Source: Escherichia coli
GTDB taxonomy: Bacteria; Pseudomonadota; Gammaproteobacteria; Enterobacterales; Enterobacteriaceae
Assembly (NCBI RefSeq): GCF_016026235.1
Contig: NZ_CP065613.1
DNA length: 64,000 nucleotides
Reading direction: 5' to 3' (one strand)
In this document: in pieces, positions 1 through 64,000 of the stretch
Layout: every line of letters begins with the position of its first letter
Position numbering within the stretch: position 1 is the first letter of the stretch
The notes under the pieces: model-generated
What the model saw: only the letters and a program-made list of their open reading frames with translations
Databases searched by the model: none
What the model was told of the DNA's origin: nothing
Made by a program: the position numbers and the translations under genes

Positions 1-261
1 TATGGGGTAATTGATAACAGCGATTTCTACCGCAATGACGTGGCGAAAGCTAACCGTTCGCGGATGAACGTACCATTCCAGTTGGCAGACAGTGCGCTTG
101 ACAAATTGTTCCTTGAAGAGTCTTTTGCTGCAGGCCTTCATGCACTGAAAGGTCACCGTGTGGTCGGCGGAATGCGCGCGTCCATTTATAACGCCATGCC
201 GCTGGAAGGCGTTAAAGCGCTGACAGACTTCATGGTTGAGTTCGAACGCCGTCACGGCTAA
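1..261 (+). CDS. serC: phosphoserine aminotransferase, 3' part (start lies upstream of window)
   Basis: Reading frame open from window edge; C-terminus ...[13 protein letters not shown] recognised as SerC; aroA follows as in the serC-aroA operon. Confidence 0.85.
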
Positions 262-280
262 TGCCGAAATTTTGCTTAAT

Positions 281-310
281 CCCCACAGCCAGCCTGTGGG
301 GTTTTTATTT
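281..310 (+). terminator. stem-loop (ccccacag/ctgtgggg) followed by T-tract between serC and aroA
   Basis: Perfect 8-bp inverted repeat 281-288/294-301 followed by tttttattt; position matches an intra-operon attenuator/terminator. Confidence 0.55.
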
Positions 311-331
311 CTGTTGTAGAGAGTTGAGTTC

Positions 332-1615
332 ATGGAATCCCTGACGTTACAACCCATCGCTCGTGTCGATGGCACTATTAATCTGCCCGGTTCCAAGAGC
401 GTTTCTAACCGCGCTTTATTGCTGGCGGCATTAGCACACGGCAAAACAGTATTAACCAATCTGCTGGATAGCGATGACGTGCGCCATATGCTGAATGCAT
501 TAGCAGCGTTAGGGGTAAGCTATACGCTTTCAGCCGATCGTACGCGTTGCGAAATTATCGGTAACGGCGGTCCATTACACGCAGAAGGTGCCCTGGAGTT
601 GTTCCTCGGAAACGCCGGAACGGCAATGCGTCCGCTGGCGGCAGCTCTTTGTCTGGGTAGCAATGATATTGTGCTGACCGGTGAGCCGCGTATGAAAGAA
701 CGCCCGATTGGTCATCTGGTGGATGCGCTGCGCCTGGGCGGGGCGAAGATCACTTACCTGGAACAAGAAAATTATCCGCCGTTGCGTTTACAGGGCGGCT
801 TTACTGGCGGCAACGTTGACGTTGATGGCTCCGTTTCCAGCCAATTCCTCACCGCACTGTTAATGACTGCGCCTCTTGCGCCGGAAGATACGGTGATTCG
901 TATTAAAGGCGATCTGGTTTCTAAACCTTATATCGACATCACACTCAATCTGATGAAGACGTTTGGTGTTGAAATTGAAAATCAGCACTATCAACAATTT
1001 GTCGTAAAAGGCGGGCAGTCTTATCAGTCTCCGGGTACTTATTTGGTCGAAGGCGATGCATCTTCGGCTTCTTACTTTCTGGCAGCAGCAGCAATCAAAG
1101 GCGGCACTGTAAAAGTGACCGGTATTGGACGTAACAGTATGCAGGGTGATATTCGCTTTGCTGATGTGCTGGAAAAAATGGGCGCGACCATTTGCTGGGG
1201 CGATGATTATATTTCCTGCACGCGTGGTGAACTGAACGCTATTGATATGGATATGAACCATATTCCTGATGCGGCGATGACCATTGCCACGGCGGCGTTA
1301 TTTGCAAAAGGCACCACCACGCTGCGCAATATCTATAACTGGCGTGTTAAAGAAACCGATCGCCTGTTTGCGATGGCAACAGAACTGCGTAAAGTCGGTG
1401 CGGAAGTAGAAGAGGGGCACGATTACATTCGTATCACTCCACCGGAAAAACTGAACTTTGCCGAGATCGCGACATACAATGATCACCGGATGGCGATGTG
1501 TTTCTCGCTGGTGGCGTTGTCAGATACACCAGTGACGATTCTTGATCCCAAATGTACGGCCAAAACATTTCCGGATTATTTCGAGCAGTTGGCGCGGATT
1601 AGCCAGGCAGCCTGA
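332..1615 (+). CDS. aroA: 3-phosphoshikimate 1-carboxyvinyltransferase (EPSP synthase)
   Basis: 427-aa ORF, N-terminus [35 protein letters not shown] recognised as AroA. Confidence 0.95.
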
Positions 1616-1661
1616 ATGAACAACGGGCAATAAATAGCCAAATCTTTCTTTATCAAAACGT

Positions 1662-1674
1662 CGGCACATTGTCG
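1662..1674. repeat. 13-bp target-site duplication, left copy (CGGCACATTGTCG)
   Basis: Identical 13-mer directly abuts both ends of the IS (1662-1674 and 3101-3113). Confidence 0.85.
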
Positions 1675-3100
1675 TAATGCCAGTCAGTTAAGCAACTGAC
1701 TGGCTCTTTTTCGGGGCTGTGGGGTATTTCCAGGGCCTCTCCTTTACCACTCTCGGGAAGGCCCTTCCCCTTCTCGTCGGTAATTTCACAAGTTGTCCCA
1801 TACTTGCAAGATCGCGCATCAGCTCCGGTATACGTCCCGGTGAAGCGCCCTGCAATGTCATCAGCATTCTCATCACCATTCCGCATGATTCTGAGAAACT
1901 CAGTTGATTCGGCCAGTAACCTTTCAGATGTTCCGCCATTTTAATCATCTGATATCTCACCAGATTATAAGCCAGTAAGACACCCCACAGCTCTTGCTCC
2001 ACAAGCTCCGGCTTTTTACTTCTCAGCGTCAGCCTGCTCAGTTGCATCGTCTGTTTTATCTCCCTGTATCCCAGTTCGATTTCCCAGCGATGACTGTACA
2101 GATCCGCCATTTCTCCTCCGGGGAAGCGCATGGCGTCCGTCATCGACGTCAGCAGATGGCAGACTTTTCCTTTGCGCGTCACGGTCAGCAGGCGGGCTGT
2201 CACTTCATTTCCCAGTCCCGGCCACTTTTTTCGTGCCTGCGGGCTGGTTTTCAGCTTCACCAGATGATCGCCTTTACCCAGTTTTCTGAGCTCTTCATAT
2301 TGCGCTCCCTTTCTGAGAGGTATCATCCAGTGGCGGTGTTCTCCCGCCAGGCTCCAGGCATTTAACAGTCCCAGTGAGTAATAACCTTTATCCATTAACG
2401 TCAGAGTGTTATCGCCGGTTTGTTCTATAAGTTGCTCAGCAAGCTCATTTTCGCTGTTCTTCATCGTGCCGAAGGCTGCAGCCGTCAGCAGATGGCTGGT
2501 CAGTTCCATCTGGCAGACCATTTTGACCTGCGGGTAGAGCGCCGGGTTCCCGGCATGTGTCTGGCGGGGGAAGGCTGCATCGTTCTCTGGTGTATCCGGT
2601 GTGCGCCAGAACACACCATCGATGGCCAGCAGGGTCAGGCCGCACCAGTGCGGATGCGGCGTGGCGTTATGCCAGAGCTGCGCTGTTTTCGTGAACACGC
2701 GGCGGACAGCCTCACTTCCCAGGCGCTGGCGGGCCTGAATAACGGCACTGGGGGCAACGAAGGGGCGATTGCCCGGCAGCATGATGTCCAGGCGATTCAC
2801 AATCTGGTGAAGAGGTTCTTTACGCTCAAGCGCCATGCCAACAATACACCAGACCATCATTTCGAGGGGAAGACGGCGCTTGCGTAGCGTTACAGTACCT
2901 GATTCGGCAAGGCAACGAGAGATGAGTTCGGGGTCGAGGTAATCCCCCAGAGAAGTCAGTGGGTTACGCAGAGAATCGTAACGGGATACCAGATCAAGAG
3001 CCTGTCCAATGTGCATAAAAAAATCCGGAAACAAGTGAGCGTTTCCGGATTCTTACACAGCCACTGGATCGGTCAACTGATCCTTAACTGATCGGCATTA
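1675..3100 (-). mobile_element. IS4: IS4-type insertion sequence, copy 1 (1426 bp, 18-bp imperfect terminal inverted repeats)
   Basis: Ends TAATGCCAGTCAGTTAAG (1675-1692) and reverse complement of 3083-3100 TAATGCCGATCAGTTAAG match 16/18; single long transposase ORF; length 1426 bp equals canonical IS4 as I recall it; flanked by 13-bp direct repeat. Confidence 0.85.
1688..3016 (-). CDS. insG: IS4 transposase (442 aa from ATG at 3016; ORF track extends to an upstream TTG at 3034)
   Basis: Protein begins [20 protein letters not shown]... as I recall for IS4 InsG; contains the IS4-family YREK-type C-terminal region ([16 protein letters not shown]). Confidence 0.85.
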
Positions 3101-3113
3101 CGGCACATTGTCG
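3101..3113. repeat. 13-bp target-site duplication, right copy (CGGCACATTGTCG)
   Basis: Exact repeat of 1662-1674 immediately after the right IS end. Confidence 0.85.
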
Positions 3114-3222
3114 GCGTTTTTTTTCGGACCTTGTGAGTCATTTTGATTAATGGTAGCGTCGCTTGTCAATGTAATTTGTTGATACATAATATTTATATAT
3201 GATTAATCAACGGATGATTCAC

Positions 3223-3987
3223 ATGAAGAATACTAAATTACTGCTGGCGATTGCGACCTCTGCAGCATTACTGACAGGGTGTCAAAATACCCACGGTATT
3301 GATACCAATATGGCTATCAGCTCCGGTTTAAATGCCTATAAAGCAGCAACATTAAGCGATGCCGATGCAAAAGCGATTGCCAATCAGGGCTGTGCCGAAA
3401 TGGACAGCGGCAATCAAGTCGCAAGTAAATCCAGCAAGTACGGTAAACGTCTGGCAAAAATCGCCAAAGCATTGGGTAACAATATTAATGGCACGCCGGT
3501 CAACTATAAGGTTTATATGACCAGCGACGTCAACGCATGGGCGATGGCGAACGGCTGTGTCCGTGTCTACAGTGGCCTGATGGACATGATGAATGACAAC
3601 GAAATTGAAGGTGTTCTGGGCCATGAACTGGGCCACGTCGCGTTGGGTCACTCGCTGGCTGAAATGAAAGCTTCTTATGCGATCGTTGCCGCACGCGATG
3701 CCATTTCAGCTACCAGCGGTGTGGCTTCCCAGCTTTCCCGCTCACAATTGGGTGATATCGCAGAAGGCGCTATTAATGCTAAATACTCCCGTGATAAAGA
3801 GTCCGAAGCAGATGATTTCTCCTTTGATCTGTTGAAGAAACGTGGCATCAGCACCCAGGGGCTGGTTGGCAGCTTTGAAAAACTGGCTAGTCTGGATGGC
3901 GGTCGCACCCAGTCCATGTTTGACTCTCACCCACCATCAACAGAGCGTGCGCAACACATCCGTGATCGTATCGCCTCTGGTAAGTAA
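3223..3987 (+). CDS. ycaL: putative periplasmic M48-family metalloprotease lipoprotein
   Basis: ORF 3199-3987; likely start MKNTKLLLAIATSAALLTGC (lipoprotein signal with lipobox LTGC); HELGH zinc motif present (GHELGHVALGH). Confidence 0.85.
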   Translation: MKNTKLLLAIATSAALLTGCQNTHGIDTNMAISSGLNAYKAATLSDADAKAIANQGCAEMDSGNQVASKSSKYGKRLAKIAKALGNNINGTPVNYKVYMTSDVNAWAMANGCVRVYSGLMDMMNDNEIEGVLGHELGHVALGHSLAEMKASYAIVAARDAISATSGVASQLSRSQLGDIAEGAINAKYSRDKESEADDFSFDLLKKRGISTQGLVGSFEKLASLDGGRTQSMFDSHPPSTERAQHIRDRIASGK

Positions 3988-4159
3988 ATCATTGTCATCT
4001 TTCGGGCTGGTCTTCTGCCAGCCCGCTATAATTGCGCAATAAATCCCCATCTGAATACAGACAAAACTGGTTTTTGCACACAACGTTAACGATTTGTGGC
4101 GTCGGCGCGTATAATGCGCGCGGTTATGTTAACGGTACGCCTGTTTTAAGGAGATAAAG

Positions 4160-4843
4160 ATGACGGCAATTGCCCCGGTTATTACCATTGATGGCCCAAG
4201 CGGTGCAGGGAAAGGCACCTTGTGTAAGGCTATGGCGGAAGCATTGCAATGGCATCTGCTGGATTCGGGTGCAATTTATCGCGTACTGGCATTGGCGGCA
4301 TTACATCACCATGTTGATGTTGCGTCAGAAGATGCGCTGGTACCGCTGGCATCCCATCTGGATGTACGTTTTGTGTCAACCAATGGCAATCTGGAAGTGA
4401 TCCTCGAAGGGGAAGATGTCAGCGGCGAAATTCGTACTCAGGAAGTGGCGAATGCAGCTTCACAAGTCGCGGCATTCCCACGCGTTCGTGAAGCATTATT
4501 GCGTCGCCAACGCGCGTTTCGCGAATTACCAGGCCTGATTGCCGATGGCCGCGACATGGGAACAGTGGTATTCCCTGATGCGCCAGTGAAAATTTTCCTT
4601 GACGCCTCCTCGGAAGAACGTGCGCATCGCCGCATGCTACAGTTGCAGGAGAAGGGCTTTAGTGTTAACTTTGAGCGCCTTTTGGCCGAGATCAAAGAAC
4701 GCGACGACCGCGATCGTAACCGAGCGGTAGCGCCACTGGTTCCGGCAGCCGATGCTTTAGTGTTGGATTCCACCACCTTAAGCATTGAGCAAGTGATTGA
4801 AAAAGCGCTACAATACGCGCGCCAGAAATTGGCTCTCGCATAA
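4160..4843 (+). CDS. cmk: cytidylate kinase
   Basis: 227-aa ORF with P-loop [11 protein letters not shown]; upstream of rpsA as in the cmk-rpsA operon. Confidence 0.93.
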
Positions 4844-4953
4844 GCGACCGAATTTGCAGTACCCCCGTTGCAATGGAATGACAGCGGGTATGTTAAACAA
4901 CCCCATCCGGCATGGAGCCAGGTGGACGTTAAATATAAACCTGAAGATTAAAC

Positions 4954-6627
4954 ATGACTGAATCTTTTGCTCAACTCTTTGAAGAGTCCTTAAAAGAAAT
5001 CGAAACCCGCCCGGGTTCTATCGTTCGTGGCGTTGTTGTTGCTATCGACAAAGACGTAGTACTGGTTGACGCTGGTCTGAAATCTGAGTCCGCCATCCCG
5101 GCTGAGCAGTTCAAAAACGCCCAGGGCGAGCTGGAAATCCAGGTAGGTGACGAAGTTGACGTTGCTCTGGACGCAGTAGAAGACGGCTTCGGTGAAACTC
5201 TGCTGTCCCGTGAGAAAGCTAAACGTCACGAAGCCTGGATCACGCTGGAAAAAGCTTACGAAGATGCTGAAACTGTTACCGGTGTTATCAACGGCAAAGT
5301 TAAGGGCGGCTTCACTGTTGAGCTGAACGGTATTCGTGCGTTCCTGCCAGGTTCTCTGGTAGACGTTCGTCCGGTGCGTGACACTCTGCACCTGGAAGGC
5401 AAAGAGCTTGAATTTAAAGTAATCAAGCTGGATCAGAAGCGCAACAACGTTGTTGTTTCTCGTCGTGCCGTTATCGAATCCGAAAACAGCGCAGAGCGCG
5501 ATCAGCTGCTGGAAAACCTGCAGGAAGGCATGGAAGTTAAAGGTATCGTTAAGAACCTCACTGACTACGGTGCATTCGTTGATCTGGGCGGCGTTGACGG
5601 CCTGCTGCACATCACTGACATGGCCTGGAAACGCGTTAAGCATCCGAGCGAAATCGTCAACGTGGGCGACGAAATCACTGTTAAAGTGCTGAAGTTTGAC
5701 CGCGAACGTACCCGTGTATCCCTGGGCCTGAAACAGCTGGGCGAAGATCCGTGGGTAGCTATCGCTAAACGTTATCCGGAAGGTACCAAACTGACTGGTC
5801 GCGTGACCAACCTGACCGACTACGGCTGCTTCGTTGAAATCGAAGAAGGCGTTGAAGGCCTGGTACACGTTTCCGAAATGGATTGGACCAACAAAAACAT
5901 CCACCCGTCCAAAGTTGTTAACGTTGGCGATGTAGTGGAAGTTATGGTTCTGGATATCGACGAAGAACGTCGTCGTATCTCCCTGGGTCTGAAACAGTGC
6001 AAAGCTAACCCGTGGCAGCAGTTCGCGGAAACCCACAACAAGGGCGACCGTGTTGAAGGTAAAATCAAGTCTATCACTGACTTCGGTATCTTCATCGGCC
6101 TGGACGGCGGCATCGACGGCCTGGTTCACCTGTCTGACATCTCCTGGAACGTTGCAGGCGAAGAAGCAGTTCGTGAATACAAAAAAGGCGACGAAATCGC
6201 TGCAGTTGTTCTGCAGGTTGACGCAGAACGTGAACGTATCTCCCTGGGCGTTAAACAGCTCGCAGAAGATCCGTTCAACAACTGGGTTGCTCTGAACAAG
6301 AAAGGCGCTATCGTAACCGGTAAAGTAACTGCAGTTGACGCTAAAGGCGCAACCGTAGAACTGGCTGACGGCGTTGAAGGTTACCTGCGTGCTTCTGAAG
6401 CATCCCGTGACCGCGTTGAAGACGCTACCCTGGTTCTGAGCGTTGGCGACGAAGTTGAAGCTAAATTCACCGGCGTTGATCGTAAAAACCGCGCAATCAG
6501 CCTGTCTGTTCGTGCGAAAGACGAAGCTGACGAGAAAGATGCAATCGCAACTGTTAACAAACAGGAAGATGCAAACTTCTCCAACAACGCAATGGCTGAA
6601 GCTTTCAAAGCAGCTAAAGGCGAGTAA
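4954..6627 (+). CDS. rpsA: 30S ribosomal protein S1
   Basis: 557-aa ORF, N-terminus [45 protein letters not shown], repeated S1 domains. Confidence 0.97.
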
Positions 6628-6786
6628 TTCTCTGACTCTTCGGGATTTTTATTCCGAAGTTTGTTGAGTTTACTTGACAGATTGCAGGTTTCGTCCTGTA
6701 ATCAAGCACTAAGGGCGGCTACGGCCGCCCTTAATCAATGCAGCAACAGCAGCCGCTTAATTTGCCTTTAAGGAACCGGAGGAATC

Positions 6787-7071
6787 ATGACCAAGTCAGA
6801 ATTGATAGAAAGACTTGCCACCCAGCAATCGCACATTCCCGCCAAGACGGTTGAAGATGCAGTAAAAGAGATGCTGGAGCATATGGCCTCGACTCTTGCG
6901 CAGGGCGAGCGTATTGAAATCCGCGGTTTCGGCAGTTTCTCTTTGCACTACCGCGCACCACGTACCGGACGTAATCCGAAGACTGGCGATAAAGTAGAAC
7001 TGGAAGGAAAATACGTTCCTCACTTTAAACCTGGTAAAGAACTGCGCGATCGCGCCAATATTTACGGTTAA
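6787..7071 (+). CDS. ihfB: integration host factor beta subunit
   Basis: 94-aa [38 protein letters not shown]... recognised as IhfB. Confidence 0.97.
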
Positions 7072-7096
7072 GTTTTTACTCAAACTTGAACGCGAG

Positions 7097-7124
7097 AAAA
7101 GCACCTGTCGGGTGCTTTTTTCAT
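7097..7124 (+). terminator. rho-independent terminator downstream of ihfB
   Basis: gcacc-tgtcg-ggtgc stem followed by tttttt (7116-7121). Confidence 0.7.
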
Positions 7125-7277
7125 TTCTCTAATCTGGAACTGGAAGCTGCCTCGCAGAGTTTTGAGCAGTTTTCACCCTTTCGTTAAATTCTTCTGAATG
7201 TGCCTCGGGGAACGCAAAATTCCCACCAGACAACCGCTCAACAAAGTTGCACACTTTCCATAAACAGGGAGGGGTGC

Positions 7278-9542
7278 ATGAAAATAACGACAGTCGGCGT
7301 ATGCATAATTTGCGGAATTTTTCCGTTGCTGATTTTGCCCCAATTGCCTGGGACATTAACCCTTGCGTTTCTGACTCTCTTCGCCTGCGTACTGGCATTT
7401 ATCCCTGTTAAAACCGTCCGTTATATCGCGCTGACGTTGCTGTTTTTCGTTTGGGGCATATTATCAGCAAAGCAAATTTTGTTGGCAGGAGAAACCTTAA
7501 CTGGCGCGACGCAGGATGCAATTGTTGAGATCACTGCTACTGACGGCATGACCACTCATTACGGTCAAATTACTTATCTACAAGGTCGACGTGTATTCCC
7601 TGCGCCAGGCCTTGTGCTGTATGGCGAATATCTTCCGCAAGCGGTTTGTGCCGGACAACTGTGGTCAATGAAACTCAAAGTTCGTGCCGTTCATGGTCAA
7701 CTTAATGATGGCGGCTTTGATAGCCAGCGTTATGCCATTGCCCTGCATCAGCCACTCACCGGCCGCTTTCTGCAGGCAAGTGTTATTGAACCGAATTGTA
7801 GCCTGCGTGCACAGTATCTGGCGTCACTACAAACAACGCTGCAACCCTATCCGTGGAATGCGGTTATTCTTGGTTTAGGTATGGGGGAACGGTTATCCGT
7901 CCCTAAAGAAATCAAAAATATCATGCGTGATACTGGAACGGCGCATTTAATGGCGATATCGGGATTGCACATCGCTTTTGCGGCGTTGCTGGCTGCCGGA
8001 CTCATTCGCAGTGGACAAATTTTTCTGCCTGGGCACTGGATCCACTGGCAAATGCCATTAATTGGCGGTATCTGCTGTGCTGCTTTTTATGCCTGGCTGA
8101 CGGGAATGCAACCTCCTGCATTGCGTACCGTTGTGGCGCTTGCTACGTGGGGAATGCTTAAGTTAAGTGGGCGACAGTGGAGTGGCTGGGATGTATGGAT
8201 ATGTTGTCTGGCGGCAATTTTGCTGATGGATCCTGTTGCCATTCTCTCGCAAAGTTTATGGCTCTCTGCCGCTGCGGTCGCGGCATTGATATTTTGGTAT
8301 CAGTGGTTTCCCTGTCCTGAGTGGCAACTGCCGCCGGTATTGCGTGCAGTTGTTTCCCTCATCCATCTGCAACTGGGAATCACACTTCTGCTTATGCCCG
8401 TGCAAATCGTCATATTTCATGGCATTAGTCTGACCTCGTTTATTGCAAATCTATTAGCAATTCCCTTGGTGACATTTATCACGGTTCCGTTGATCCTCGC
8501 CGCGATGGTTGTGCATTTAAGCGGGCCGTTAATCTTGGAGCAAGGGTTATGGTTTCTTGCCGACCGGTCTTTGGCTTTACTTTTCTGGGGGTTAAAGAGT
8601 TTGCCAGAAGGGTGGATCAACATTGCTGAACGTTGGCAATGGCTATCATTTTCCCCATGGTTCTTACTGGTGGTATGGCGATTAAACGCCTGGCGAACGT
8701 TGCCAGCAATGTGTGTGGCTGTAGGCTTGCTGATGTGCTGGCCGCTGTGGCAAAAACCTCGACCTGACGAGTGGCAGGTGTACATGCTTGATGTCGGGCA
8801 AGGGCTGGCAATGGTGATAGCCAGAAACGGCAAAGCGATTCTCTATGACACGGGACTGGCCTGGCCCGAAGGGGATAGTGGGCAACAACTGATTATCCCC
8901 TGGCTCCACTGGCATAATCTTGAACCGGAAGGCGTTATTCTGAGTCATGAACATCTGGATCACCGGGGAGGGCTGGACTCAATATTGCACACATGGCCGA
9001 TGTTATGGATCAGAAGTCCGTTAAACTGGGAACATCATCAGCCCTGTGTGCGTGGCGAAGCGTGGCAATGGCAAGGATTGCGTTTCAGCGTGCACTGGCC
9101 TTTACAAGCTAGCAACGATAAAGGAAATAACCATTCCTGTGTGGTTAAGGTTGATGACGGGACGAATAGCATTCTTCTAACCGGTGATATTGAAGTCCCC
9201 GCTGAACAAAAGATGCTAAGCCGTTACTGGCAGCAAGTGCAGGCAACATTGCTTCAGGTACCTCACCATGGCAGTAATACCTCATCATCGTTGCCATTAA
9301 TTCAGCGAGTGAATGGAAAAGTGGCACTCGCATCGGCATCGCGCTATAACGCATGGCGACTGCCCTCTAACAAAGTTAAGCATCGCTATCAACAACAGGG
9401 TTATACGTGGCTTGATACTCCTCATCAGGGGCAACTAACGGTCAATTTTTCAGCACAAGGCTGGCGGATTAGGAGCCTCAGGGAGCAAATTTTACCTCGT
9501 TGGTATCATCAGTGGTTTGGCGTGCCAGTGGATAACGGGTAG
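7278..9542 (+). CDS. ycaI: ComEC/Rec2-family inner membrane protein with C-terminal metallo-beta-lactamase-like domain
   Basis: ORF 7200-9542; probable start MKITTVGVCIICG preceded by GGGAGGGG RBS; polytopic hydrophobic N-terminal region; HEHLDHRGG motif near C-terminus. Confidence 0.85.
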   Translation: MKITTVGVCIICGIFPLLILPQLPGTLTLAFLTLFACVLAFIPVKTVRYIALTLLFFVWGILSAKQILLAGETLTGATQDAIVEITATDGMTTHYGQITYLQGRRVFPAPGLVLYGEYLPQAVCAGQLWSMKLKVRAVHGQLNDGGFDSQRYAIALHQPLTGRFLQASVIEPNCSLRAQYLASLQTTLQPYPWNAVILGLGMGERLSVPKEIKNIMRDTGTAHLMAISGLHIAFAALLAAGLIRSGQIFLPGHWIHWQMPLIGGICCAAFYAWLTGMQPPALRTVVALATWGMLKLSGRQWSGWDVWICCLAAILLMDPVAILSQSLWLSAAAVAALIFWYQWFPCPEWQLPPVLRAVVSLIHLQLGITLLLMPVQIVIFHGISLTSFIANLLAIPLVTFITVPLILAAMVVHLSGPLILEQGLWFLADRSLALLFWGLKSLPEGWINIAERWQWLSFSPWFLLVVWRLNAWRTLPAMCVAVGLLMCWPLWQKPRPDEWQVYMLDVGQGLAMVIARNGKAILYDTGLAWPEGDSGQQLIIPWLHWHNLEPEGVILSHEHLDHRGGLDSILHTWPMLWIRSPLNWEHHQPCVRGEAWQWQGLRFSVHWPLQASNDKGNNHSCVVKVDDGTNSILLTGDIEVPAEQKMLSRYWQQVQATLLQVPHHGSNTSSSLPLIQRVNGKVALASASRYNAWRLPSNKVKHRYQQQGYTWLDTPHQGQLTVNFSAQGWRIRSLREQILPRWYHQWFGVPVDNG

Positions 9543-9578
9543 AATATGCGGCTATTTCAACAAATGCTGGTTTTTTGA

Positions 9579-11327
9579 ATGCATAACGACAAAGATCTCT
9601 CTACGTGGCAGACATTCCGCCGACTGTGGCCAACCATTGCGCCTTTCAAAGCGGGTCTGATCGTGGCGGGCGTAGCGTTAATCCTCAACGCAGCCAGCGA
9701 TACCTTCATGTTATCGCTCCTTAAGCCACTTCTTGATGATGGCTTTGGTAAAACAGATCGCTCCGTGCTGGTGTGGATGCCGCTGGTGGTGATCGGGCTG
9801 ATGATTTTGCGTGGTATCACCAGCTATGTCTCCAGCTACTGTATCTCCTGGGTATCAGGAAAGGTGGTAATGACCATGCGTCGTCGCCTGTTTGGTCACA
9901 TGATGGGAATGCCGGTTTCATTCTTTGACAAACAGTCAACGGGTACGCTGTTGTCACGTATCACCTACGATTCCGAACAGGTTGCTTCTTCCTCTTCCGG
10001 CGCACTGATTACTGTTGTGCGTGAAGGTGCGTCGATCATCGGCCTGTTCATCATGATGTTCTATTACAGTTGGCAATTGTCGATCATTTTGATTGTGCTG
10101 GCACCGATTGTTTCGATTGCGATTCGCGTTGTATCGAAGCGTTTTCGCAACATCAGTAAAAACATGCAGAACACCATGGGGCAGGTGACCACCAGCGCAG
10201 AACAAATGCTGAAGGGCCACAAAGAAGTATTGATTTTCGGTGGTCAGGAAGTGGAAACGAAACGCTTCGATAAAGTCAGTAACCGAATGCGTCTTCAGGG
10301 GATGAAAATGGTTTCAGCCTCTTCCATCTCTGATCCGATCATTCAGCTGATCGCCTCTTTGGCGCTGGCGTTTGTTCTGTATGCGGCGAGCTTCCCAAGT
10401 GTCATGGATAGCCTGACTGCCGGTACGATTACCGTTGTTTTCTCTTCGATGATTGCACTGATGCGTCCGCTTAAATCGCTGACCAACGTTAACGCCCAGT
10501 TCCAGCGCGGTATGGCGGCTTGTCAGACGCTGTTTACCATTCTGGACAGTGAGCAGGAGAAAGACGAAGGTAAGCGCGTGATCGAGCGTGCGACTGGCGA
10601 CGTGGAATTCCGCAATGTCACCTTTACTTATCCGGGACGTGACGTACCCGCCTTGCGTAACATCAACCTGAAAATTCCGGCAGGGAAAACGGTCGCTCTG
10701 GTTGGACGCTCTGGTTCAGGTAAATCAACCATCGCCAGCCTGATCACGCGTTTTTACGATATTGATGAAGGCGAAATCCTGATGGATGGTCACGATCTGC
10801 GCGAGTATACCCTGGCGTCGTTGCGTAACCAGGTTGCTCTGGTGTCGCAGAATGTCCATCTGTTTAACGATACGGTTGCTAACAACATTGCTTACGCACG
10901 GACTGAACAGTACAGCCGTGAGCAAATTGAAGAAGCGGCGCGTATGGCCTACGCCATGGACTTCATCAATAAGATGGATAACGGTCTCGATACAGTGATT
11001 GGTGAAAACGGCGTGCTGCTCTCTGGCGGTCAGCGTCAGCGTATTGCTATCGCTCGAGCCTTGTTGCGTGATAGCCCGATTCTGATTCTGGACGAAGCTA
11101 CCTCGGCGTTGGATACCGAATCCGAACGTGCGATTCAGGCGGCACTGGATGAGTTGCAGAAAAACCGTACCTCTCTGGTGATTGCCCACCGCTTGTCTAC
11201 CATTGAAAAGGCAGACGAAATCGTGGTCGTTGAGGATGGTGTCATTGTGGAACGCGGTACGCATAACGATTTGCTTGAGCACCGCGGCGTTTACGCGCAA
11301 CTTCACAAAATGCAGTTTGGCCAATGA
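9579..11327 (+). CDS. msbA: lipid A/LPS flippase ABC transporter (ATP-binding/permease)
   Basis: 582-aa ORF; Walker [13 protein letters not shown] signature LSGGQRQR; start [13 protein letters not shown]. Confidence 0.95.
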
Positions 11328-12310
11328 TCGAAAAAATCTGGTCTGGTGAATCCCCTTTGTGGCGGCTATTGCTGCCACTCTCCTGGTTGTATGGCCTGGT
11401 GAGTGGCGCGATCCGTCTTTGCTATAAACTAAAACTGAAGCGCGCCTGGCGTGCCCCCGTACCGGTTGTCGTGGTTGGTAATCTCACCGCAGGCGGCAAC
11501 GGAAAAACCCCGGTCGTTGTCTGGCTGGTGGAACAGTTGCAACAGCGCGGTATTCGCGTGGGGGTCGTATCGCGGGGATATGGTGGTAAGGCTGAATCTT
11601 ATCCGCTGTTATTGTCGGCAGATACCACCACAGCACAGGCGGGTGATGAACCTGTGTTGATTTATCAACGCACTGATGCGCCTGTTGCGGTTTCTCCCGT
11701 TCGTTCTGATGCGGTAAAAGCCATTCTGGCGCAACACCCTGATGTGCAGATCATCGTAACCGACGACGGTTTACAGCATTACCGTCTGGCGCGTGATGTG
11801 GAAATTGTCGTTATTGATGGTGTGCGTCGCTTTGGCAATGGCTGGTGGTTGCCGGCGGGGCCAATGCGTGAGCGAGCGGGGCGCTTAAAGTCAGTTGATG
11901 CGGTAATCGTCAACGGCGGTGTCCCCCGCAGCGGTGAAATCCCCATGCATCTGCTGCCGGGTCAGGCGGTGAATTTACGTACCGGTACGCGTTGTGACGT
12001 TGCTCAGCTTGAACATGTGGTGGCGATGGCAGGGATTGGGCATCCGCCGCGCTTTTTTGCCACGCTGAAGATGTGCGGCGTACAACCGGAAAAATGTGTA
12101 CCGCTGGCCGATCATCAGTCTTTGAACCATGCGGATGTCAGCGCGTTGGTAAGCACCGGGCAAACGCTGGTAATGACTGAAAAAGATGCGGTGAAATGCA
12201 GGGCCTTTGCAGAAGAAAATTGGTGGTATTTGCCCGTTGACGCACAGCTTTCAGGTGATGAACCAGCGAAACTGCTTGCGCAACTAACCTCGCTGGCTTC
12301 TGGCAACTAG
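11324..12310 (+). CDS. lpxK: tetraacyldisaccharide 4'-kinase
   Basis: 328-aa ORF overlapping msbA stop by 4 nt (ATGA); P-loop [12 protein letters not shown]. Confidence 0.93.
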
Positions 12311-12346
12311 TTACGCCGCGGCAGCGTTCGATTGATGGAGTCATGA

Positions 12347-13579
12347 ATGTCGCTGCCGCACCTCTCCCTTGCTGATGCGCGTAATCTTCACCTTGCCGCG
12401 CAAGGCCTGTTAAACAAACCCCGCCGTCGAGCGTCGTTGGAGGATATTCCGGCAACGATCTCCCGCATGTCCTTGCTGCAAATCGATACCATCAATATTG
12501 TTGCCCGTAGTCCATATCTGGTGCTTTTCAGTCGTCTGGGAAATTATCCTGCCCAGTGGCTGGATGAGTCTCTGGCGCGTGGCGAATTAATGGAATACTG
12601 GGCGCATGAAGCCTGCTTTATGCCACGCAGCGACTTTCGTCTTATTCGCCACCGCATGCTGGCACCTGAAAAAATGGGCTGGAAATACAAAGACGCCTGG
12701 ATGCAGGAACATGAGGCGGAAATTGCACAGTTAATTCAGCATATTCATGATAAGGGGCCGGTACGTTCAGCCGATTTTGAGCATCCTCGTAAAGGTGCAA
12801 GCGGCTGGTGGGAATGGAAGCCGCATAAACGGCATCTGGAAGGTTTATTTACTGCCGGAAAGGTGATGGTGATTGAACGGCGCAACTTCCAGCGCGTTTA
12901 TGATTTAACCCACCGTGTCATGCCTGACTGGGATGATGAGCGCGATCTCGTTTCGCAAACAGAAGCAGAAATCATCATGCTGGATAACAGTGCGCGTAGC
13001 CTGGGAATATTCCGCGAACAGTGGCTGGCAGATTACTATCGGCTGAAACGTCCGGCACTGGCGGCGTGGCGCGAAGCGAGGGCTGAACAGCAGCAAATCA
13101 TTGCTGTGCATGTTGAAAAATTGGGCAATCTTTGGCTGCATGCTGATTTGCTGCCGCTACTCGAGCGTGCGCTGGCCGGAAAGCTCACTGCAACGCACAG
13201 CGCGGTACTTTCGCCTTTTGATCCTGTTGTCTGGGATCGCAAACGCGCAGAGCAGCTTTTTGATTTTAGCTACCGGCTGGAGTGCTATACCCCAGCGCCG
13301 AAACGCCAGTATGGCTATTTTGTTCTGCCATTATTACATCGTGGGCAATTAGTTGGGCGAATGGATGCCAAAATGCATCGCCAGACAGGCATCCTTGAAG
13401 TTATCTCTCTGTGGTTACAGGAAGGCATTAAACCAACGACAATGCTGCAAAAAGGGTTACGTCAGGCGATTACTGATTTCGCGAGCTGGCAGCAGGCAAC
13501 GCGGGTGACATTAGGACGCTGCCCGCAAGGTCTCTTTACTGATTGCCGCACTGGCTGGGAAATAGACCCCGTCGCATAA
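12347..13579 (+). CDS. ycaQ: winged-helix DNA-binding / DNA glycosylase-like protein (YcaQ family)
   Basis: 410-aa ORF in conserved position after lpxK. Confidence 0.8.
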   Translation: MSLPHLSLADARNLHLAAQGLLNKPRRRASLEDIPATISRMSLLQIDTINIVARSPYLVLFSRLGNYPAQWLDESLARGELMEYWAHEACFMPRSDFRLIRHRMLAPEKMGWKYKDAWMQEHEAEIAQLIQHIHDKGPVRSADFEHPRKGASGWWEWKPHKRHLEGLFTAGKVMVIERRNFQRVYDLTHRVMPDWDDERDLVSQTEAEIIMLDNSARSLGIFREQWLADYYRLKRPALAAWREARAEQQQIIAVHVEKLGNLWLHADLLPLLERALAGKLTATHSAVLSPFDPVVWDRKRAEQLFDFSYRLECYTPAPKRQYGYFVLPLLHRGQLVGRMDAKMHRQTGILEVISLWLQEGIKPTTMLQKGLRQAITDFASWQQATRVTLGRCPQGLFTDCRTGWEIDPVA

Positions 13580-13630
13580 ATGATTATGATAAGATTTATG
13601 CATTCATAACCCGATCCATCTGGAGGAACT

Positions 13631-14556
<926 letters not shown>

Positions 14557-14709
14557 TTTCACTTCACGACACTCCAGCCAATTTTGGGAGGAGTGTCGTA
14601 CCGTTACGATTTTCCTCAATTTTTCTTTTCAACAATTGATCTCATTCAGGTGACATCTTTTATATTGGCGCTCATTATGAAAGCAGTAGCTTTTATGAGG
14701 GTAATCTGA

Positions 14710-15603
14710 ATGGAACAGCTGCGTGCCGAATTAAGCCATTTACTGGGCGAAAAACTCAGTCGTATTGAGTGCGTCAATGAAAAAGCGGATACGGCGTTGT
14801 GGGCTTTGTATGACAGCCAGGGAAACCCAATGCCGTTAATGGCAAGAAGCTTTAGTACGCCCGGAAAAGCCCGACAACTGGCATGGAAAACCACCATGCT
14901 GGCAAGAAGTGGGACTGTCCGTATGCCGACTATTTATGGTGTGATGACGCATGAAGAACACCCCGGCCCTGATGTCCTGCTACTGGAGCGGATGCGTGGT
15001 GTTTCGGTGGAGGCACCAGCCCGAACACCAGAACGCTGGGAACAGCTCAAAGACCAAATCGTTGAAGCCTTACTGGCCTGGCACCGTCAGGACAGTCGCG
15101 GTTGCGTCGGCGCGGTCGACAATACTCAGGAAAATTTCTGGCCCTCATGGTACCGGCAACATGTTGAAGTGCTATGGACCACGCTCAATCAGTTCAATAA
15201 CACCGGTCTGACGATGCAGGATAAGCGGATCCTGTTTCGCACTCGCGAATGTCTCCCGGCATTATTTGAAGGCTTTAACGACAATTGTGTGTTGATTCAC
15301 GGTAACTTCTGTTTACGCAGCATGCTGAAAGATTCGCGCAGCGATCAGTTACTGGCGATGGTCGGGCCGGGACTAATGCTTTGGGCACCGCGAGAATACG
15401 AACTGTTCCGACTAATGGATAATTCTCTGGCGGAAGATTTGCTCTGGAGTTACCTGCAACGCGCGCCAGTGGCGGAGTCGTTCATCTGGCGGCGTTGGTT
15501 GTATGTGTTATGGGATGAAGTTGCGCAACTGGTTAATACCGGACGATTTAGTCGGCGCAACTTCGATCTGGCATCAAAATCACTCTTGCCGTGGCTCGCC
15601 TGA
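14710..15603 (+). CDS. ycbJ: putative phosphotransferase/kinase-like protein
   Basis: 297-aa ORF in conserved position; function not established. Confidence 0.8.
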   Translation: MEQLRAELSHLLGEKLSRIECVNEKADTALWALYDSQGNPMPLMARSFSTPGKARQLAWKTTMLARSGTVRMPTIYGVMTHEEHPGPDVLLLERMRGVSVEAPARTPERWEQLKDQIVEALLAWHRQDSRGCVGAVDNTQENFWPSWYRQHVEVLWTTLNQFNNTGLTMQDKRILFRTRECLPALFEGFNDNCVLIHGNFCLRSMLKDSRSDQLLAMVGPGLMLWAPREYELFRLMDNSLAEDLLWSYLQRAPVAESFIWRRWLYVLWDEVAQLVNTGRFSRRNFDLASKSLLPWLA

Positions 15604-16359
15604 CGGACCTTTCAGCCACTGCCAGATGCGGCCAAGCGTTTCATAGCCAACACGATCGCTATGCATCAGCCAGACCGGAGAAGGGATTGCCCGTTCCCAC
15701 GGATTAAGCGGCGAGTCGATGGCCAACTGATTCGCCGGGGCTGGCAGCGGATTTAACCCTTCCTGCTGAAAAAAGATCATCGCCCGCGGCAAATGAGACG
15801 CGGATGTCACCAGCAGGAAAGGGGCGTCACCAATCTCCTGTTTCACTGCCGCAGCTTCTTCTTCGGTATCTTTTGGCAAATCCAGAGTGATAATTTGCTC
15901 ACGCGGCACGCCCAGCGATTGCGCAACTCTGGCACCTACTTCCGCTGTACTCACCGTATTGGTTTTTGCTACGCCTCCCGTGAAGATCAGTTTTGATCCC
16001 GGATTTTCGCGCCATAAGCGAATACCTTCATTCAGGCGTGGCAGACTGTTATTGATTAAATTAGAGCTCGGTGCCCACTGCGGGTTCCAGGTATAACCGC
16101 CTCCGAGCACCACGATATAGTCCACTTTTTGTGAATTATTCCATGTCGGATAGGTGCTTTCGATGGGACGCAACAGGCGGTCGGCTACCGGTTGCAAACT
16201 CAATAACAAGAGTGCCAGCCACCCAATGCTAATAAAAATCTTCCCGGTTTTTTGAAAACGGCTAAACCACAGCAGTGCCAGGCCAGCGCCAATAATTAAC
16301 AACATCAGCGGAAGTGGCAGCAACATATTGCCAATCACTTTTTTCAGTGTAAAAAGCAT
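15580..16359 (-). CDS. elyC: envelope biogenesis factor, DUF218 family
   Basis: 259-aa ORF with N-terminal transmembrane segments; 3' end overlaps ycbJ 3' end by 24 nt (convergent). Confidence 0.85.
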   Translation of the reverse strand: MLFTLKKVIGNMLLPLPLMLLIIGAGLALLWFSRFQKTGKIFISIGWLALLLLSLQPVADRLLRPIESTYPTWNNSQKVDYIVVLGGGYTWNPQWAPSSNLINNSLPRLNEGIRLWRENPGSKLIFTGGVAKTNTVSTAEVGARVAQSLGVPREQIITLDLPKDTEEEAAAVKQEIGDAPFLLVTSASHLPRAMIFFQQEGLNPLPAPANQLAIDSPLNPWERAIPSPVWLMHSDRVGYETLGRIWQWLKGPSGEPRQE

Positions 16360-16494
16360 CCTTTCTGGTTCCTTTTTTAACCATATAGCAAGGGATCGCC
16401 AGCGATATTACACCAGACGGGTTCATTCTCGCCGTGGCTGTGACAAAATAGCGTCTTTATCAGAAAACGTCTTAGCCAACCGGTGGAGAAAGCA

Positions 16495-17280
16495 ATGCAG
16501 GATCGCAATTTTGATGATATTGCGGAAAAGTTTTCCCGTAACATTTACGGCACCACCAAAGGGCAGCTTCGACAGGCTATTCTGTGGCAGGATCTCGATC
16601 ACGTGCTGGCGGAAATGGGCCCGCAAAAACTGCGTGTGCTGGATGCTGGCGGTGGAGAAGGGCAGACCGCAATCAAAATGGCCGAGCGTGGGCATCAGGT
16701 CATTTTATGCGATCTTTCTGCGCAGATGATCGACCGCGCAAAACAGGCGGCAGAAGCAAAAGGTGTGAGCGACAACATGCAATTTATACATTGCGCCGCT
16801 CAGGATGTTGCTTCGCATTTGGAAACGCCCGTTGATCTGATATTGTTCCATGCGGTGCTCGAGTGGGTGGCCGATCCCCGCAGCGTATTACAGACCCTGT
16901 GGTCAGTGTTGCGTCCAGGCGGTGTGTTGTCGTTAATGTTCTACAATGCGCACGGCTTGCTGATGCATAACATGGTCGCCGGGAATTTTGATTACGTGCA
17001 GGCGGGAATGCCGAAAAAGAAAAAACGGACGCTTTCGCCAGATTATCCACGCGACCCGGCGCAGGTTTATCTGTGGCTGGAAGAAGCTGGTTGGCAAATT
17101 ATGGGTAAGACAGGCGTTCGCGTGTTTCATGATTATCTGCGCGAGAAGCACCAGCAGCGCGACTGCTATGAAGCATTACTTGAATTAGAAACGCGTTATT
17201 GCCGTCAGGAACCGTATATTACCCTGGGGCGTTATATTCATGTCACCGCGCGCAAACCGCAGAGCAAGGATAAAGTATGA
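16495..17280 (+). CDS. cmoM: SAM-dependent tRNA methyltransferase (formerly smtA)
   Basis: ORF track starts at a GTG (16483); ATG at 16495 is preceded by GGAG; SAM-binding motif LDAGGGEG. Confidence 0.85.
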
Positions 17281-18599
17281 GTGAATTTTCCCAGACAGTC
17301 CCCGAACTGGTTGCCTGGGCCAGAAAAAATGACTTCTCCATCTCGCTGCCGGTAGACCGACTCTCTTTTCTGCTGGCGGTTGCCACGCTGAACGGCGAGC
17401 GTCTGGATGGTGAAATGAGTGAAGGCGAGCTGGTGGATGCATTCCGCCATGTGAGTGATGCGTTTGAGCAAACCAGCGAAACCATCGGCGTGCGCGCCAA
17501 TAACGCGATCAACGACATGGTGCGTCAACGTCTGCTGAACCGCTTTACCAGCGAGCAGGCGGAAGGGAACGCAATTTACCGTCTGACGCCGCTCGGCATC
17601 GGCATTACTGACTACTACATCCGTCAGCGCGAGTTTTCTACGCTGCGTCTTTCTATGCAGTTGTCGATTGTGGCGGGTGAGCTCAAACGCGCAGCAGATG
17701 CCGCCGAAGAGGGCGGTGATGAATTTCACTGGCACCGTAATGTCTATGCGCCACTGAAATATTCGGTAGCAGAAATTTTCGACAGTATCGACCTGACGCA
17801 ACGTCTGATGGACGAACAGCAGCAGCAGGTGAAGGACGATATCGCCCAGTTGCTGAACAAAGACTGGCGGGCGGCGATTTCCAGCTGTGAATTGTTGCTT
17901 TCGGAAACTTCCGGAACGCTGCGTGAATTGCAGGATACGCTGGAAGCGGCAGGCGACAAATTGCAGGCTAATCTGTTGCGCATTCAGGATGCGACGATGA
18001 CCCATGACGATCTGCATTTCGTCGATCGTCTGGTGTTCGATCTGCAGAGCAAACTCGATCGTATTATCAGTTGGGGCCAGCAATCCATCGACTTGTGGAT
18101 TGGCTACGACCGCCACGTACACAAATTTATTCGTACCGCGATCGATATGGATAAAAACCGCGTCTTTGCTCAGCGGTTACGTCAGTCGGTACAAACCTAT
18201 TTTGATGAGCCGTGGGCGCTAACTTATGCCAATGCCGATCGTCTGCTGGATATGCGTGACGAAGAGATGGCACTGCGCGATGAAGAAGTGACTGGGGAAC
18301 TTCCTGAGGATCTGGAATACGAAGAGTTTAACGAGATCCGCGAACAGCTGGCGGCGATCATCGAAGAACAACTTGCCGTGTACAAAACCAGACAAGTGCC
18401 GCTGGATCTTGGTCTGGTGGTACGCGAATATCTGTCACAGTATCCGCGTGCACGTCACTTTGACGTTGCGCGCATTGTTATTGATCAGGCGGTACGTCTT
18501 GGCGTAGCGCAAGCAGATTTCACCGGACTGCCAGCGAAATGGCAGCCGATTAATGATTACGGAGCCAAGGTACAGGCGCATGTCATCGACAAATATTGA
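17277..18599 (+). CDS. mukF: chromosome partition protein MukF (kleisin)
   Basis: 440-aa [47 protein letters not shown]. Confidence 0.95.
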
Positions 18600-19284
18600 A
18601 CAAGTGATGCCGGTTAAGCTGGCGCAGGCGCTGGCGAATCCGTTATTTCCGGCGCTGGACAGCGCCTTACGTTCAGGCCGCCATATTGGCCTCGACGAAC
18701 TGGATAATCATGCATTCCTGATGGATTTTCAGGAATATCTGGAAGAGTTTTACGCGCGTTATAACGTTGAGCTTATTCGCGCACCGGAAGGGTTCTTCTA
18801 TTTACGCCCACGTTCCACCACTCTTATCCCGCGTTCCGTCTTGTCGGAACTGGATATGATGGTCGGGAAAATCCTCTGTTATCTCTATCTCAGCCCGGAA
18901 CGGCTGGCGAATGAGGGGATTTTCACCCAGCAGGAACTGTACGACGAACTGCTCACCCTGGCCGATGAAGCAAAACTGCTGAAACTGGTGAACAACCGTT
19001 CAACCGGTTCAGACGTTGACCGTCAGAAGTTGCAGGAGAAAGTACGTTCTTCGCTCAACCGTCTGCGTCGTTTAGGCATGGTGTGGTTTATGGGCCACGA
19101 CAGCAGCAAGTTTCGCATTACCGAATCGGTGTTCCGCTTCGGAGCCGATGTGCGTGCTGGCGACGATCCCCGTGAAGCACAGCGTCGCCTGATTCGTGAT
19201 GGCGAAGCAATGCCGATTGAAAATCATCTGCAACTCAACGATGAAACCGAAGAGAATCAGCCAGATAGCGGAGAGGAAGAATAA
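18580..19284 (+). CDS. mukE: chromosome partition protein MukE
   Basis: ORF 18553-19284; likely start [16 protein letters not shown]; overlaps mukF 3' end. Confidence 0.9.
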
Positions 19285-22200
19285 TGATTGAACGCGGTAA
19301 ATTTCGCTCACTGACGCTGATTAACTGGAACGGCTTTTTTGCCCGAACTTTTGACCTTGACGAGCTGGTCACGACGCTTTCTGGCGGTAACGGGGCGGGT
19401 AAATCCACCACCATGGCGGCGTTCGTTACGGCGCTGATCCCCGACCTGACCCTGCTGCATTTCCGTAACACTACGGAAGCCGGGGCCACCAGCGGTTCGC
19501 GCGATAAAGGTCTGCACGGTAAGCTGAAAGCGGGTGTCTGTTATTCGATGCTCGACACCATTAACTCGCGCCACCAGCGCGTGGTGGTCGGTGTGCGTCT
19601 GCAACAGGTTGCCGGACGCGATCGTAAAGTGGATATCAAACCATTTGCCATTCAGGGACTGCCGATGTCGGTGCAGCCGACACAGCTGGTGACCGAAACC
19701 CTGAACGAACGCCAGGCGCGCGTGCTGCCGCTTAACGAGCTGAAAGACAAGCTCGAGGCGATGGAAGGCGTGCAGTTTAAACAGTTCAACTCCATTACCG
19801 ATTACCACTCGCTGATGTTCGATCTGGGCATCATCGCGCGTCGTCTGCGCTCCGCATCTGACCGTAGCAAATTCTATCGTCTGATCGAAGCTTCGCTGTA
19901 TGGCGGGATCTCCAGTGCCATTACCCGTTCTCTGCGCGACTACCTGTTGCCGGAAAACAGCGGCGTGCGTAAAGCGTTCCAGGACATGGAAGCGGCGCTG
20001 CGTGAAAACCGCATGACGCTGGAAGCGATTCGTGTCACCCAGTCGGACCGTGACCTGTTTAAGCATCTGATCAGCGAAGCTACCAACTACGTGGCGGCGG
20101 ACTACATGCGTCACGCCAACGAGCGCCGTGTCCATCTCGACAAAGCCCTGGAGTTTCGTCGCGAGCTACATACTTCGCGTCAGCAACTGGCGGCTGAGCA
20201 GTACAAACACGTCGATATGGCGCGTGAGCTGGCAGAGCACAACGGTGCCGAAGGCGATCTGGAAGCGGATTATCAGTCGGCCAGCGATCACCTGAACCTG
20301 GTGCAAACCGCACTGCGTCAGCAGGAGAAGATCGAACGCTACGAAGCGGATCTCGATGAGCTGCAGATCCGTCTGGAAGAGCAAAACGAAGTGGTGGCAG
20401 AAGCCATCGAACGCCAGGAAGAGAACGAGGTTCGTGCGGAAGCTGCCGAACTGGAAGTGGACGAGCTGAAAAGCCAGCTTGCTGACTACCAGCAGGCGCT
20501 GGACGTCCAGCAAACGCGCGCGATCCAGTATAACCAGGCGATTGCTGCGCTTAATCGCGCCAAAGAATTGTGTCATCTGCCGGACTTAACCGCCGACAGC
20601 GCCGCCGAATGGCTGGAAACCTTCCAGGCGAAAGAGCTGGAAGCGACTGAAAAAATGCTCACTCTTGAGCAGAAAATGAGCATGGCGCAAACCGCGCACA
20701 GCCAGTTTGAGCAGGCTTATCAGCTGGTGGTGGCAATCAACGGCCCGCTGGCGCGTAACGAGGCGTGGGATGTCGCTCGCGAACTATTGCGCGAAGGGGT
20801 CGATCAGCGTCACCTGGCAGAGCAGGTTCAGCCGTTGCGGATGCGCTTAAGCGAACTGGAACAGCGTCTGCGCGAGCAGCAAGAAGCTGAGCGTCTGCTG
20901 GCAGATTTCTGCAAACGTCAGGGCAAGAATTTTGATATTGATGAACTGGAAGCTCTGCATCAGGAGCTGGAAGCACGCATTGCCTCTCTTTCCGATAGCG
21001 TATCTAACGCCCGTGAAGAGCGGATGGCACTGCGGCAGGAACAGGAACAGCTGCAGTCTCGCATTCAGAGTTTGATGCAGCGTGCGCCGGTTTGGCTGGC
21101 AGCGCAAAACAGTCTCAACCAGTTGAGCGAACAGTGCGGCGAAGAGTTCACCTCCAGCCAGGACGTCACCGAATTCCTGCAACAGCTGCTGGAGCGTGAG
21201 CGCGAAGCCATTGTTGAACGCGATGAAGTGGGCGCGCGCAAAAACGCTGTCGATGAAGAGATCGAACGTTTAAGCCAGCCTGGCGGCTCTGAAGACCAGC
21301 GTCTGAATGCGCTGGCGGAGCGTTTTGGCGGCGTGCTGCTGTCAGAAATTTATGATGACGTTAGCCTGGAAGATGCGCCGTACTTCTCAGCGCTGTATGG
21401 CCCGTCACGCCACGCCATCGTGGTGCCAGATCTGTCACAGGTAACTGAACACCTGGAGGGCTTGACCGATTGCCCGGAAGATCTCTATTTGATCGAAGGG
21501 GATCCGCAGTCATTCGATGACAGCGTGTTCAGCGTTGATGAGCTGGAAAAAGCGGTAGTGGTGAAAATCGCCGATCGTCAGTGGCGTTATTCACGTTTCC
21601 CGGAAGTGCCGCTGTTTGGTCGTGCTGCGCGTGAAAGCCGTATTGAAAGCCTCCATGCCGAGCGTGAAGTGCTTTCCGAACGCTTCGCCACGCTCTCCTT
21701 TGACGTACAGAAAACCCAGCGTCTGCATCAGGCGTTCAGCCGCTTTATCGGTAGTCATCTGGCGGTGGCGTTTGAGTCTGACCCGGAAGCAGAAATCCGT
21801 CAACTGAACAGCCGTCGCGTCGAACTGGAGCGGGCGCTGAGTAATCATGAAAATGATAACCAGCAGCAGCGTATTCAATTTGAGCAGGCGAAAGAGGGCG
21901 TTACGGCGCTGAACCGCATTCTGCCGCGTCTCAACCTGTTGGCTGATGACAGCCTGGCGGATCGCGTCGATGAAATCCGCGAACGTCTGGATGAAGCCCA
22001 GGAAGCCGCGCGTTTTGTTCAGCAGTTTGGCAATCAACTGGCGAAACTGGAACCGATTGTTTCAGTGTTGCAGAGCGACCCGGAACAGTTCGAACAGTTA
22101 AAAGAAGATTACGCGTACTCTCAGCAGATGCAGCGCGATGCCCGTCAGCAGGCGTTTGCCCTGACGGAAGTGGTGCAGCGTCGTGCGCACTTTAGCTATT

Positions 22201-23744
22201 CTGACTCGGCAGAAATGCTTAGCGGTAACAGCGATCTCAACGAAAAACTGCGTGAACGTCTGGAACAGGCGGAAGCGGAGCGTACCCGCGCTCGTGAAGC
22301 GTTGCGCGGTCACGCAGCGCAGTTGAGTCAGTACAACCAGGTGCTGGCTTCGCTGAAAAGTTCGTATGACACCAAAAGAGAGCTACTTAACGATCTGCAA
22401 CGTGAATTGCAGGATATCGGCGTGCGTGCTGATAGCGGGGCAGAAGAGCGGGCACGTATTCGCCGTGACGAGTTGCACGCACAACTGAGCAATAACCGTT
22501 CCCGCCGCAATCAACTGGAAAAAGCGCTTACATTCTGCGAAGCGGAGATGGACAACCTGACCCGCAAACTGCGCAAGCTGGAGCGGGATTACTTTGAGAT
22601 GCGCGAGCAGGTAGTGACCGCCAAAGCGGGCTGGTGTGCGGTGATGCGCATGGTGAAAGATAACGGCGTTGAGCGCCGCTTACACCGTCGTGAGCTGGCT
22701 TATCTCTCCGCTGATGATTTGCGTTCCATGTCGGATAAGGCGTTAGGTGCGCTGCGTCTGGCGGTGGCGGATAACGAACATCTGCGCGACGTGCTGCGCA
22801 TGTCGGAAGATCCGAAACGTCCGGAGCGTAAAATTCAGTTCTTCGTGGCGGTTTATCAGCATCTGCGTGAACGTATTCGTCAGGATATTATTCGTACCGA
22901 TGATCCGGTGGAAGCTATCGAACAGATGGAGATCGAACTTAGCCGTCTGACCGAAGAATTAACCTCCCGTGAACAGAAACTGGCGATCAGTTCCCGCAGC
23001 GTGGCGAACATCATTCGCAAAACCATTCAGCGCGAGCAGAACCGTATCCGTATGCTCAACCAGGGGTTGCAGAACGTATCGTTTGGCCAGGTGAACAGCG
23101 TACGTCTGAACGTGAACGTACGTGAAACGCACGCCATGCTGCTGAATGTGCTCTCTGAACAGCACGAGCAGCATCAGGATCTGTTTAACAGCAACCGCCT
23201 GACCTTCTCAGAAGCGCTGGCGAAACTGTATCAACGTCTTAACCCGCAGATTGATATGGGGCAGCGCACGCCGCAGACCATTGGCGAAGAACTGCTGGAT
23301 TACCGCAACTATCTGGAAATGGAAGTTGAGGTTAACCGTGGTTCCGATGGCTGGTTGCGCGCAGAGTCTGGTGCATTGTCGACCGGTGAGGCGATTGGTA
23401 CCGGTATGTCGATTCTGGTGATGGTGGTACAAAGCTGGGAAGATGAATCTCGCCGCCTGCGCGGTAAAGATATCTCTCCTTGCCGCCTGCTGTTCCTCGA
23501 TGAAGCCGCGCGACTGGATGCTCGTTCTATCGCCACGCTGTTTGAATTGTGTGAACGTTTGCAAATGCAGCTCATCATCGCAGCGCCGGAAAATATCAGT
23601 CCGGAAAAAGGCACCACCTATAAACTGGTACGTAAAGTCTTCCAGAATACCGAACATGTTCACGTCGTCGGCCTGCGAGGATTTGCGCCGCAACTCCCTG
23701 AAACGCTTCCAGGAAGTGACGAAGCGCCTTCCCAGGCGAGTTAA
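19284..23744 (+). CDS. mukB: chromosome partition protein MukB (SMC-like condensin)
   Basis: 1486-aa ORF, Walker [10 protein letters not shown], long coiled-coil region; start overlaps mukE stop (TAATG). Confidence 0.96.
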
Positions 23745-23750
23745 AATGAA

Positions 23751-23780
23751 GGCGGCAGCAATGCCGCCTTTTCTTTTTCC
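23751..23780 (+). terminator. rho-independent terminator of mukB
   Basis: ggcggcagcaatgccgcc hairpin followed by ttttcttttt. Confidence 0.75.
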
Positions 23781-23809
23781 GAAAACTCCGTTTCTGCACT
23801 AAAAAAGTG

Positions 23810-23822
23810 GCACATTACGGCG
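23810..23822. repeat. 13-bp target-site duplication, left copy (GCACATTACGGCG)
   Basis: Identical 13-mer at 23810-23822 and 25249-25261 abutting IS ends. Confidence 0.85.
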
Positions 23823-25248
23823 TAATGCCAGTCAGTTAAGCAACTGACTGGCTCTTTTTCGGGGCTGTGGGGTATTTCCAGGGCCTCTCCTTTACCACTC
23901 TCGGGAAGGCCCTTCCCCTTCTCGTCGGTAATTTCACAAGTTGTCCCATACTTGCAAGATCGCGCATCAGCTCCGGTATACGTCCCGGTGAAGCGCCCTG
24001 CAATGTCATCAGCATTCTCATCACCATTCCGCATGATTCTGAGAAACTCAGTTGATTCGGCCAGTAACCTTTCAGATGTTCCGCCATTTTAATCATCTGA
24101 TATCTCACCAGATTATAAGCCAGTAAGACACCCCACAGCTCTTGCTCCACAAGCTCCGGCTTTTTACTTCTCAGCGTCAGCCTGCTCAGTTGCATCGTCT
24201 GTTTTATCTCCCTGTATCCCAGTTCGATTTCCCAGCGATGACTGTACAGATCCGCCATTTCTCCTCCGGGGAAGCGCATGGCGTCCGTCATCGACGTCAG
24301 CAGATGGCAGACTTTTCCTTTGCGCGTCACGGTCAGCAGGCGGGCTGTCACTTCATTTCCCAGTCCCGGCCACTTTTTTCGTGCCTGCGGGCTGGTTTTC
24401 AGCTTCACCAGATGATCGCCTTTACCCAGTTTTCTGAGCTCTTCATATTGCGCTCCCTTTCTGAGAGGTATCATCCAGTGGCGGTGTTCTCCCGCCAGGC
24501 TCCAGGCATTTAACAGTCCCAGTGAGTAATAACCTTTATCCATTAACGTCAGAGTGTTATCGCCGGTTTGTTCTATAAGTTGCTCAGCAAGCTCATTTTC
24601 GCTGTTCTTCATCGTGCCGAAGGCTGCAGCCGTCAGCAGATGGCTGGTCAGTTCCATCTGGCAGACCATTTTGACCTGCGGGTAGAGCGCCGGGTTCCCG
24701 GCATGTGTCTGGCGGGGGAAGGCTGCATCGTTCTCTGGTGTATCCGGTGTGCGCCAGAACACACCATCGATGGCCAGCAGGGTCAGGCCGCACCAGTGCG
24801 GATGCGGCGTGGCGTTATGCCAGAGCTGCGCTGTTTTCGTGAACACGCGGCGGACAGCCTCACTTCCCAGGCGCTGGCGGGCCTGAATAACGGCACTGGG
24901 GGCAACGAAGGGGCGATTGCCCGGCAGCATGATGTCCAGGCGATTCACAATCTGGTGAAGAGGTTCTTTACGCTCAAGCGCCATGCCAACAATACACCAG
25001 ACCATCATTTCGAGGGGAAGACGGCGCTTGCGTAGCGTTACAGTACCTGATTCGGCAAGGCAACGAGAGATGAGTTCGGGGTCGAGGTAATCCCCCAGAG
25101 AAGTCAGTGGGTTACGCAGAGAATCGTAACGGGATACCAGATCAAGAGCCTGTCCAATGTGCATAAAAAAATCCGGAAACAAGTGAGCGTTTCCGGATTC
25201 TTACACAGCCACTGGATCGGTCAACTGATCCTTAACTGATCGGCATTA
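23823..25248 (-). mobile_element. IS4: IS4-type insertion sequence, copy 2 (1426 bp)
   Basis: Offset of 22148 bp from copy 1; same terminal repeats (23823-23840, 25231-25248); all ORF-track translations inside it are identical to copy 1. Confidence 0.85.
23836..25164 (-). CDS. insG: IS4 transposase (442 aa)
   Basis: Identical protein to the copy at 1688-3016. Confidence 0.85.
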
Positions 25249-25261
25249 GCACATTACGGCG
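25249..25261. repeat. 13-bp target-site duplication, right copy (GCACATTACGGCG)
   Basis: Exact repeat of 23810-23822. Confidence 0.85.
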
Positions 25262-25443
25262 CGCTTTTCTTTAAACTTCTTTACATTAGGTTATGTAAAA
25301 ACGTATCGGCGTTTATATACTGAAGATAAGCCTGATGAGTAACAGGCTTGCTCGTCATACTTTCGTGAGTATTGGCGTTGTACAGGCAAGTCGTAAAATA
25401 ACAGCCTGGCTATTCAGAGTATGATAAAAACAGGGGGCAAGGG

Positions 25444-27291
25444 ATGTTGCTTAATATGATGTGTGGTCGTCGGCTGTCGGCAATCAGTTTGTGCCTGGCC
25501 GTAACATTCGCTCCACTGTTCAATGCGCAGGCCGATGAGCCTGAAGTAATCCCTGGCGACAGCCCGGTGGCTGTCAGTGAACAGGGCGAGGCACTGCCGC
25601 AGGCGCAAGCCACGGCAATAATGGCGGGGATCCTGCCATTGCCTGAAGGTGCGGCAGAAAAAGCCCGCACGCAAATCGAATCTCAATTACCCGCAGGTTA
25701 CAAGCCGGTTTATCTTAACCAGCTTCAACTGTTGTATGCCGCACGCGATATGCAACCCATGTGGGAAAACCGTGATGCTGTTAAAGCCTTCCAGCAACAG
25801 CTGGCAGAGGTGGCGATTGCCGGTTTCCAGCCGCAGTTTAATAAATGGGTAGAGTTACTGACCGATCCTGGTGTTAACGGGATGGCACGCGACGTGGTGC
25901 TCTCTGATGCGATGATGGGCTATCTCCATTTCATTGCAAATATTCCGGTCAAAGGCACTCGCTGGCTATATAGCAGTAAACCTTATGCGCTTTCAACGCC
26001 GCCGCTTTCGGTGATTAACCAATGGCAGCAGGCGCTGGATAAAGGTCAATTGCCTACGTTTGTTGCAGGACTGGCACCGCAGCATCCGCAATATGCGGCG
26101 ATGCATGAATCGTTACTGGCCTTACTCAGTGACACCAAACCGTGGCCCCAACTGACCGGCAAAGCAACGTTGCGCCCAGGGCAGTGGAGTAACGACGTAC
26201 CGGCGTTGCGCGAAATATTGCAACGCACAGGCATGTTGGACGGGGGGCCGAAAATTACTCTACCTGGCGATGACACGCCAACTGACGCGGTAGTCAGCCC
26301 ATCCGCTGTTACTGTTGAAACAGCAGAAACTAAGCCGATGGACAAGCAAACGACGTCTCGTAGTAAACCTGCGCCTGCCGTTCGTGCCGCCTACGATAAT
26401 GAACTGGTGGAAGCCGTTAAACGTTTTCAGGCATGGCAAGGATTGGGGGCAGATGGTGCTATTGGCCCGGCAACGCGTGACTGGTTAAACGTAACGCCTG
26501 CCCAGCGTGCTGGCGTGTTGGCACTCAACATCCAGCGATTGCGCTTGCTGCCAACAGAGCTTTCTACCGGGATCATGGTTAACATTCCGGCCTATTCGTT
26601 GGTCTACTATCAGAACGGCAATCAGGTGCTGGATTCGCGAGTCATTGTCGGTCGCCCCGATCGCAAAACGCCGATGATGAGCAGTGCCCTTAACAACGTA
26701 GTGGTAAACCCGCCGTGGAACGTACCACCAACTCTGGCACGCAAAGATATTCTGCCGAAAGTGCGCAACGATCCGGGATATCTCGAAAGCCATGGCTATA
26801 CGGTGATGCGCGGCTGGAACAGCAGAGAAGCGATTGACCCATGGCAGGTTGACTGGTCTACAATCACGGCCTCGAATTTACCGTTTCGCTTCCAGCAGGC
26901 TCCAGGCCCACGGAACTCGCTGGGGCGCTATAAATTCAATATGCCGAGTTCAGAGGCCATTTATTTGCATGACACGCCGAACCACAATCTGTTCAAGCGT
27001 GATACACGCGCATTGAGCTCAGGCTGTGTACGAGTGAATAAAGCTTCCGATCTGGCGAATATGCTGTTGCAGGATGCAGGCTGGAATGACAAACGTATTT
27101 CTGATGCGCTGAAGCAGGGTGATACACGTTACGTCAATATTCGGCAGTCGATTCCGGTGAATCTCTACTACCTGACGGCCTTTGTTGGTGCAGATGGTCG
27201 TACCCAGTATCGTACAGATATTTACAATTATGATCTGCCTGCGCGATCCAGCTCGCAAATCGTATCGAAAGCGGAACAATTAATCAGGTAA
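25444..27291 (+). CDS. ldtD: L,D-transpeptidase (formerly ycbB)
   Basis: 615-aa ORF with N-terminal signal peptide; C-terminal YkuD-type motif region (HDTPNHNLF...SSGCVRV). Confidence 0.9.
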
Positions 27292-27471
27292 ATGAAGTAG
27301 TTCGGGGAAATCAGTTGTCGTAATAATTAGCATGATTGGGGGCGATTCTCTGCAGCCCCCGTCACTGCTGGGGTTGAGTCATCTTGACGTCTGCTTTACG
27401 GGCGGTTAAGGTGCCTCTTGTGCGCCAGAAGTGCATATAAACGATAACATTGACCTGTAGACTTGATTATC

Positions 27472-28020
27472 ATGGACAAATTCGACGCTAATCGCCGCAA
27501 ATTGCTGGCGCTTGGTGGCGTTGCACTCGGTGCCGCCATCCTGCCGACCCCTGCGTTTGCAACACTCTCTACCCCACGCCCGCGCATTTTGACACTCAAT
27601 AATCTTCATACCGGAGAGTCAATCAAAGCGGAGTTTTTCGATGGCAGAGGCTATATTCAGGAAGAATTGGCAAAACTTAACCATTTTTTCCGCGATTACC
27701 GCGCGAACAAAATAAAGTCCATCGACCCAGGATTATTCGACCAGTTGTATCGCCTGCAAGGGTTGTTAGGCACGCGTAAACCGGTGCAACTCATTTCCGG
27801 TTATCGTTCCATTGATACCAACAATGAACTACGCGCCCGCAGCCGTGGAGTAGCGAAGAAAAGCTATCACACTAAAGGCCAGGCGATGGATTTCCATATT
27901 GAAGGTATCGCGTTAAGCAATATTCGCAAAGCCGCGTTATCTATGCGCGCAGGTGGTGTAGGATATTACCCACGTAGTAACTTTGTGCATATTGATACCG
28001 GGCCAGCACGGCACTGGTAG
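27472..28020 (+). CDS. mepK: peptidoglycan L,D-endopeptidase, Tat-exported (formerly ycbK)
   Basis: ORF 27463-28020; start MDKFDANRRKLLALGGVALGAAILPTPAFA carries a twin-arginine-like signal. Confidence 0.85.
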   Translation: MDKFDANRRKLLALGGVALGAAILPTPAFATLSTPRPRILTLNNLHTGESIKAEFFDGRGYIQEELAKLNHFFRDYRANKIKSIDPGLFDQLYRLQGLLGTRKPVQLISGYRSIDTNNELRARSRGVAKKSYHTKGQAMDFHIEGIALSNIRKAALSMRAGGVGYYPRSNFVHIDTGPARHW

Positions 28021-28046
28021 TAATTGCTTAACGAAACAGGGGCAGT

Positions 28047-28694
28047 ATGAACTATCGTATTATTCCGGTCACCGCATTCTCCCAGAACTGTTCATTGATC
28101 TGGTGTGAACAAACCCGCCTGGCCGCACTGGTCGATCCTGGCGGCGATGCGGAAAAAATCAAACAGGAAGTTGATGCCAGCGGCCTGACACTGATGCAGA
28201 TCCTGCTGACGCATGGTCATCTGGACCACGTTGGCGCAGCAGCGGAACTGGCGCAACATTACGGCGTGCCGGTTTTTGGTCCGGAAAAAGAAGATGAGTT
28301 CTGGCTGCAAGGCTTGCCTGCGCAAAGTCGTATGTTTGGTCTGGAAGAGTGCCAGCCGCTGACGCCAGATCGTTGGCTGAACGAAGGCGATACCATCAGC
28401 ATAGGGAATGTGACTTTACAGGTGTTACATTGCCCTGGGCATACGCCGGGTCATGTCGTGTTTTTTGATGATCGGGCAAAGCTGCTGATTTCTGGCGATG
28501 TTATTTTCAAAGGCGGAGTAGGGCGCAGTGACTTCCCGCGTGGCGATCATAATCAACTGATTTCTTCAATCAAAGATAAATTGCTGCCACTGGGGGATGA
28601 CGTGACATTTATTCCGGGTCACGGACCATTATCCACACTTGGTTATGAACGCCTGCATAATCCCTTCCTGCAAGACGAAATGCCCGTCTGGTAA
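28047..28694 (+). CDS. ycbL: metallo-beta-lactamase-fold hydrolase (glyoxalase II-like)
   Basis: 215-aa ORF with THGHLDH metal-binding motif. Confidence 0.88.
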
Positions 28695-28703
28695 GGCACA
28701 CAT

Positions 28704-28736
28704 AAAAAAGCCCGCTTTTCAGCGGGCTTCATTGTT
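28704..28736. terminator. bidirectional rho-independent terminator between ycbL and aspC
   Basis: aagcccgct/agcgggctt stem flanked by A-run and T-run. Confidence 0.75.
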
Positions 28737-28744
28737 TTTAACGC

Positions 28745-29935
28745 TTACAGCACTGCCACAATCGCTTCGCACAGCGGAGCCATGTTATCTGGTGTCATCC
28801 CGGCCACGTTTACGCGACCAGAAGCAACAGCATACACGCCAAACTCTTCGCGCAGACGCAGCACTTGTTCTTTTGTCAGGCCACTGAAGGAGAACATGCC
28901 GTTCTGTTTGATGATAAAGCTGAAGTCGCGGTTTGCCCCTTTTTCCTGCAGCGTATTGACGAACAACTGACGCATACGCTGAATACGCTGGCGCATATCA
29001 GTCAGCTCTTGTTCCCAAATCGCACGTAACGCATCGTTGCTCAGGATGGTGGCAACAACAGAAGCGCCGTGTGCTGGTGGGTTAGAGTAGTTAGCGCGAA
29101 TCGCCGCTTTCATTTGGCTGAATGCGCGATCAACGGTTTCACTGTCGGCAGCAACCAGAGTACAAGCGCCAACACGCTCGTTGTACAGGCCAAAGTTTTT
29201 AGAGTAGGAACTGGCAACAATCAGCTCTTTATGCATAGCCGCGAAAGCGCGCAGTCCTTCAGCATCTTCTTCCAGACCACGGGCAAAACCCTGGTAAGCG
29301 AAGTCAAACAGCGGTAACCAGCCTTTCTCAACGGAGAGTTGTGCCAGTGTCTGCCATTGTTCCAGCGTAGGGTCGATACCGGTTGGGTTGTGGCAGCAGC
29401 CATGGAACAGCACTACGTCGCCAGCCTGAGCTTCGTTCAGGCTGTTAATCAGTGCATCGAAGTCAAGGGTGTGGTTTTCCGCATCATAATAAGCGTATTC
29501 ACGAACTTCCAGACCTGCAGAGTTAAAGACGCTCTTATGGTTCGGCCAGCTTGGGTTGCTCACCCACACACGCTTAACGCTGGTATTTTTTGCCAGGAAA
29601 TCGGCAGCCACGCGTAGTGCGCCAGTGCCACCCGGAGTCTGTGCCGTGCGAGCACGTTTGTCATTGATCAGGGCGCTACCTTTACCAAACAGCAGTTCCT
29701 GAGTGCAGCGACCAAATTCAGGGATGCCGTCAATGCCGAGGTAATTTTTGGTGGTTTCATTTTCGAGCAGATACTGTTCAGCCTTTTTCACGCTGGTCAG
29801 TACCGGGGTTTTGCCCGTCTCATCTTTATAGACACCAATCCCGAGGTTAATTTTGCCGGGACGTTCATCGGCACGAAACAGATCGGCCAGGCCCAGAATC
29901 GGGTCGGCAGGAGCGGCGGTAATGTTCTCAAACAT
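28745..29935 (-). CDS. aspC: aspartate aminotransferase
   Basis: 396-aa [39 protein letters not shown]. Confidence 0.96.
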
Positions 29936-30063
29936 GACGAGGTTCCATTATGGTTACAGAAGGGAAGTCCGTTATCAGGGTAACGGGAGATTTACAAAAT
30001 TCCAACTATTACTGATGAAAACGCAGGCTGTTTTTGCAAGACGTGAGATTGCTCTGGAAGGCA

Positions 30064-30096
30064 TAAAAAAAACAGGACCAACGTCCTGTTTTTTCG
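30064..30096 (-). terminator. rho-independent terminator downstream of ompF
   Basis: acaggac-caacg-gtcctgt hairpin flanked by A8 and T6. Confidence 0.8.
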
Positions 30097-30119
30097 GCAT
30101 TTAACAAAGAGGTGTGCTA

Positions 30120-31208
30120 TTAGAACTGGTAAACGATACCCACAGCAACGGTGTCGTCAGAACCTACGCCCAGTTTGTTGTCAGAATCGATCTGGTTGAT
30201 GATGTAGTCAACATAGGTGGACATGTTTTTGTTGAAGTAGTAGGTTGCGCCCACTTCAAAGTAGTTCACCAGATCAACATCACCGATAACTTCTACGTCT
30301 TTCGCTTTAGATTTGGTGTAAGCGATGGACGGACGCAGACCGAAATCGAACTGGTATTGCGCAACTAACAGAACGTCTTGCGTTTTGTTGGCGAAGCCGC
30401 TGATGTTTGTAAATTTATTAGTGATCGGCGTAGCGTTACGCGTTTCACCGTAGTTCGCTGCCAGGTAGATGTTGTTCGCATCATACTTCAGACCAGTAGC
30501 CCACTGTTCAGCTTTTTTACCGTTGCCAAGAAGTTGAGCTTCTTGCAGGTTGGTACGGTCAGCTGCACCATAAGCACCAACGATACCAAAGCCTTCGTAT
30601 TCGTAGCTGATAGAACCGCCAACACCGTCGCCGTTAGAGCGGCGTGCAGTGTCACGCTCGTTTTTACCCAGGTACTGAACAGCGAAGTTCAGGCCATCAA
30701 CCAGACCAAAGAAGTTGGAGTTACGATAGGTAGCAACGCCGCCAACACGACCAACGAAGAAGTCATCGCTGTATGCAGTATCACCACCAAATTCTGGCAG
30801 CATATCGGTGTAACCCAGTGCATCATAAACCACACCGTAGTTACGGCCGTAATCGAAAGAACCAACGTCAGCGTATTTAAGACCCGCGAATGCCAGACGC
30901 GTTTTGTTACCAGTTTGAGCGTCAGCGCCTTCAGAGTTGTTACCCTGGAAGTTATATTCCCACTGACCATAACCGGTCAGATCGGAATTGATTTGAGTTT
31001 CCCCTTTAAAACCAAGACGGGCATAAGTTTTGTCGCCGTTTCCGCCGTAACTGTTTACACCATTGTCTTTAGAAAAATAATGCAGACCGACAGCTTTACC
31101 GTACAGATCTACTTTGTTGCCATCTTTGTTATAGATTTCTGCAGCGTTTGCAGTACCTGCTACTAACAGAGCAGGGACGATCACTGCCAGAATATTGCGC
31201 TTCATCAT
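30120..31208 (-). CDS. ompF: outer membrane porin F
   Basis: 362-aa [51 protein letters not shown]-terminal ...VGIVYQF. Confidence 0.97.
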
Positions 31209-31319
31209 TATTTATTACCCTCATGGTTTTTTTTTATGACACCTGCCACTGCCGTCAATAAGTTCTGTCAATAAAAATTTACGGAACTATTGATGAGAGT
31301 TTGGTGTCTTTATGTGTCT

Positions 31320-31425
31320 GCAGGCATCTTTCCATTCAAACTAACGTTTCGCTACCGTGAAAGTGCTACAAAGATAAAGATTTGGTTTCAAAAAGAAAAA
31401 TATGTAACCAAAAGTAAAATTTAAG
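31320..31425 (-). promoter_or_regulatory. ompF promoter region with OmpR-binding sites
   Basis: Reverse complement contains TTTTCTTTTTGAAACCAAATCTTTATCTTTGTAGCACTTTCACGGTAGCGAAACGTTAG, which I recognise as the OmpR F-site region upstream of ompF; exact site boundaries not determined. Confidence 0.6.
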
Positions 31426-31770
31426 GAACTTTGTGAACACCGTCATATTTCCATAGAGGCGTGATGATATTTACAGCAATTTTTATCTATTTATATGATT
31501 TCCTTATATTTAAATTAACTAAACGGAAATTTTGTTTCTGATGGAAACTTTATCGACCTAGCACAAAATCCTCTTTCAGACATCCGGAATGCCAAAAAAT
31601 GGTATGAAAATTGTGCTATCAGCTAAGAAAAAACTAATCCGCAATAAGAATGCGGGTTATTTTTTTGTGCGTAAATGTTGCAATGTAATATTCTGTAACA
31701 GGATGATCGTTATGGCGGGGTTGCAAATAGATTGATTGACTTAACAAACAGATAACTTGACAGAAAGGAT

Positions 31771-31800
31771 AAAAAAGAGCCAGCGGGTGCTGGCTCTTGA
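31771..31800 (-). terminator. rho-independent terminator downstream of asnS
   Basis: agagccagc-gggt-gctggctct hairpin; T-run on minus strand. Confidence 0.75.
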
Positions 31801-31810
31801 AGACGCTAAA

Positions 31811-33211
31811 TTAGAAGCTGGCGTTACGCGGAGTACGTGGGAACGGAATCACATCACGCACGTTTTGCACACCAGTTACGTAAGCAATCAGGCGTTCAAA
31901 ACCAAGACCGAAACCTGAATGCGGAACAGTACCGTAGCGACGCAGATCGCGATACCACCAGTAATCTTCTTTATTCAGGCCCATTTCCAGCATACGCTCG
32001 TCCAGCACGTTCAGACGTTCTTCACGCTGGGAGCCACCAATGATCTCACCGATGCCCGGAGCCAGAACGTCCATAGCCGCAACGGTTTTACCGTCTTCGT
32101 TAAGGCGCATATAGAACGCTTTAATATCTTTCGGATAGTTTTTAACCACTACCGGTGCTTTAAAGTGTTCTTCCGCCAGATAACGCTCATGCTCAGAAGA
32201 GAGATCAACGCCCCAGTAAACCGGGTTTTCAAACTTCCTGCCGCAGTTTTCGAGAATGGTCACTGCGTCGGTGTAATCCACCTGCGCAAAATCGGCTTCA
32301 ATGAAGCGTTCCAGACGTGAAACGGCATCTTTATCTACGCGTTCAGCGAAGAATTTCATGTCGTCAGCGCGTTCTTCGAGAACCGCTTTGAAGACATATT
32401 TCAGCATGGCTTCAGCCAGACCTGCGATATCGTTCAGGTTAGCAAACGCCACTTCCGGCTCCAGCATCCAGAATTCCGCCAGGTGACGGCTGGTGTTGGA
32501 GTTTTCAGCACGGAAAGTCGGGCCGAAGGTATAAATTTTGGATAATGCGCAAGCGTAGGTTTCGCCGTTCAACTGGCCAGATACGGTCAGGAAAGACTCT
32601 TTACCAAAGAAGTCTTTGTCGAAATCCACTTTGCCCTGATCGTTACGCGGCAGATTTTCCAGATCCAGCGTAGAAACGCGGAACATTTCGCCAGCCCCTT
32701 CGGTATCAGACGCAGTAATCAGTGGCGTTGAAACCCAGAAGAATCCCTGCTCGTTAAAGAAGCGATGCAGCGCCTGCGCCAGCGTATGGCGAACGCGCGC
32801 GACAGCACCAATCAGGTTTGTGCGCGGACGCAGGTGAGCGACTTCACGCAGATACTCAATGCTGTGGCGTTTTGCCGCCATCGGGTAAGTGTCTGGATCT
32901 TCAACCCAACCAGCAACTTCAACCTTGCTGGCCTGAATTTCAAATTGTTGCCCCTGGCCCGGCGACGCCACGACTTTACCCGTCACAATGACCGAGCAAC
33001 CGGTGGTCAGACGCAGGACGTCTTCATTGTAATTGGGCAGAGAATTATTGATGACAGCCTGTACAGGATCAAAGCAGGAACCGTCATAAACGGCGAGGAA
33101 GGAGATGCCAGCTTTTGAATCTCGGCGGGTACGTACCCATCCGCGTACGGTGACTTCGCTGTCAACGGCTACGCGGCCCTGGAGTACGTCGGCTACAGGC
33201 ACAACGCTCAT
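31811..33211 (-). CDS. asnS: asparaginyl-tRNA synthetase
   Basis: ORF 31811-33256; likely start [31 protein letters not shown]; class II aaRS motifs. Confidence 0.93.
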
Positions 33212-33380
33212 AATATTCTCTCTGTTAATAGTCGGAAAAAATAAACACTTGTCCACCCGTAAATGGGGGGGATACCTATGTTACCTGGCATCTGCAATCA
33301 GACAAGCAGAATTCGCAAATGCAGTGAAAGATTTCGGAATTAAAGGTAAAAAAAGGGAGCCGATTAGCTCCCTGATGATA

Positions 33381-34583
33381 TTAACTGGCTTTTTTAATAT
33401 GCGGAAGGTCGAACGCTTTGCGCAGCGCCCGAACAAACGCTTTATCGTGGCAGATAGTTTTGCCAGGGCTGTCAGAAAGTTTCGCCACCGGTTTACCGTT
33501 ACACTCTACCAACTTAATCACAATATTCAGGGGTTTTACCTGGGGGATATCGCAGGTCAGGCGAGTCCCAATACCAAAACTTAATTGCACGCGGGAAGAG
33601 AAGTGGCGGTATAGCTCAACCGCTTTGCGTAAATCCAGATTGTCAGAGAAAACCAGCGTTTTACTCTGTGGATCAATTCCCAGCTTTTCATAATGTGCAA
33701 TGGCTTTTTCACCCCATTCAACCGGGTCGCCAGAGTCATGACGCAGGCCCTGATACCGACTAGCGAACTCGACACCGAAATCACGCAGGAAAGCATCCAT
33801 AGTGATGCAGTCGGTTAATGCAATGCCAAGTTGGTCGGGATACTCTTCCAGCCAGGCAGCAAGTGCAGCTCGCTGGCTGTTGGCTAGATCCGGGCTGATT
33901 TGCTGATGTGCCTGGAACCATTCGTGTGCCTGTGTTCCCATCGGCGTGAGGGAAAGCCGACGCGCCAGATCGTAGTTGCTGGTGCCCACGAACCAGGATT
34001 CCTGTTGCAGACGCTTAACGATGGTTTCTTGTACTTCGCGAGAAAAACGGCGACGGGTGCCAAAATCCATCAGATGGAAGCGCGACATATCAAGACCGGC
34101 GGTTAACGCCGAGAAGTCGACTAATTTGCTTTCCAGCGTGTCGAGGGCTTGCGCAACGTCGGCCTGCGGTGAGCGATAGCGATGTACCATTTCACTGATA
34201 ACCGCCAGCAAAGGAACTTCCCAGAGGATGACTTCACGCCACGGGCCGCTTAAACGAATATCCAGCTTGCCATTATCGTTGGACACGGTGACTTGTTCCG
34301 GGTTAAAGCGGAACTCGCGTAGCCAGTTAAGATAGTCGGCCTTAAAGAAAGGCAGGGCAGAGAGCCACTGATATTCATCATCCTGCAGGCGCAGGTGCTG
34401 CATCGCCTGAACCTGTTCACGAATAGCATCGGCATAAATACCCAGCAGATCGTCACCTCGGCAACGAAACTCCGCCGCGACATGCACATCGTAATAATGA
34501 TGAAACACGGCTTGCTGCATATGCAACTTATAAGCATCTGTATCCAGCAACGAGTGCAGAACAGGAGAAGCGAATTGTGTCAT
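33381..34583 (-). CDS. pncB: nicotinate phosphoribosyltransferase
   Basis: ORF 33381-34631; likely start [30 protein letters not shown]. Confidence 0.92.
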
Positions 34584-34848
34584 AGGTGCGCAGTAGCGTC
34601 CTCGTACAGGAGCGTTTAGTACAATAAACATCTTCAGGAACTGCTGGAGTATACCTTGTTTCGCAATTTATTGAACCCCGATCACACCATATGCCACCTT
34701 TCTGGTCGATGGCATTACGCGGTGTATGTTATAAAAATGTAGCAATAAAGGCGTTTGTACCTGAAAAGATGAAGATTCTGCATAGCGCGATTTACGCAAC
34801 AGGAATAGACTGAACACCAGACTCTATAAAAGATGCTAAAGGTTATTT

Positions 34849-37461
34849 ATGACTCAACAGCCACAAGCCAAATACCGTCACGATTATCGTGCGCCGGATT
34901 ACCAGATTACTGATATTGACTTGACCTTTGACCTCGACGCGCAAAAGACGGTCGTTACCGCGGTCAGCCAGGCTGTCCGTCATGGTGCATCAGATGCTCC
35001 GCTTCGTCTCAACGGCGAAGACCTCAAACTTGTTTCCGTTCATATTAATGATGAACCGTGGACCGCCTGGAAAGAAGAAGAGGGCGCACTGGTCATCAGT
35101 AATTTGCCGGAGCATTTTACGCTTAAGATTGTTAATGAAATAAGCCCGGCGGCGAATACTGCGCTGGAAGGACTTTATCAGTCAGGCGATGCGCTTTGCA
35201 CCCAGTGTGAAGCCGAAGGTTTCCGCCATATTACGTATTATCTCGACCGCCCGGACGTGCTGGCGCGTTTTACCACCAAAATTATTGCCGATAAAACCAA
35301 ATATCCCTTCCTGCTTTCCAACGGTAACCGCGTTGCGCAAGGCGAACTGGAAAACGGACGTCATTGGGTGCAGTGGCAGGACCCGTTCCCGAAACCGTGC
35401 TACCTGTTTGCGCTGGTGGCAGGCGACTTTGATGTACTGCGCGATACCTTTACCACGCGTTCTGGTCGCGAAGTAGCACTGGAGCTGTACGTCGATCGCG
35501 GCAACCTTGATCGCGCGCCGTGGGCGATGACCTCGCTGAAAAACTCCATGAAATGGGATGAAGAACGCTTTGGCCTGGAGTATGACCTCGACATCTATAT
35601 GATCGTCGCGGTGGATTTCTTCAATATGGGCGCAATGGAGAATAAGGGGCTGAATATCTTTAACTCCAAATATGTGCTGGCCCGCACCGACACCGCCACC
35701 GACAAAGATTACCTCGATATTGAACGCGTTATCGGCCATGAATATTTCCATAACTGGACCGGTAACCGAGTGACCTGCCGCGACTGGTTCCAGCTCAGCC
35801 TGAAAGAAGGTTTAACCGTCTTCCGCGATCAGGAATTCAGCTCTGACCTTGGTTCCCGCGCGGTAAACCGTATCAATAATGTGCGCACCATGCGCGGATT
35901 GCAGTTTGCGGAAGACGCCAGCCCGATGGCGCACCCGATCCGCCCGGATATGGTCATTGAGATGAACAACTTCTACACCCTGACCGTTTACGAGAAGGGC
36001 GCGGAGGTGATTCGCATGATTCACACCCTGCTTGGCGAAGAAAATTTCCAGAAAGGGATGCAGCTCTATTTCGAGCGTCATGATGGTAGCGCAGCGACCT
36101 GTGACGATTTTGTGCAGGCGATGGAAGATGCGTCGAATGTCGATCTCTCCCATTTCCGCCGTTGGTACAGCCAGTCCGGCACGCCGGTTGTGACCGTCAA
36201 AGACGACTACAATCCGGAAACTGAGCAGTACACCCTGACCATCAGCCAGCGCACGCCAGCCACGCCGGATCAGGCAGAAAAACAGCCGCTGCATATTCCG
36301 TTTGCCATCGAATTGTATGATAACGAAGGCAAAGTGATCCCGTTGCAGAAAGGCGGTCATCCGGTGAATTCCGTGCTGAACGTCACCCAGGCGGAACAGA
36401 CCTTTGTTTTTGATAATGTCTACTTCCAGCCGGTGCCTGCGCTGCTGTGCGAATTCTCTGCGCCAGTGAAACTGGAATATAAGTGGAGCGATCAGCAACT
36501 GACCTTCCTGATGCGTCATGCGCGTAATGATTTCTCCCGTTGGGATGCGGCGCAAAGTTTGCTGGCAACCTACATCAAGCTGAACGTCGCCCGTCATCAG
36601 CAAGGGCAGCCGCTGTCTCTGCCGGTACATGTGGCTGACGCTTTCCGCGCGGTGCTGCTCGATGAGAAGATTGATCCGGCGCTGGCGGCAGAAATCCTGA
36701 CGCTGCCTTCTGTCAATGAAATGGCTGAACTGTTCGATATCATCGACCCGATTGCTATTGCCGAAGTACGCGAAGCACTCACTCGTACTCTGGCGACTGA
36801 ACTGGCGGATGAGCTGCTGGCTATTTACAACGCGAATTACCAGAGCGAGTACCGTATTGAGCATGAAGATATTGCAAAACGCACTCTGCGTAATGCCTGC
36901 CTGCGCTTCCTTGCTTTTGGTGAAACGCATCTGGCTGACGTGCTGGTGAGCAAGCAATACCATGAAGCAAACAATATGACCGATGCGCTGGCAGCGCTTT
37001 CTGCGGCGGTTGCTGCACAGCTGCCTTGCCGTGACGCGCTGATGCAGGAGTACGACGACAAGTGGCATCAGGATGGTCTGGTGATGGATAAATGGTTTAT
37101 CCTGCAAGCCACCAGCCCGGCGGCGAATGTGCTGGAGACGGTGCGCGGCCTGTTGCAGCATCGCTCATTTACCATGAGCAACCCGAACCGTATTCGTTCG
37201 TTGATTGGTGCGTTTGCGGGCAGCAACCCGGCAGCGTTCCATGCCGAAGATGGGAGCGGTTACCAGTTCCTGGTGGAAATGCTTACCGACCTCAACAGCC
37301 GTAACCCGCAGGTGGCTTCGCGCCTGATTGAGCCGCTGATTCGCCTGAAACGTTATGATGCCAAACGTCAGGAGAAAATGCGCGCGGCGCTGGAACAGTT
37401 GAAAGGGCTGGAAAATCTCTCTGGCGATCTGTACGAGAAGATCACCAAAGCACTGGCTTAA
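34849..37461 (+). CDS. pepN: aminopeptidase N
   Basis: 870-aa ORF; HEXXH zinc motif (VIGHEYFHNWTGNRVT) and GAMEN motif. Confidence 0.96.
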   Translation: MTQQPQAKYRHDYRAPDYQITDIDLTFDLDAQKTVVTAVSQAVRHGASDAPLRLNGEDLKLVSVHINDEPWTAWKEEEGALVISNLPEHFTLKIVNEISPAANTALEGLYQSGDALCTQCEAEGFRHITYYLDRPDVLARFTTKIIADKTKYPFLLSNGNRVAQGELENGRHWVQWQDPFPKPCYLFALVAGDFDVLRDTFTTRSGREVALELYVDRGNLDRAPWAMTSLKNSMKWDEERFGLEYDLDIYMIVAVDFFNMGAMENKGLNIFNSKYVLARTDTATDKDYLDIERVIGHEYFHNWTGNRVTCRDWFQLSLKEGLTVFRDQEFSSDLGSRAVNRINNVRTMRGLQFAEDASPMAHPIRPDMVIEMNNFYTLTVYEKGAEVIRMIHTLLGEENFQKGMQLYFERHDGSAATCDDFVQAMEDASNVDLSHFRRWYSQSGTPVVTVKDDYNPETEQYTLTISQRTPATPDQAEKQPLHIPFAIELYDNEGKVIPLQKGGHPVNSVLNVTQAEQTFVFDNVYFQPVPALLCEFSAPVKLEYKWSDQQLTFLMRHARNDFSRWDAAQSLLATYIKLNVARHQQGQPLSLPVHVADAFRAVLLDEKIDPALAAEILTLPSVNEMAELFDIIDPIAIAEVREALTRTLATELADELLAIYNANYQSEYRIEHEDIAKRTLRNACLRFLAFGETHLADVLVSKQYHEANNMTDALAALSAAVAAQLPCRDALMQEYDDKWHQDGLVMDKWFILQATSPAANVLETVRGLLQHRSFTMSNPNRIRSLIGAFAGSNPAAFHAEDGSGYQFLVEMLTDLNSRNPQVASRLIEPLIRLKRYDAKRQEKMRAALEQLKGLENLSGDLYEKITKALA

Positions 37462-37468
37462 TAAATAA

Positions 37469-37498
37469 CCGAATGGCGGCAATAGCGCCGCCATTCGG
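37469..37498. terminator. stem-loop between convergent pepN and ssuB
   Basis: gaatggcggc-aatagc-gccgccattc inverted repeat (37471-37496). Confidence 0.6.
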
Positions 37499-37503
37499 GG
37501 ATT

Positions 37504-38271
37504 TTACCCCTGTTTTCGCAGGCGAGTTTCAGATTCACCACGCTGCATCACCCGTTGCAACACTTCCGCTTCCAGCTCCGCTAATCGCACCGACCCTAAC
37601 CGGCGCGGACGGGGGATATCCACCGTCAAATCCAGACCAATTTTTCCCTCTTCAATTAACAACACCCGGTCAGCCATTGCTACCGCTTCGCTCACATCAT
37701 GCGTCACCAACAGTACGGTAAAGCCGTGCTCCTGCCAAAGTGACACAATCAAATCCTGCATCTCGAGTCGCGTTAAGGCGTCCAGCGCCCCGAGCGGTTC
37801 ATCAAGCAACAATAAACCCGGTCGATGAATCAACGCTCTTGCCAGCGCCACTCGCTGTTTCTGCCCGCCTGAAAGTGCGGCAGGCCATTCCCCTGCGCGA
37901 TTCTCCAGTCCTACCGCAGCCAACGCCCGACGCGCGGCATTGCGCCACTGACCTTTAAGGCCTAACCCAACGTTATCAATCACCGATTTCCACGGTAGCA
38001 GACGCGCATCCTGAAACATCATTCGCGTGTCTTCCTGAATCTCAGCCAGCGGTGTGGTGCCCGCTAACACATCGCCTGCGGTTGGCGTTTCCAGACCTGC
38101 CAGCAGGCGCAGCAGGGTACTTTTGCCACCACCGCTACGGCCCACCACCGCCACAAACTGACCTGCCGGAATATGTAAATCCAGTTGGTTCAGTACGATA
38201 TTTTCCGCGTAATGTTTGCTTACTGCATTGAGCAACAATGGCGTGCCCTGGTTCAGACGAGCAGTATTCAT
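37504..38271 (-). CDS. ssuB: aliphatic sulfonate ABC transporter ATP-binding protein
   Basis: 255-aa ORF, Walker [10 protein letters not shown], signature LSGGQKQR. Confidence 0.92.
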
Positions 38272-39062
38272 ACCGTGGCCTCCTTCAAATGATAAGCCGG
38301 GTTCCAGCGCAACCAGAGGCGCTCTAACAGCTGCGCGCTGACGTCAGCCAGTTTGCCGAGCAGGGCGTAAAGAATAATGGCGACCACCACCACGTCCGTT
38401 TGCAAAAACTCCCGCGCATTCATCGCCAGATAACCAATGCCTGAATTGGCAGAAATGGTTTCGGCAACAATCAGCGTCAGCCACATCAGGCCCAACGCAA
38501 AACGCACGCCGACCATAATTGAGGGCAGGGCACCAGGCAGGATCACATGGATAAACAGCGGTATGCCGGATAATCCATAGCTGCGCGCCATCTCCACCAA
38601 CCCGCGATCGATATTACGGATGCCATGCCAGGTGTTGATATAAATGGGGAATAGCGTACCGAGCGCCACCAGAAAGATTTTTGCGGATTCATCAATGCCA
38701 AACCACAAAATCACCAGCGGGATCAGCGCCAGATGCGGCACGTTGCGCAACATCTGAATTGAGGTATCCAGCAGCCGTTCTCCCCAGCGAGATAGCCCGC
38801 TAATCAGTCCCAAAATCAACCCCAGCGATCCGCCAATTGAAAAGCCAATCAGCGCCCGCCAGGAGCTGATCGCCAGATGCTGCCACAGTTCGCCGCTGGC
38901 GGAGAGCGTCCAGAACGCCGTCACCACTCCTTCCGGTGAAGGCAAAATACGCGTCGACAGCCAGCCAACCGAGGAGGCCAGTTGCCACACCGCCACGATG
39001 CCCACCGGTAAAAACCAGGGGGCAACGCGCAATAACCACTTCTTCACTGGCGTTGCCATCAT
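38268..39062 (-). CDS. ssuC: aliphatic sulfonate ABC transporter permease
   Basis: 264-aa hydrophobic ORF overlapping ssuB start by 4 nt. Confidence 0.9.
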
Positions 39063-39070
39063 CGTGTTCC

Positions 39071-40216
39071 TTAGCTTTGCGCGACTTTACGGGGGATAAA
39101 ATCATTCGCCACCGCTTCGCCTTGCGGATTCAGCGGCTGCGGCTGGGGAATTTCCGGAATGGCGACATCCAGATGTGGGAACAGCAACTCGCCGACCCGA
39201 TACGCTTCTTCCAGATGCGGATAGCCCGAAAGCACAAAGCTGTCGATGCCAAGCGCTGCGTATTCGTTGATTCGCGCGGCGACCGTTGGGCCATCGCCCA
39301 CCAGCGCCGTCCCGGCACCGCCGCGCACTAAGCCAACGCCCGCCCATAAATTGGGGCTGATCTCCAGATTGTCGCGCTTGCCGTTATGCAACGCCGCCAT
39401 CCGCTGTTGCCCCACGGAATCCGTGCGGGCGAATGCAGCTTGTGCTCTGGCGATAGTCTCATCGTCAAGATGCGAGATTAACCGTTCAGCGGCCTGCCAC
39501 GCTTCGTCGTTGGTTTCGCGAACAATCACATGCAGACGAATGCCGAAACGAATTTTGCGTCCATGCGCGGCAGCTTTCGCCCGCACTTGTTCGATTTTCT
39601 CTTTAACCAGTTCTGGCGGTTCGCCCCAGGTGAGGTAGAGATCAACTTGTTCTGCCGCCAGCTCCTGGGCGACGTCTGACGATCCGCCAAAGTAAAGCGG
39701 AGGATACGGCTGTTGAATCGGCGGGAAGAGCAGTTTTGCTCCGCGCACATGAATATGTTTACCGTTGAAATCGACGGTTTCTCCCAGCAATAAACGCCGC
39801 CAGACCTGGGTAAATTCCGCCGAGGCTTCGTAGCGCTCGCTATGATCAAGGAACACGCCGTCGCCTGCCAGTTCTTGTGGATCGCTGCCTGTGACCAGGT
39901 TAAACAACGCACGTCCATTTGAGAGACGGTCAAGCGTGGCGGCCTGGCGGGCGGCAACGGTAGGTGAGGTTACGCTGGGACGCAGGGCGACAAGAAACTT
40001 CAGCCGCTGCGTCACCGGGATCATCGATGCGGCAACCAGCCACGCATCTTCGCAGGAGCGCCCCGTTGGGATCAGCACACCGGTATAGCCAAGACGATCC
40101 GCCGCTTGCGCAATTTGTTGCAGATAACCATGATCAACCGGGCGTGAACCTTCTTCCGTTCCCAGATAATGCCCGTCACCATGGGTCGGTAAAAACCAGA
40201 ACATATTCAGACTCAT
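39071..40216 (-). CDS. ssuD: FMNH2-dependent alkanesulfonate monooxygenase
   Basis: 381-aa [43 protein letters not shown]. Confidence 0.93.
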
Positions 40217-41172
40217 AATTGTTTTCCTTCCAGTTGAGTGGGCTGCCAGATGCGTTGGCGAATATCGACTTTTTTCGGCACCAGACGGTTTTCATAAAAC
40301 AGATCTGCCGTTTGCTGCTGTAAGGCGGCAACCTCGGCGTTAACCGGTTTGATGGTGGTAGGAGGGCGATGATCTAAGTAAGAGGCAATCACCGGTGCCG
40401 GTAAGCCCATCGTTTTTGCCAGTAAAGCGATGCTTTGTTCGCGCTGGCTGCGGGTTAACGCATCGGCCTCACTAAAGGTTGCCAGTACACCCTGAATAAA
40501 AGCGCCGTTTTTTTCTGCATAGGGACGAGCTGCCAGATAAAACGATCCAGTTTGATTGAGATCGGTGCCGTCTTTCAGCACCCGCACGCCGCCCTGTAAT
40601 AACGCAGCGGAGTAGTAGGGATCCCAGATAGCCCAGGCGTCAATGTTACCTTGCTGGAACGCGGCGCGGGCATCGGCAGGCGTCAGGTAAGTGGGCTGGA
40701 TATCGGTGAATTTAAGTCCGGCCTGACGCAGTGCACGCAGTAAAAGGTTGTGTGAACTGGAACCTTTCTGAAAGGCAACTTTGTGACCTTTAAGATCGGC
40801 TACGGTTTTGATCGGGCTGTTTTCTGCCACCAGAATCACTTCGGCTTTGGGCTTTGGTGGCTCGACGCCCACATATACCAAATCAGCCCCGGCAGCCTGG
40901 GCAAAGATTGGCGGAATATCCCCGGTACTGCCGAGATCAATACTGCCAACGTTTAACGCCTCAAGCATTTGCGGGCCAGCGGGGAACTCCACCCACGAGA
41001 TTTTTGTTTGCGGATAGCGTTTTTCCAGCATTTGGTAATTTTTCGCCAGCACCGAACTGATGTTGCTTTTCTGATAGCCAATCCTTAACGCCTCTGGCGA
41101 AGACTCTGCAGCAACCGCGAGTGTAGAGACGCTAAGTAAACCCGCCAGCGCCAGTTTAATGATCTTACGCAT
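40213..41172 (-). CDS. ssuA: aliphatic sulfonate-binding periplasmic protein
   Basis: ORF 40213-41214; likely start [21 protein letters not shown] (signal peptide). Confidence 0.88.
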
Positions 41173-41740
41173 GGGCATTACCTCGCAGAGAATGAAGATC
41201 AGGAACCTGAACATCGCGGCGGTGCAATGCCTGCCAGAAAGTTTCTAGCGCGGTATCAAGACGGGTTTGCAGATTTGGCGTGAACTGCGGCTTGTGGTGG
41301 TAATCAATTACTTGTGAGTCATCGGCAAACACGCCGTGCAGGATCTCCTGGGCTTTCAGCGCACTTAAAACTGGCTTAAGGGCATAATCGACCGCCAGCA
41401 GATGGGCCACCGTACCGCCCGTCGCCAGCGGTAGCACCACTTTGCCTTGCAACGCACGTTCTGGCAGCAGGTCGAGCAGGGTTTTCAGCGCACCGGAATA
41501 AGCGGCTTTATACACAGGCGTGGCGACAATCAGCCCGTCAGCCTGTTGCAACTGTTCGGTGAAGGTATTGAGTGCCGGACTATCGAAACGAGCATAAAGC
41601 AGATCTTCCGGGGCGAAGTTTTGCAGATTCCAGTGATAAACCTCTACATCCAGGCCATTTAGTTTTTCCCGCGCATATTCCAGCAAGGAGCTGGAGCGAG
41701 AAGGAAAGCGAGGACTACCCGCCAGGGTGATGACACGCAT
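41165..41740 (-). CDS. ssuE: NADPH-dependent FMN reductase
   Basis: 191-aa [30 protein letters not shown]. Confidence 0.92.
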
Positions 41741-42095
41741 ACTCTCTCCTTATAACCAATTGTTCTTGTTTTGTTAACATTGATAACAATTCGGTCAGTC
41801 TGTCGGAGAGACAAGAAAATGCCAAATATAAATTTTGTGTATCTTTTTCTGAAAATAAACTAAAGAAAGGGCTTTATATATCACGCATATTTATTTGTTG
41901 GATAGTCATTAGATGTTGAATCAATGAATTACTCGTTCAGTTAATATTTAAATATTCATGAAATCTATAAATTAAAGATTTGTCACTTATTGGATTTAGT
42001 ATGCTTGATTTAAATGGCGGACAATTGTTGTTATTATTAAGTCTAATGTCATTTAAAGGCATTATCATATTTACGAAGAGATCAGGATGATAACG

Positions 42096-42638
42096 ATGAA
42101 AAAAAGTGTATTGACGGCGTTTATAACTGTGGTATGTGCAACGTCCAGCGTTATGGCTGCTGATGATAATGCTATCACGGATGGCTCAGTAACATTTAAT
42201 GGTAAAGTTATTGCTCCAGCTTGTACCCTGGTAGCTGCGACGAAAGATTCAGTAGTCACATTGCCAAATGTCAGCGCCACCAAGTTGCAAACTAATGGAG
42301 CAGTCTCTGGCGTTAAAACTGATGTACCAATTGCCTTAGAAGGCTGTGATGTTACTGTAACTAAAAATGCGACGTTTACCTTTAGTGGTACGGCTGACGG
42401 CGTGCAACCTACAGCATTTGCCAACCAGGCTACCACCGATGCAGCGACGAATGTTGCTCTACAAATGTATCTGCCAGATGGTTCTACATCGGTAACTCCC
42501 GGTACCGAAACGTCGAATATTCAGTTAGCGGATTCTGCTGAGCAAACAGTGACCTTTAAAGTTGATTATATCGCTACGGGGAAAGCGACTTCTGGTAATG
42601 TGAATGCGGTAACAAATTTCCATATTAACTATTATTAA
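42096..42638 (+). CDS. elfA: fimbrial major subunit (chaperone-usher fimbriae)
   Basis: ORF 42087-42638; start MKKSVLTAFITVVCATSSVMA preceded by AGGA; fimbrial C-terminal pattern. Confidence 0.88.
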   Translation: MKKSVLTAFITVVCATSSVMAADDNAITDGSVTFNGKVIAPACTLVAATKDSVVTLPNVSATKLQTNGAVSGVKTDVPIALEGCDVTVTKNATFTFSGTADGVQPTAFANQATTDAATNVALQMYLPDGSTSVTPGTETSNIQLADSAEQTVTFKVDYIATGKATSGNVNAVTNFHINYY

Positions 42639-42720
42639 TAGAACTCATTAATTGTTTTATTAATTAGTACCCCTCTAGTGTTCTGGAGGGGATATTCATA
42701 TTTTTTAAGAGTGACTATTT

Positions 42721-43422
42721 ATGAAAACTTGCATAACAAAGGGAGTTGTGACCGTAAGTTTAACGGCAATATTACTCAGCTGTTCGTCCACATGGGCGGC
42801 AGGTAAAGGCGGGGTTGGACTTGCAGCAACACGTCTTGTTTATTCGGAAGGTGAAGAGCAAATTTCACTGGGTGTACGTAACACCAGTCCGGATGTTCCT
42901 TATCTGATTCAGTCATGGGTGATGACACCAGATAATAAAAAATCAGCGGACTTTATTATTACACCACCGTTATTTGTGCTGAATCCGGCAAATGAGAATC
43001 TGTTACGCATTATGTACATTGGTGCGCCGTTGGCGAAAGACAGAGAAACCCTTTTCTTCACTAGCGTACGGGCAGTCCCTTCAACAACGAAGCGGGAAGA
43101 GGGAAATACCCTGAAGATTGCCACACAAAGCGTCATCAAACTTTTCTGGCGACCAAAAGGTTTAGCGTATCCCTTAGGCGAGGCTCCGGCGAAACTGCGT
43201 TGCACTTCGTCAGCTGACATGGTTACGGTCAGTAACCCAACACCTTATTTCATTACCCTGACAGACCTGAAAATAGGTGGAAAAGTAGTTAAAAATCAAA
43301 TGATTTCCCCCTTTGATAAATACCAATTCTCTCTGCCAAAGGGGGCCAAAAATAGCAGCGTAACGTATCGAACCATCAATGACTACGGGGCGGAAACGCC
43401 GCAACTCAACTGTAAATCGTAA
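42721..43422 (+). CDS. elfD: periplasmic fimbrial chaperone
   Basis: 233-aa ORF with signal peptide; PapD-like. Confidence 0.88.
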   Translation: MKTCITKGVVTVSLTAILLSCSSTWAAGKGGVGLAATRLVYSEGEEQISLGVRNTSPDVPYLIQSWVMTPDNKKSADFIITPPLFVLNPANENLLRIMYIGAPLAKDRETLFFTSVRAVPSTTKREEGNTLKIATQSVIKLFWRPKGLAYPLGEAPAKLRCTSSADMVTVSNPTPYFITLTDLKIGGKVVKNQMISPFDKYQFSLPKGAKNSSVTYRTINDYGAETPQLNCKS

Positions 43423-43446
43423 GCCGTCTTCAGTTAAGAGAGCGAG

Positions 43447-47108
<3,662 letters not shown>

Positions 47109-47119
47109 CGCGTGAACGT

Positions 47120-47662
47120 ATGAAGAAAAAAACGATATATCAGTGCGTTATTTTGTTCTTTAGCCTTCTTAACATCCATATCGGGATGGCTGGGCCTGAA
47201 CAAGTGAGTATGCATATTTATGGTAATGTGGTCGATCAGGGCTGTGATGTCGCCACCAAAAGTGCATTACAAAATATTCATATTGGTGATTTTAATATCA
47301 GTGATTTTCAGGCCGCGAATACCGTAAGCACTGCTGCTGATTTGAATATCGATATCACCGGTTGTGCCGCTGGTATTACTGGCGCGGACGTCCTTTTTAG
47401 CGGCGAGGCTGACACCCTTGCGCCGACACTGCTCAAACTAACTGACACAGGCGGAAGCGGTGGTATGGCAACGGGGATTGCCGTGCAAATTCTTGATGCG
47501 CAAAGTCAGCAAGAAATCCCGCTCAATCAGGTCCAGCCTCTTACGCCCTTAAAAGCCGGGGATAACACACTCAAATATCAACTTCGTTATAAGTCCACAA
47601 AGGCGGGAGCAACGGGCGGTAATGCGACGGCGGTTCTCTATTTTGATCTGGTTTACCAGTGA
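47120..47662 (+). CDS. ycbU: fimbrial-like subunit
   Basis: 180-aa ORF with signal peptide, fimbrial subunit pattern. Confidence 0.85.
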   Translation: MKKKTIYQCVILFFSLLNIHIGMAGPEQVSMHIYGNVVDQGCDVATKSALQNIHIGDFNISDFQAANTVSTAADLNIDITGCAAGITGADVLFSGEADTLAPTLLKLTDTGGSGGMATGIAVQILDAQSQQEIPLNQVQPLTPLKAGDNTLKYQLRYKSTKAGATGGNATAVLYFDLVYQ

Positions 47663-47669
47663 AGGAGTG

Positions 47670-48185
47670 ATGTTGAAACGGATAATCTGGATTCTGTTCT
47701 TACTGGGATTAACGTGGGGCTGTGAGCTATTTGCCCATGATGGCACGGTCAACATTAGCGGATCGTTTCGCCGTAATACATGCGTGCTGGCACAGGATAG
47801 CAAGCAAATCAATGTGCAGTTAGGCGATGTCTCGATGACACGTTTTTCTCATGGGAATTATGGCCCGGAGAAATCTTTCATCATTAATTTGCAGGATTGC
47901 GGAACTGATGTCAGCACGGTTGACGTCACCTTTTCAGGAACCCCCGACGGAGTGCAGAGCGAAATGCTGTCCATTGAAAGTGGTACGGATGCAGCCAGTG
48001 GGCTGGCAATTGCGATTCTGGATGATGCGAAGATATTGATTCCGCTTAACCAGGCGAGTAAAGACTACAGCCTACATAGCGGTAAGGTGCTATTAACTTT
48101 TTATGCGCAATTGCGACCTGTCAATAGCGATGTGCAGTCGGGTAAAGTGAATGCCAGCGCGACATTTGTACTTCATTATGACTAA
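47670..48185 (+). CDS. ycbV: fimbrial-like subunit
   Basis: ORF 47622-48185; likely start MLKRIIWILFLLGLTWG. Confidence 0.8.
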   Translation: MLKRIIWILFLLGLTWGCELFAHDGTVNISGSFRRNTCVLAQDSKQINVQLGDVSMTRFSHGNYGPEKSFIINLQDCGTDVSTVDVTFSGTPDGVQSEMLSIESGTDAASGLAIAILDDAKILIPLNQASKDYSLHSGKVLLTFYAQLRPVNSDVQSGKVNASATFVLHYD

Positions 48186-48888
48186 TACGTGGAACAGATT
48201 AGCGCTCTTGATTTTCGCCGTTTTATCGCTGCTGGTGGCGGGTGAATTGCAGGCAGGAGTGGTGGTCGGCGGAACGCGATTTATCTTTCCGGCAGACAGA
48301 GAATCGATATCTATTTTACTGACTAATACCAGTCAGGAATCCTGGCTTATTAACAGCAAAATCAATCGCCCAACGCGTTGGGCCGGGGGGGAAGCGTCGA
48401 CAGTGCCAGCACTATTACTGGCCGCTCCGCCACTTATTCTCCTGAAGCCCGGTACTACAGGCACGTTGCGCTTGCTGAGAACGGAAAGCGACATCTTGCC
48501 TGTGGATCGCGAAACGCTATTTGAGTTAAGCATTGCCAGCGTGCCATCCGGCAAAGTTGAAAATCAGAGCGTAAAAGTGGCGATGCGCTCGGTATTTAAA
48601 CTGTTCTGGCGACCCGAAGGTTTGCCGGGCGACCCGCTGGAAGCTTATCAACAATTACGCTGGACACGGAATTCGCAGGGTGTACAACTCACTAACCCAA
48701 CGCCTTACTACATTAACCTGATTCAGGTGAGCGTAAATGGTAAAGCGTTAAGTAATGCGGGAGTTGTGCCGCCTAAAAGCCAGCGTCAGACAAGCTGGTG
48801 TCAGGCAAAAGCACCGTGTCATGTTGCCTGGCGGGCGATAAATGATTACGGCGGGTTGAGTGCAAAGAAGGAGCAAAATCTGCCCTGA
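48178..48888 (+). CDS. ycbF: periplasmic fimbrial chaperone-like protein
   Basis: ORF 48151-48888; start uncertain (48151 or 48178 MTNTWNRLALLIFAV...). Confidence 0.75.
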   Translation: MTNTWNRLALLIFAVLSLLVAGELQAGVVVGGTRFIFPADRESISILLTNTSQESWLINSKINRPTRWAGGEASTVPALLLAAPPLILLKPGTTGTLRLLRTESDILPVDRETLFELSIASVPSGKVENQSVKVAMRSVFKLFWRPEGLPGDPLEAYQQLRWTRNSQGVQLTNPTPYYINLIQVSVNGKALSNAGVVPPKSQRQTSWCQAKAPCHVAWRAINDYGGLSAKKEQNLP

Positions 48889-48998
48889 TACAGGTTCGGA
48901 AAACGTTTGCGTTTTTTTTGCCGCAGGTCAATTCCCTTTTGGTCCGAACTCGCACATAATACGCCCCCGGTTTGCACACCGGGAATCCAGGAGAGTTC

Positions 48999-50009
48999 AT
49001 GTACTACCCCTTCGTTCGTAAAGCCCTTTTCCAGCTCGATCCAGAGCGCGCTCATGAGTTTACTTTTCAGCAATTACGCCGCATTACCGGAACACCGTTT
49101 GAAGCACTGGTGCGGCAGAAAGTGCCTGCGAAACCTGTTAACTGCATGGGCCTGACGTTTAAAAATCCGCTTGGTCTGGCAGCCGGTCTTGACAAAGACG
49201 GGGAGTGCATTGATGCGTTAGGCGCGATGGGATTTGGATCGATCGAGATCGGTACCGTCACGCCACGTCCACAGCCAGGTAATGACAAGCCGCGTCTCTT
49301 TCGTCTGGTAGATGCCGAAGGTTTGATCAACCGTATGGGCTTTAATAATCTTGGCGTTGATAACCTCGTAGAGAACGTAAAAAAAGCCCATTATGACGGC
49401 GTCCTGGGTATTAACATCGGCAAAAATAAAGATACGCCAGTAGAGCAGGGCAAAGATGACTATCTGATTTGTATGGAAAAAATCTATGCCTATGCGGGAT
49501 ATATCGCCATCAATATTTCATCGCCGAATACCCCAGGATTACGCACGCTGCAATATGGTGAAGCGCTGGATGATCTCTTAACCGCGATTAAAAATAAGCA
49601 AAATGATTTGCAAGCGATGCACCATAAATATGTGCCGATCGCAGTGAAGATCGCGCCGGATCTTTCTGAAGAAGAATTGATCCAGGTTGCCGATAGTTTA
49701 GTTCGCCATAATATTGATGGCGTTATTGCAACCAATACCACACTCGATCGTTCTCTGGTTCAGGGAATGAAAAATTGCGATCAAACCGGTGGCTTAAGTG
49801 GTCGTCCGCTTCAGTTAAAAAGCACCGAAATTATTCGCCGCTTGTCACTGGAATTAAACGGTCGCTTACCGATCATCGGTGTTGGCGGCATCGACTCGGT
49901 TATCGCTGCGCGTGAAAAGATTGCTGCGGGTGCCTCACTGGTGCAAATTTATTCTGGTTTTATTTTTAAAGGTCCGCCGCTGATTAAAGAAATCGTTACC
50001 CATATCTAA
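48999..50009 (+). CDS. pyrD: dihydroorotate dehydrogenase (quinone)
   Basis: ORF 48972-50009; start [28 protein letters not shown]. Confidence 0.95.
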
Positions 50010-50182
50010 TTATTTCTTCGAATTCCTCTTTATAAGATAATCAGGGCTTTATTTTCAGCCCTGGTTGTTTTATATTCATCGCTGTTGCTTATTTAGACAT
50101 TTTGTACTTTTATTGTTGAGGTTATTAAGCGAAGCGACAATGGATTGTGTTGCTGCGGTTTTATAGGGTAGGGGAGAGGCAG

Positions 50183-50725
50183 ATGCGAATTAAACCAGAC
50201 GATAACTGGCGTTGGTATTACGATGAAGAGCACGATCGAATGATGCTCGATTTAGCCAATGGTATGCTATTTCGCTCACGTTTTGCGCGCAAAATGTTGA
50301 CTCCAGATGCCTTTTCTCCCGCAGGCTTTTGCGTTGACGACGCCGCGCTCTATTTCTCTTTTGAAGAAAAGTGCCGCGATTTTAATTTATCTAAAGAACA
50401 AAAAGCCGAACTGGTGCTGAATGCACTGGTAGCAATTCGCTATCTCAAACCGCAAATGCCGAAAAGCTGGCATTTTGTTTCCCATGGTGAAATGTGGGTG
50501 CCCATGCCGGGGGATGCGGCCTGCGTTTGGTTGAGCGACACTCACGAGCAAGTCAATTTGCTGGTCGTTGAATCCGGCGAGAATGCCGCGCTATGTCTGC
50601 TAGCCCAACCCTGCGTTGTTATTGCGGGTCGCGCGATGCAGTTGGGCGACGCCATTAAAATCATGAACGACAGGCTGAAACCGCAGGTTAATGTTGACAG
50701 CTTCAGCCTCGAACAGGCAGTCTAA
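50183..50725 (+). CDS. zapC: cell division protein ZapC
   Basis: ORF 50147-50725; likely start [24 protein letters not shown]. Confidence 0.88.
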
Positions 50726-51831
50726 CGCGCCAACTTAAGTGCAGTCTTCGGTACACAGCTACAGCAAAGAATGGTGCCATCATCGCCCATTGCTGATTTT
50801 TTCAGCGGCGTGACTTCGCCTTCTAAAAGCTGAACACGGCAACTTCCACAAATGCCCGCGCGGCAAGAATAAGGGATACGAATTCCCTGATTTTCTAATT
50901 GCTCCAGCAACACTTGTTGGTTATTTCCACGAAATGCCTGTCCCTGCCAGTCAATATCTACATTTGCGTCCGGTTGTTGCGTGATGTTGGCGGTATCATC
51001 AGCGGCAGCTGCGCCGTAAATTTTTGCCGGAGCCGTTGCCAGAATTTCCACCTCATCGCCAACGCGAATCACGCCGCTATTACGGGCAATTAAATTCTGA
51101 CCAAAATCGACATCGCCGTTATCCTGGGCAGTGCGGAAAGATTGCAATGTTTTTAATGGTTCGCCTGCCGGATGTTTTTGCCCTTTTTCTGGGCTGACGG
51201 TGGTGAAAATACAGCGGCTACAAGGTTTAACCACATCAAACACCACATCACCAATGCGAATCACTTTCCAGCGATCTTCTTCCCAGGCTGACGCGCCGGA
51301 AACCACCAGATTGGGGCGGAATTGCTCCATTTTTACACTGGCCGGACAACGTTGTTGGAGATCACGTAACGAGGCTTCGTTAGCAAGAAGGTAAGGATAG
51401 CCATCAGCAAATGACAGAGGTACAGTGTTGTGGCGTTTCACGCGCCGGGTCATTTGTGGCCCCACCCAGCGTAATTGCACTTCGCGGGAGAAAAATCCAC
51501 TTAGCCATTTGTTGATCGCGTCTGGCGCAATTCGCGCGGTAAAATGTGTGCCCCAAACTTCGGTTGGTGCGTCTTGTGTGGCGAAATCAGCAAAACGAAC
51601 ATATGCGCTACTGCCATCTGGTGCGGTGAGATGCAAGCCATCATGCACAGGTGAAGGAGTAAACCGTACCATCTGGGGAAACTGGCGAGCGGTAATAAAC
51701 GTACCGTCAGGTTCCGTGATCATAAAGATGCGATCGAAGGCCAGACCACTGACATCAGCCAGAGCATGTGTCAGACCAATGCCGCGCATCGATTTAACAG
51801 GATGAATAAAAAGCCGGGTTAATGTCGCCAC
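50722..51831 (-). CDS. ycbX: MOSC-domain protein with C-terminal 2Fe-2S ferredoxin domain
   Basis: 369-aa ORF; C-terminal cysteine cluster CRAGICGSC; 4-nt convergent overlap with zapC. Confidence 0.88.
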
Positions 51832-52074
51832 GGTGCGGTCCTCAAATGAAAATAAGCCCTCAACTTTATGACATGACGCGCTTATTAGCTATAATGCGCA
51901 ACAATTTTCTTAGCGCCTGTCCCGTTAGGCTATTTTATTTGTCAGTTTGGCCCTGGGTTGTGCTCGAAATCCTCACGTACTTGTGTACGCTCCGGTTTCT
52001 CCGCGCTCTCCATGTCCAGACTGACTGCAACAATTACGCCTACTGCGGTAGGCTCTTAGAGTAAAAGTGACGAT

Positions 52075-54183
52075 ATGAATTCTCTGTTTGCCAGTACGGC
52101 CCGTGGGCTGGAAGAGCTGTTAAAAACTGAACTGGAAAACCTGGGGGCCGTTGAATGCCAGGTGGTTCAGGGTGGGGTCCATTTCAAGGGCGACACACGG
52201 CTTGTTTACCAGAGCCTGATGTGGAGCCGCCTGGCCTCGCGTATTATGTTGCCGCTGGGCGAGTGTAAGGTTTATAGCGATTTAGACCTCTATCTCGGTG
52301 TTCAGGCGATCAACTGGACAGAGATGTTTAATCCTGGCGCGACCTTCGCTGTCCACTTCAGTGGTTTGAATGACACCATCCGCAACAGTCAGTACGGCGC
52401 GATGAAAGTGAAAGACGCGATCGTCGATGCTTTCACGCGGAAAAATCTGCCGCGTCCAAATGTTGATCGCGATGCGCCGGATATCCGCGTTAACGTCTGG
52501 CTGCATAAAGAAACCGCCAGTATCGCCCTTGATCTCAGTGGTGATGGTTTACATCTGCGTGGCTATCGCGATCGTGCTGGTATTGCGCCGATCAAAGAAA
52601 CCCTGGCAGCCGCTATTGTGATGCGATCCGGCTGGCAGCCAGGAACACCGCTGCTCGATCCGATGTGTGGTTCCGGTACGTTGCTGATTGAAGCGGCGAT
52701 GCTGGCGACCGATCGCGCACCAGGCTTGCACCGTGGGCGTTGGGGCTTTAGCGGCTGGGCGCAGCATGATGAAGCTATCTGGCAGGAAGTGAAAGCGGAA
52801 GCGCAAACTCGTGCTCGTAAAGGCCTGGCTGAGTATAGCTCTCATTTTTACGGTTCGGACAGCGACGCACGGGTGATTCAACGTGCACGCACTAACGCCC
52901 GTCTTGCGGGGATTGGTGAACTGATCACCTTTGAGGTGAAAGATGTCGCGCAACTGACCAATCCGCTGCCGAAAGGGCCGTACGGCACAGTGTTGAGCAA
53001 CCCGCCATACGGGGAACGTCTGGACAGCGAACCGGCGCTGATTGCGCTGCATAGCCTGCTGGGTCGGATCATGAAAAACCAGTTTGGTGGCTGGAATCTC
53101 TCTTTGTTTAGTGCCTCGCCGGATCTGCTAAGCTGCTTGCAGCTGCGTGCAGACAAACAGTACAAGGCGAAAAACGGCCCGCTGGACTGCGTACAGAAAA
53201 ATTACCACGTTGCCGAAAGCACTCCAGACAGCAAACCGGCGATGGTAGCGGAAGACTACGCCAACCGCCTGCGTAAGAACCTCAAAAAATTCGAGAAGTG
53301 GGCTCGCCAGGAAGGAATTGAATGTTACCGCCTGTATGACGCCGATCTACCGGAATATAACGTTGCCGTTGACCGTTATGCCGACTGGGTGGTGGTGCAG
53401 GAGTATGCGCCGCCAAAAACTATTGATGCTCACAAAGCGCGTCAGCGTCTGTTCGATATTATCGCTGCAACCATTTCGGTACTGGGGATTGCGCCAAACA
53501 AACTGGTGCTGAAAACCCGTGAACGCCAGAAGGGCAAAAACCAGTACCAGAAACTGGGCGAGAAGGGCGAGTTTCTTGAAGTTACCGAATATAACGCTCA
53601 CTTGTGGGTGAACCTGACGGATTATCTCGATACTGGTCTGTTCCTCGATCACCGTATCGCCCGCCGTATGCTCGGTCAGATGAGCAAAGGCAAAGATTTC
53701 CTCAACCTGTTCTCTTATACCGGTAGCGCCACCGTGCATGCGGGATTAGGCGGCGCGCGCAGCACCACCACCGTGGATATGTCGCGTACTTATCTGGAGT
53801 GGGCAGAACGCAACCTGCGTCTGAATGGCCTAACCGGGCGTGCGCATCGCCTGATTCAGGCCGATTGCCTGGCGTGGCTGCGTGAGGCAAATGAACAGTT
53901 TGATCTGATCTTTATCGATCCGCCAACCTTCTCTAACTCAAAACGAATGGAAGATGCGTTTGATGTTCAGCGCGATCATCTGGCGCTGATGAAAGATTTG
54001 AAACGTCTGCTGCGTGCAGGTGGGACGATCATGTTCTCGAACAACAAACGTGGCTTCCGTATGGATCTCGACGGCCTGGCAAAACTGGGACTGAAAGCAC
54101 AAGAAATTACGCAAAAAACGCTCTCCCAGGATTTCGCCCGTAACCGCCAGATCCACAACTGCTGGCTGATTACCGCAGCCTGA
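52075..54183 (+). CDS. rlmL: bifunctional 23S rRNA m2G2445/m7G2069 methyltransferase
   Basis: 702-aa [28 protein letters not shown]; SAM-binding motifs. Confidence 0.93.
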
Positions 54184-54194
54184 AAGGAATAGTA

Positions 54195-56102
54195 ATGTCA
54201 TTAATCAGTATGCATGGCGCATGGCTGTCGTTCAGCGACGCGCCGCTTCTCGATAACGCAGAACTGCATATCGAAGATAACGAACGTGTTTGTCTGGTGG
54301 GCCGCAACGGCGCAGGCAAATCGACGTTAATGAAAATCCTCAACCGTGAACAAGGGCTGGATGACGGTCGCATTATTTACGAGCAGGATTTGATTGTAGC
54401 GCGTCTGCAACAGGATCCGCCGCGTAACGTTGAGGGTAGTGTTTATGATTTCGTTGCCGAAGGCATTGAAGAACAAGCGGAATACCTGAAACGCTATCAC
54501 GATATTTCGCGCCTGGTGATGAACGACCCGAGCGAGAAAAATCTCAACGAACTGGCAAAGGTTCAGGAACAGCTGGATCACCACAACCTGTGGCAGCTGG
54601 AAAACCGCATCAACGAAGTGCTGGCGCAACTGGGGTTAGATCCTAACGTTGCGCTGTCGTCGCTTTCCGGCGGCTGGTTGCGTAAAGCTGCATTAGGACG
54701 CGCGCTGGTGAGCAATCCGCGCGTATTGCTGCTCGACGAACCGACTAACCACCTGGATATCGAAACCATCGACTGGCTGGAAGGGTTCCTCAAAACCTTC
54801 AATGGGACGATTATTTTCATCTCCCACGACCGTTCGTTTATCCGCAATATGGCGACGCGTATTGTTGATCTCGATCGCGGCAAGCTGGTGACCTATCCCG
54901 GCAACTACGATCAGTACCTGCTGGAAAAAGAAGAAGCCCTGCGCGTGGAAGAACTACAAAATGCCGAGTTCGATCGCAAACTGGCGCAGGAAGAGGTGTG
55001 GATCCGCCAGGGGATCAAAGCACGCCGTACCCGTAATGAAGGCCGCGTACGCGCCCTGAAAGCAATGCGTCGCGAGCGTGGTGAACGTCGCGAAGTGATG
55101 GGTACCGCAAAGATGCAGGTGGAAGAGGCCAGCCGCTCCGGTAAGATCGTTTTCGAAATGGAAGACGTTTGCTACCAGGTTGACGGTAAGCAACTGGTGA
55201 AAGATTTTTCGGCCCAGGTTCTACGTGGCGACAAAATTGCCCTGATTGGTCCGAATGGGTGCGGCAAAACCACGCTGCTGAAACTGATGCTCGGTCAGCT
55301 TCAAGCGGACAGCGGGCGTATTCACGTTGGCACCAAACTGGAAGTGGCTTATTTCGATCAGCACCGCGCGGAACTGGATCCCGATAAAACGGTGATGGAT
55401 AACCTTGCCGAAGGTAAGCAAGAGGTGATGGTTAACGGCAAGCCACGCCACGTATTGGGCTATTTGCAGGACTTTCTGTTCCATCCGAAACGGGCGATGA
55501 CGCCGGTACGTGCGCTTTCTGGCGGTGAGCGGAACCGCTTGCTGCTGGCGCGTTTGTTCCTCAAACCAAGCAACTTATTGATTCTTGACGAACCGACCAA
55601 CGATCTTGATGTCGAAACGCTGGAACTGCTGGAAGAACTGATCGACAGCTATCAGGGCACGGTATTGCTGGTTAGCCACGATCGTCAGTTTGTCGATAAC
55701 ACCGTTACAGAATGTTGGATCTTCGAAGGCGGCGGTAAAATTGGTCGTTATGTCGGCGGTTATCATGATGCCCGTGGTCAGCAAGAGCAGTATGTGGCGC
55801 TCAAACAGCCTGCGGTGAAAAAAACCGAAGAAGCCGCCGCGGCAAAAGCAGAAACTGTAAAACGCAGCAGTAGCAAACTAAGCTATAAATTGCAGCGCGA
55901 ACTGGAGCAGCTACCGCAATTGCTCGAAGATCTGGAGGCGAAGCTGGAAGCCCTACAGACGCAGGTGGCGGATGCTTCCTTCTTCAGTCAGCCACATGAG
56001 CAGACACAAAAAGTGCTCGCCGATATGGCTGCTGCAGAGCAGGAGCTGGAGCAAGCCTTTGAACGCTGGGAGTATCTTGAAGCGTTAAAAAATGGTGGCT
56101 GA
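54195..56102 (+). CDS. uup: ABC-F family ATPase
   Basis: 635-aa ORF with two ABC cassettes (GRNGAGKST and GPNGCGKTT). Confidence 0.94.
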   Translation: MSLISMHGAWLSFSDAPLLDNAELHIEDNERVCLVGRNGAGKSTLMKILNREQGLDDGRIIYEQDLIVARLQQDPPRNVEGSVYDFVAEGIEEQAEYLKRYHDISRLVMNDPSEKNLNELAKVQEQLDHHNLWQLENRINEVLAQLGLDPNVALSSLSGGWLRKAALGRALVSNPRVLLLDEPTNHLDIETIDWLEGFLKTFNGTIIFISHDRSFIRNMATRIVDLDRGKLVTYPGNYDQYLLEKEEALRVEELQNAEFDRKLAQEEVWIRQGIKARRTRNEGRVRALKAMRRERGERREVMGTAKMQVEEASRSGKIVFEMEDVCYQVDGKQLVKDFSAQVLRGDKIALIGPNGCGKTTLLKLMLGQLQADSGRIHVGTKLEVAYFDQHRAELDPDKTVMDNLAEGKQEVMVNGKPRHVLGYLQDFLFHPKRAMTPVRALSGGERNRLLLARLFLKPSNLLILDEPTNDLDVETLELLEELIDSYQGTVLLVSHDRQFVDNTVTECWIFEGGGKIGRYVGGYHDARGQQEQYVALKQPAVKKTEEAAAAKAETVKRSSSKLSYKLQRELEQLPQLLEDLEAKLEALQTQVADASFFSQPHEQTQKVLADMAAAEQELEQAFERWEYLEALKNGG

Positions 56103-56231
56103 TCGCAAAATAGTCGATTTAAACAGAGACAGCTGACAACGGTAAAATTGCCTGATGAACTGGGTTTATCAGGCATGAAAACCAACACTTTGTTAGTCAT
56201 CTGTAAAATAGCGCATCATTAAGGAGTACCA

Positions 56232-57485
56232 ATGTGCGAACATCATCATGCCGCGAAGCACATCCTGTGCTCGCAGTGTGACATGCTGGTGGCGTTACCG
56301 CGCCTTGAGCATGGTCAGAAAGCGGCATGTCCCCGGTGTGGCACAACGTTAACCGTGGCGTGGGATGCCCCTCGGCAGCGTCCGACCGCCTATGCGTTGG
56401 CTGCACTGTTCATGCTGTTGCTGTCCAACTTGTTTCCTTTTGTGAATATGAACGTTGCAGGAGTTACCAGTGAAATTACATTACTGGAAATTCCCGGCGT
56501 GCTTTTTTCTGAGGACTACGCCAGCCTCGGCACCTTTTTCCTGTTGTTTGTGCAACTGGTTCCCGCGTTTTGTCTGATAACCATTCTGTTACTGGTGAAT
56601 CGCGCGGAATTACCGGTCCGTTTAAAAGAGCAACTGGCACGGGTGCTTTTTCAACTCAAAACCTGGGGAATGGCGGAGATTTTCCTCGCGGGTGTGCTGG
56701 TCAGTTTCGTTAAACTGATGGCTTACGGCAGCATTGGGGTAGGCAGCAGCTTTCTCCCCTGGTGTTTATTTTGTGTCCTGCAACTGCGCGCTTTTCAGTG
56801 CGTTGATCGTCGCTGGTTATGGGACGACATCGCCCCGATGCCAGAACTGCGCCAGCCGCTAAAACCAGGCGTCACGGGGATACGTCAGGGGCTGCGTTCG
56901 TGCTCCTGTTGTACGGCAATCCTTCCTGCTGATGAACCCGTGTGCCCGCGTTGTAGTACCAAAGGGTACGTTCGGCGTAGAAACAGCCTGCAGTGGACAC
57001 TTGCGCTGCTTGTAACGTCCATCATGCTGTATCTTCCGGCTAATATTTTGCCCATCATGGTGACGGATTTATTAGGCTCGAAGATGCCGTCGACGATTCT
57101 CGCTGGGGTCATTCTGTTATGGAGCGAAGGCTCTTATCCCGTCGCTGCGGTGATCTTTCTGGCCAGTATTATGGTGCCAACGTTAAAGATGATCGCCATC
57201 GCGTGGCTGTGTTGGGATGCCAAAGGGCATGGCAAGCGCGACAGTGAAAGAATGCATTTGATTTATGAAGTTGTTGAGTTTGTAGGCCGCTGGTCGATGA
57301 TTGACGTTTTCGTTATCGCGGTGCTCTCGGCGCTGGTGCGTATGGGAGGTTTAATGAGTATTTATCCGGCAATGGGTGCATTAATGTTTGCTTTAGTCGT
57401 CATAATGACAATGTTTTCTGCTATGACGTTTGACCCGCGTTTGTCGTGGGATCGTCAACCTGAATCAGAGCATGAGGAGTCCTGA
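56232..57485 (+). CDS. pqiA: paraquat-inducible inner membrane protein A
   Basis: 417-aa ORF MCEHHHAAKHILCSQCDMLVALPRLEHGQKAACPRCG. Confidence 0.9.
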   Translation: MCEHHHAAKHILCSQCDMLVALPRLEHGQKAACPRCGTTLTVAWDAPRQRPTAYALAALFMLLLSNLFPFVNMNVAGVTSEITLLEIPGVLFSEDYASLGTFFLLFVQLVPAFCLITILLLVNRAELPVRLKEQLARVLFQLKTWGMAEIFLAGVLVSFVKLMAYGSIGVGSSFLPWCLFCVLQLRAFQCVDRRWLWDDIAPMPELRQPLKPGVTGIRQGLRSCSCCTAILPADEPVCPRCSTKGYVRRRNSLQWTLALLVTSIMLYLPANILPIMVTDLLGSKMPSTILAGVILLWSEGSYPVAAVIFLASIMVPTLKMIAIAWLCWDAKGHGKRDSERMHLIYEVVEFVGRWSMIDVFVIAVLSALVRMGGLMSIYPAMGALMFALVVIMTMFSAMTFDPRLSWDRQPESEHEES

Positions 57486-57489
57486 CAGT

Positions 57490-59130
57490 ATGGAATCTAA
57501 TAATGGGGAAGCCAAAATCCAGAAAGTGAAGAACTGGTCTCCCGTGTGGATATTTCCTATCGTCACGGCGCTCATTGGGGCCTGGGTTCTTTTTTATCAT
57601 TACAGCCATCAGGGACCGGAAGTGACCCTGATCACCGCGAATGCGGAAGGAATTGAAGGTGGCAAAACCACCATTAAAAGCCGTAGCGTTGACGTCGGCG
57701 TGGTTGAAAGCGCCACACTCGCTGATGATTTGACACACGTTGAAATCAAAGCGCGGCTGAATTCCGGTATGGAAAAATTGCTGCATAAAGATACCGTCTT
57801 TTGGGTGGTGAAACCGCAGATTGGTCGAGAAGGGATTAGCGGTCTGGGAACCCTGCTGTCTGGGGTTTATATCGAACTGCAGCCAGGCGCGAAAGGCAGC
57901 AAAATGGATAAATACGATTTGCTGGACTCGCCACCGTTGGCCCCGCCTGATGCGAAAGGTATCCGTGTGATTCTCGATAGCAAAAAAGCCGGGCAGCTCT
58001 CGCCAGGAGATCCGGTGCTGTTCCGTGGCTATCGGGTAGGTTCGGTTGAAACCAGCACCTTCGATACGCAAAAACGCAATATCAGTTATCAACTGTTCAT
58101 CAATGCACCTTATGACCGACTGGTGACCAGCAATGTTCGCTTCTGGAAAGATAGTGGCATTGCGGTTGATCTGACGTCAGCGGGAATGCGTGTGGAGATG
58201 GGCTCATTGACAACGCTGCTGAGTGGCGGTGTCAGCTTTGATGTGCCGGAAGGTCTGGATTTAGGGCAGCCAGTGGCACCGAAAACAGCTTTCGTTTTGT
58301 ATGATGATCAGAAGAGCATTCAGGATTCGTTGTACACCGATCACATTGATTATCTGATGTTCTTTAAAGATTCGGTACGCGGTCTGCAACCGGGAGCTCC
58401 GGTAGAATTCCGGGGTATTCGCCTGGGTACCGTAAGCAAAGTGCCATTCTTTGCGCCGAATATGCGTCAGACATTTAACGATGATTACCGTATTCCGGTG
58501 CTGATTCGTATCGAGCCAGAGCGGCTGAAAATGCAGCTTGGCGAAAATGCGGATGTTGTTGAGCACCTTGGCGAATTGTTGAAACGTGGTTTACGCGGAT
58601 CGCTGAAAACCGGAAACCTGGTCACTGGCGCACTGTATGTTGATCTCGATTTCTATCCAAATACGCCTGCAATAACCGGTATTCGTGAATTTAATGGTTA
58701 TCAGATTATCCCGACCGTTAGCGGCGGCCTGGCGCAAATCCAGCAACGACTGATGGAAGCGTTGGATAAGATCAACAAACTGCCATTGAATCCGATGATT
58801 GAACAGGCAACCAGTACGCTTTCTGAAAGTCAGCGCACAATGAAAAACCTGCAAACGACGCTGGATAGCATGAACAAGATCCTCTCCAGCCAGTCGATGC
58901 AGCAGTTGCCGACGGATATGCAGTCAACGTTGCGTGAATTGAATCGCAGCATGCAGGGCTTCCAGCCTGGCTCCGCAGCCTACAACAAGATGGTGGCGGA
59001 TATGCAGCGCCTTGATCAGGTGTTGCGAGAACTGCAACCGGTGCTGAAAACGCTCAATGAGAAGAGTAACGCGCTGGTATTTGAAGCGAAGGACAAAAAA
59101 GATCCAGAGCCGAAGAGGGCGAAACAATGA
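57490..59130 (+). CDS. pqiB: MCE-domain intermembrane transport protein
   Basis: ORF 57430-59130; likely start MESNNGEAKIQKVKNWSPVWIFPIV. Confidence 0.9.
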   Translation: MESNNGEAKIQKVKNWSPVWIFPIVTALIGAWVLFYHYSHQGPEVTLITANAEGIEGGKTTIKSRSVDVGVVESATLADDLTHVEIKARLNSGMEKLLHKDTVFWVVKPQIGREGISGLGTLLSGVYIELQPGAKGSKMDKYDLLDSPPLAPPDAKGIRVILDSKKAGQLSPGDPVLFRGYRVGSVETSTFDTQKRNISYQLFINAPYDRLVTSNVRFWKDSGIAVDLTSAGMRVEMGSLTTLLSGGVSFDVPEGLDLGQPVAPKTAFVLYDDQKSIQDSLYTDHIDYLMFFKDSVRGLQPGAPVEFRGIRLGTVSKVPFFAPNMRQTFNDDYRIPVLIRIEPERLKMQLGENADVVEHLGELLKRGLRGSLKTGNLVTGALYVDLDFYPNTPAITGIREFNGYQIIPTVSGGLAQIQQRLMEALDKINKLPLNPMIEQATSTLSESQRTMKNLQTTLDSMNKILSSQSMQQLPTDMQSTLRELNRSMQGFQPGSAAYNKMVADMQRLDQVLRELQPVLKTLNEKSNALVFEAKDKKDPEPKRAKQ

Positions 59131-59690
59131 AAAAGTGGCTAGTGACGATTGCAGCACTGTGGCTGGCCGGATGCAGCTCCGGCGAAATTAATAAAAACTA
59201 TTACCAGTTACCGGTGGTGCAGAGCGGTACACAAAGTACCGCCAGCCAGGGTAATCGCCTGTTATGGGTAGAGCAGGTCACTGTTCCTGACTATCTGGCG
59301 GGGAATGGTGTGGTTTATCAAACCAGTGATGTGAAGTATGTGATTGCCAACAACAACTTGTGGGCCAGCCCGTTGGATCAACAGTTGCGCAACACCCTGG
59401 TTGCCAACCTGAGCACGCAACTGCCCGGCTGGGTGGTTGCCTCCCAGCCTCTGGGAAGCGCCCAGGACACGCTCAATGTTACCGTAACGGAGTTTAACGG
59501 TCGCTATGATGGCAAGGTCATTGTCAGTGGTGAGTGGCTGTTGAACCACCAGGGACAACTGATCAAACGTCCGTTCCGTCTGGAAGGAGTGCAAACTCAG
59601 GATGGTTACGATGAGATGGTTAAAGTGCTGGCCAGTGTCTGGAGTCAGGAAGCCGCTTCTATTGCACAAGAGATAAAGCGTCTACCTTAA
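59127..59690 (+). CDS. pqiC: lipoprotein PqiC (formerly ymbA)
   Basis: 187-aa ORF MKKWLVTIAALWLAGCSS (lipobox LAGC); ATGA overlap with pqiB. Confidence 0.9.
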   Translation: MKKWLVTIAALWLAGCSSGEINKNYYQLPVVQSGTQSTASQGNRLLWVEQVTVPDYLAGNGVVYQTSDVKYVIANNNLWASPLDQQLRNTLVANLSTQLPGWVVASQPLGSAQDTLNVTVTEFNGRYDGKVIVSGEWLLNHQGQLIKRPFRLEGVQTQDGYDEMVKVLASVWSQEAASIAQEIKRLP

Positions 59691-59945
59691 TTATAAAGAT
59701 TTGTAAATATAACCGTCTCCGGTATGTTGCCTGAGGCGGTTTTTTTGTTTCTAACGTGCGGAAAAAGTTGTTCCTCTTCACATTTTTTGTACAACCGACA
59801 TGCCCGTGTAGCTCACAAATATGACAGTGGCGTGAATTTTGCGCATTGACGGCAGTTATGATTCGGGGTATTGCTTAACTGTGATTGCACATTTAGTAAT
59901 CACTGTTTTCTTTTCCACCAGAAACCAGTATGAGGGAAACGAGGC

Positions 59946-60113
59946 ATGAAGAGACAAAAACGAGATCGCCTGGAACGGGCACATCAACGTGGTTATCAGG
60001 CCGGCATCGCCGGACGCTCAAAAGAAATGTGTCCCTATCAGACGCTGAATCAAAGGTCACAATGGCTGGGAGGCTGGCGAGAAGCCATGGCGGACAGGGT
60101 AGTAATGGCCTGA
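59946..60113 (+). CDS. rmf: ribosome modulation factor (55 aa)
   Basis: Not in the ORF track (below its length cutoff); read directly: ATG at 59946 encodes MKRQKRDRLERAHQRGYQAGIAGRSKEMCPYQTLNQRSQWLGGWREAMADRVVMA, stop at 60111-60113. Confidence 0.93.
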   Translation: MKRQKRDRLERAHQRGYQAGIAGRSKEMCPYQTLNQRSQWLGGWREAMADRVVMA

Positions 60114-60127
60114 TTCTGTCTCTTTAA

Positions 60128-60160
60128 AAAGAAACCTCCGCATTGCGGAGGTTTCGCCTT
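60128..60160. terminator. bidirectional terminator between convergent rmf and fabA
   Basis: aaacctccg-cattg-cggaggttt hairpin with T/A runs on both sides. Confidence 0.75.
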
Positions 60161-60182
60161 TTGATACTCTGTCTGATTATAA

Positions 60183-60701
60183 TCAGAAGGCAGACGTATC
60201 CTGGAACAGACCGACTTTCAGGTCGCTGGCGGTATAGATCAGACGACCATCAACCAGCACTTCGCCATCTGCCAGACCCATAATCAGACGACGATTAACA
60301 ATGCGTTTAAAGTGAATACGGTAGGTCACTTTTTTCGCTGTCGGCAGTACCTGACCAGTGAATTTCACTTCGCCAACGCCCAGCGCGCGGCCTTTACCTT
60401 CGCCGCCCAGCCAGCCGAGGTAGAACCCTACCAGCTGCCACATTGCGTCCAGGCCCAGGCATCCCGGCATAACCGGATCGCCAATAAAGTGGCATCCGAA
60501 GAACCACAGATCCGGATTGATATCCAGTTCTGCTTCAACATACCCTTTGTCGAAGTTACCACCCGTTTCGGTCATTTTGACCACACGGTCCATCATCAGC
60601 ATGTTCGGTGCTGGCAATTGCGGGCCTTTAGCGCCAAACAGTTCACCGCGACCAGAGGCAAGAAGGTCTTCTTTTGTATAGGATTCGCGTTTATCTACCA
60701 T
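60183..60701 (-). CDS. fabA: 3-hydroxydecanoyl-ACP dehydratase/isomerase
   Basis: Start [43 protein letters not shown] at 60701 (ORF track over-extends upstream to 60899). Confidence 0.95.
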
Positions 60702-60739
60702 GTTCTCTGTAAGCCTTATTTTATTGAAGCACGCAGGAT

Positions 60740-60775
60740 AGCTAACACGTGTACGCTGAACAAGTCCGATCAGTT
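60740..60775 (-). promoter_or_regulatory. fabA promoter operators: FabR-type palindrome (60740-60757) and FadR-type site (60759-60775)
   Basis: Minus strand reads AACTGATCGGACTTGTT (FadR-like) followed by AGCGTACACGTGTTAGCT (perfect palindrome, FabR-like) just upstream of fabA. Confidence 0.65.
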
Positions 60776-62530
60776 CGGAATAAACCAGTTCAGCCAACGT
60801 AATGGCCATGGAAAACGGTGACGTCCTTCCTGTTGCGATGCTTGCGCGATACGTTCCTGGATGGTTTGCATCAGCGTCGTTTGGCCTTCGCCATCCCACA
60901 CCAGATTTAATAATAACGGCAGTGCGTCAGTCACATCGTCTACTGCCCAGATGGTGAATTTGCCTTCTTCTACCGCTTTCACCAGTTCACTGTGAAGACT
61001 TAAATGGCGAACGTTAGCAGTGGGGATAATGACACCTTGTTTACCCGTTAACTCACGTTGCTGGCAAATAGCAAAGAAGCCTTCGATTTTCTCATTTAAA
61101 CCACCGACCGGCTGGGCGCGACCGAACTGATCGACTGAACCTGTGATAGCGATACTCTGATTCACCGGCACATCAGCGAGGGCGCTTATCAGGGCGCAGA
61201 GTTCAGCCATCGAGGCACTATCTCCATCCACTTCACTGTATGACTGCTCAAATGTCAGCGATGCTGAGAAGGGGATCTGTTGCTCAAGCTGTAGTTCCGA
61301 CATCAGGAACGCCTGCATGATCATCATCCCTTTCGCATGGATATTGCCGCCAAGCTCCGCTTTGCGTTCGATGTCGGTGAATTCACCATCGCCAATATGC
61401 ACAACGCAGCTAATGCGAGAAGGTTCGCCAAAAGCGCGTGGATGACCCGGAAATTCAATGACCGAAAGGGCGTTAATTTGCCCGATGCGTTCGCCTTCGG
61501 TTTCAATCAGGATTTGCTCCTGAAGGATCTCATCCTGCATGCGTTCAGCGAGGAAACCTTCGCGCCATTCACGCTGCTGTAGCATTAAGTTTAGCTGCTC
61601 GCCGGAGAAGGTGTCGCCATCACACAGGGAGGCGACTTCTTTACACTGGCGGAGGATCCACTGCGGGCTAAGCGGAAGTGTTTCTTGTTCACCGGTGTAG
61701 CGTGCTGCTTCGCGGATAAGTATCGGCCAGGCATCCGCTCCCGGTGCAGGTAAGTGATTATGTCTGGCGGTAAATGTCACCCAGCGACACCACTGGCTTA
61801 CTGACTCCGCATCGACAATCTGGAGAGTATCTTCAAATTCGCTATAAATAGCCTGCTCTGAAAGCTCTGGCTCCATCTCCTGGAAATCAGCCAATGATTC
61901 GCGTTCGCCTACCAGAATGACTTTCAGCTTCAATGGCATCGAAGGCACAGAGACGGGGAGAGGGCGCGACTCATCAAACGCAACCCAGTCAAAACGCTCG
62001 CGGTTAACGATATTTTTCAGCCGCATCCACAGCAGAGGTTGCGCCAGTAGTGTACGCAAAGAGATGATGAGAATACCGCCATTTGCCTGATGCACCAGAC
62101 CAGGCTGCAGGGTAATGTCGCCATTAAACTGGCGCAGGCAGCCAAAGAGTTGCTCCGCTTCTACCCAGTCGGCAGCGACAACTTGCGTTAAAGTCGCAAA
62201 ATTATCATCTGCACTCACTGCGTTACGTAAGCGGATGGTGTGGCCGGAAACCTCATAGTGACCGCCCACCAGTTGGCCTGCATCACTTTGTAGCGCACGT
62301 GCCGCATCGGCAATAAGATTCAGATACTCAGACTCTTCCGGGGCCTTCGCCAGCATAAAAGAGGAGGATGCTCGCGTATGCAGCAACTGCTCCAGCGCAA
62401 ATTGCAGTCGCGGTTGAGTATCACTGAATAAAGGATCGTTTTCGTCAATCAAATGTGGCTGAGCAAATATTTCCTGATAGCTATCGGTATCAGGAACCAG
62501 GTCACGCCATGCAAGTTTCGTAATGGTCAA
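60770..62530 (-). CDS. ycbZ: Lon-like protease homologue
   Basis: 586-aa ORF with Lon protease C-terminal domain features. Confidence 0.85.
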
Positions 62531-62715
62531 AGTTGATGTTTTTTAGTCTGTTGTCAAAGCTGCGATTATACCGTAACCGGCACTACAGCACACGTAGAAA
62601 GCACCGACAATACTCCTGGCATGGGCGTTAAAGCTCACAGGATGGAGATTCTTTTCTTCACTGGCCTAAAAAGCTGATATTCTGTAAAGAGTTACACGGT
62701 AACATTGAGATCGCT

Positions 62716-63168
62716 ATGAAATATCAACAACTTGAAAATCTTGAAAGCGGTTGGAAATGGAAGTATCTGGTGAAGAAGCATCGCGAAGGGGAGTTAATCA
62801 CCCGTTACATAGAAGCCAGTGCCGCCCAGGAAGCCGTCGATGTGTTGCTCTCGCTGGAAAATGAACCCGTGCTGGTAAATGGCTGGATTGACAAGCATAT
62901 GAATCCGGAACTGGTCAATCGCATGAAGCAGACCATTCGGGCCAGACGGAAGCGCCATTTTAATGCGGAACACCAGCATACGCGCAAAAAATCGATCGAT
63001 CTGGAATTTATTGTCTGGCAACGTCTGGCTGGTCTTGCGCAGCGTCGCGGTAAGACGCTTTCTGAAACGATTGTTCAGCTGATTGAAGATGCGGAAAACA
63101 AAGAGAAATACGCGAATAAAATGTCTTCTTTGAAGCAGGATCTGCAGGCATTGCTGGGTAAGGAATAA
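62716..63168 (+). CDS. matP: macrodomain Ter protein MatP
   Basis: 150-aa [43 protein letters not shown]. Confidence 0.93.
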
Positions 63169-63200
63169 CTGATGAAACTCAGTTCAATTTACTAAAGGCG

Positions 63201-63230
63201 AAAAAAAACCCCGCAGCTGCGGGGTTTTTT
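63201..63230. terminator. bidirectional rho-independent terminator between matP and ompA
   Basis: A8-ccccgcagctgcgggg-T6 perfect palindrome. Confidence 0.85.
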
Positions 63231-63243
63231 ACCAGACGAGAAC

Positions 63244-64000
63244 TTAAGCCTGCGGCTGAGTTACAACGTCTTTGATACCTTTAACTTCGATCTCAACGCG
63301 ACGATCCGGAGCCAGGCAGTCGATCAGTGCAGCACGCTGTTTCACGTTGTCACAGGTGTTGCCAGTAACCGGGTTGGATTCGCCCATACCACGTGCGGAG
63401 ATCTTGTCTGCCGGGATACCTTTGGAGATCAGGTAATCAACAACAGACTGAGCACGGCGCTCGGACAGACCTTGGTTGTAAGCGTCAGAACCGATGCGGT
63501 CGGTGTAACCCAGAACAACTACGGAACCGTCTTTCGGATCCAGGTTGCTCAGCTGGCTGTACAGCTGATCCAGAGCAGCCTGACCTTCCGGTTTCAGGGT
63601 TGCTTTGTTGAAGTTGAACAGAACGTCAGACTTCAGAGTGAAGTGCTTGGTCTGTACTTCCGGTGCCGGAGCTGGAGCCGGAGCAACTACTGGAGCTGCT
63701 TCGCCCTGACCGAAACGGTAGGAAACACCCAAGCTCAGCATGCCGTTGTCCGGACGAGTGCCGATGGTGTGTGCGTCACCGATGTTGTTGGTCCACTGGT
63801 ATTCCAGACGGGTAGCGATTTCAGGAGTGATCGCGTACTCAACACCGCCAGCGAAGACCGGAGAAACGCCGGTGTCGTGGTCTTTAGTGGATACGCCACC
63901 AGGTACGTTAGACTTGGTGTCTGCACGCCATACCATACCACCCAGACGAGTGTAAACGTCCAGATCGTCAGTGATTGGGTAACCCAGTTTAGCGGTCAGC
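63244..64000 (-). CDS. ompA: outer membrane protein A, 3' part (start lies beyond window end)
   Basis: C-terminal OmpA domain ending ...[19 protein letters not shown]; frame continues past window edge (reverse-strand frame open to 64000). Confidence 0.92.

Follow-up and report, generated by a model that had tools for sequence, protein, structure and literature searches.

The target sites of IS4 have reportedly been summarized by Mayaux et al. in 1984 (Gene 30:137) in the consensus AAA-N20-TTT, which was drawn from three sites, including the pheST attenuator, and which Mahillon and Chandler are said to have repeated in 1998. Both IS4 sites in the 64,000-nucleotide stretch of Escherichia coli DNA analyzed here (contig NZ_CP065613.1; hereafter, the window) fit this consensus exactly, with AAA, 20 nt, TTT, and a duplication in the range of 11-13 bp, and one of the original sites was likewise a terminator. 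Nothing essential differs between the consensus and the present results, which add approximately 100 sites, a rule of 3-bp gaps, G residues at positions -1 and -4, and a predictive matrix.

Symmetric hot-spot consensus sequences are known for IS10/Tn10 (GCTNAGC) and Tn5. These elements resemble IS4 in using cut-and-paste transposases of the IS4 family with a two-fold symmetric target preference; however, they generate a fixed 9-bp duplication and make their contacts within the duplicated core, whereas in IS4 the duplication varies between 11 and 14 bp and the strongest signals flank it rather than lie within it. For elements of the IS4 subgroup, De Palmenaer, Siguier and Mahillon (2008; PMC2266710) report that the target arms on either side of the target-site duplication (TSD) are strongly conserved. 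The conservation of arms described below is of the same kind. The same source refers to IS231A, an IS4-family element with the target GGG(N)5CCC and AT-rich bent flanks (Hallet et al., 1994, cited in PMC2266710). IS231A is similar to IS4 in its symmetric GC core, AT-rich flanks, and dimeric DDE transposase of the same family, but it belongs to a different subgroup and differs in the core itself, in its shorter spacing, and in its shorter duplication (10-12 bp). Extragenic palindromes are the insertion targets of ISRm22 (IS4 family), IS1397, and IS621 (PMC1525189). The targets of these elements are intergenic and palindromic, like those of IS4, but belong to the repeated REP family, whereas E. 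coli IS4 uses unique terminator-like sites defined by A- and T-runs.

IS4 copies and insertion sites in the window

Comparison within the window revealed two IS4 copies forming direct repeats approximately 22 kb apart. The copies, their insertion sites, and the neighboring gene are as follows.

332-1615, plus strand: aroA coding sequence (open reading frame; annotated as aroA in those E. coli records whose site is empty).
1655-1661, no strand: left arm of site 1, comprising the A-run (1655-1658) and the 3-bp gap cgt (A at 70-88% at the equivalent positions of 134 independent flanks).
1662-1674, no strand: left copy of the site 1 TSD, CGGCACATTGTCG, with GGCACATT at 1663-1670 (duplication comparison and word scan).
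1675-3100, minus strand: IS4 copy A, 1426 bp (sequence identity, Pfam domains, and translation).
1691-3016, minus strand: transposase gene of copy A, a single open reading frame (Pfam Nterm_IS4, 3e-33, and DDE_Tnp_1, 8e-32).
3101-3113, no strand: right copy of the site 1 TSD, CGGCACATTGTCG (duplication comparison).
3114-3124, no strand: right arm of site 1, comprising the 3-bp gap gcg and the T-run (3117-3124), which is the U-tract of the aroA terminator.
23801-23809, no strand: left arm of site 2, comprising the A-run (23801-23806) and the 3-bp gap gtg (reconstructed-site alignment).
23810-23822, no strand: left copy of the site 2 TSD, GCACATTACGGCG, with GGCACATT at 23809-23816, one base ahead of the TSD.
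23823-25248, minus strand: IS4 copy B, oriented like copy A (repeat comparison with copy A).
25249-25261, no strand: right copy of the site 2 TSD, GCACATTACGGCG (duplication comparison).
25262-25268, no strand: right arm of site 2, comprising the 3-bp gap cgc and the T-run (25265-25268; reconstructed-site alignment).

Copy A matched an IS4 copy on an E. coli plasmid at 100% identity and the annotated K-12 IS4 (insG) at 99.6%. In total, 5,478 IS4 places were counted in 5,426 E. coli genomes. The translated transposase showed the YREK signature, Y-(2)-R-(3)-E-(6)-K, as defined in PMC2266710. The 18-bp terminal inverted repeats, TAATGCCAGTCAGTTAAG and TAATGCCGATCAGTTAAG, matched at 16 of 18 positions, and both copies were flanked by a perfect TSD of 13 bp, which fits helical-turn duplication (11-13 bp for IS4). 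By its identity and length, its signature, and its ends and duplications, the element is IS4 (ISfinder IS4 family, IS4 subgroup). Folding of the terminal regions showed an inward-facing 11-pair stem followed by TCTTTTT at the left end (1679-1704, plus strand; -18.7 kcal/mol, z -4.8), and a hairpin with a U7 tract immediately preceding the transposase ATG at the right end (3024-3049, minus strand; -23.5 kcal/mol, z -5.8). According to these predicted folds, the terminator-like hairpins at both ends would stop inward transcription from outside.

Site 1 reads tatcAAAAcgt[CGGCACATTGTCG]-IS4-[CGGCACATTGTCG]gcgTTTTTTTT and lies, with copy A, 46 nt downstream of the aroA stop codon. Site 2, between mukB and ldtD, reads ctAAAAAAgtg[GCACATTACGGCG]-IS4-[GCACATTACGGCG]cgcTTTTc. 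Removal of the IS and one TSD copy gave 400-bp sequences that were 100% identical to uninterrupted E. coli DNA of the aroA-ycaL region (H61) for site 1 and of the mukB-ldtD region (H73) for site 2, confirming the pre-insertion sites reconstructed in the initial annotation.

On the aroA strand, site 1 formed a 12-pair hairpin (-14 kcal/mol, z -5.3) followed by U8, and none of 200 shuffled sequences folded as well. The stem carried a compensating, strengthening change from G-T to G-C in another E. coli lineage. Site 1 is the intrinsic (Rho-independent) terminator of aroA. A simple terminator scan, which extends stems greedily into the T-run, missed this terminator as well as the hairpin ahead of the transposase start, and folding was used instead. 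In E. coli E21 (L307, approximately 2700-3420), IS200C is located directly after the T-run of the aroA terminator. Several metagenome contigs (L205, L212, L214, L218, and L224) carried IS4 within the hairpin AAAACCCCCAGCTAGGCTGGGGGTT, which is identical to the end of the E21 IS200, indicating that IS4 also lands in a terminator-like hairpin of another element.

Both strands of site 2 folded weakly (-7.7 kcal/mol with z -1.7 for one, -7.6 kcal/mol with z -1.4 for the other), and the terminator scan reported a 5-pair stem on the minus strand. Site 2 is weakly hairpin-like and not a convincing terminator, and its weak fold indicates that an RNA-type structure is not required. The involvement of a terminator-like sequence, proposed in the initial annotation, is borne out by site 1. 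The terminator of mukB is a separate hairpin, GAAGGCGGCAGCAATGCCGCCTTTTCTTTTT (23748-23780), which lies approximately 60 bp upstream of site 2, is unoccupied, and ranked sixth in the window by the IS4 matrix described below.

Target preference in larger sets of IS4 junctions

The two-end IS4 pattern was scanned in viral contigs and species-representative genomes, and its IS4-specific form in metagenome contigs. The harvest comprised 140 distinct E. coli-type IS4 flanks, grouped into 100 site clusters. Among the matches listed from the species-representative scan were relatives in Pseudomonas, Vibrio, Shewanella, and other genera, with no Escherichia, and at least 163 flanks of such relatives were kept apart as "other" and left out of the IS4 matrix. 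The IS4-type 18-bp end was also present in elements of Vibrio, Shewanella, Pseudoalteromonas, Comamonas, and others. Pseudomonas sp. ok272 (L115-L144) contained dozens of 145-bp non-coding MITE copies with the IS4 terminal repeats TAATGCCAGTCAGTTAAG, each located in a REP-like palindrome and flanked by a 10-bp duplication, GGGCAAGCCT or AGGCTTGCCC.

A logo of independent flanks from viral and metagenome contigs (70 at the left end, 64 at the right end) showed A at 70-88% at positions -17 to -20, with a peak at -18, a C-rich segment from -14 to -9, and G at positions -4 (73-80%) and -1 (75-80%). The pattern was identical at the left and right ends. Thirty-four sites were fully reconstructed, nine of them from Shigella genomes encoding exactly the transposase of the window, and their TSDs were 11-14 bp long. 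An A- or T-run was present in 57 of the 68 half-sites; in 53 of these it lay 2-4 bp from the TSD, including 39 with a gap of exactly 3 bp. The length of the TSD rose with the A-to-T spacing (Spearman 0.64, p = 0.0008, n = 24). Individual sites had been hit again with a TSD differing by 1 bp (L211 vs. L202, L315 vs. L203, and strain VL40 vs. the window), and a single site had been hit in either orientation (L202/L233 vs. L298/L246).

Both window sites have the form AAAA-N19-TTTT with 3-bp gaps on each side, the A-run being separated from the T-run by approximately 20 nt. In the window, this form was found at only seven loci, with 12 matches compared with 2.6 expected, to which the two occupied sites would add two. 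The resemblance of the two sites in their A- and T-runs is far beyond chance, and the A-run, T-run, GC segment, and equal spacing at both sites are the general target preference of IS4. The initial annotation had suggested target choice by the transposase as one possible cause of the resemblance, and the strong symmetric pattern common to IS4 sites bears this out. At sites in natural genomes, survival selection (intergenic positions and positions after terminators) contributes to the pattern beside the choice made by the transposase.

A log-odds matrix was constructed from 123 half-sites, with the window excluded, and was applied symmetrically at every position for TSDs of 11-14 bp. Within the 61-kb IS-free window, site 2 ranked second and site 1 fourth, and positions with an equal or higher score made up fractions of 4e-5 and 8e-5, respectively. 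Because a matrix without GGCACATT ranked both sites in the top four, the general preference predicts the two insertions without that word. The first rank was taken by the bidirectional terminator between matP and ompA, AAAAAAAACCCCGCAGCTGCGGGGTTTTTT (63199-63234, scored at 63211), which is empty in the window and was occupied by IS4 in four E. coli genomes; IS4 in the other orientation was found at this site in none of the E. coli genomes.

Register and recurrence of the shared word

Aligned on the cuts, site 1 is AAAA-cgt-[CGGCACATTGTCG]-gcg-TTTTTTTT and site 2 is AAAAAA-gtg-[GCACATTACGGCG]-cgc-TTTTc. At both sites, exactly 3 bp separate the TSD from the A-run on its left and from the T-run on its right. 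The word GGCACATT is exact in both sites and has the same orientation relative to IS4. It starts at TSD position 2 at site 1 and one base before the TSD at site 2, corresponding to a shift of 2 bp; the displacement of the CGGCG segment is 3 bp, and only the A- and T-runs are in register. Thus, of the resemblance described in the initial annotation, the spacing of the A- and T-runs is real and reflects the general preference, whereas GGCACATT, although shared exactly, is out of register and is not a target feature. Likewise, a GC segment does belong to the general preference, but CGGCG as such does not keep its position.

Neither 6-, 7-, nor 8-mers of GGCACATT, on either strand and within 17 nt of the junction, occurred in any of the 98 other site clusters, near whose junctions only 5-mers of the word (e.g., GGCAC) were found, three times each way. 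The nine Shigella sites of the identical transposase also lacked GGCACATT. A larger junction set without enrichment of the motif, which the initial annotation had named as the sign of a coincidental resemblance, is what we obtained, and a target motif with this core in fixed orientation is not supported. The window contained five copies of GGCACATT, compared with 3.2 expected, and three of the five belong to the two sites. The remaining two (7197 and 45296) have neither A/T arms nor IS4. Recurrence with a fixed register and orientation, as a target motif with a GGCACATT core would imply, was not observed.

An 8-mer or longer word was common to 0.55% of the 4,950 pairs of site clusters when 16 nt by the junction were compared and to 0.34% when 14 nt were compared, and a few of the pairs sharing an 8-mer are probably homologous sites that remained unmerged. 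For a given pair, the sharing of GGCACATT is an event of approximately 1 in 200-300, which is not negligible; it is unusual, but unremarkable given that any resemblance could have been noticed. A GC-rich stem with an AT-rich center makes an 8-mer coincidence somewhat easier. TSDs beginning with CGGCA or CGGCG were found at 4 of approximately 110 sites, and there may be a weak extra preference for a CGGCA-type TSD start, which forms part of the word. The shared GGCACATT and the shared orientation are a coincidence and not an IS4 recognition motif.

The start of the transposase gene (3006-3016, minus strand), ATGCACATTGG, includes GCACATT, seven bases of the GGCACATT core, and we found no evidence that this match is more than chance. 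A resemblance of the core to the end of IS4 itself (GGCATTA) or to ATGCACATTGG was considered and dropped as unsupported outside the two sites.

Recurrent use of the sites and alternative explanations

The aroA site carried IS4 in the window orientation in 39 E. coli genomes and in reverse in 68, with an identical junction, and the mukB-ldtD site carried it in the window orientation in 18 E. coli genomes and in reverse in one or two. The common orientation relative to the motif, pointed out in the initial annotation, is accordingly true of the two window copies but not of the aroA site across genomes. At the mukB-ldtD site of E. coli VL40 (L306, 1-2500), the outer IS4 junction lay 1 bp away from its position in the window. 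The same strain harbored a second IS4 inside the resident IS4 (junction flanks ...gcagatggcag / ...ccatctgctg). In E. coli CRE444 (L320; NZ_CP166764.1, 4831500-4862000), the 22-kb ycaL...mukB segment between the same two IS4 sites was inverted, giving the order aroA, IS4, mukB(-)...ycaL(-), IS4, ldtD, with the IS4 copies mutually inverted. Chimeric junctions as in CRE444 were present in several unrelated-looking strains. This arrangement suggests that the 22-kb inversion was mediated by IS4 between two recurrent hot spots.

Both insertions are very probably ordinary, independent, and simple IS4 insertions into sites fitting the symmetric IS4 preference, with the 8-mer and the orientation being coincidental. 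The preferred site consists of an A-run and a T-run 17-20 bp apart, with the modal form AAAA-N3-[duplicated 11-14 bp]-N3-TTTT and a core that is C-rich on the left, G-rich on the right, and often dyad-symmetric; genomic sequences of such form are mostly bidirectional and intrinsic-terminator-like. As the site statistics suggest, each half of a two-fold symmetric DDE transpososome may read one arm and cut approximately 3 bp inside the run, so that the length of the TSD would follow the arm spacing. A broader combination, which we propose tentatively and with slightly less than even confidence, is that these half-sites act as a ruler, with the TSD equal to the arm spacing minus approximately 6, and that bidirectional terminators are predictable landing pads that seed rearrangements such as the 22-kb aroA-mukB inversion.

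A role of GGCACATT as the sequence-specific recognition core of the IS4 transposase, acting in one orientation, would account for an exact 8-mer common to both sites in the same orientation relative to IS4, and the sharing of 8-mers is indeed rare (0.3-0.5% of independent IS4 site pairs). It is nevertheless highly improbable, as 6- to 8-mers of the word were found in 0 of 98 other clusters and 0 of 9 sites of the identical transposase, the arms keep their register with the cuts but the word is displaced by 2 bp, its armless copies at 7197 and 45296 are unoccupied, the aroA site carries IS4 in both orientations, and a matrix blind to the word places both sites in the top four. The two copies, as direct repeats 22 kb apart, might also suggest that the sites are alike by descent or through co-mobilized flanking DNA (duplication or a composite transposon) rather than through target choice. 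The probability of this origin is close to nil: the 13-bp TSDs of the two copies are both perfect but differ from each other, both empty sites are in place in thousands of E. coli genomes, and similarity is nil outside the segment from A-run to T-run. A composite transposon or shared descent of the sites was rejected on the basis of the distinct TSDs and the empty sites.

Recognition of DNA structure by IS4, that is, of the cruciform or hairpin formed by terminator palindromes, with the arms being merely the stem, appears unlikely, although several observations speak in its favor. Perfect hairpins are common among the sites, site 1 forms a strong hairpin, and REP palindromes are the targets of relatives that share the terminal repeats (ISRm22: PMC1525189). 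Furthermore, dyad symmetry exceeded the position preferences, with 51% complementary positions compared with 39% when right halves were swapped and with 0 of 1838 permutations reaching 51%, in a measure that assumes a hairpin axis at the TSD center and undercounts off-center hairpins, making the test conservative. However, site 2 has been used repeatedly despite its weak fold (z -1.7), and the commonest site of the harvest, ATCTTGGTTCTG, also folds weakly and is yet used. The most conserved features are A- and T-runs and single G or C residues at fixed distances from the cuts, which fits readout of the sequence or shape of the duplex, and the excess symmetry may reflect genome supply, as sequences with such arms are mostly terminators. 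Since IS4 also uses sites of weak symmetry, we favor readout of the sequence or shape of duplex DNA at the two arms, leaving recognition of an extruded structure as a minority rival.

The arm preference of IS4 was already known, and the numbers, the 3-bp rule, the link between spacing and TSD, and the matrix are refinements of it. The two insertions in the window need no new motif or mechanism. The position matrix can be used to predict IS4 hot spots, and insertion of IS4 beside terminators is predictable, one prediction from the window (matP/ompA) having been borne out in other genomes. Because IS4 has entered these two sites again and again in E. coli and Shigella, a shared IS4 position is a poor marker of common ancestry, and the two recurrent IS4 sites can mediate recurrent inversions.

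Follow-up and report, generated by a model that had tools for sequence, protein, structure and literature searches.

Escherichia coli and related bacteria have retained a complete and selected ComEC together with other competence homologues, yet natural transformation is essentially undetectable in them. We know of no natural competence phenotype in E. coli, and in naturally competent species the ComEC/Rec2 channel, through which single strands of DNA cross the inner membrane, is required for DNA uptake. The ycaI gene at positions 7278..9542 (+) of the 64,000-nucleotide stretch of E. coli DNA analyzed here (hereafter the window; contig NZ_CP065613.1 of assembly GCF_016026235.1) therefore raises the question of what its product is kept for, and whether two IS4 copies that flank the gene have any bearing on it. 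We consider it probable, at roughly 80%, that ycaI encodes a complete ComEC-like protein under purifying selection which carries out nuclease-coupled import of single-stranded DNA (ssDNA) for a cryptic pathway induced by Sxy and CRP, and that the IS4 copies are independent of it. The gene has long been annotated and the identical protein is already found in public databases as "ComEC family protein [Escherichia coli]", so that it matters little as a discovery.

Reading frame and domain architecture of YcaI

The frame at 7278..9542 starts with ATG and consists of 754 codons and a stop codon, with no internal stops, which confirms the intact ORF of the preliminary description. A mechanical list of ORFs placed the start at a GTG at position 7200. 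This start was rejected in favor of the ATG at 7278, because a Shine-Dalgarno sequence (GGAGG, 7268..7272, + strand) is read 5 nt 5' of the ATG, because the equivalog alignment begins at residue 1, and because the protein has 754 amino acids in K-12 and in orthologues from Enterobacteriaceae. The identification as ycaI agrees with the RefSeq annotation of K-12 and other E. coli, where the gene is located between ihfB and msbA. Compared to K-12 b0913 (NP_415433.4) the protein has the same length, 754 amino acids, with an identity of 97.0% at the amino-acid level and 97.5% at the nucleotide level. The 23 substitutions relative to K-12 YcaI all lie outside the metal-ligand motifs and the channel signature motifs. 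Among nine E. coli sequences, five residues were private to the window protein (I106V, Q156L, R/C253H, 720L, and S732R). By its sequence the frame is an intact copy of ycaI, a core gene of the E. coli chromosome that is already annotated and not new. Antisense ORFs at 7129-7398, 8417-8833, and 8682-8963 (- strand) overlap the strongly conserved coding frame.

A domain search had been set beforehand as the refutation test for the assignment of YcaI to the ComEC family. It detected both the Competence and the Lactamase_B domain, far above the gathering cut-offs. Pfam Competence (PF03772) matched residues 201-467 over profile positions 2-265 of 270 (E 2.8e-53; 181.4 bits, cut-off 23), and the profile search gave a TIGR00360 match of 3.1e-61. 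Pfam Lactamase_B (PF00753) matched residues 505-686 (E 3.3e-23; 83 bits). The NCBIfam equivalog NF008580/PRK11539 aligned to residues 1-754 over profile positions 3-758 with 1311.8 bits (cut-off 969), and TIGR00361 (ComEC_Rec2) reached 1095.7 bits against a cut-off of 190. The domain and equivalog scores of YcaI are far beyond chance. Both parts of the ComEC architecture originally proposed for this ORF, a polytopic membrane part and a C-terminal motif of the metallo-beta-lactamase type, are present.

The N-terminal region had been described as polytopic membrane. Membrane helices were indeed found there, but the region is not purely membrane, as a soluble beta-rich domain resembling an OB fold (approximately residues 78-171) lies between transmembrane helices 3 and 4. 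Hydropathy peaks were located at approximately residues 3-68 and 225-412. The AF2 model (pLDDT 94.2, pTM 0.91) has helices at residues 3-18, 26-40, and 45-74 and roughly ten more between residues 229 and 491, and the order of its elements agrees with the cryo-EM description of ComEC. Three N-terminal transmembrane helices, as in the ComEC cryo-EM structure, were accordingly placed at residues ~3-74 (7278..7499, +) from hydropathy and the AF2 model. The OB-fold-like domain (DUF4131; 7509..7790, +) was placed from the AF2 model and from alignment to Rec2 9vc9; it is modeled with five strands (residues 78-88, 93-101, 111-115, 128-137, and 160-171) at a pLDDT of about 88-95. The Pfam profile DUF4131 (PF13567) matched YcaI residues 27-153 with 23.8 bits, below its gathering cut-off of 31.6, and many YcaI orthologues carry precomputed PF13567 matches. 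In the predicted structure, YcaI has the N-terminal OB fold that follows three transmembrane helices. This domain would face the periplasm, as it does in ComEC structures.

The Competence domain, corresponding to the channel, spans residues 201-467 (7878..8678, +) according to PF03772, TIGR00360, and the invariant columns. It is followed by a C-terminal domain of metallo-beta-lactamase (MBL) fold, a predicted nuclease, at residues ~499-737 (8772..9488, +), placed by PF00753 and by its fold match to 9ic4. This match was the best to a solved structure (TM 0.81, rmsd 2.6 A); in the fold comparison with the PDB library (Foldseek) the ComEC/Rec2 match covers the nuclease domain 9ic4 only. PADLOC defence models gave weak generic MBL-fold matches to YcaI (E 1e-6 to 1e-2) and no defence system.

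The HEHLDHRGG motif noted earlier was recovered in MBL motif 2, where H557-E-H559-L-D561-H562 contains metal ligands (8946..8963, +) and is invariant in nine E. coli and 14 Enterobacteriaceae sequences. The metal-ligand set is complete across MBL motifs 1-5 of YcaI. D505, H557, H559, D561, H562, N617, D637, H663, and H664 are all invariant in Enterobacteriaceae, and apart from H559 each of them is also kept in 130 or more of 134 relatives; position 559 is D in most of these relatives. Motif 2 reads HxHxDH in YcaI as in the relatives closest to it, and HxDxDH in 109 of the 134. H557, D561, and H562 were invariant in 102 relatives, as were the channel signature residues H223, I227, S228, G229, and H231 and, in the OB-like region, N143. 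The enterobacterial clade defined by HxHxDH, 754 amino acids, and a position upstream of msbA could have acquired an altered metal site or a different substrate preference and be selected for something besides classical transformation, either nutritional import of DNA or nucleotides or an envelope-related phosphodiesterase activity; we find this combination unlikely.

The ycaI locus and the flanking IS4 copies

The gene order ihfB-ycaI-msbA-lpxK-ycaQ-ycaR-kdsB is the same in the window and in K-12. Relatives at 33-42% identity have comEC-msbA-lpxK-(Trm112p/ycaR)-kdsB or ihfB-comEC-lpxK-ycaR-kdsB, and because the order persists in these relatives the location of ycaI is ancestral. The gene does adjoin msbA, as implied by its earlier placement within the cmk-msbA neighbourhood, but with the position kept over such distances there is nothing peculiar about it. 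Haemophilus influenzae rec2 and Vibrio cholerae comEC presumably occupy the same position upstream of msbA-lpxK, and we take the comEC-msbA-lpxK-kdsB synteny to extend to naturally competent species.

An intrinsic terminator-like hairpin of ihfB, with a stem of 13 bp and a run of T after it, was found between ihfB and ycaI (7094..7122, +), and terminators were described for the ihfB-ycaI arrangement of Salmonella (PMC8942017). The gap between ycaI and msbA is 36 bp, and no terminator-like hairpin was found in it. A candidate internal msbA promoter (sigma-70-like TTGGCG-17-TAGAAT, 9517..9545, +), proposed from its match to the consensus, overlaps the ycaI stop codon and lies 34 nt before the msbA ATG. 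The spacer between ihfB and ycaI contains one core match of CRP-S type (TGCGA-N6-TCGCA) with two mismatches, at 7141-7156. Such two-mismatch matches occur 40 times in the window compared to 46 expected from shuffled sequence. No CRP-S site better than chance was thus found upstream of ycaI, and Sxy control of the gene is therefore unsupported by the sequence here. No Rfam or tRNA hit lies near ycaI; the sole hit that these scans gave in the window was the PyrD leader at 48931-49004.

The deeply conserved adjacency of comEC, msbA, lpxK, and kdsB and the short, hairpin-free gap before msbA would also fit a YcaI that has taken on a task in the envelope or in lipid metabolism linked to that of msbA, lpxK, and kdsB, such as the cleavage of a substrate other than DNA by an MBL-fold phosphodiesterase. 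Outside ComEC, the folds closest to its MBL domain are phosphodiesterases, among them the pneumococcal phosphorylcholine esterase Pce, and a ycaI mutant had altered efficiencies of chemical and ultrasound transformation and altered values in some permeability read-outs (PMC12844161). However, mutations located just upstream of the essential msbA may act by polarity, and conservation of the OB and channel domains is complete. Relatives with the HxDxDH motif have the same synteny, as do presumably the naturally competent species in which the protein is required for DNA uptake; a role in lipid metabolism therefore does not follow from the synteny. We regard recruitment to the envelope as very unlikely and retain DNA import as the preferred function.

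The preliminary description had placed ycaI within an IS4-bracketed segment. Two IS4 copies of 1426 bp do flank the gene, both on the - strand: copy A (1675..3100) in the aroA-ycaL intergenic region, 4.2 kb upstream of ycaI, with a 13-bp target duplication CGGCACATTGTCG, and copy B (23823..25248) in the mukB-ldtD intergenic region, 14.3 kb downstream, with a 13-bp target duplication GCACATTACGGCG. They are 100% identical and in the same orientation, and both are absent from K-12. Each has imperfect terminal inverted repeats beginning with TAATGCC and a transposase of about 440 amino acids (448 in the mechanical ORF, which has a TTG start) with the Pfam domains Nterm_IS4 and DDE_Tnp_1; RefSeq names the same sequence "IS4-like element IS4 family transposase". 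The bracketing nevertheless has no bearing on the gene, as each copy has its own 13-bp duplication and the gene order is native.

Identical copies in the same orientation, flanking the segment from the distal side of aroA to mukB, could suggest that ycaI was mobilised, or was acquired, as part of a 23.6-kb composite IS4 transposon. We give this reading practically no weight. The 13-bp duplications differ and no outer duplication is shared. Both sites are empty in K-12, with a single copy of each 13-mer, and removal of each IS4 along with one duplicate 13-mer restores the exact K-12 sequence at both sites. The two sites are also occupied separately in other E. coli genomes, site A in 39 and site B in 19. 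The interval between the copies is collinear with K-12, so the cargo is not foreign, and it holds rpsA, msbA, lpxK, kdsB, and mukFEB, core genes known to be essential or nearly so. Both the target duplications and the comparison with the empty K-12 sites refute the composite transposon: the IS4 copies are two independent simple insertions, and ycaI is unaffected by them. As direct repeats they could promote duplication of the essential 22-kb region between them, while its deletion would probably be lethal.

Conservation of ycaI and its role in E. coli

The ycaI gene was found in 5425 of 5426 complete E. coli genomes. Among nine E. coli sequences its mean dN/dS was 0.16, and stops or frameshifts were found in none of them. 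Orthologues of 754 amino acids were found, among the matches listed, in Citrobacter, Klebsiella, Enterobacter, Kosakonia, and other genera, with identities down to 60%. The gene is kept under purifying selection. Its essential neighbours have dN/dS values of 0.008-0.086, making ycaI the fastest-evolving gene of the neighbourhood, and it is disrupted in rare E. coli strains (by IS1 in NZ_AP021892.1, and with half of the gene in NZ_CP027459.1). Since it evolves faster than the essential genes around it and is disrupted in some strains, ycaI is dispensable.

The same two observations could be taken to mean that ycaI is an evolutionary relic, intact in appearance but functionless and drifting towards a pseudogene. 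Shortened protein clusters of 528 and 611 amino acids exist in the database, some of which may be fragments from contig ends, and knock-outs lack a strong phenotype (PMC6135910; PMC3306417). On the other hand, the dN/dS of 0.16 is far lower than expected under neutrality, all nine fully examined copies are intact, the near-universal presence of the gene and a constant length across genera only 60% identical are not expected of a relic, and the catalytic and channel signature residues are all invariant. The selection analysis largely refutes loss of function, and we give this alternative little credence.

In the literature the function of ycaI in E. coli is poorly defined, in line with the original assessment (PMC6135910; PMC3306417; PMC3330819; PMC12844161), and a direct demonstration of DNA transport or nuclease activity by YcaI itself was not found there. 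According to two papers that cite work from 2009, ycaI is dispensable for spontaneous plasmid transformation (PMC6135910; PMC3306417). When sxy is expressed the competence-gene homologues are induced, and with lambda Red provided transformants are obtained (PMC3330819); according to the same paper, all of these homologues are induced by Sxy.

Nuclease-coupled ssDNA import would most likely be the mechanism of YcaI, given its homology to ComEC proteins that have been studied. Periplasmic double-stranded DNA would be held at the mouth of the channel by the OB domain. The MBL domain, acting as a metal-dependent nuclease, would degrade one strand, and the remaining strand would pass through the channel as ssDNA and so reach the cytoplasm. 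In view of the E. coli literature, YcaI may in this way serve a cryptic DNA uptake induced by Sxy and CRP, for scavenging of nucleotides and/or for rare transformation. Since laboratory strains of E. coli normally keep this pathway silent, knock-outs would have little phenotype.

The same channel and nuclease could have been selected for a nutritional role, in which nucleotides derived from DNA are imported during starvation or long-term stationary phase without any genetic transformation. We see this as a serious though tentative alternative, somewhat short of even odds. The purifying selection on ycaI extends across Enterobacteriaceae, which to our knowledge are not naturally transformable. 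Growth of E. coli on DNA as the sole carbon source depends on competence-gene homologues, yet chromosomal transformation was reportedly undetected (Palchevskiy and Finkel, as summarized in PMC3330819). A DH5alpha ycaI nonsense mutant had a slightly lower stationary-phase OD (PMC12844161). However, DNA may also be consumed through periplasmic digestion by EndA followed by nucleoside uptake, for which ComEC is unneeded (PMC9273947).

Comparison with known ComEC/Rec2 systems

By sequence and position, ycaI is the orthologue of the ComEC/Rec2 genes of naturally competent bacteria. The E. coli K-12 YcaI (NF008580/PRK11539) has the same locus and length as the protein of the window, whereas the flanking IS4 copies are lacking in K-12.

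The solved gammaproteobacterial Rec2/ComEC structures (9vc9, 9vcb, and 9vcf) matched YcaI over residues 81-747 (E 7e-77 to 9e-75), and have the same order of OB, channel, and MBL domains. The motifs LDVGQGLA, GNNxSCV, LTGDIE, and PHHGS are common to both, while the N-terminus of YcaI is ~40-50 residues shorter. The deposited Rec2 chains read H-G-A-N-A-H at motif 2 (SHGANAHAGG). A natural loss of the motif was rejected as the explanation, as the 134 natural relatives almost universally have H-x-D/H-x-D-H; the deposited chains are most likely engineered D-to-A mutants.

Further structure matches were obtained to N. carbonis ComEC (30bt) and to the nuclease domain of M. glycerini (N. glycerini) ComEC (9ic4). 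The Neomoorella ComEC resembles YcaI in its three-domain layout: three transmembrane helices precede the OB fold, and a further helix follows it immediately. In the nuclease domain the two proteins are only ~26% identical, and motif 2 is HPDADH compared to HEHLDH in YcaI. The Neomoorella protein also belongs to a system of Gram-positive type, in which ComEA is anchored in the membrane; E. coli, by contrast, possesses an outer membrane, and its ComEA homologue (YbaV) is soluble. Endonuclease and 5' exonuclease activity were measured for the Neomoorella ComEC domain (bioRxiv 10.64898/2026.04.23.720307), and the set of metal ligands in that nuclease domain is the same as in YcaI. With ComEC/Rec2 structures solved and ComEC nuclease activity measured, a direct biochemical test of YcaI is straightforward.

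Identity and architecture of YcaI

The ycaI gene of the window is an intact orthologue of ComEC/Rec2 that had been annotated before and that occupies its ancestral place on the chromosome; as such it is already known and ordinary. It was found as one uninterrupted, ATG-started frame of 754 codons plus stop on the plus strand (7278..9542). In the mechanical ORF list the frame runs back to a GTG at 7200. The ATG at 7278 is preferred as start codon because a Shine-Dalgarno sequence, GGAGG (7268-7272, plus strand), is located 5 nt before it, because the alignment to the NCBIfam full-length model begins at residue 1 of the ATG-started protein, and because 754 amino acids is the length in K-12 and in the listed Enterobacteriaceae orthologues. 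The motif HEHLDHRGG was read in the sequence, HEHLDH being residues 557-562 (nucleotides 8946-8963, plus strand). Since frame, ATG start and motif were all found, the observation made in the preliminary description is confirmed as written.

That description had also proposed a polytopic membrane region joined to a metallo-beta-lactamase (MBL) domain. In the hydropathy scan, residues ~3-68 and ~225-412 stood out as strongly hydrophobic. The domain search, whose failure the description had named as refuting its reading, was passed, detecting both Pfam Competence (PF03772, E 2.8e-53, residues 201-467) and Lactamase_B (PF00753, E 3.3e-23, residues 505-686). DUF4131, the ComEC OB-fold region, gave a weaker match below threshold (23.8 bits, cut-off 31.6). 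YcaI scored 1311.8 bits over its full length against the NCBIfam equivalog PRK11539, 'ComEC family protein' (cut-off 969), and 1095.7 bits against TIGR00361 (ComEC_Rec2).

An AlphaFold2 model based on a 102-sequence alignment was confident (mean pLDDT 94.2, pTM 0.91). It contains three N-terminal helices (residues 3-18, 26-40, and 45-74), a five-strand beta domain (residues 78-171) directly followed by a helix (residues 176-188), about ten more long helices as far as residue 491, and an alpha/beta domain (residues 499-737). YcaI thus has the complete ComEC architecture. Residues 81-747 align with the gammaproteobacterial Rec2/ComEC chains 9vc9, 9vcb, and 9vcf (E 7e-77 to 9e-75); the alignments to 30bt and 9ic4 from Neomoorella are weaker. 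Among the Foldseek matches, which did not include full-length ComEC entries, the best was the ComEC nuclease domain 9ic4 (TM 0.81, rmsd 2.6 A), followed by other MBL-fold phosphodiesterases and RNase J/CPSF73-type nucleases.

The ycaI region was found by Megablast in 5,425 of 5,426 complete E. coli genomes, annotated as ycaI and located between ihfB and msbA. Compared to K-12 b0913 the protein has equal length, with 23 amino-acid differences (97.0% identity) and 57 nucleotide differences (97.5%). A single residue, Q156L, separates it from that of the closest genome, strain FDAARGOS_943. Databases already list the identical protein under the name 'ComEC family protein [Escherichia coli]' (e.g., EFK2889413.1), with 17 contigs carrying it. 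L156 (7743-7745), which belongs to the OB-like domain, is not shared by any of the other compared E. coli copies, all of which have Q. The change is probably neutral, since this column varies among Enterobacteriaceae.

Conservation and selection

For ycaI and neighbouring genes, mean dN/dS (Nei-Gojobori) was determined with K-12 plus seven further E. coli genomes that span the identity range. The value was 0.16 for ycaI (7278-9542), 0.086 for lpxK (11324-12310), 0.026 for rpsA (4954-6627), and 0.008 for msbA (9579-11327). As ycaI was also intact in all nine E. coli copies compared, it is under clear purifying selection, yet it is the least constrained and fastest-evolving gene of its neighbourhood. 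Its nucleotide identity to K-12 was 97.5%, compared to 98.7-99.8% for the neighbours, with the highest density of variable positions in the N-terminal 200 residues of the protein. Orthologues from Citrobacter, Klebsiella, Enterobacter, Kosakonia, Lelliottia, Yokenella, and other Enterobacteriaceae have 754 amino acids at 60-75% identity. In an alignment of 14 genera the MBL metal ligands D505, H557, H559, D561, H562, N617, D637, H663, and H664 were invariant, as was the channel signature TGTAHLMAISGLHI. The dN/dS, the conserved length and the invariant catalytic residues contradict the view of ycaI as a relic or pseudogene.

Disrupted copies were found in rare complete E. coli genomes; NZ_AP021892.1 carries an IS1 insertion, and NZ_CP027459.1 has half the gene (52% matched). 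Such copies fit a gene that is dispensable but selected. Shortened forms of 528 and 611 amino acids also make up large clusters in the protein database; these may be either pseudogenes or fragments from contig ends.

Chromosomal neighbourhood and IS4 copies

The gene order aroA, IS4, ycaL, cmk, rpsA, ihfB, ycaI, msbA, lpxK, ycaQ, ycaR, kdsB, ycbJ, elyC, cmoM, mukFEB, IS4, ldtD is that of K-12 with two IS4 copies added. In relatives of 33-42% identity (loci L011-L015) the order comEC-msbA-lpxK-ycaR(Trm112p)-kdsB was found, often with ihfB and rpsA upstream, and in one lineage (L011/L012) comEC is followed by lpxK without an intervening msbA (ihfB-comEC-lpxK-ycaR-kdsB). The site beside msbA/lpxK is therefore ancestral. 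A ComEC homologue had been described as lying inside an essential neighbourhood; the location stands, but for this family it is the normal state in these bacteria and not an anomaly. The adjacency to msbA/lpxK could suggest an envelope or lipid role for YcaI, but because it recurs across distant relatives this role is unsupported.

A strong terminator-like hairpin is located 3' of ihfB (7094-7122), while none was found in the 36-bp ycaI-msbA spacer. A candidate sigma-70-like hexamer pair, TTGGCG-17-TAGAAT (9517-9545), identified by consensus match only, overlaps the ycaI stop codon 34 nt before the msbA ATG. A mutation in the 3' end of ycaI could thus alter how the essential msbA is expressed. 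Elsewhere in the window, the PyrD leader upstream of pyrD (Rfam RF02373, 97.9 bits, 48931-49004) was the only Rfam family at gathering score, and no tRNA genes were found in the 64 kb.

The IS4 copies, each of 1426 bp, are 100% identical and share orientation. One is located in the aroA-ycaL spacer (1675-3100) and the other in the mukB-ldtD spacer (23823-25248), flanked by the 13-bp direct duplications CGGCACATTGTCG and GCACATTACGGCG, respectively, which have GCACATT in common. In K-12 both sites are empty with each 13-mer present once, and deleting IS4 and one duplicate recreates the K-12 sequence exactly at both. The copies are therefore independent simple insertions. A composite transposon carrying ycaI is refuted by the separate target duplications, and the interval is native chromosome that did not move as one piece. 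The two copies do flank ycaI, as described earlier, but without effect on it. The junctions also occur in 39 (1675-3100) and 19 (23823-25248) other complete E. coli genomes, so both sites look like recurrent hot spots for IS4. The sole consequence is that the interval could be duplicated by way of the two copies, which form direct repeats; its deletion would remove rpsA, msbA, lpxK, kdsB, and mukFEB, which are essential or near-essential.

Proposed role and comparison with studied ComEC proteins

Metal ligands are intact, selection is purifying and orthology is positional; the mechanism itself is modelled on studied ComEC proteins. The OB domain would position periplasmic dsDNA at the mouth of the channel, the MBL domain would degrade one strand, and the complementary strand would cross as ssDNA via the competence-domain channel. 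In E. coli, such import may serve a normally silent, Sxy/CRP-dependent uptake pathway. When sxy is expressed, the competence-gene homologues are induced, and transformants appear if recombination is provided by lambda Red (PMC3330819). Caution is called for, as the region upstream of ycaI showed no CRP-S site beyond chance expectation, and no demonstration of transport or nuclease activity of YcaI itself was found in the accessible literature. The use of DNA as a nutrient for growth reportedly requires competence homologues (work cited in PMC3330819). A purely nutritional role agrees with all evidence in this analysis and is compatible with the proposed mechanism, as only the selected benefit would differ. 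Spontaneous plasmid transformation does not require ycaI (PMC6135910, PMC3306417), which likewise calls for caution. A ycaI nonsense mutant of DH5alpha had lowered chemical and ultrasound transformation (2026 study, PMC12844161); this, too, is to be read with care, as the transformation was artificial and the mutation could conceivably have had a polar effect on msbA.

HMMER, run exhaustively over 1.84 billion representative proteins, gave 43,529 relatives of YcaI at E <= 1e-3, of which 4,475 reached E <= 1e-30. D505, H557, D561, H562, N617, D637, and H663 were each present in 133 or 134 of 134 full-length relatives. The third residue of MBL motif 2 was H in 23 of these, mainly in the clusters closest to YcaI (canonical HxHxDH), and D in 109 (HxDxDH). 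Both are plausible metal sites, since the biochemically active Neomoorella ComEC, with measured endo- and 5' exonuclease activity, has HPDADH (bioRxiv 10.64898/2026.04.23.720307). At the positions of YcaI residues 556-565, 9vc9, 9vcb, and 9vcf read SH-G/S-A-N-A-H-AGG, whereas natural relatives keep SH-x-D-N-D-H-AGG. Judged from this alignment, the solved Rec2 chains are most likely engineered D-to-A catalytic mutants rather than natural degenerate forms, and taken at face value they would falsely imply natural loss of the nuclease site. Together with the assays, the published ComEC structures make the role of YcaI in E. coli directly testable.

Follow-up and report, generated by a model that had tools for sequence, protein, structure and literature searches.

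A convergent 24-bp dual-coding overlap joins the 3' ends of ycbJ and elyC in Escherichia coli and its relatives

Introduction

Convergent gene overlaps are, to our knowledge, mostly just a few base pairs long. Bidirectional intrinsic terminators between convergent genes were reportedly described by Ju, Li and Liu in 2019, and Peters et al. are said to have found in 2012 that Rho terminates untranslated RNA past stop codons as well as antisense transcripts. Escherichia coli has 663 overlapping adjacent gene pairs, 75 of which are convergent (PMC4161906, Huvet & Stumpf 2014), and convergent pairs account for 7% of the 42,055 well-characterised overlaps analysed across 338 genomes (PMC2478687). 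Movement of a stop codon is the standard route to such overlaps (PMC4161906, PMC2478687), and those exceeding 60 bp are suspected as artefacts, a limit that lies well above the 24 bp described here (PMC2478687). A related class comprises the convergent excludons, in which the transcripts of opposite-strand neighbours overlap (PMC12288877); in classical excludons, long untranslated regions overlap and the two genes show reciprocal expression.

Here, we analyze the shared 3' ends of ycbJ and elyC in a 64,000-nucleotide window of E. coli contig NZ_CP065613.1 (assembly GCF_016026235.1). This pair has every tested feature of a conserved convergent overlapping gene pair. Like the pairs in PMC4161906, it consists of real opposite-strand genes that share their 3' ends in a short, conserved overlap, with an origin in stop movement or 3' extension and with purifying selection in both frames, and it does not differ in any essential way from the conserved pairs of Rogozin et al. 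(2002) as these are relayed in PMC2478687. It is one ordinary convergent overlap among about 75 in E. coli and is already known from the reference annotation, a phenomics preprint, and an excludon catalogue. Our additions are its phylogenetic extent, the direction of its origin, a dual-coding signature at single bases, and the way in which a REP insertion resolves it. We consider it very probable that ycbJ/elyC is a real and evolutionarily stable convergent dual-coding overlap that arose by extension of ElyC, is constrained mainly through YcbJ, likely relies on Rho to end its transcripts, and is probably tolerated as a side effect.

Results and Discussion

Geometry and annotation of the overlap

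In the six-frame list of open reading frames, the ycbJ coding sequence occupies positions 14710–15603 of the + strand, and that of elyC (ycbC) occupies positions 15580–16359 of the − strand, so that 24 bp (15580–15603) are common to both and each stop codon lies inside the coding sequence of the opposite-strand partner. The convergent overlap proposed in the initial annotation is thereby confirmed, and it recurs in two RefSeq annotations. Strain FDAARGOS_943 is 99.9% identical over the 1.9-kb region and carries the identical pair with the same 24-bp overlap, as does K-12 MG1655 (ycbJ, 971752–972645, +; elyC, 972622–973401, −), from whose coordinates those of the window follow by subtracting 957042. 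The region was found in 5,422 of 5,426 complete E. coli genomes.

YcbJ (297 aa) is a putative phosphotransferase of the APH/fructosamine-kinase-like superfamily, with the APH domain PF01636 at residues 64–249, and ElyC (259 aa) is an envelope biogenesis factor with the DUF218 domain PF02698 at residues 80–231. Both have full-length homologues in the Enterobacteriaceae and are real protein-coding genes by these measures; in addition, phenotypes of ElyC mutants have been published (PMC3879167).

The shared bases, TCACTCTTGCCGTGGCTCGCCTGA, read S-L-L-P-W-L-A-stop on the + strand, which is the YcbJ C-terminus (residues 291–297), and S-G-E-P-R-Q-E-stop on the − strand, which is the ElyC C-terminus (residues 253–259). 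Each gene therefore contributes seven sense codons and a stop codon; the count of eight shared codons per gene given initially is right with the stop included and is one too many for sense codons. The codons are in exactly antiparallel register, ycbJ position 1 lying opposite elyC position 3. The elyC stop codon TGA (15580–15582, − strand) pairs with the ycbJ Ser291 codon TCA, and the ycbJ stop codon TGA (15601–15603, + strand) pairs with the elyC Ser253 codon TCA.

Conservation among relatives

Eighty loci were retrieved from species-representative genomes with an alignment of YcbJ, and the two genes were read through to their stop codons; 78 of these loci contain both genes. At E ≤ 0.001, just 201 representatives among 1.8 billion belong to the YcbJ family, which is thus narrow, and the 80 loci are the closest 80 of 131 relatives. 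They include Escherichia, Salmonella, Citrobacter, Enterobacter, Kosakonia, Lelliottia, Leclercia, Trabulsiella, Atlantibacter, Phytobacter, Pluralibacter, and Yokenella, while Klebsiella, Yersiniaceae, Erwiniaceae, and others fall outside the sample. YcbJ identity over the sampled Enterobacteriaceae loci ranges from 81 to 99%, and the protein is 297 aa long in almost all relatives.

Within this closest 80 of 131 relatives, the genes overlap in 73 of 78 species loci by 21–36 bp, and the overlap is thus conserved in other genomes. It measures exactly 24 bp in 67/78 loci, 21 bp in 5/78, and 36 bp in 1/78, the last through an extension of ycbJ. Four of the 21-bp loci have TTA or CTA as the codon for YcbJ Leu292, which brings the elyC stop forward; the fifth (L074) has a YcbJ shortened by one codon and retains the elyC TGA stop. 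The overlap is absent from 4/78 loci, and one further locus (L067) retains the junction sequence and carries an elyC frameshift upstream of it.

In this register, an antisense stop requires a TTA, CTA, or TCA codon in ycbJ (15 of its 297 codons), which gives P = 0.70 for seven open antisense codons, so the mere existence of the overlap is unsurprising. Its conservation across the aligned loci, on the other hand, exceeds chance.

More divergent relatives show other arrangements. In Dryocola/Cedecea/Buttiauxella, where YcbJ is 73% identical to the E. coli protein, the overlap is 21 bp and ElyC ends …WLKGGSGNPGE. In a Plesiomonas shigelloides-type locus (YcbJ identity, 42%), the genes are separated by a 30-bp gap and ElyC ends …LKGKH; in a lineage with 33% identity, the gap is 107 bp and ElyC ends …LWLSLTSPVVKNASTKKISD; and in a lineage with 44% identity, there is no elyC between ycbJ and cmoM and hence no ElyC end to compare. 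The ...PWL... C-terminus of YcbJ is kept in all four of these divergent representatives.

Probable origin by extension of ElyC

The gene neighbourhood, in which kdsB–ycbJ converges on elyC–cmoM–mukFEB, is old. The arrangement with separated genes appears to be ancestral, and the overlap would have arisen near the base of the Enterobacteriaceae by 3' extension of ElyC, a direction of evolution that is read from three outgroup loci, two of them metagenome assemblies. In distant relatives, ycbJ and elyC lie 30–107 bp apart, with ElyC ending just past its conserved ...LKG motif. The Enterobacteriaceae ancestor would have lost the spacer together with the original elyC stop, and the elyC frame would have continued through the antisense strand of the ycbJ tail as far as the first antisense stop, the complement of the YcbJ Ser291 TCA. 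Such an extension would have given ElyC a short tail of Pro, Gly, and charged residues.

The two protein ends are conserved to different degrees. The YcbJ tail, ...FDLA(S/A/T)KSLLPWLA, is nearly invariant among relatives. In an alignment of 26 ElyC sequences, the invariant or nearly invariant columns stop at K250/G251 (…WQWLKG), and residues 252–259 are not conserved. In an AlphaFold2 model of ElyC (mean pLDDT, 77.6), the last helix ends at residue 250 and residues 251–259 form a coil; pLDDT falls below 50 for residues 255–259, and the whole region from residue 212 onward is weak. The added Pro/Gly/charged tail is accordingly predicted, with low confidence, to be unstructured in this model. 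The corresponding model of YcbJ, built from an eight-sequence alignment, has a pLDDT of 41.7 and is unusable; nothing about the structure of the YcbJ tail is concluded from it.

Selection on both frames

We compared third-position entropy in four-fold codon boxes over 76 ungapped ycbJ sequences, excluding the one locus that ends in TAA (L058). Mean wobble entropy is 0.69 bits for the five codons in the overlap and 1.50 bits for the 102 codons outside it, and none of 20,000 random five-codon draws had an entropy as low as that of the overlap.

The signal can be followed to single bases. Ser291, which supplies the elyC stop, is encoded by TCA in 71/76 sequences and ranks in the lowest 1% relative to the 102 outside codons. 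Its wobble A (15582, within the elyC stop) is kept in the same 71/76, and all five exceptions have elyC stops elsewhere. Pro294 is encoded only by CCC or CCG (lowest 2% of the outside codons), specifying Gly or Arg in ElyC. Codon 297 is NNC in 75/76 sequences, the lowest in comparison with the 102 outside codons, and specifies Gly or Asp in ElyC; the lone exception to C at this wobble base (15600) is a locus that has no overlap (L015). The ycbJ stop, which was not ranked, is TGA in 76/76 sequences and specifies ElyC Ser253. The constraint relaxes exactly where the overlap has been lost, and purifying selection is therefore seen to come from both frames. Without the Ser291 TCA, ElyC would run on for a median of 36 further codons (range, 1–178), which is enough to explain why this base is frozen.

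The two frames do not weigh equally. Judged from the alignments, the YcbJ tail (…K-S-L-L-P-W-L-A) is shown to be under strong selection at the protein level, and the ElyC tail mostly mirrors the synonymous codon choice of YcbJ. Selection on ElyC also freezes a few ycbJ wobble bases, namely the A that makes the stop, the C that specifies Gly/Asp, and the C/G that specifies Gly/Arg. The remaining ElyC-tail variation (E/Q/K and G/R) mostly results from synonymous changes in YcbJ, which indicates that the ElyC tail is translated and weakly constrained and that YcbJ dominates.

Citrobacter freundii-complex loci that have lost the overlap

Four loci of the Citrobacter freundii complex (L007, L015, L019, and L030) have 35–117 bp between ycbJ and elyC, and ElyC ends ...WLKG(S/A/R)EH there. 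The inserted DNA starts directly after the ycbJ stop and contains palindromic units, for example, the inverted arms GCGTCTTATCCGGCC / GGCCTGATAAGACGC. The insert of one locus (L007:1364–1478) has matches at a median of at least 40 sites in each E. coli genome, and the best hits listed have no annotated feature, which identifies it as a dispersed repeat of the REP/BIME type, a class of palindromic units scattered through each genome in many intergenic copies. A search of the window for the REP core pattern returned no copy. Both genes are intact in these Citrobacter loci. Because the REP insertion removed the overlap and left the genes intact, the 24-bp overlap and the ElyC tail appear to be dispensable in at least the Citrobacter freundii complex.

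Transcription termination

The initial annotation stated that there is no room for a terminator between the two genes. This holds, since intergenic DNA is absent and no terminator can lie between ycbJ and elyC. A consensus scan found no terminator-like site downstream of either stop, and sliding-window folding of 400 nt on each side gave hairpins, none of which is followed by a U-run. Rfam searches of 14400–16700 at permissive thresholds returned no match, and folding an alignment of 19 species downstream of ycbJ gave a consensus of only −5.15 kcal/mol, with no useful covariation.

Bidirectional intrinsic terminators address the same problem that this locus poses, that of ending two converging transcripts in little space. 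Unlike the places where they act, ycbJ/elyC in E. coli has neither intergenic DNA nor a hairpin flanked by A- and U-tracts; the scan, the folds, and the Rfam search together detected no GC-rich hairpin with an A-tract and a U-tract. A hidden terminator of this type was rejected on these grounds. An intergenic hairpin between ycbJ and elyC occurs only in the Plesiomonas-type relative, and it is without U-tracts.

With no intrinsic terminator after either stop, each transcript is expected to continue untranslated into the antisense of its partner. On the + strand, the untranslated continuation of the ycbJ transcript (15604–15700) is antisense to the elyC 3' end, lacks an intrinsic terminator, and is mildly C-rich, with a C/G ratio of 1.37 just past the ycbJ stop that falls to about 1.0. 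On the − strand, a C-rich and G-poor region just past the elyC stop (15460–15579) is a candidate Rho-loading (rut-like) site: 78-nt windows of the elyC transcript that start at 15566–15514 contain 32–36% C and 15–21% G (C/G, 1.75–2.08). The C-rich, G-poor untranslated stretch expected of Rho substrates is thus present on the − strand and weakly so on the + strand.

Published data add to this on the + strand. A region of Rho-dependent, bicyclomycin (BCM)-sensitive termination peaks at 15078 (MG1655 972120), within ycbJ (PMC7815308). Upstream/downstream reads are 135/18 in untreated cells and 192/140 with BCM (PMC7815308, Adams et al. 2021). The Rho score is 5.47 (p = 5e-12), computed with an 800-nt downstream window that spans the overlap and an upstream half that takes in the better-expressed kdsB (PMC7815308). 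No − strand Rho region is reported at ycbJ/elyC in that study. Term-seq, by which the initial annotation suggested checking the overlap, is available genome-wide from the same source; it places a 3' end after kdsB at MG1655 971644 (window 14602), and its tables assign none to ycbJ or elyC, so the check yields no discrete 3' end for either gene (PMC7815308). The SMRT-Cappable-seq supplements do not mention ycbJ or elyC. A single "iTSS_II" half-life event that a rifampicin-decay supplement assigns to ycbJ, at 971175 in an unspecified coordinate version, is irrelevant to the overlap.

This locus resembles described cases of Rho-dependent termination in the untranslated antisense RNA past each stop, in the C-rich, G-poor tract past the elyC stop, and in the BCM-sensitive + strand read-through, and it differs in that no − strand region has been reported (PMC7815308). 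From the BCM data on the + strand and the C-rich stretch past the elyC stop, Rho-dependent termination is the likeliest route, and both read-through transcripts would most likely be ended by Rho. We infer that Rho may act at the overlap itself.

Antisense transcription

The initial annotation further held that the arrangement implies transcriptional interference or antisense overlap. Antisense complementarity at the 3' ends does follow, because overlapping coding sequences make the full-length YcbJ and ElyC mRNAs complementary over at least 24 nt. Interference does not, since the lack of room for a terminator between the genes leaves termination possible inside the coding sequence of the partner.

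The pair shares with convergent excludons the overlapping transcripts of opposite-strand neighbours and is explicitly part of the E. coli excludome, where ExcludonFinder lists it among 165 convergent excludons, in at least 50% of 58 MG1655 RNA-seq samples (PMC12288877). It differs from the classical cases in that its coding sequences impose the overlap. In Table S1c of PMC7373196 (Huang et al. 2020), sense/antisense RPM in the wild type is 36.4/5.4 for ycbJ and 20.5/7.1 for ycbC; for the neighbours kdsB and mukF, it is 106/1.7 and 82.7/1.8. The antisense signal in total RNA-seq is thus unusually high over both genes in that table. The same source gives a modest 8–19 RPM per gene of p19-captured dsRNA. 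Its sense RPM values in the wild type, rnc-14, and rnc-38 are 36.4, 32.7, and 15.9 for ycbJ and 20.5, 11.0, and 16.7 for ycbC; these single values per strain show no consistent change in the rnc strains. Taken together, the values in this table indicate that both strands are transcribed at low, comparable levels and that some duplex forms, and they do not make the locus a dsRNA hot spot. We found no report of reciprocal expression in the literature on ycbJ/elyC. Given the low expression of both genes, the complementarity of the 3' ends is probably a tolerated side effect and not a regulatory device.

Alternative readings

An annotation or sequence error, with one of the proteins truly ending earlier, would make the overlap an artefact. 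In databases, long convergent overlaps frequently stem from artefactual 3' extension (PMC2478687), and at the protein level the ElyC tail shows no conservation. Stop codons, however, are not predictions, and the conserved domains up to the tails fix both frames; about 5,422 genomes carry this very sequence, and most of the species loci show the same architecture. Moreover, the ycbJ wobble bases that matter to elyC alone are kept and drift only where the overlap is lost, which shows that the frame of the ElyC tail is read. With stop codons fixed and both frames constrained, we reject misannotation, whose probability we regard as close to nil. A very unlikely but less extreme alternative concerns termination and holds that each transcript ends at cryptic intrinsic or structure-dependent sites inside the partner gene, no more than a few tens of nucleotides on, making the antisense overlap minimal and inconsequential. 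A hairpin of −21 kcal/mol at 15455–15504, about 80–125 nt past the elyC stop, is compatible with such a site; it is kept in 19 species with a few compensatory changes, its + strand version was flagged as terminator-like at 15477–15493, and the Plesiomonas-type locus has a perfect intergenic hairpin with an 11-bp stem. On the − strand, however, the E. coli hairpin has no U-tract, and on the + strand it precedes the ycbJ stop. Its conservation coincides with the invariant protein segment APVAESFIWRRWLY, the + strand past the ycbJ stop forms no consensus structure beyond the −5.15 kcal/mol noted above, and Term-seq has no 3' end here (PMC7815308). Rho-dependent termination remains the reading that we prefer.

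It is also unlikely, if somewhat less so, that the overlap is a regulatory device under selection, in which collision of RNA polymerases, cleavage by RNase III, or both would impose reciprocal control on ElyC (needed at low temperature) and YcbJ. Its listing as a convergent excludon in at least half of the samples (PMC12288877) speaks for this idea, but any transcribed pair with overlapping coding sequences qualifies automatically. The antisense/sense ratio over both genes is 5–30 times that of the neighbours and p19-captured dsRNA reads exist for both in PMC7373196; these dsRNA levels, however, are only modest against a cluster threshold of about 23 RPM within 200 bp in the same source, and collisions should be rare between two weakly expressed genes. 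The recurrence of exactly 24 bp among the closest 80 of 131 relatives is consistent with regulation as well, and the family-wide exact length and the TGA/TCA pairing could be the mark of selection on the overlap itself. Constraint on the YcbJ tail at the protein level, combined with selection against a median 36-codon extension of ElyC, nevertheless explains the conservation well enough; the Citrobacter freundii complex has separated the two genes by REP insertion with both intact, and reciprocal expression is unreported. There is a small chance, slightly below that of the regulatory reading in general, that the codon-on-codon overlap is kept for coupling, with converging transcription and the 3' duplex setting the ElyC:YcbJ ratio, for example, as the envelope adapts to cold. 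If so, it would be a family-wide excludon embedded in coding sequence that ties together an envelope factor and a kinase-like, uncharacterised protein, and the linked pair would sit in an LPS/Kdo gene neighbourhood. The tolerated side effect is the interpretation that we carry forward.

Practical consequences

As a teaching case, ycbJ/elyC shows cleanly how convergent overlaps originate (3' extension), are held in place (purifying selection in both frames, seen at single wobble bases), and are undone (REP insertion). It poses no fresh problem in either transcription termination or antisense regulation. Deletion of one gene damages its partner. The Keio ΔycbJ mutant resembles ΔelyC, a likeness that the authors attribute to the overlap, stating that deletion of ycbJ inactivates elyC (bioRxiv 10.1101/2025.02.11.637708). 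The main value of the finding is practical, in that ycbJ and elyC cannot be manipulated independently. In the Keio design of Baba et al., from 2006, the scar is said to retain the last six sense codons and the stop, 21 nt in all. Presumably, then, Keio ΔycbJ would remove exactly the elyC stop codon, and ΔelyC exactly the ycbJ stop codon. As these deletions would take the stop codon of the partner, phenotypes assigned to ycbJ may really be elyC phenotypes.

Variation at the ycbJ–elyC Junction

The codon for ElyC residue 252 (window 15604–15606) directly adjoins, on the outside, the 24 bp shared by the 3′ ends of ycbJ and elyC (15580–15603). This codon is variable at all three positions across species, encoding P, S, A, D, T, I, V, K, R, L, or G, and specifies Pro in the window versus Ser in K-12. 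Residue 252 marks the border between the conserved ElyC core and a passenger tail.

A palindromic repeat of the REP/BIME type separates ycbJ from elyC in four loci from genomes of the Citrobacter freundii complex, lying directly 3′ of the ycbJ stop codon (L007:1364–1478, L019:3395–3487, L030:3395–3452, and L015:3395–3429). The spacing between the two genes is 35–117 bp in these loci, and the insert alters the ElyC C-terminus to ...WLKG(S/A/R)EH*. At least 40 intergenic copies of the insert are present per E. coli genome. In the Plesiomonas shigelloides-type locus L087, the 30 bp separating ycbJ from the DUF218 gene contain a perfect hairpin with an 11-bp stem, GGAATAACCGC ... GCGGTTATTCC (L087:2030–2058), which overlaps the ycbJ stop codon and is flanked by no U-tract on either side. 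This hairpin may act as a bidirectional stop or as a stabilizer element.

Same-strand neighbors are also densely packed across window positions of about 13800–19300. In the L001 and L002 annotations, the overlap is 4 bp for both ycaR/kdsB and cmoM/mukF, 20 bp for mukF/mukE, and 1 bp for mukE/mukB.

Transcription of ycbJ and elyC

A hairpin resembling a terminator (window 14531–14554) overlaps the stop codon of kdsB, and published Term-seq data place a strong kdsB 3′ end at MG1655 position 971644, equivalent to window position 14602 (PMC7815308). On account of these features, ycbJ is probably expressed from a weak promoter of its own, and a promoter-like site is found at 14650–14678. Bicyclomycin data from the same study locate a + strand Rho termination region inside the ycbJ frame (MG1655 972120, window ~15078; Rho score 5.47), which suggests that transcription of ycbJ ends prematurely or is poorly coupled to translation.

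Farther downstream, ycbJ contains a stable hairpin at 15455–15504 (about −21 kcal/mol on the − strand), the + strand form of which scored as terminator-like at 15477–15493, ~110 nt upstream of the ycbJ stop codon. The hairpin is kept in 19 species with a few compensatory pairs, and its conservation may simply be due to the invariant protein segment APVAESFIWRRWLY.

Both strands of elyC (ycbC) are transcribed at comparable levels whichever strand assignment holds (PMC7373196, Table S1c). The sense/antisense assignment of ycbC in that table should be treated cautiously because its strand column, which gives ycbC as + and mukB as −, appears inconsistent and differs from Table S1b and the genome annotation.

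Atypical Loci among Relatives

In the L085 lineage, whose YcbJ is 44% identical, kdsB–ycbJ is followed directly by cmoM–mukF with no elyC between them (L085:2501–4287); the DUF218 gene is thus not a fixed member of the ycbJ neighborhood. Leclercia adecarboxylata NCTC13032 (L067) has an apparent mid-gene frameshift in elyC (region about 3374–4150; translation ending ...RLWLPIRVRK*), although the ycbJ/elyC junction sequence is intact; either this elyC is a pseudogene or the assembly is in error.

The locus titled "Chryseobacterium sp. 18061" (L060) is a typical Enterobacteriaceae ycbJ–elyC locus, with a YcbJ 85% identical to that of E. coli (84.5%, versus 83.8% for L061, "Citrobacter sp. 18056"). 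Loci L060 and L061, which come from one and the same study, have the ElyC tail and a 21-bp overlap in common, and L060 looks like a mislabeled or contaminated assembly.

Follow-up and report, generated by a model that had tools for sequence, protein, structure and literature searches.

In the stretch of E. coli DNA analysed (64,000 nucleotides; hereafter, the window), the genes cmoM, mukF, mukE and mukB follow one another with no spacers between cistrons, and they are expressed from a single mRNA, on which MukE would probably be made from ATG 18580 by means of a ribosome-binding site (RBS) embedded in mukF, translational coupling and independent initiation acting together. Initiation of MukE at this ATG is the most likely reading of the sequence.

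Organization of the operon and its junctions

The gene order, with cmoM (smtA) first and then mukF-mukE-mukB, is that of the mukFEB (MukBEF condensin) operon of Enterobacterales. All operon features described here lie on the + strand; annotation was carried over, with an offset of 601, from a RefSeq record that is 100% identical. In that annotation cmoM, the operon's first gene, spans 16495–17280. mukF (17277–18599, with its TGA stop at 18597–18599; ORF, Pfam and annotation) encodes the 440-residue kleisin subunit, in which the Pfam models KicB, MukF_M and MukF_C (winged-helix, middle and C-terminal domains) were all matched (E = 6e-58 to 4e-85). mukE (18580–19284, with TAA at 19282–19284; annotation, Pfam and ORF) encodes the KITE subunit, whose 234-residue sequence is identical to chain C of PDB 3EUH and matches the Pfam MukE model (E = 2.7e-127) from residue 10 onwards. 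The SMC subunit, of 1486 residues, is encoded by mukB (19284–23744), which was named from its ORF and from annotation (the 100%-identical record and K-12); PF04310 is present at the homologous loci.

The smtA-mukFEB genes are transcribed together as one long RNA (PMC4332155). Within the operon, just one terminator-like site is convincing, and it is 3′ of mukB, at the operon end: an intrinsic terminator-like hairpin with a T-tract (23748–23781) that begins 4 nt past the mukB stop, its stem of 10 bp including six GC pairs and being followed by TCTTTTTCCG. Weaker terminator-like matches within mukB were at chance level (10 versus 8.8 expected). No promoter-like (sigma-70) site was found in 16300–24000, versus 4.1 expected, and a comparison with Rfam gave no match within the operon.

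The junctions given in the preliminary description of this DNA were borne out by the sequence. With ATG 18580 as the start, mukF and mukE share 20 nt (18580–18599, mukF stop codon included), the mukE ATG (18580–18582) being formed by cAT-Gtc, the codons for His435 and Val436 of MukF; at TAATG (19282–19286), the mukB ATG (19284–19286) shares one nucleotide with the mukE stop. An ATGA at 17277–17280, absent from that description, joins the cmoM stop to the mukF start with a 4-nt overlap. RefSeq places the junctions at the same coordinates in both the 100%-identical record and K-12 MG1655, and the sequences of all three junctions are those of K-12, with no differences. The overlaps are real and already known from the standard E. 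coli K-12 annotation, and the layout is that of an ordinary operon; as such, given this annotation and a junction type that is common, they matter little.

Conservation of the junctions

In the 75 Enterobacteriaceae species compared, the mukF/mukE distance was always −20 nt, a value also found in Erwinia, Rahnella and Ca. Symbiodolus. The mukE/mukB distance was −1 (64 species), −4 (9) or −8 (2), and a spacer was never seen; that of cmoM/mukF was −8 (27), −4 (10) or +3 (35). The three junctions of the operon thus all fell within −20 to +3 nt in these species. The best 80 loci of the contig scan all belonged to Enterobacteriaceae, deeper lineages being represented by eleven single look-ups, mostly of metagenomic contigs. 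Across these 11 lineages of the wider Muk/Mks family, E and B overlapped or abutted in 10 and F and E overlapped in 7, with F/E distances from −32 to +85. MksFEB/Wadjet and distant MukFEB operons share with E. coli the F-E-B order and recurrent tight junctions (F/E −32, −8, −4 and +1; E/B −11, −8, −7, −4, −1 and 0). In contrast to E. coli, several distant lineages have true spacers of +34 to +138 with an SD of their own. The −20 architecture with the ATG in the MukF His-Val codons was confined, among the lineages compared, to Enterobacterales. The taxonomic spread of gap-type versus overlap-type junctions is sketched from the eleven lineages only.

Choice of the mukE start codon

The 20-nt overlap hinges on ATG 18580, and the mukE frame also contains ATG 18553 (243 aa), GTG 18604 and ATG 18607. 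The last of these (18607–18609) is Met10, the start of the older 225-residue MukE, and would replace the overlap by a gap of 7 nt past the mukF stop. ATG 18553 (18553–18555) was rejected as the start of its 243-residue ORF: it is missing in Enterobacter, Leclercia, Cedecea and others, and has no SD (−1.8 kcal/mol).

A block of near-zero synonymous variation extends from the 3′-end of mukF into codons 1–10 of mukE (18555–18609). At mukF codons 427–436 (18555–18584) the mean third-position entropy was 0.041, versus a gene mean of 0.89 (73 species), the lowest of the 409 mukF windows (rank 1). Entropy was 0.00 at mukE codons 2 and 4–9, and climbed to ∼0.8–1.0 from codon 11. The MukF His codon was CAT in all 77 unique sequences and never CAC, and the SD-like block at 18561–18570 was invariant at synonymous sites. 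This pattern points to a mukE translation-initiation region embedded in the mukF 3′-end. An internal promoter was rejected as an explanation of the block, there being no sigma-70-like match in 16300–24000. The last 15 mukF codons are under nucleotide-level constraint, and should be preserved when recoding, when tagging MukF at its C-terminus or when refactoring the operon.

The SD of mukF (AAGGA) lies 5 nt upstream of its ATG (−5.2 kcal/mol), and that of mukB (GGAGAGGAAG, 19270–19279; −6.6 kcal/mol) falls within the codons for the acidic tail of MukE (SGEEE), a GGAG/GGGAGGAAGA motif 5′ of the mukB ATG being kept across species. Upstream of ATG 18580 there is an SD-like GGAGCCAAGG (18561–18570), in which GGAG stands at 14–15 nt and would form an anti-SD duplex of −5.8 kcal/mol, but with a reported spacer of 14 nt, which is too long; AAGG at 9 nt, spotted by eye, is weak. 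mukB and mukF thus have usable SDs of their own, and that of mukE at 18580 is weaker or poorly spaced. ATG 18607 has no SD (−0.2 kcal/mol). Masking of the mukE or mukB RBS by RNA structure was also considered and rejected, the folds predicted in silico being no better than shuffles (MFE z of −0.33 for 18530–18650 and +0.19 for 19230–19340), which leaves room for independent initiation at these junctions. The conserved block is invariant, making covariation analysis impossible.

That ATG 18607 serves as the main or an additional start of MukE, through SD-less reinitiation across a 7-nt gap and with a product of 225 residues or two isoforms, seems unlikely, even though a number of observations fit it. 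This ATG is present in 75/75 species at a fixed 7 nt from the mukF stop, and +7 falls within the range competent for reinitiation (PMC10666635). Synonymous variation is nil at mukE codons 8–9, beyond the end of mukF, and the constraint stops exactly at Met10, where the Pfam model also begins. The 225-residue protein was the earlier annotation and crystallises (it was used in PDB 7V8P and 3RPU), and a table of the MazF regulon places a mukE ACA 7 nt before the start, which fits 18607. A remark on Syn61 (PMC13287592) also bears on the matter: forbidden codons remain in mukE as a result of changed coordinates, and Syn61 derivatives are reportedly viable despite these undecodable codons in an essential gene. 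Among the TCA/TCG codons, codons 2 and 3 (TCA TCG) alone fall outside the old 225-residue annotation, which, together with this viability, suggests that initiation at 18580 is not an absolute requirement; by the same token, initiation at Met10 could supply enough MukE in a viable tRNA-deleted Syn61 strain. This argument is, however, indirect, since near-cognate decoding could rescue codons 2–3. Against ATG 18607 stands its lack of an SD, the removal of which lowered reinitiation by 60–100% in four of five E. coli pairs (PMC6728339). The peak of synonymous constraint is 25 nt upstream of 18580, away from 18607, and the peptide MSSTNIEQV is kept throughout Enterobacterales. Outside the clade, moreover, Met10 is lost (Pro in Ca. 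Symbiodolus; Ile, Leu or Ser elsewhere), while an upstream ATG or N-terminal extension is kept. Where relatives lack Met10, their ORF nonetheless begins at the homologous His-codon ATG (−20 in Ca. Symbiodolus and −32 in a relative 44% identical), and in gap-type relatives MukE keeps ∼9–10 residues ahead of the KL(A/I) motif. We therefore favour ATG 18580 as the ancestral start under selection, with ATG 18607 as a possible backup. The choice matters in practice, MukE having been used at both lengths, 234 and 225 residues, in structural studies as well as in designs for genome recoding.

It is also conceivable, if rather doubtful, that both starts work within one extremely conserved 55-nt block, 18580 being SD-driven and 18607, which has no SD, being used only by ribosomes that terminate mukF. 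Were this so, roughly one coupled and one independent MukE would be made per MukF, hard-wiring a 2:1 MukE:MukF ratio, and the viability of recoded E. coli without tRNAs for mukE codons 2–3 would be explained.

Translational coupling and alternative explanations

The preliminary description had taken the overlaps as consistent with translational coupling of stoichiometric complex subunits. The products are indeed subunits of one complex, MukBEF, but 'stoichiometric' fails if understood as 1:1:1, since the composition is MukB2E4F2 for the purified complex, or B4E4F2 in vivo (PMC8669397). MukE synthesis must then run about twice as fast as that of MukF, a ratio beyond the reach of one-for-one coupling. 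Translational coupling of mukFEB is plausible and would fit the conserved layout. The searchable literature on muk, covered for translational coupling, ribosome profiling and start codons, yielded no mukFEB coupling experiment and nothing direct other than the Syn61 remark.

Among genes for heteromeric complexes, short overlaps are enriched ∼4.5-fold, and experiments on other E. coli pairs have shown that they couple translation (PMC10666635, PMC6728339). Reinitiation is competent and efficient at −8 to +10 nt (PMC10666635), a range that includes cmoM/mukF (−4) and mukE/mukB (−1); mukF/mukE, at −20 with start 18580, is outside it, and would come inside, at +7, only with ATG 18607. Distances of ∼20 nt nearly abolished coupling in tested pairs, these being positive spacers and not overlaps (PMC10666635). 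Compared with the −4/−1 coupled pairs of Huber et al. 2019 (PMC6728339) and 2023 (PMC10666635), the muk operon has the two commonest types (ATGA at cmoM/mukF and TAATG at mukE/mukB) and shares with them intragenic SDs, co-transcription and products belonging to one complex; it differs in that mukF/mukE, at −20, is outside the class, and in having no predicted structure that blocks de novo initiation. A likeness to the mukF/mukE junction is offered by coat/lysis of phage fr, where, as summarised in PMC10666635 from Adhin and van Duin 1990, reinitiation across a 34-nt overlap occurs by back-positioning of the ribosome. As in phage fr, the mukE start precedes the mukF stop, and the ribosome would move back 14 nt to bring its P-site to the ATG. 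According to that summary, however, the start nearest the stop wins in phage fr, whereas the muk candidates are about equidistant from the P-site (18580 at −14 and 18607 at +13), and lysis is a regulatory trickle while MukE is needed at ∼2 times the MukF level.

In the mechanism that we consider probable, mukF starts at its ATGA and mukB at its TAATG, each with an SD just 5′, and the mukE RBS (∼18555–18584, with SD-like GGAG..AAGG) would be contained in the final 15 codons of mukF. Ribosomes ending the upstream cistron would restart on the next by termination-reinitiation where the junction is −4 or −1; at the −20 junction the SD would recapture the ribosome, whose P-site on terminating mukF would be 14 nt downstream of ATG 18580. 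Coupling would keep the output of the three subunits correlated, and independent SD-driven initiation, or reinitiation at less than 100%, would set the unequal F:E:B ratio of 1:2:1–2. Given its non-equimolar product, the operon would be a reasonable test case for the setting of subunit ratios by coupled plus independent initiation.

The overlaps may instead have arisen as by-products while the operon became compact and its stops and starts drifted, each gene being initiated from its own SD and RBS strengths alone setting the ratio; we regard this as possible but less probable than not. The SDs of mukF, mukE (18580) and mukB, at −5.2 to −6.6 kcal/mol, beat ∼80–90% of random positions, neither junction is predicted to fold into a structure that occludes the RBS, and the unequal stoichiometry of MukBEF would require independent tuning anyway. 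The junctions do drift among species (cmoM/mukF −8, −4, +3; E/B −1, −4, −8), some relatives have true spacers (F/E +34, +56 and +85; E/B +138), and overlaps occur in the window regardless of function, msbA/lpxK and ycaR/kdsB not being known complex partners. bioBF, an overlap pair tested in E. coli, was uncoupled (PMC6728339). Yet most of the native E. coli overlap pairs tested were coupled, and the enrichment of short overlaps for complex subunits is 4.5-fold (PMC10666635, PMC6728339); E/B, moreover, had no spacer in 75 species and overlapped or abutted in 10 of the 11 wider lineages.

A programmed +1 frameshift fusing MukF to MukE could also be imagined, since mukE is read in frame +1 relative to mukF, and the UGA that closes the overlap has an SD-like block ahead of it. 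It is extremely improbable, and was effectively rejected: there is no slippery site (at UAU-UGA-A, the tRNA-Tyr on UAU cannot re-pair on AUU), the SD-like motif is 27–36 nt upstream of the mukF stop, versus ∼3 nt in the frameshift of prfB, and in structures MukF and MukE are separate chains.

Overlaps elsewhere in the window

ATGA overlaps noted earlier at msbA/lpxK (11324–11327), ycaR/kdsB (13810–13813) and pqiB/pqiC (59127–59130) are likewise present. No kind of junction is commoner in prokaryotic operons than that seen in the muk operon. An annotated region of 41 kb matches part of the window, and 8 of its 24 pairs of same-strand neighbours overlap; genome-wide, 707 of the 2,987 unidirectional pairs of E. 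coli lie at −8 to +6 nt (PMC10666635). Set against random sequence the overlaps are non-random, yet they are usual for operons. In the ssuEADCB operon of the same window, three of the four junctions overlap (−8, −4 and −4), as in the muk operon, so several overlaps in a row are nothing unusual for operons here; ssuEADCB, however, encodes an ABC transporter plus enzymes, and the muk operon a single machine of fixed stoichiometry.

Overlapping junctions of the mukFEB operon

Reading the sequence placed mukF at 17277..18599 (+ strand), mukE at 18580..19284 (+; a 234-aa ORF opened by the in-frame ATG at 18580) and mukB at 19284..23744 (+). The preliminary description had put the start of mukE inside the 3′-end of mukF and the ATG of mukB over the mukE stop codon; given the ATG at 18580 as start, mukF and mukE do overlap by 20 nt (18580-18599), and the mukE/mukB junction reads TAATG at 19282-19286. 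The ATGA overlaps it had listed at msbA/lpxK (11324-11327), ycaR/kdsB (13810-13813) and pqiB/pqiC (59127-59130) were all found in the sequence, together with one absent from its list, at cmoM/mukF (17277-17280). The RefSeq annotations of the identical E. coli record and of K-12 MG1655 give the same gene coordinates, mukE of K-12 being NP_415443.2 (975622..976326). Over the operon 105 of 7,250 positions differ from K-12 (1.45%), while the MukE protein is identical and no base differs in the three junction sequences. The mukFEB overlaps are those of an already known operon, as annotated.

Overlaps are frequent in this genome: an annotated 41-kb region corresponds to part of the window, and of its 24 pairs of adjacent same-strand genes 8 overlap, three of these pairs belonging to the ssu operon. 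For unidirectional E. coli genes the commonest spacing is -4, followed by -1 and -8, and spacings of -8 to +6 occur in 707 of 2,987 such pairs (PMC10666635). The muk overlaps are therefore non-random when set against random sequence, yet ordinary by the genome's own habits; the 20-nt overlap alone belongs to a rarer type.

The start codon of mukE

The 20-nt overlap is real only if MukE starts at 18580. Besides this ATG, the mukE frame contains ATG 18553, GTG 18604 and ATG 18607, and a start at the last of these (Met10, yielding 225 aa) leaves a 7-nt gap, the outcome that the preliminary description had itself named as refuting. MukE is 234 aa long in PDB entries 3EUH, 9GMB and 9GMD, and 225 aa long in 7V8P and the tagged 3RPU; the Pfam MukE model starts at residue 10 of the 234-aa protein. 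In 75 Enterobacteriaceae species the mukF stop, the ATG at -27 (18580) and the Met10 ATG (18607) occupy fixed positions. ATG 18553 was dismissed as the MukE start, its codon being missing in many genera in this comparison.

More distant relatives were sampled through 50%-identity cluster representatives and their contigs. The -20 overlap is kept in Erwinia, Rahnella and the insect symbiont Ca. Symbiodolus clandestinus (MukE 61% identical); since residue 10 of the symbiont protein is Pro, its translation cannot begin at Met10. In a relative with 44% identity the ATG again lies within the homologous MukF His codon (…LHAFD… versus …AHVID…), with an overlap of -32. Relatives with spacers between the genes (+34, +56 and +85) still encode ∼9-10 residues ahead of the KL(A/I) motif, and have no Met at the position equivalent to Met10. 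Synonymous-site variation was analysed in 73 mukF ORFs of equal length, as third-position entropy in 10-codon windows. The lowest of the 409 windows was that of codons 427-436 (nt 18555-18584; mean entropy 0.041, against 0.89 for the gene as a whole), and the MukF His codon that provides the AT of the mukE ATG was CAT in 77 of 77 unique sequences, and never CAC. Such constraint is the footprint expected of a mukE initiation region serving 18580 and embedded in mukF. Taken together, the comparative evidence favours 18580 as the selected, ancestral start of MukE.

Codons 2-13 of mukF (17280-17315), at its own 5′-end beside the cmoM overlap, come second in the gene for synonymous constraint (entropy ∼0.20 versus 0.89), a pattern typical of translation-initiation regions.

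A second MukE start might lie at 18607. Across the 75 species Met10 never changes, nor does its spacing of 7 nt from the mukF stop; mukE codons 8-9, which lie beyond mukF, show no synonymous change, and the constraint stops precisely at Met10 (entropy 0.00 in mukE codons 2-9, ∼0.8-1.0 from codon 11). At +7 from the mukF stop, this ATG is inside the efficient reinitiation range (PMC10666635). It has, however, no SD (-0.2 kcal/mol), and four of the five E. coli pairs tested lost 60-100% of reinitiation once the SD was removed (PMC6728339). A further point comes from the recoded strain Syn61, which reportedly keeps forbidden codons in the essential mukE owing to re-annotated gene coordinates (2026 recoding paper, PMC13287592). 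Codons 2 and 3 of K-12 mukE are the only TCA/TCG codons outside the old 225-aa annotation, and we infer that these are the codons left behind; if so, the viability of a tRNA-deleted Syn61 derivative suggests that Met10 initiation or misreading can provide MukE. The P-site codon of a ribosome terminating mukF is 18594-18596; ATG 18580 is 14 nt behind this codon and ATG 18607 13 nt in front of it, which puts the two inside the ribosome's footprint or at its edge. With 18580 as the favoured start, 18607 stays a candidate second one, dual starts being a testable possibility, and the 55-nt block 18555-18609, under strong constraint, is best regarded as the probable mukE initiation region.

Two ACA triplets (MazF cleavage sites) were noted, at 18572-18574, 8 nt before ATG 18580, and at 18600-18602, 7 nt before ATG 18607. 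A MazF-regulon table gives mukE with a distance of 7 (PMC5001579), so MazF cleavage could yield a near-leaderless mRNA for the 225-aa MukE.

Possible translational coupling

Several observations speak for coupling. The smtA-mukFEB genes form one transcript (PMC4332155; smtA is cmoM). A search for sigma-70 consensus-like promoters on both strands of 16300-24000 returned 0 matches versus 4.1 ± 1.8 in shuffles, a mild depletion over this 7.7-kb operon region. The one convincing terminator hairpin lies 4 nt past the mukB stop; weaker terminator-like matches within mukB (10 versus 8.8 expected) were no more numerous than by chance. Among the 75 species, mukE/mukB spacing was -1 (64 species), -4 (9) or -8 (2), and that of cmoM/mukF -8 (27), -4 (10) or +3 (35); the exact form of both junctions drifts, always inside the reinitiation-competent range. 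In 11 wider lineages, genes overlapped or abutted at mukE/mukB in 10 and at mukF/mukE in seven.

Short-overlap junctions are 4.5-fold enriched among genes for heteromeric complexes, and most native E. coli pairs with such junctions that were tested were coupled (PMC10666635, PMC6728339). Other points speak against coupling or limit it. No coupling measurements on muk genes were found in the searchable literature, and the mukF/mukE junction, at -20, is outside the class tested for reinitiation (PMC10666635). Each cistron has an SD of its own (mukF -5.2, mukE -5.8 and poorly spaced, mukB -6.6 kcal/mol), and neither junction region folded more stably than its shuffled controls (z -0.33 for mukF/mukE, +0.19 for mukE/mukB), so nothing visible there stands in the way of independent initiation. 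The complex is MukB2E4F2 as purified, or B4E4F2 in vivo (PMC8669397); MukE thus has to be produced about twice as fast as MukF, and one-for-one coupling cannot achieve this. Coupling would be a reasonable, if generic, reading of the mukFEB overlaps, least secure at mukF/mukE.

Strain background, variant homologues and insertion sequences

Region 16400-23800, whose matched features are annotated cmoM, mukF, mukE and mukB, matched E. coli FDAARGOS_943 at 100% identity; in 5,422 other complete E. coli genomes the identity was 95-99%. Identity of at least 99% was found in only three of 5,425 matching genomes, which, with the 1.45% difference from K-12, indicates that the window comes from an uncommon lineage.

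In the metagenomic MukE P0082 the N-terminal ∼60 residues are strongly divergent (MSLINSEFPLPLRLAEA...) and the remainder is near-identical to E. coli MukE, which suggests recombination or a chimeric assembly. Several homologues of 380-574 aa carry a long C-terminal extension beyond the MukE domain (metagenomic locus L085; representatives P0127-P0136), and in L085 each of the two junctions contains a spacer (+56, +138).

Two identical 1,426-bp IS4 copies are present (1675-3100 and 23823-25248), with transposase ORFs at 1688..3034 and 23836..25182 (both - strand; Pfam Nterm_IS4 and DDE_Tnp_1). The 13-bp target duplications that flank them are CGGCACATTGTCG for the copy between aroA and ycaL and GCACATTACGGCG for the copy downstream of mukB, 76 nt past the mukB stop and just beyond the operon terminator; GGCACATT is common to both targets. 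Both insertions are missing from K-12 and from the 100%-matching strain, FDAARGOS_943, which has IS2 and IS5 fragments beside aroA where the window has IS4. Among 5,426 E. coli genomes, 19 carry IS4 at the same mukB-ldtD site, which therefore looks like an IS4 hot spot. The only Rfam match at the gathering threshold in the 64 kb was the PyrD leader (48931-49004, +; 97.9 bits), upstream of pyrD.

Follow-up and report, generated by a model that had tools for sequence, protein, structure and literature searches.

The window analysed was a stretch of 64,000 nucleotides from Escherichia coli (assembly GCF_016026235.1, contig NZ_CP065613.1), in which an insertion sequence occupies the spacer between mukB and ldtD (ycbB). 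The mukB stop codon lies at 23744 and is followed by an intrinsic terminator (23748..23781, plus strand; −17.8 kcal/mol, z −4.2), composed of the hairpin GAAGGCGGCAGCAATGCCGCCTTT (hairpin proper at 23748-23771) and a T-run, which remained intact upstream of the element. IS4 begins 42 bp past this terminator, covers positions 23823-25248 (1,426 bp) and carries its transposase on the minus strand. The element abuts the left copy of a 13-bp target-site duplication, GCACATTACGGCG, at 23810..23822, while the right copy of the same sequence lies at 25249..25261, that is, from −78 to −66 relative to the ldtD transcription start. A perfect 13-mer would appear at two fixed positions by chance with a probability of about 4^-13 = 1.5e−8. 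On the other side, 195 bp separate the IS4 end from the ATG of ldtD (25444). This gene (25444..27291, plus strand) was intact and encodes a protein of 615 aa (NF007891, 1199 bits), whose exact sequence is widespread in E. coli assemblies, and all 47 window genes that were checked (ldtD and 46 others) were full length. When IS4 and one copy of the repeat were removed, a 260-bp mukB-ldtD spacer was obtained, identical to that of IS-free E. coli. An earlier note on this DNA had described a second copy of IS4 after the mukB terminator, with a perfect 13-bp duplication, about 195 bp before ldtD and with the transposase antisense to mukB. All these coordinates hold, the minus-strand ORF was confirmed, and the direct copy at 1675-3100 showed 100% identity to the element along all 1,426 bp.

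The element at 23823..25248 (minus strand) is a complete IS4. Its terminal inverted repeats are 18 bp long and match at 16 of 18 positions: IRR, on the transposase 3′ side, is TAATGCCAGTCAGTTAAG (23823..23840), complementary at 16/18 positions with 25231-25248, where IRL, CTTAACTGATCGGCATTA (25231..25248), lies on the transposase 5′ side and faces ldtD. Both are equal to the ends of the K-12 IS4. A single ORF was found between them, an intact InsG-type transposase gene (23836..25164, minus strand; 442 aa plus stop), recognized by Pfam (Nterm_IS4 PF13006, 114 bits; DDE_Tnp_1 PF01609, 111 bits), by NCBIfam NF033592 (303.8 bits, cutoff 115) and by the Y(2)R(3)E(6)K (YREK) motif at residue 307. 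The copy annotated in K-12 (4502090-4503515 of NC_000913.3, InsG) has the same length of 1,426 bp, the same terminal sequences and a single transposase ORF, and its target-site duplication also falls within the range of 11-13 bp. However, the two copies occupy different chromosomal locations and differ in 6 of 1,426 bases (99.6% identity) and in 4 of 442 amino acids. Length, ends, transposase, duplication size and near-identity thus all place the element in IS4 (IS4 family, IS4 subgroup), and matching copies are named 'IS4-like element IS4 family transposase' in RefSeq. Of 5,426 complete E. coli genomes, 2,686 contained IS4, and a single genome could hold as many as 32 copies. Copies 100% identical to that of the window appeared in a few human E. 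coli strains of the enteroinvasive type and on large plasmids of these strains. This identity, and the lack of a complete E. coli genome with both IS4 copies placed as in the window at >98.9% identity, had raised the suspicion that the window came from Shigella, which found no support, as the 47 genes checked are all intact. The element is a full-length, apparently functional copy. Moreover, its intact ORF and ends, the presence of two identical copies in the window and the empty site of a near-identical relative suggest, at the sequence level, recent transposition activity.

Both ends of IS4 contain terminator-like hairpins. Just inside IRR, a hairpin with a T-run (23827..23859, plus strand; hairpin proper at 23827-23852; −18.7 kcal/mol, z −4.8) faces transcription arriving from the mukB side and is predicted to act as a terminator. 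At the other end, a hairpin followed by U7 (25167..25202, minus strand; −21.4 kcal/mol, z −5.8) lies directly upstream of the transposase ATG and probably blocks read-through from outside. These end hairpins would stop transcription crossing IS4, by which the element would behave as an insulator rather than as an activator. Furthermore, where IS4 splits a terminator, as the copy at 1675-3100 does, it may supply a replacement.

To describe the target preference, 11 distinct IS4 sites, drawn from annotated E. coli genomes as well as the window, were aligned on the duplication centre: aroA/ycaL, mukB/ldtD, the mukB terminator, pnp/rpsO, yjbE/pgi, crr/pdxK, typA/yihL, yddM/fdnI, malI/hdhA, fumC upstream and the resident copy of K-12. 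All of them had an A-tract (−15 to −10) on one side of the duplication centre and a T-tract (+10 to +16) on the other, the centre itself being GC-rich and often symmetric, with duplications of 11-13 bp (mukB/ldtD and the 10 other sites). The pattern AAA-N20-TTT was reportedly described for IS4 targets by Mayaux et al. in 1984. The mukB-ldtD target and the 10 other sites all follow AAA-N20-TTT and have the centre of the duplication between the A-tract and the T-tract, in agreement with the AAA-N20-TTT pseudo-palindrome given as the IS4 target preference (De Palmenaer et al. 2008, PMC2266710). The motif GGCACATT, present in both window targets, was considered as a recognition signal and rejected, as its registers differ and it is absent from the other nine sites; the common feature is the spacing of the A-tract and the T-tract. 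Regarding secondary structure, six of the seven IS4 sites that were folded were strong terminator-like hairpins (−14 to −19 kcal/mol), while the mukB-ldtD target was a weak, degenerate dyad (−7.7 kcal/mol, z −1.7) with correctly spaced A6 and T4 tracts. The other IS4 targets were mostly genuine terminator hairpins, unlike this one, which folds weakly. According to the mechanism proposed, IS4 would have transposed into the mukB-ldtD spacer because this spot matches its preferred target, namely an A-tract, a GC-rich and partly symmetric centre of about 19-20 bp and a T-tract, and staggered cuts 13 bp apart would have given rise to the flanking duplication. The chemistry would presumably be cut-and-paste, by analogy with IS10 and IS50 of the IS4 family. 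As a separate observation, Citrobacter koseri presents a proper A-tract/hairpin/T-tract arrangement, GAAAAGCACC..GGTGCTTTTT, at the counterpart of the E. coli IS4 target (about 590-620 of its locus, columns 208-236 of the alignment). The target in E. coli may have arisen by decay of such a second terminator-like element.

The promoter of ldtD was located by means of published mapping and of conservation. By 5′ RACE, Mendoza-Vargas et al. (PMC2760140 supplementary file 3) placed the transcription start of ycbB (ldtD) 117 bp before the start codon (−117) and gave cgttTATATACTgaag as its −10 box. In the window, the mapped start (about 25327) and the −10 box, TATATACT (25314-25321), are present at 25314..25327 on the plus strand, contiguous with ldtD, and the box is conserved across genera. 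The start lies 79 bp downstream of IS4, whose end is consequently at −79. Between both, a candidate CpxR-like box, GTAAAGAAGTTTAAA (25270..25284, minus strand; −57 to −43 of the ldtD promoter), shows one mismatch to GTAAA-N5-GTAAA. It is a sequence match, of a kind not enriched in the window (5 one-mismatch matches found vs. 3.5 expected), and its positions 25271-25284 are invariant in Escherichia, four Citrobacter species and two Salmonella subspecies. Furthermore, the whole spacer was aligned with those of the four Citrobacter species and the two Salmonella subspecies, in which the mukB-ldtD synteny is kept. No conservation with Citrobacter and Salmonella was detected between the mukB terminator and 25266, where a conserved promoter block begins in which TTAAACTTCTTTAC and TTTATATACTG are invariant. 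Because conservation begins at this position, IS4 lies in the only non-conserved stretch of the spacer and, with the duplication counted, ends 4 bp before the conserved promoter block.

The leader of ldtD holds a further conserved element, an invariant hairpin AAGCCUG...CAGGCUU (25329-25352, 5′ UTR) appearing right after the transcription start and conserved in Citrobacter and Salmonella. No covariation was observed in it, as the sequence is invariant and hence uninformative in this respect. The hairpin might be connected with the post-transcriptional control reported for ldtD.

Several insertion sequences, such as IS1, IS2, IS5 and IS10, can activate neighbouring genes by means of outward or hybrid promoters. 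The IS4 of the window resembles them in being close upstream of a stress-response gene, but differs from them in having no detected outward or hybrid promoter and in leaving the native ldtD promoter untouched. In particular, a promoter-match scan revealed no outward plus-strand sigma-70-like promoter between 25100 and 25330, and inspection by eye for a hybrid −35/−10 arrangement yielded TTAACT at 25232 as the best −35-like hexamer at the IS4 end, without a −10 partner. An outward or hybrid promoter at the ldtD-facing end was accordingly rejected. The only promoter-like site found at this end (TTGACC-16-AAGAAT with TG; 25197..25224, minus strand), a consensus match presumably serving the transposase, points into IS4 and away from ldtD.

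Taken together, the insertion is very probably a consensus-target insertion that leaves the mukB and ldtD transcription units whole and has no effect or a very small one. Both units are whole because IS4 lies downstream of the mukB terminator and outside the conserved ldtD promoter block. The insertion would therefore be neutral, or nearly so, for mukFEB and for ldtD alike, and the neutrality for ldtD expression is predicted from this arrangement of sites. The earlier note had proposed that the insertion could change the upstream regulation of ldtD, a claim that found no support, as the start, the −10 box, the CpxR-like box and the conserved block are all downstream of IS4. Likewise, the same note had taken 25249 as the dividing line for its own proposal, and the mapped and conserved promoter elements were all found downstream of it.

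A change in ldtD regulation is nevertheless the alternative that survives best, although it is unlikely. It could come about by the loss of upstream DNA beyond −79, by the proximity of the divergent transposase promoter or by the blocking of read-through from mukB. Defects in outer-membrane assembly induce ldtD, which forms part of the Cpx envelope-stress regulon (PMC4791840, PMC6428754, PMC4985592, PMC12729407). A regulatory effect is made conceivable by the short distances involved (no more than 22 bp between the IS4 end and the CpxR-like box, and 79 bp between that end and the start), by the promoter-like site of the transposase, located some 105-130 bp before the ldtD start and diverging from it, and by the stress induction of ldtD and the importance of its level (PMC6428754, PMC4791840). 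Moreover, the sequences upstream of −79 were displaced by 1.4 kb, which could exert a modest effect through DNA topology or through an unrecognised site specific to E. coli. Against these considerations, all the mapped and conserved parts of the ldtD promoter remain downstream of IS4, the displaced DNA is unconserved even among close genera, neither an outward promoter nor a hybrid −35/−10 is present, and the strong, intact mukB terminator should leave little read-through to be lost.

The insertion of IS4 between mukB and ldtD is not exclusive to the window. A query spanning the IS4-ldtD junction was covered by at least 80% in 19 of 5,426 complete E. coli genomes, and 18 of them presented the exact junction. 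In the remaining genome, SW070919, IS4 lay 57 bp farther upstream, within the true mukB terminator, and was flanked by the duplication CGGCAGCAATGCC. Among the strains with the exact junction, P27_L1_05.20, GN02350 and SK0189 were examined, together with VL40, which was judged from the ldtD-side junction only. Together with SW070917, these four had the spacer and the left junction of the window, most in the same orientation. However, the four showed a 12-bp duplication, CACATTACGGCG, vs. 13 bp in the window, and differed from it in their IS4 variants and in their alleles of MukB and LdtD. In SW070917, IS4 appeared at the site of the window in the opposite orientation, with a 13-bp duplication. 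These are read as separate insertion events because duplication length, IS4 variants, orientation and position differ between strains, and by this comparison the mukB-ldtD site has been hit at least three times independently.

Some of these strains showed additional traits. SW070919 (IS4 at 1944-3369 of its locus) and SW070917 (1821-3246 of its locus) are wastewater isolates from one place with the same MukB and LdtD proteins, harbouring 11 and about 23 IS4 copies, respectively, and IS4 activity is suggested to be ongoing in this lineage. In VL40, positions 2001-4865 of the locus contained IS4 bases 1-488, an inverted fragment of bases 476-1426 and then a complete IS4, a cluster that looks like IS4 inserted into IS4 or like an IS-mediated rearrangement.

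The sister copy of the window (1675..3100, minus strand) is 100% identical, in direct orientation, and flanked by its own 13-bp duplication, CGGCACATTGTCG. It lies between aroA and ycaL, in the middle of the aroA terminator hairpin (flanks at 1655-1690 and 3101-3125), whose reconstructed empty site folds at −14 kcal/mol. This site was occupied by IS4 in 107 of 5,426 complete E. coli genomes, 39 in the orientation of the window and 68 in the opposite one, and is a much stronger IS4 hot spot than the ldtD site. The two direct copies (1675-25248) bracket 20.7 kb of largely essential genes, namely ycaL, cmk, rpsA, ihfB, ycaI, msbA, lpxK, ycaQ, ycaR, kdsB, ycbJ, elyC, cmoM and mukFEB. One other E. 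coli clade presented inverted IS4 copies at the aroA/ycaL and mukB/ldtD sites. In 13 genomes of that clade, the 22-kb ycaL-mukB segment was inverted, with recombinant IS4 copies lacking matching duplications. The two-copy configuration of the window was found in no complete E. coli genome at >98.9% identity over 25 kb, in a search whose ranking favours coverage; up to 99 records of the same search had an identity of at least 99% in the best-matching piece, which may be the IS4 copy alone. Recombination between the direct copies would delete essential genes or duplicate the 20.7-kb block, while inversion is possible where the copies are inverted, as in the other clade. Separately, RMDEC465 had an IS4 inside fiu (1729-3154 of its locus) without matching duplication, one flank of which resembles the aroA/ycaL target, suggesting recombination between IS4 copies in a strain with >30 of them.

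Selection for an ldtD-linked phenotype, for instance in clinical lineages exposed to beta-lactams, could be invoked for this recurrence beyond the target preference alone, yet such an explanation is highly improbable. It would draw on the presence of IS4 at mukB-ldtD in several lineages, including many human clinical isolates, and on the ability of LdtD to bypass the penicillin-binding proteins (PMC6478713, PMC12729407). However, the mukB-ldtD site fits the general IS4 target pattern, and the aroA/ycaL site, which is unlinked to ldtD, was occupied five times more often (107 genomes). In addition, both IS4 orientations occur at the ldtD site, most of the 18 exact-junction genomes belong to one clade with the same proteins, and the genome collection is biased towards clinical isolates. 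It is just as hard to credit that the repeated capture of IS4 at −79 was favoured through shifted basal or stress-induced LdtD levels, and hence through peptidoglycan 3-3 cross-linking and beta-lactam tolerance.

The insertion was further assessed within its own lineage. The exact MukB protein of the window was found in 33 blocks of the assembly collection. One of these assemblies, GCA_902503985.1, had flanks 99.98-100% identical to those of the window and an empty mukB-ldtD site, while the mukB-IS4 junction of the window was also found in GCA_001907535.1 and SRR13627093, two independent assemblies of the same lineage. The contig of GCA_001907535.1 measures 21,191 bp, as would be expected if a short-read assembly had broken in both IS4 copies. 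The wrong placement of a repeat between mukB and ldtD during assembly has a negligible probability and was rejected: although the 100% identity between the two IS4 copies of the window is the kind of condition that leads assemblers into error, each copy is flanked by its own, different perfect 13-bp duplication, the empty site reconstructs exactly, and the mukB-IS4 junction is common to independent assemblies, the site being also occupied in finished genomes. Judging from these comparisons, the insertion is real, given the mukB-IS4 junction shared by two independent assemblies. It is also recent, since the site is empty in a near-identical relative, and is polymorphic in the lineage.

The insertion is thus real, but nothing out of the ordinary. 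Neither the element nor its target preference is of a new kind, and the same holds even for the insertion site, annotated as it is in finished RefSeq genomes. A literature search retrieved no paper linking IS4 with ldtD, ycbB or mukB, nor any linking IS4 with the aroA/ycaL inversion, and the absence of a discussion of IS4 at ldtD reflects the ordinariness of the insertion. As its position is explained by the known IS4 target preference and the ldtD promoter is whole, the insertion matters little. In practical terms, short-read assemblies break at the mukB-ldtD spacer and at the aroA terminator because IS4 inserts there recurrently, at the aroA terminator above all. Moreover, natural near-isogenic genomes with and without the element exist for testing IS effects on ldtD.

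Finally, two other features were observed in the window. An Rfam scan of its whole length yielded nothing near the IS4 insertion, the only family reaching the gathering score being the PyrD leader (RF02373, 97.9 bits) at 48931-49004, upstream of pyrD. The ompF gene, which is Cpx-repressed, lies at 31208..30123 on the minus strand, and a CpxR-box-like sequence with one mismatch was found about 200 bp upstream of it, at 31404-31418.

Follow-up and report, generated by a model that had tools for sequence, protein, structure and literature searches.

The gene neighbourhood of ompF in the 64,000-nucleotide stretch of Escherichia coli DNA analysed here (referred to throughout as the window) comprises aspC, ompF, asnS, and pncB, all of which are encoded on the minus strand. 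The ompF open reading frame occupies positions 30120..31208 with its ATG at 31208, and the asnS stop codon ends at 31811; the spacer between the two genes therefore corresponds exactly to 31209..31810, a total of 602 bp situated immediately upstream of ompF. Both the open reading frames of the window and annotated relatives place ompF and asnS on the same strand, and the annotation of the nearest complete genome, that of FDAARGOS_943, names the two neighbours porin OmpF and asparagine--tRNA ligase. No intergenic gap in the approximately 48 kb of annotated surroundings is longer than this spacer, which 5424 of the 5426 complete E. coli genomes contain; its equivalent in K-12 MG1655 (986983..987584) is likewise 602 bp long. 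In most species of the Enterobacteriaceae, the distance between the two genes falls roughly between 550 and 630 bp, and mainly between 590 and 615 bp. Published sites were transferred to the spacer by aligning it to K-12, to the E. coli B strain REL606, and to FDAARGOS_943, and conservation was assessed across an alignment of 79 spacers, consisting of this one and those of 78 other Enterobacteriaceae species.

The original prediction had described this interval as an AT-rich regulatory region of about 600 bp containing many A/T tracts, a description that the composition of the spacer bears out. Its G+C content is 0.342, compared with 0.511 for the whole window, making it the most AT-rich 602-bp span present; a G+C content this low occurs in just 0.085% of 602-bp spans, and the AT-richness is real and beyond chance. 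One other region of the window reaches a G+C content of 0.36 or less over 602 bp (spans starting at 41603-41826). This second most AT-rich span, at approximately 41600-42430, lies between ssuE and the elf fimbrial genes, in a spacer where FDAARGOS_943 carries IS1 and IS5 elements (at approximately 42040-42045) that are absent from the window. Runs of five or more A or T residues number 9 in the ompF-asnS spacer, a threefold enrichment over the 3.0 ± 1.6 found in shuffled sequence (p = 0.002), while the excess of runs of four or more is marginal (14 vs 9.4, p = 0.065). Between F1 and F4, the proximal and distal OmpR sites (31420-31700), AA/TT dinucleotides recur with a 10.5-bp periodicity whose power is 1.21, against 0.23 ± 0.23 in shuffled sequence; 0.4% of shuffles reach the observed power, with 13 periods having been tested.

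One reading of such a composition would be that it is ordinary for intergenic DNA, perhaps attracting non-specific binding of the H-NS type, and that specific distal sites are lacking. Scans for IHF sites, OmpR half-sites, and CRP cores do not rise above shuffled expectation window-wide, the shorter A/T tracts are enriched only marginally, and the window's other AT-rich span likewise falls in a spacer, located upstream of the fimbrial elf operon. Composition of this kind is nevertheless at odds with the conservation of a spacer length of about 600 bp across many genera, with the enrichment of the longer tracts, and with the helical phasing of AA/TT dinucleotides. It is equally at odds with a conservation profile in which, across the 79 spacers, discrete blocks conserved at 70-97% are separated by stretches at about 30%, and with the published genetics as cited in PMC543474 and PMC3050692, according to which F4 is required for ompF repression. 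We regard this reading as highly improbable.

The most strongly conserved portion of the spacer is that nearest to ompF, where the leader, the core promoter, and F3 are nearly invariant among the 79 species and conservation in F1-F2 is high. The three proximal OmpR boxes are described in PMC1489923 as 20 bp each, with key bases A4C5, A14C15, A34C35, and C53 and with two unassigned bases between F2 and F3, definitions that fit TTTACTTTTGGTTACATATT / TTTTCTTTTTGAAACCAAAT / CT / TTATCTTTGTAGCACTTTCA exactly. Alignment to K-12 together with this description places the boxes of the present strain on the minus strand at 31358..31418. F1 (31418..31400, TTTACTTTTGGTTACATAT) is 19 bp long, having one T fewer than the T6 run of K-12, whereas F2 (31399..31380, TTTTCTTTTTGAAACCAAAT) and F3 (31377..31358, TTATCTTTGTAGCACTTTCA), which are separated by the dinucleotide CT, are identical to those of K-12. 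The tandem F1-F2-F3 array abuts the -35 region with its key AC dinucleotides spaced approximately 10 bp apart, F1/F2 being 1 bp short, and the cores of the three boxes (TTACA, (G/T)(A/T)AAC, and GTAGCAC) are conserved in the 79 species. The cluster of OmpR sites foreseen close to the promoter is thus present at 31418..31358 with sequences matching those in PMC1489923.

Downstream of this array lies the core promoter (31326..31354, minus strand), which is identical to that of K-12 and consists of a weak -35 hexamer, TAGCGA (31354..31349), a 17-bp spacer, and a -10 hexamer, AAAGAT (31331..31326). Among 100 species, the promoter sequence GGAAAGATGCC is almost invariant, and the -10 region and the 5' end of the leader are nearly so. 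A generic sigma-70 scan did not call the ompF core promoter, as expected for a promoter that depends on an activator. The usual numbering, which we take to place F1 at -100..-81 and the end of F3 at -39, puts the start site at an A at 31319, and from this K-12 numbering we infer that ompF transcription probably begins there. A single promoter is known for ompF (PMC3082872).

The 5' untranslated leader would accordingly extend over 31209..31319 (minus strand), giving it 111 nt against 110 in K-12; an A run at 31227-31235 is A9 here and A8 in K-12. Leader identity averages 77% per column over 100 species, and RNAalifold predicts a stem-loop of 16 pairs, 6 of which show compensatory changes, that matches the long ompF leader stem-loop described previously (PMC1489923). 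At the 3' end of the leader is the pairing target of the antisense RNA MicF, CAUGAGGGUAAUAAAUAAUGAUGAAGCG (31198..31225, minus strand), which covers the Shine-Dalgarno sequence GAGGG, the AUG (31208..31206), and the first codons. Using the K-12 MicF sequence from its annotated record (micF lies at 2313084-2313176 in K-12, next to ompC), RNAduplex pairs nucleotides 1-34 of MicF with 31225..31198 at -27.4 kcal/mol. Shuffled MicF controls gave -13.4 ± 2.6 kcal/mol with a minimum of -21.0, so that the real duplex is about 5 standard deviations better. The expectation that the ompF leader and start region would be the target of MicF therefore holds as regards pairing, but the target comprises only 28 nt, namely the last 17 of the leader and the first 11 of the coding sequence, and those 11 lie beyond the spacer. 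At least 120 Enterobacterales loci, counting one genome per species, contain an exact match to a 24-nt core of the target, AGGGTAATAAATAATGATGAARCG, and post-transcriptional control of ompF has been reported to depend on MicF (PMC5175337). That MicF is encoded elsewhere, as had also been proposed, agrees with an Rfam scan of the 64-kb window, in which MicF (RF00033) had no match at the gathering score. The same scan found one family above threshold in the window, the PyrD leader (RF02373, 97.9 bits) at 48931-49004 on the plus strand. A further MicF duplex, at 38155..38124 (minus strand) in ssuB (-28.9 kcal/mol), was dismissed as chance, being composed largely of G-U pairs and lying inside a coding sequence.

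The distal OmpR site, F4, was located by alignment to K-12 as GTTACAGAATATTACATTGC at 31680..31699 on the minus strand, which corresponds to -380..-361 from the probable start site. It is located 261 bp upstream of F1, in keeping with the published distance of 260 bp from F1-F2-F3 (PMC3050692). The site reads GTTACGGAAT... in K-12, from which the present sequence differs by one substitution, G-to-A at 31694. At least 70-90% of the 79 spacers retain the GTTAC core, and the conserved pattern as a whole is GTTAC ... TTTC ... GAAAYAT. The distal OmpR site that had been anticipated is consequently in place at 31699..31680 with its core mostly kept, although the motif search that had been suggested as a means of finding it was successful only in part: F4 is recovered by alignment, whereas its motif ranking is weak. 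Scored with a crude OmpR position weight matrix, which was built from F1-F3 and so recovers those three sites by construction, F4 ranks 156th of 127,962 positions. A weak match is as expected for a low-affinity site, and F4 would not be found from the sequence motif alone.

Several other candidates for OmpR-related features were considered and set aside. A match to the crude matrix at 31534-31553 on the plus strand was taken as chance, the DNA there being unconserved, and the OmpR half-site spacing pattern GNNACNNNNNGNNAC was uninformative, its sole match in the spacer falling in the leader. A 22-nt complementarity between the F4 region and the start of ompF (an inverted repeat with 77% identity) was likewise attributed to chance, as 711 bp of AT-rich DNA contain 14 pairs of this kind.

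Between F4 and F1, the alignment of 79 spacers reveals additional conserved blocks. The block TTAGTTAATTTAAATATAAGGAAATCATATAAATAG at 31485..31523 (-166..-204), roughly midway between the two sites, has a conservation of 0.57-0.82, and within it ATAAG..AA(A/T)TCATATA.ATAG is nearly invariant among the 79 species (consensus form ATAAG..AATTCATATA.ATAG). It is a candidate IHF bend region, and we presume it to be the putative bend site expected from the work of Huang, Ramani, and Freundlich. The IHF consensus WATCAANNNNTTR, with one mismatch or fewer allowed, matched at 60 positions window-wide against 53 expected, which is no enrichment, and the only two one-mismatch matches in the spacer both lie outside this block. 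A second block, GAAATATGACGGTGTTCACAAAGTTCC at 31424..31450 (-105..-131), has a conservation of 0.71-0.84, and its GTTCACAAAGTTCC portion is nearly invariant among the 79 species. It contains a CRP-like core, TGTGA-N6-TCATA, at 31432-31447 on the plus strand, one of three one-mismatch matches to the CRP core in the 64 kb. CRP is a direct activator of ompF in Yersinia pestis, and its effect in E. coli is believed to be indirect (PMC3050693); the block is a candidate CRP site only. Two further blocks in the alignment are ATCCGGAYGTCT, which is partly palindromic, at -255..-275, and ATAGCACA at -292..-301. Block boundaries in the distal half are approximate because the alignment between genera is about 50-70% identical there.

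At the far end of the spacer, a terminator scan identified an intrinsic terminator for asnS at 31775..31798 on the minus strand (-17.8 kcal/mol), formed by a 10-bp stem (AAGAGCCAGC/GCTGGCTCTT), a 4-nt loop, and a T6 run extending down to about 31769. The structure has the pattern of an intrinsic terminator, a G+C-rich stem-loop followed by a T run directly 3' of a gene, and its stem is kept across genera with compensatory changes (GGCCAGC/GCTGGCC, GACCGC/GCGGTC, and GGTCGGC/GCCGGCC). The outermost 110 bp or so of the spacer (31701-31810), which hold this terminator and the 3' end of asnS, are 43% G+C. The claim that the ompF regulatory region extends about 400 bp further upstream therefore requires trimming, for while most of this DNA is probably ompF regulatory DNA, the outermost 110 bp or so belong to asnS.

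Just downstream of F4, which thus sits between two hairpins, is a second hairpin, flanked by A and T runs (31635..31668, with the stem-loop at 31635-31659), which the terminator scan picks up on either strand. Its energies are -13.4 kcal/mol on the plus strand and -10.1 on the minus strand, compared with -19.7 and -20.1 in K-12; the predicted structure is a perfect two-way terminator in K-12 that is weakened in this strain by a mismatch. Compensatory changes occur in Salmonella (CCTTA/TAAGG) and Kosakonia (CCACA/TGTGG), but beyond Escherichia, Kosakonia, and a handful of others the hairpin is mostly lacking. It is terminator-like in 7 of the 79 species on the ompF strand and in 15 on the opposite strand, and the notion of a deeply conserved terminator was rejected on these numbers. 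A permissive Rfam scan of 30000-33400 yielded no family at the gathering score inside the spacer. The sub-threshold matches, which resembled STnc240 and the Thr and Trp leaders, were rejected as driven by the hairpin and T run; the best in the spacer was STnc240, which scored 27.4 bits (E = 0.38) where the threshold is 55.

Promoter and terminator scans together delimit a candidate opposite-strand transcription unit at 31470..31668 (plus strand), with a promoter-like TTTACA-18-TATGAT at 31470-31499 and, at 31635-31668, the hairpin with its T7 run, which would frame an RNA of approximately 160 nt. A transcript and putative small ORF designated 'C0240' has been reported in K-12 on the strand opposite to ompF and asnS, between the two genes (PMC3082872), and the candidate unit probably corresponds to it. 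An opposite-strand ORF runs from 31589 to 31735 (plus strand). It encodes 48 amino acids here because the stop codon inside the hairpin arm has been lost, whereas in K-12 that stop limits the product to 23 amino acids (MPKNSMKIVLLAKKKLIRNKNAD); the Salmonella counterpart is in another frame. Since stop codon and frame vary in this way, a conserved small protein was rejected.

These features lend themselves to a different reading of the distal 400 bp, in which they would consist mostly of the asnS 3' end, with two successive terminators, and an independent opposite-strand unit, C0240. The asnS terminator, the second hairpin with its terminator scores on both strands, the plus-strand promoter-like site, and the transcript reported in K-12 are all compatible with such an arrangement. 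It accommodates less readily the conserved F4 lodged between the two hairpins, the variable ORF, and the -35-like hexamer, which sits in poorly conserved DNA in the 79-spacer alignment, and just 7-15 of the 79 species have a terminator-like second hairpin, yet the spacer length and the blocks are conserved. The two readings are moreover not exclusive, as a divergent transcript can coexist with regulatory sites. We consider it unlikely that the distal DNA is mainly of this nature, and favor its assignment to ompF regulation up to the asnS portion.

The spacer of this strain is not identical to that of K-12, and it has to be asked whether the differences alter its function. The T6 run of K-12 at the F1/F2 junction has one T fewer here (31396-31400), and the GTTACG of K-12 F4 is GTTACA, the G-to-A at 31694 being common to this strain and FDAARGOS_943. 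An F1/F2 spacing that is kept in 78 of the 78 other Enterobacteriaceae species is 1 bp shorter in this strain, and OmpR cooperativity could therefore differ. The same 1-bp deletion is present in E. coli B (REL606 and BL21), in which the 90-mer at 31354-31443 is identical. Among 5426 complete E. coli genomes, 42 carry this exact 90-mer, and 12 of the 12 among the matches listed are laboratory strains of the B lineage. REL606 otherwise has the K-12 haplotype (G in F4, a perfect second hairpin, and A8), and a deletion on a K-12-like spacer suggests recurrent slippage; the T deletions in this strain and in E. coli B are probably either independent or the result of recombination. Relative to FDAARGOS_943, to which window positions 8000-56000 were compared, there are 12 differences over about 46.6 kb, 3 of which fall in the spacer (an indel at 31227 and changes at 31307 and 31560). 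Only 0.16 would be expected there (Poisson p about 5e-4), a test that is generous because intergenic DNA tolerates more change than coding DNA.

Taken jointly, the F1/F2 loss, the F4 G-to-A change, the weak hairpin, and A9 might constitute a functionally altered allele in which the level or the osmoregulation of OmpF is shifted, possibly under selection. The invariance of the F1/F2 spacing in other species, the distribution of the 90-mer, the apparent recurrence of the deletion, and the clustering of differences from FDAARGOS_943 all lean in this direction, as does the report that SNPs in the ompF-asnS spacer track host source in E. coli, for which they already serve as markers (PMC5007776). 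They are counterbalanced by the generosity of the clustering test and by the nature of the changes, for changes in homopolymer length are common and can stem from sequencing errors, the A9 run occurs in the window only, and the leader A run naturally varies among species from about A5 to A10. The T deletion is, furthermore, shared with E. coli B strains, which are known to make OmpF. The strain-specific changes in the spacer may be neutral or partly sequencing artefacts, and a functionally altered allele seems to us rather doubtful.

Larger changes were also noted among the genomes compared. In E. coli MEW (NZ_CM192120.1), the spacer matches in two pieces and an IS200C transposase gene is annotated under the match, which indicates an insertion sequence inside the putative ompF regulatory region of that strain. 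The window itself contains a 1426-bp IS4-type insertion sequence in two identical copies, at about 1675-3100 and at 23823-25248. The latter copy is missing from the corresponding site in FDAARGOS_943, and the element is annotated as an IS4 family transposase in other genomes. Elsewhere in the window, three 72-nt direct repeats with 68-71% identity, spaced 261 nt apart at 5665-6258 (plus strand), look like repeated protein domains in one gene, possibly the S1 domains of rpsA.

Considered as a whole, the interval 31209-31810 is almost certainly the ompF promoter-regulatory region together with the mRNA leader, organized as in K-12. The features that can be read from the sequence all appear consistent with the published ompF model, from which occupancy, looping, and the start site are taken to follow. 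Proceeding on the minus strand from asnS toward ompF, the region comprises the asnS terminator, the weak F4 site, and the two-way hairpin. Next come approximately 260 bp of DNA that is AT-rich, helically phased, and marked by conserved putative protein-binding blocks, in which IHF would be expected at -166..-204, and then F1-F2-F3 (-99..-39), a weak and putatively OmpR-dependent sigma-70 promoter, and the structured leader of 111 nt. By analogy with the OmpR-P model (PMC543474, PMC3050692, PMC3050693), low levels of OmpR-P at low osmolarity would lead to OmpR occupancy of F1-F2(-F3) and activation of ompF. At high osmolarity, and thus high OmpR-P, F4 would be filled as well, and a loop between F4 and F1-F3, aided by the intervening bend, would turn ompF off, as in the F4-dependent looping model (PMC3050692, PMC3050693). 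The 10.5-bp AA/TT phasing lends such a loop indirect support. After transcription, MicF, encoded next to ompC, would pair with the ribosome-binding site and start codon and block translation.

Beyond this scheme, the distal half may hold more than F4 and IHF. The blocks at -105..-131, -255..-275, and -292..-301 are conserved in about 80 species, and the candidate opposite-strand RNA (C0240) would end at the two-way terminator next to F4. Separately, the loss of a T at F1/F2 could act as a homopolymer switch that arises repeatedly and adjusts OmpR cooperativity at ompF. These extensions are speculative, and we think it quite improbable that they will hold.

Control of ompF is a classic model both for a single response regulator that activates and represses and for regulation by an antisense RNA, and the ompF control region described here is already known, textbook biology to which the present refinements are small. 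The analysis confirms the annotation of the region and adds no new biology, but the cross-species footprint does offer a compact map of the constrained parts within some 600 bp. Even small changes of the kind found in this strain could matter in practice because the level of OmpF affects the entry of antibiotics, bile, and phage.

Comparison with known systems underlines how closely this locus follows an established plan. The spacer is approximately 97.5% identical to that of K-12, from which it differs at 19 of 602 positions, and F1-F4, the promoter, and the leader all align. The MicF-ompF pair of K-12 has an identical duplex target sequence, with one extra A here just 5' of the duplex. In Pantoea and Erwinia, the ompF-asnS spacer is only about 301 bp long, compared with about 600 bp in most Enterobacteriaceae, and Y. 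pestis reportedly has no F4 and shows no repression of ompF at high osmolarity (PMC3050692). Across other Enterobacterales, including Salmonella, Citrobacter, Enterobacter, and Klebsiella as well as Yersinia and Pantoea, F1-F3, the promoter, the leader, and the MicF target are conserved, and in other Enterobacteriaceae the same conserved blocks recur within a spacer of about 600 bp.
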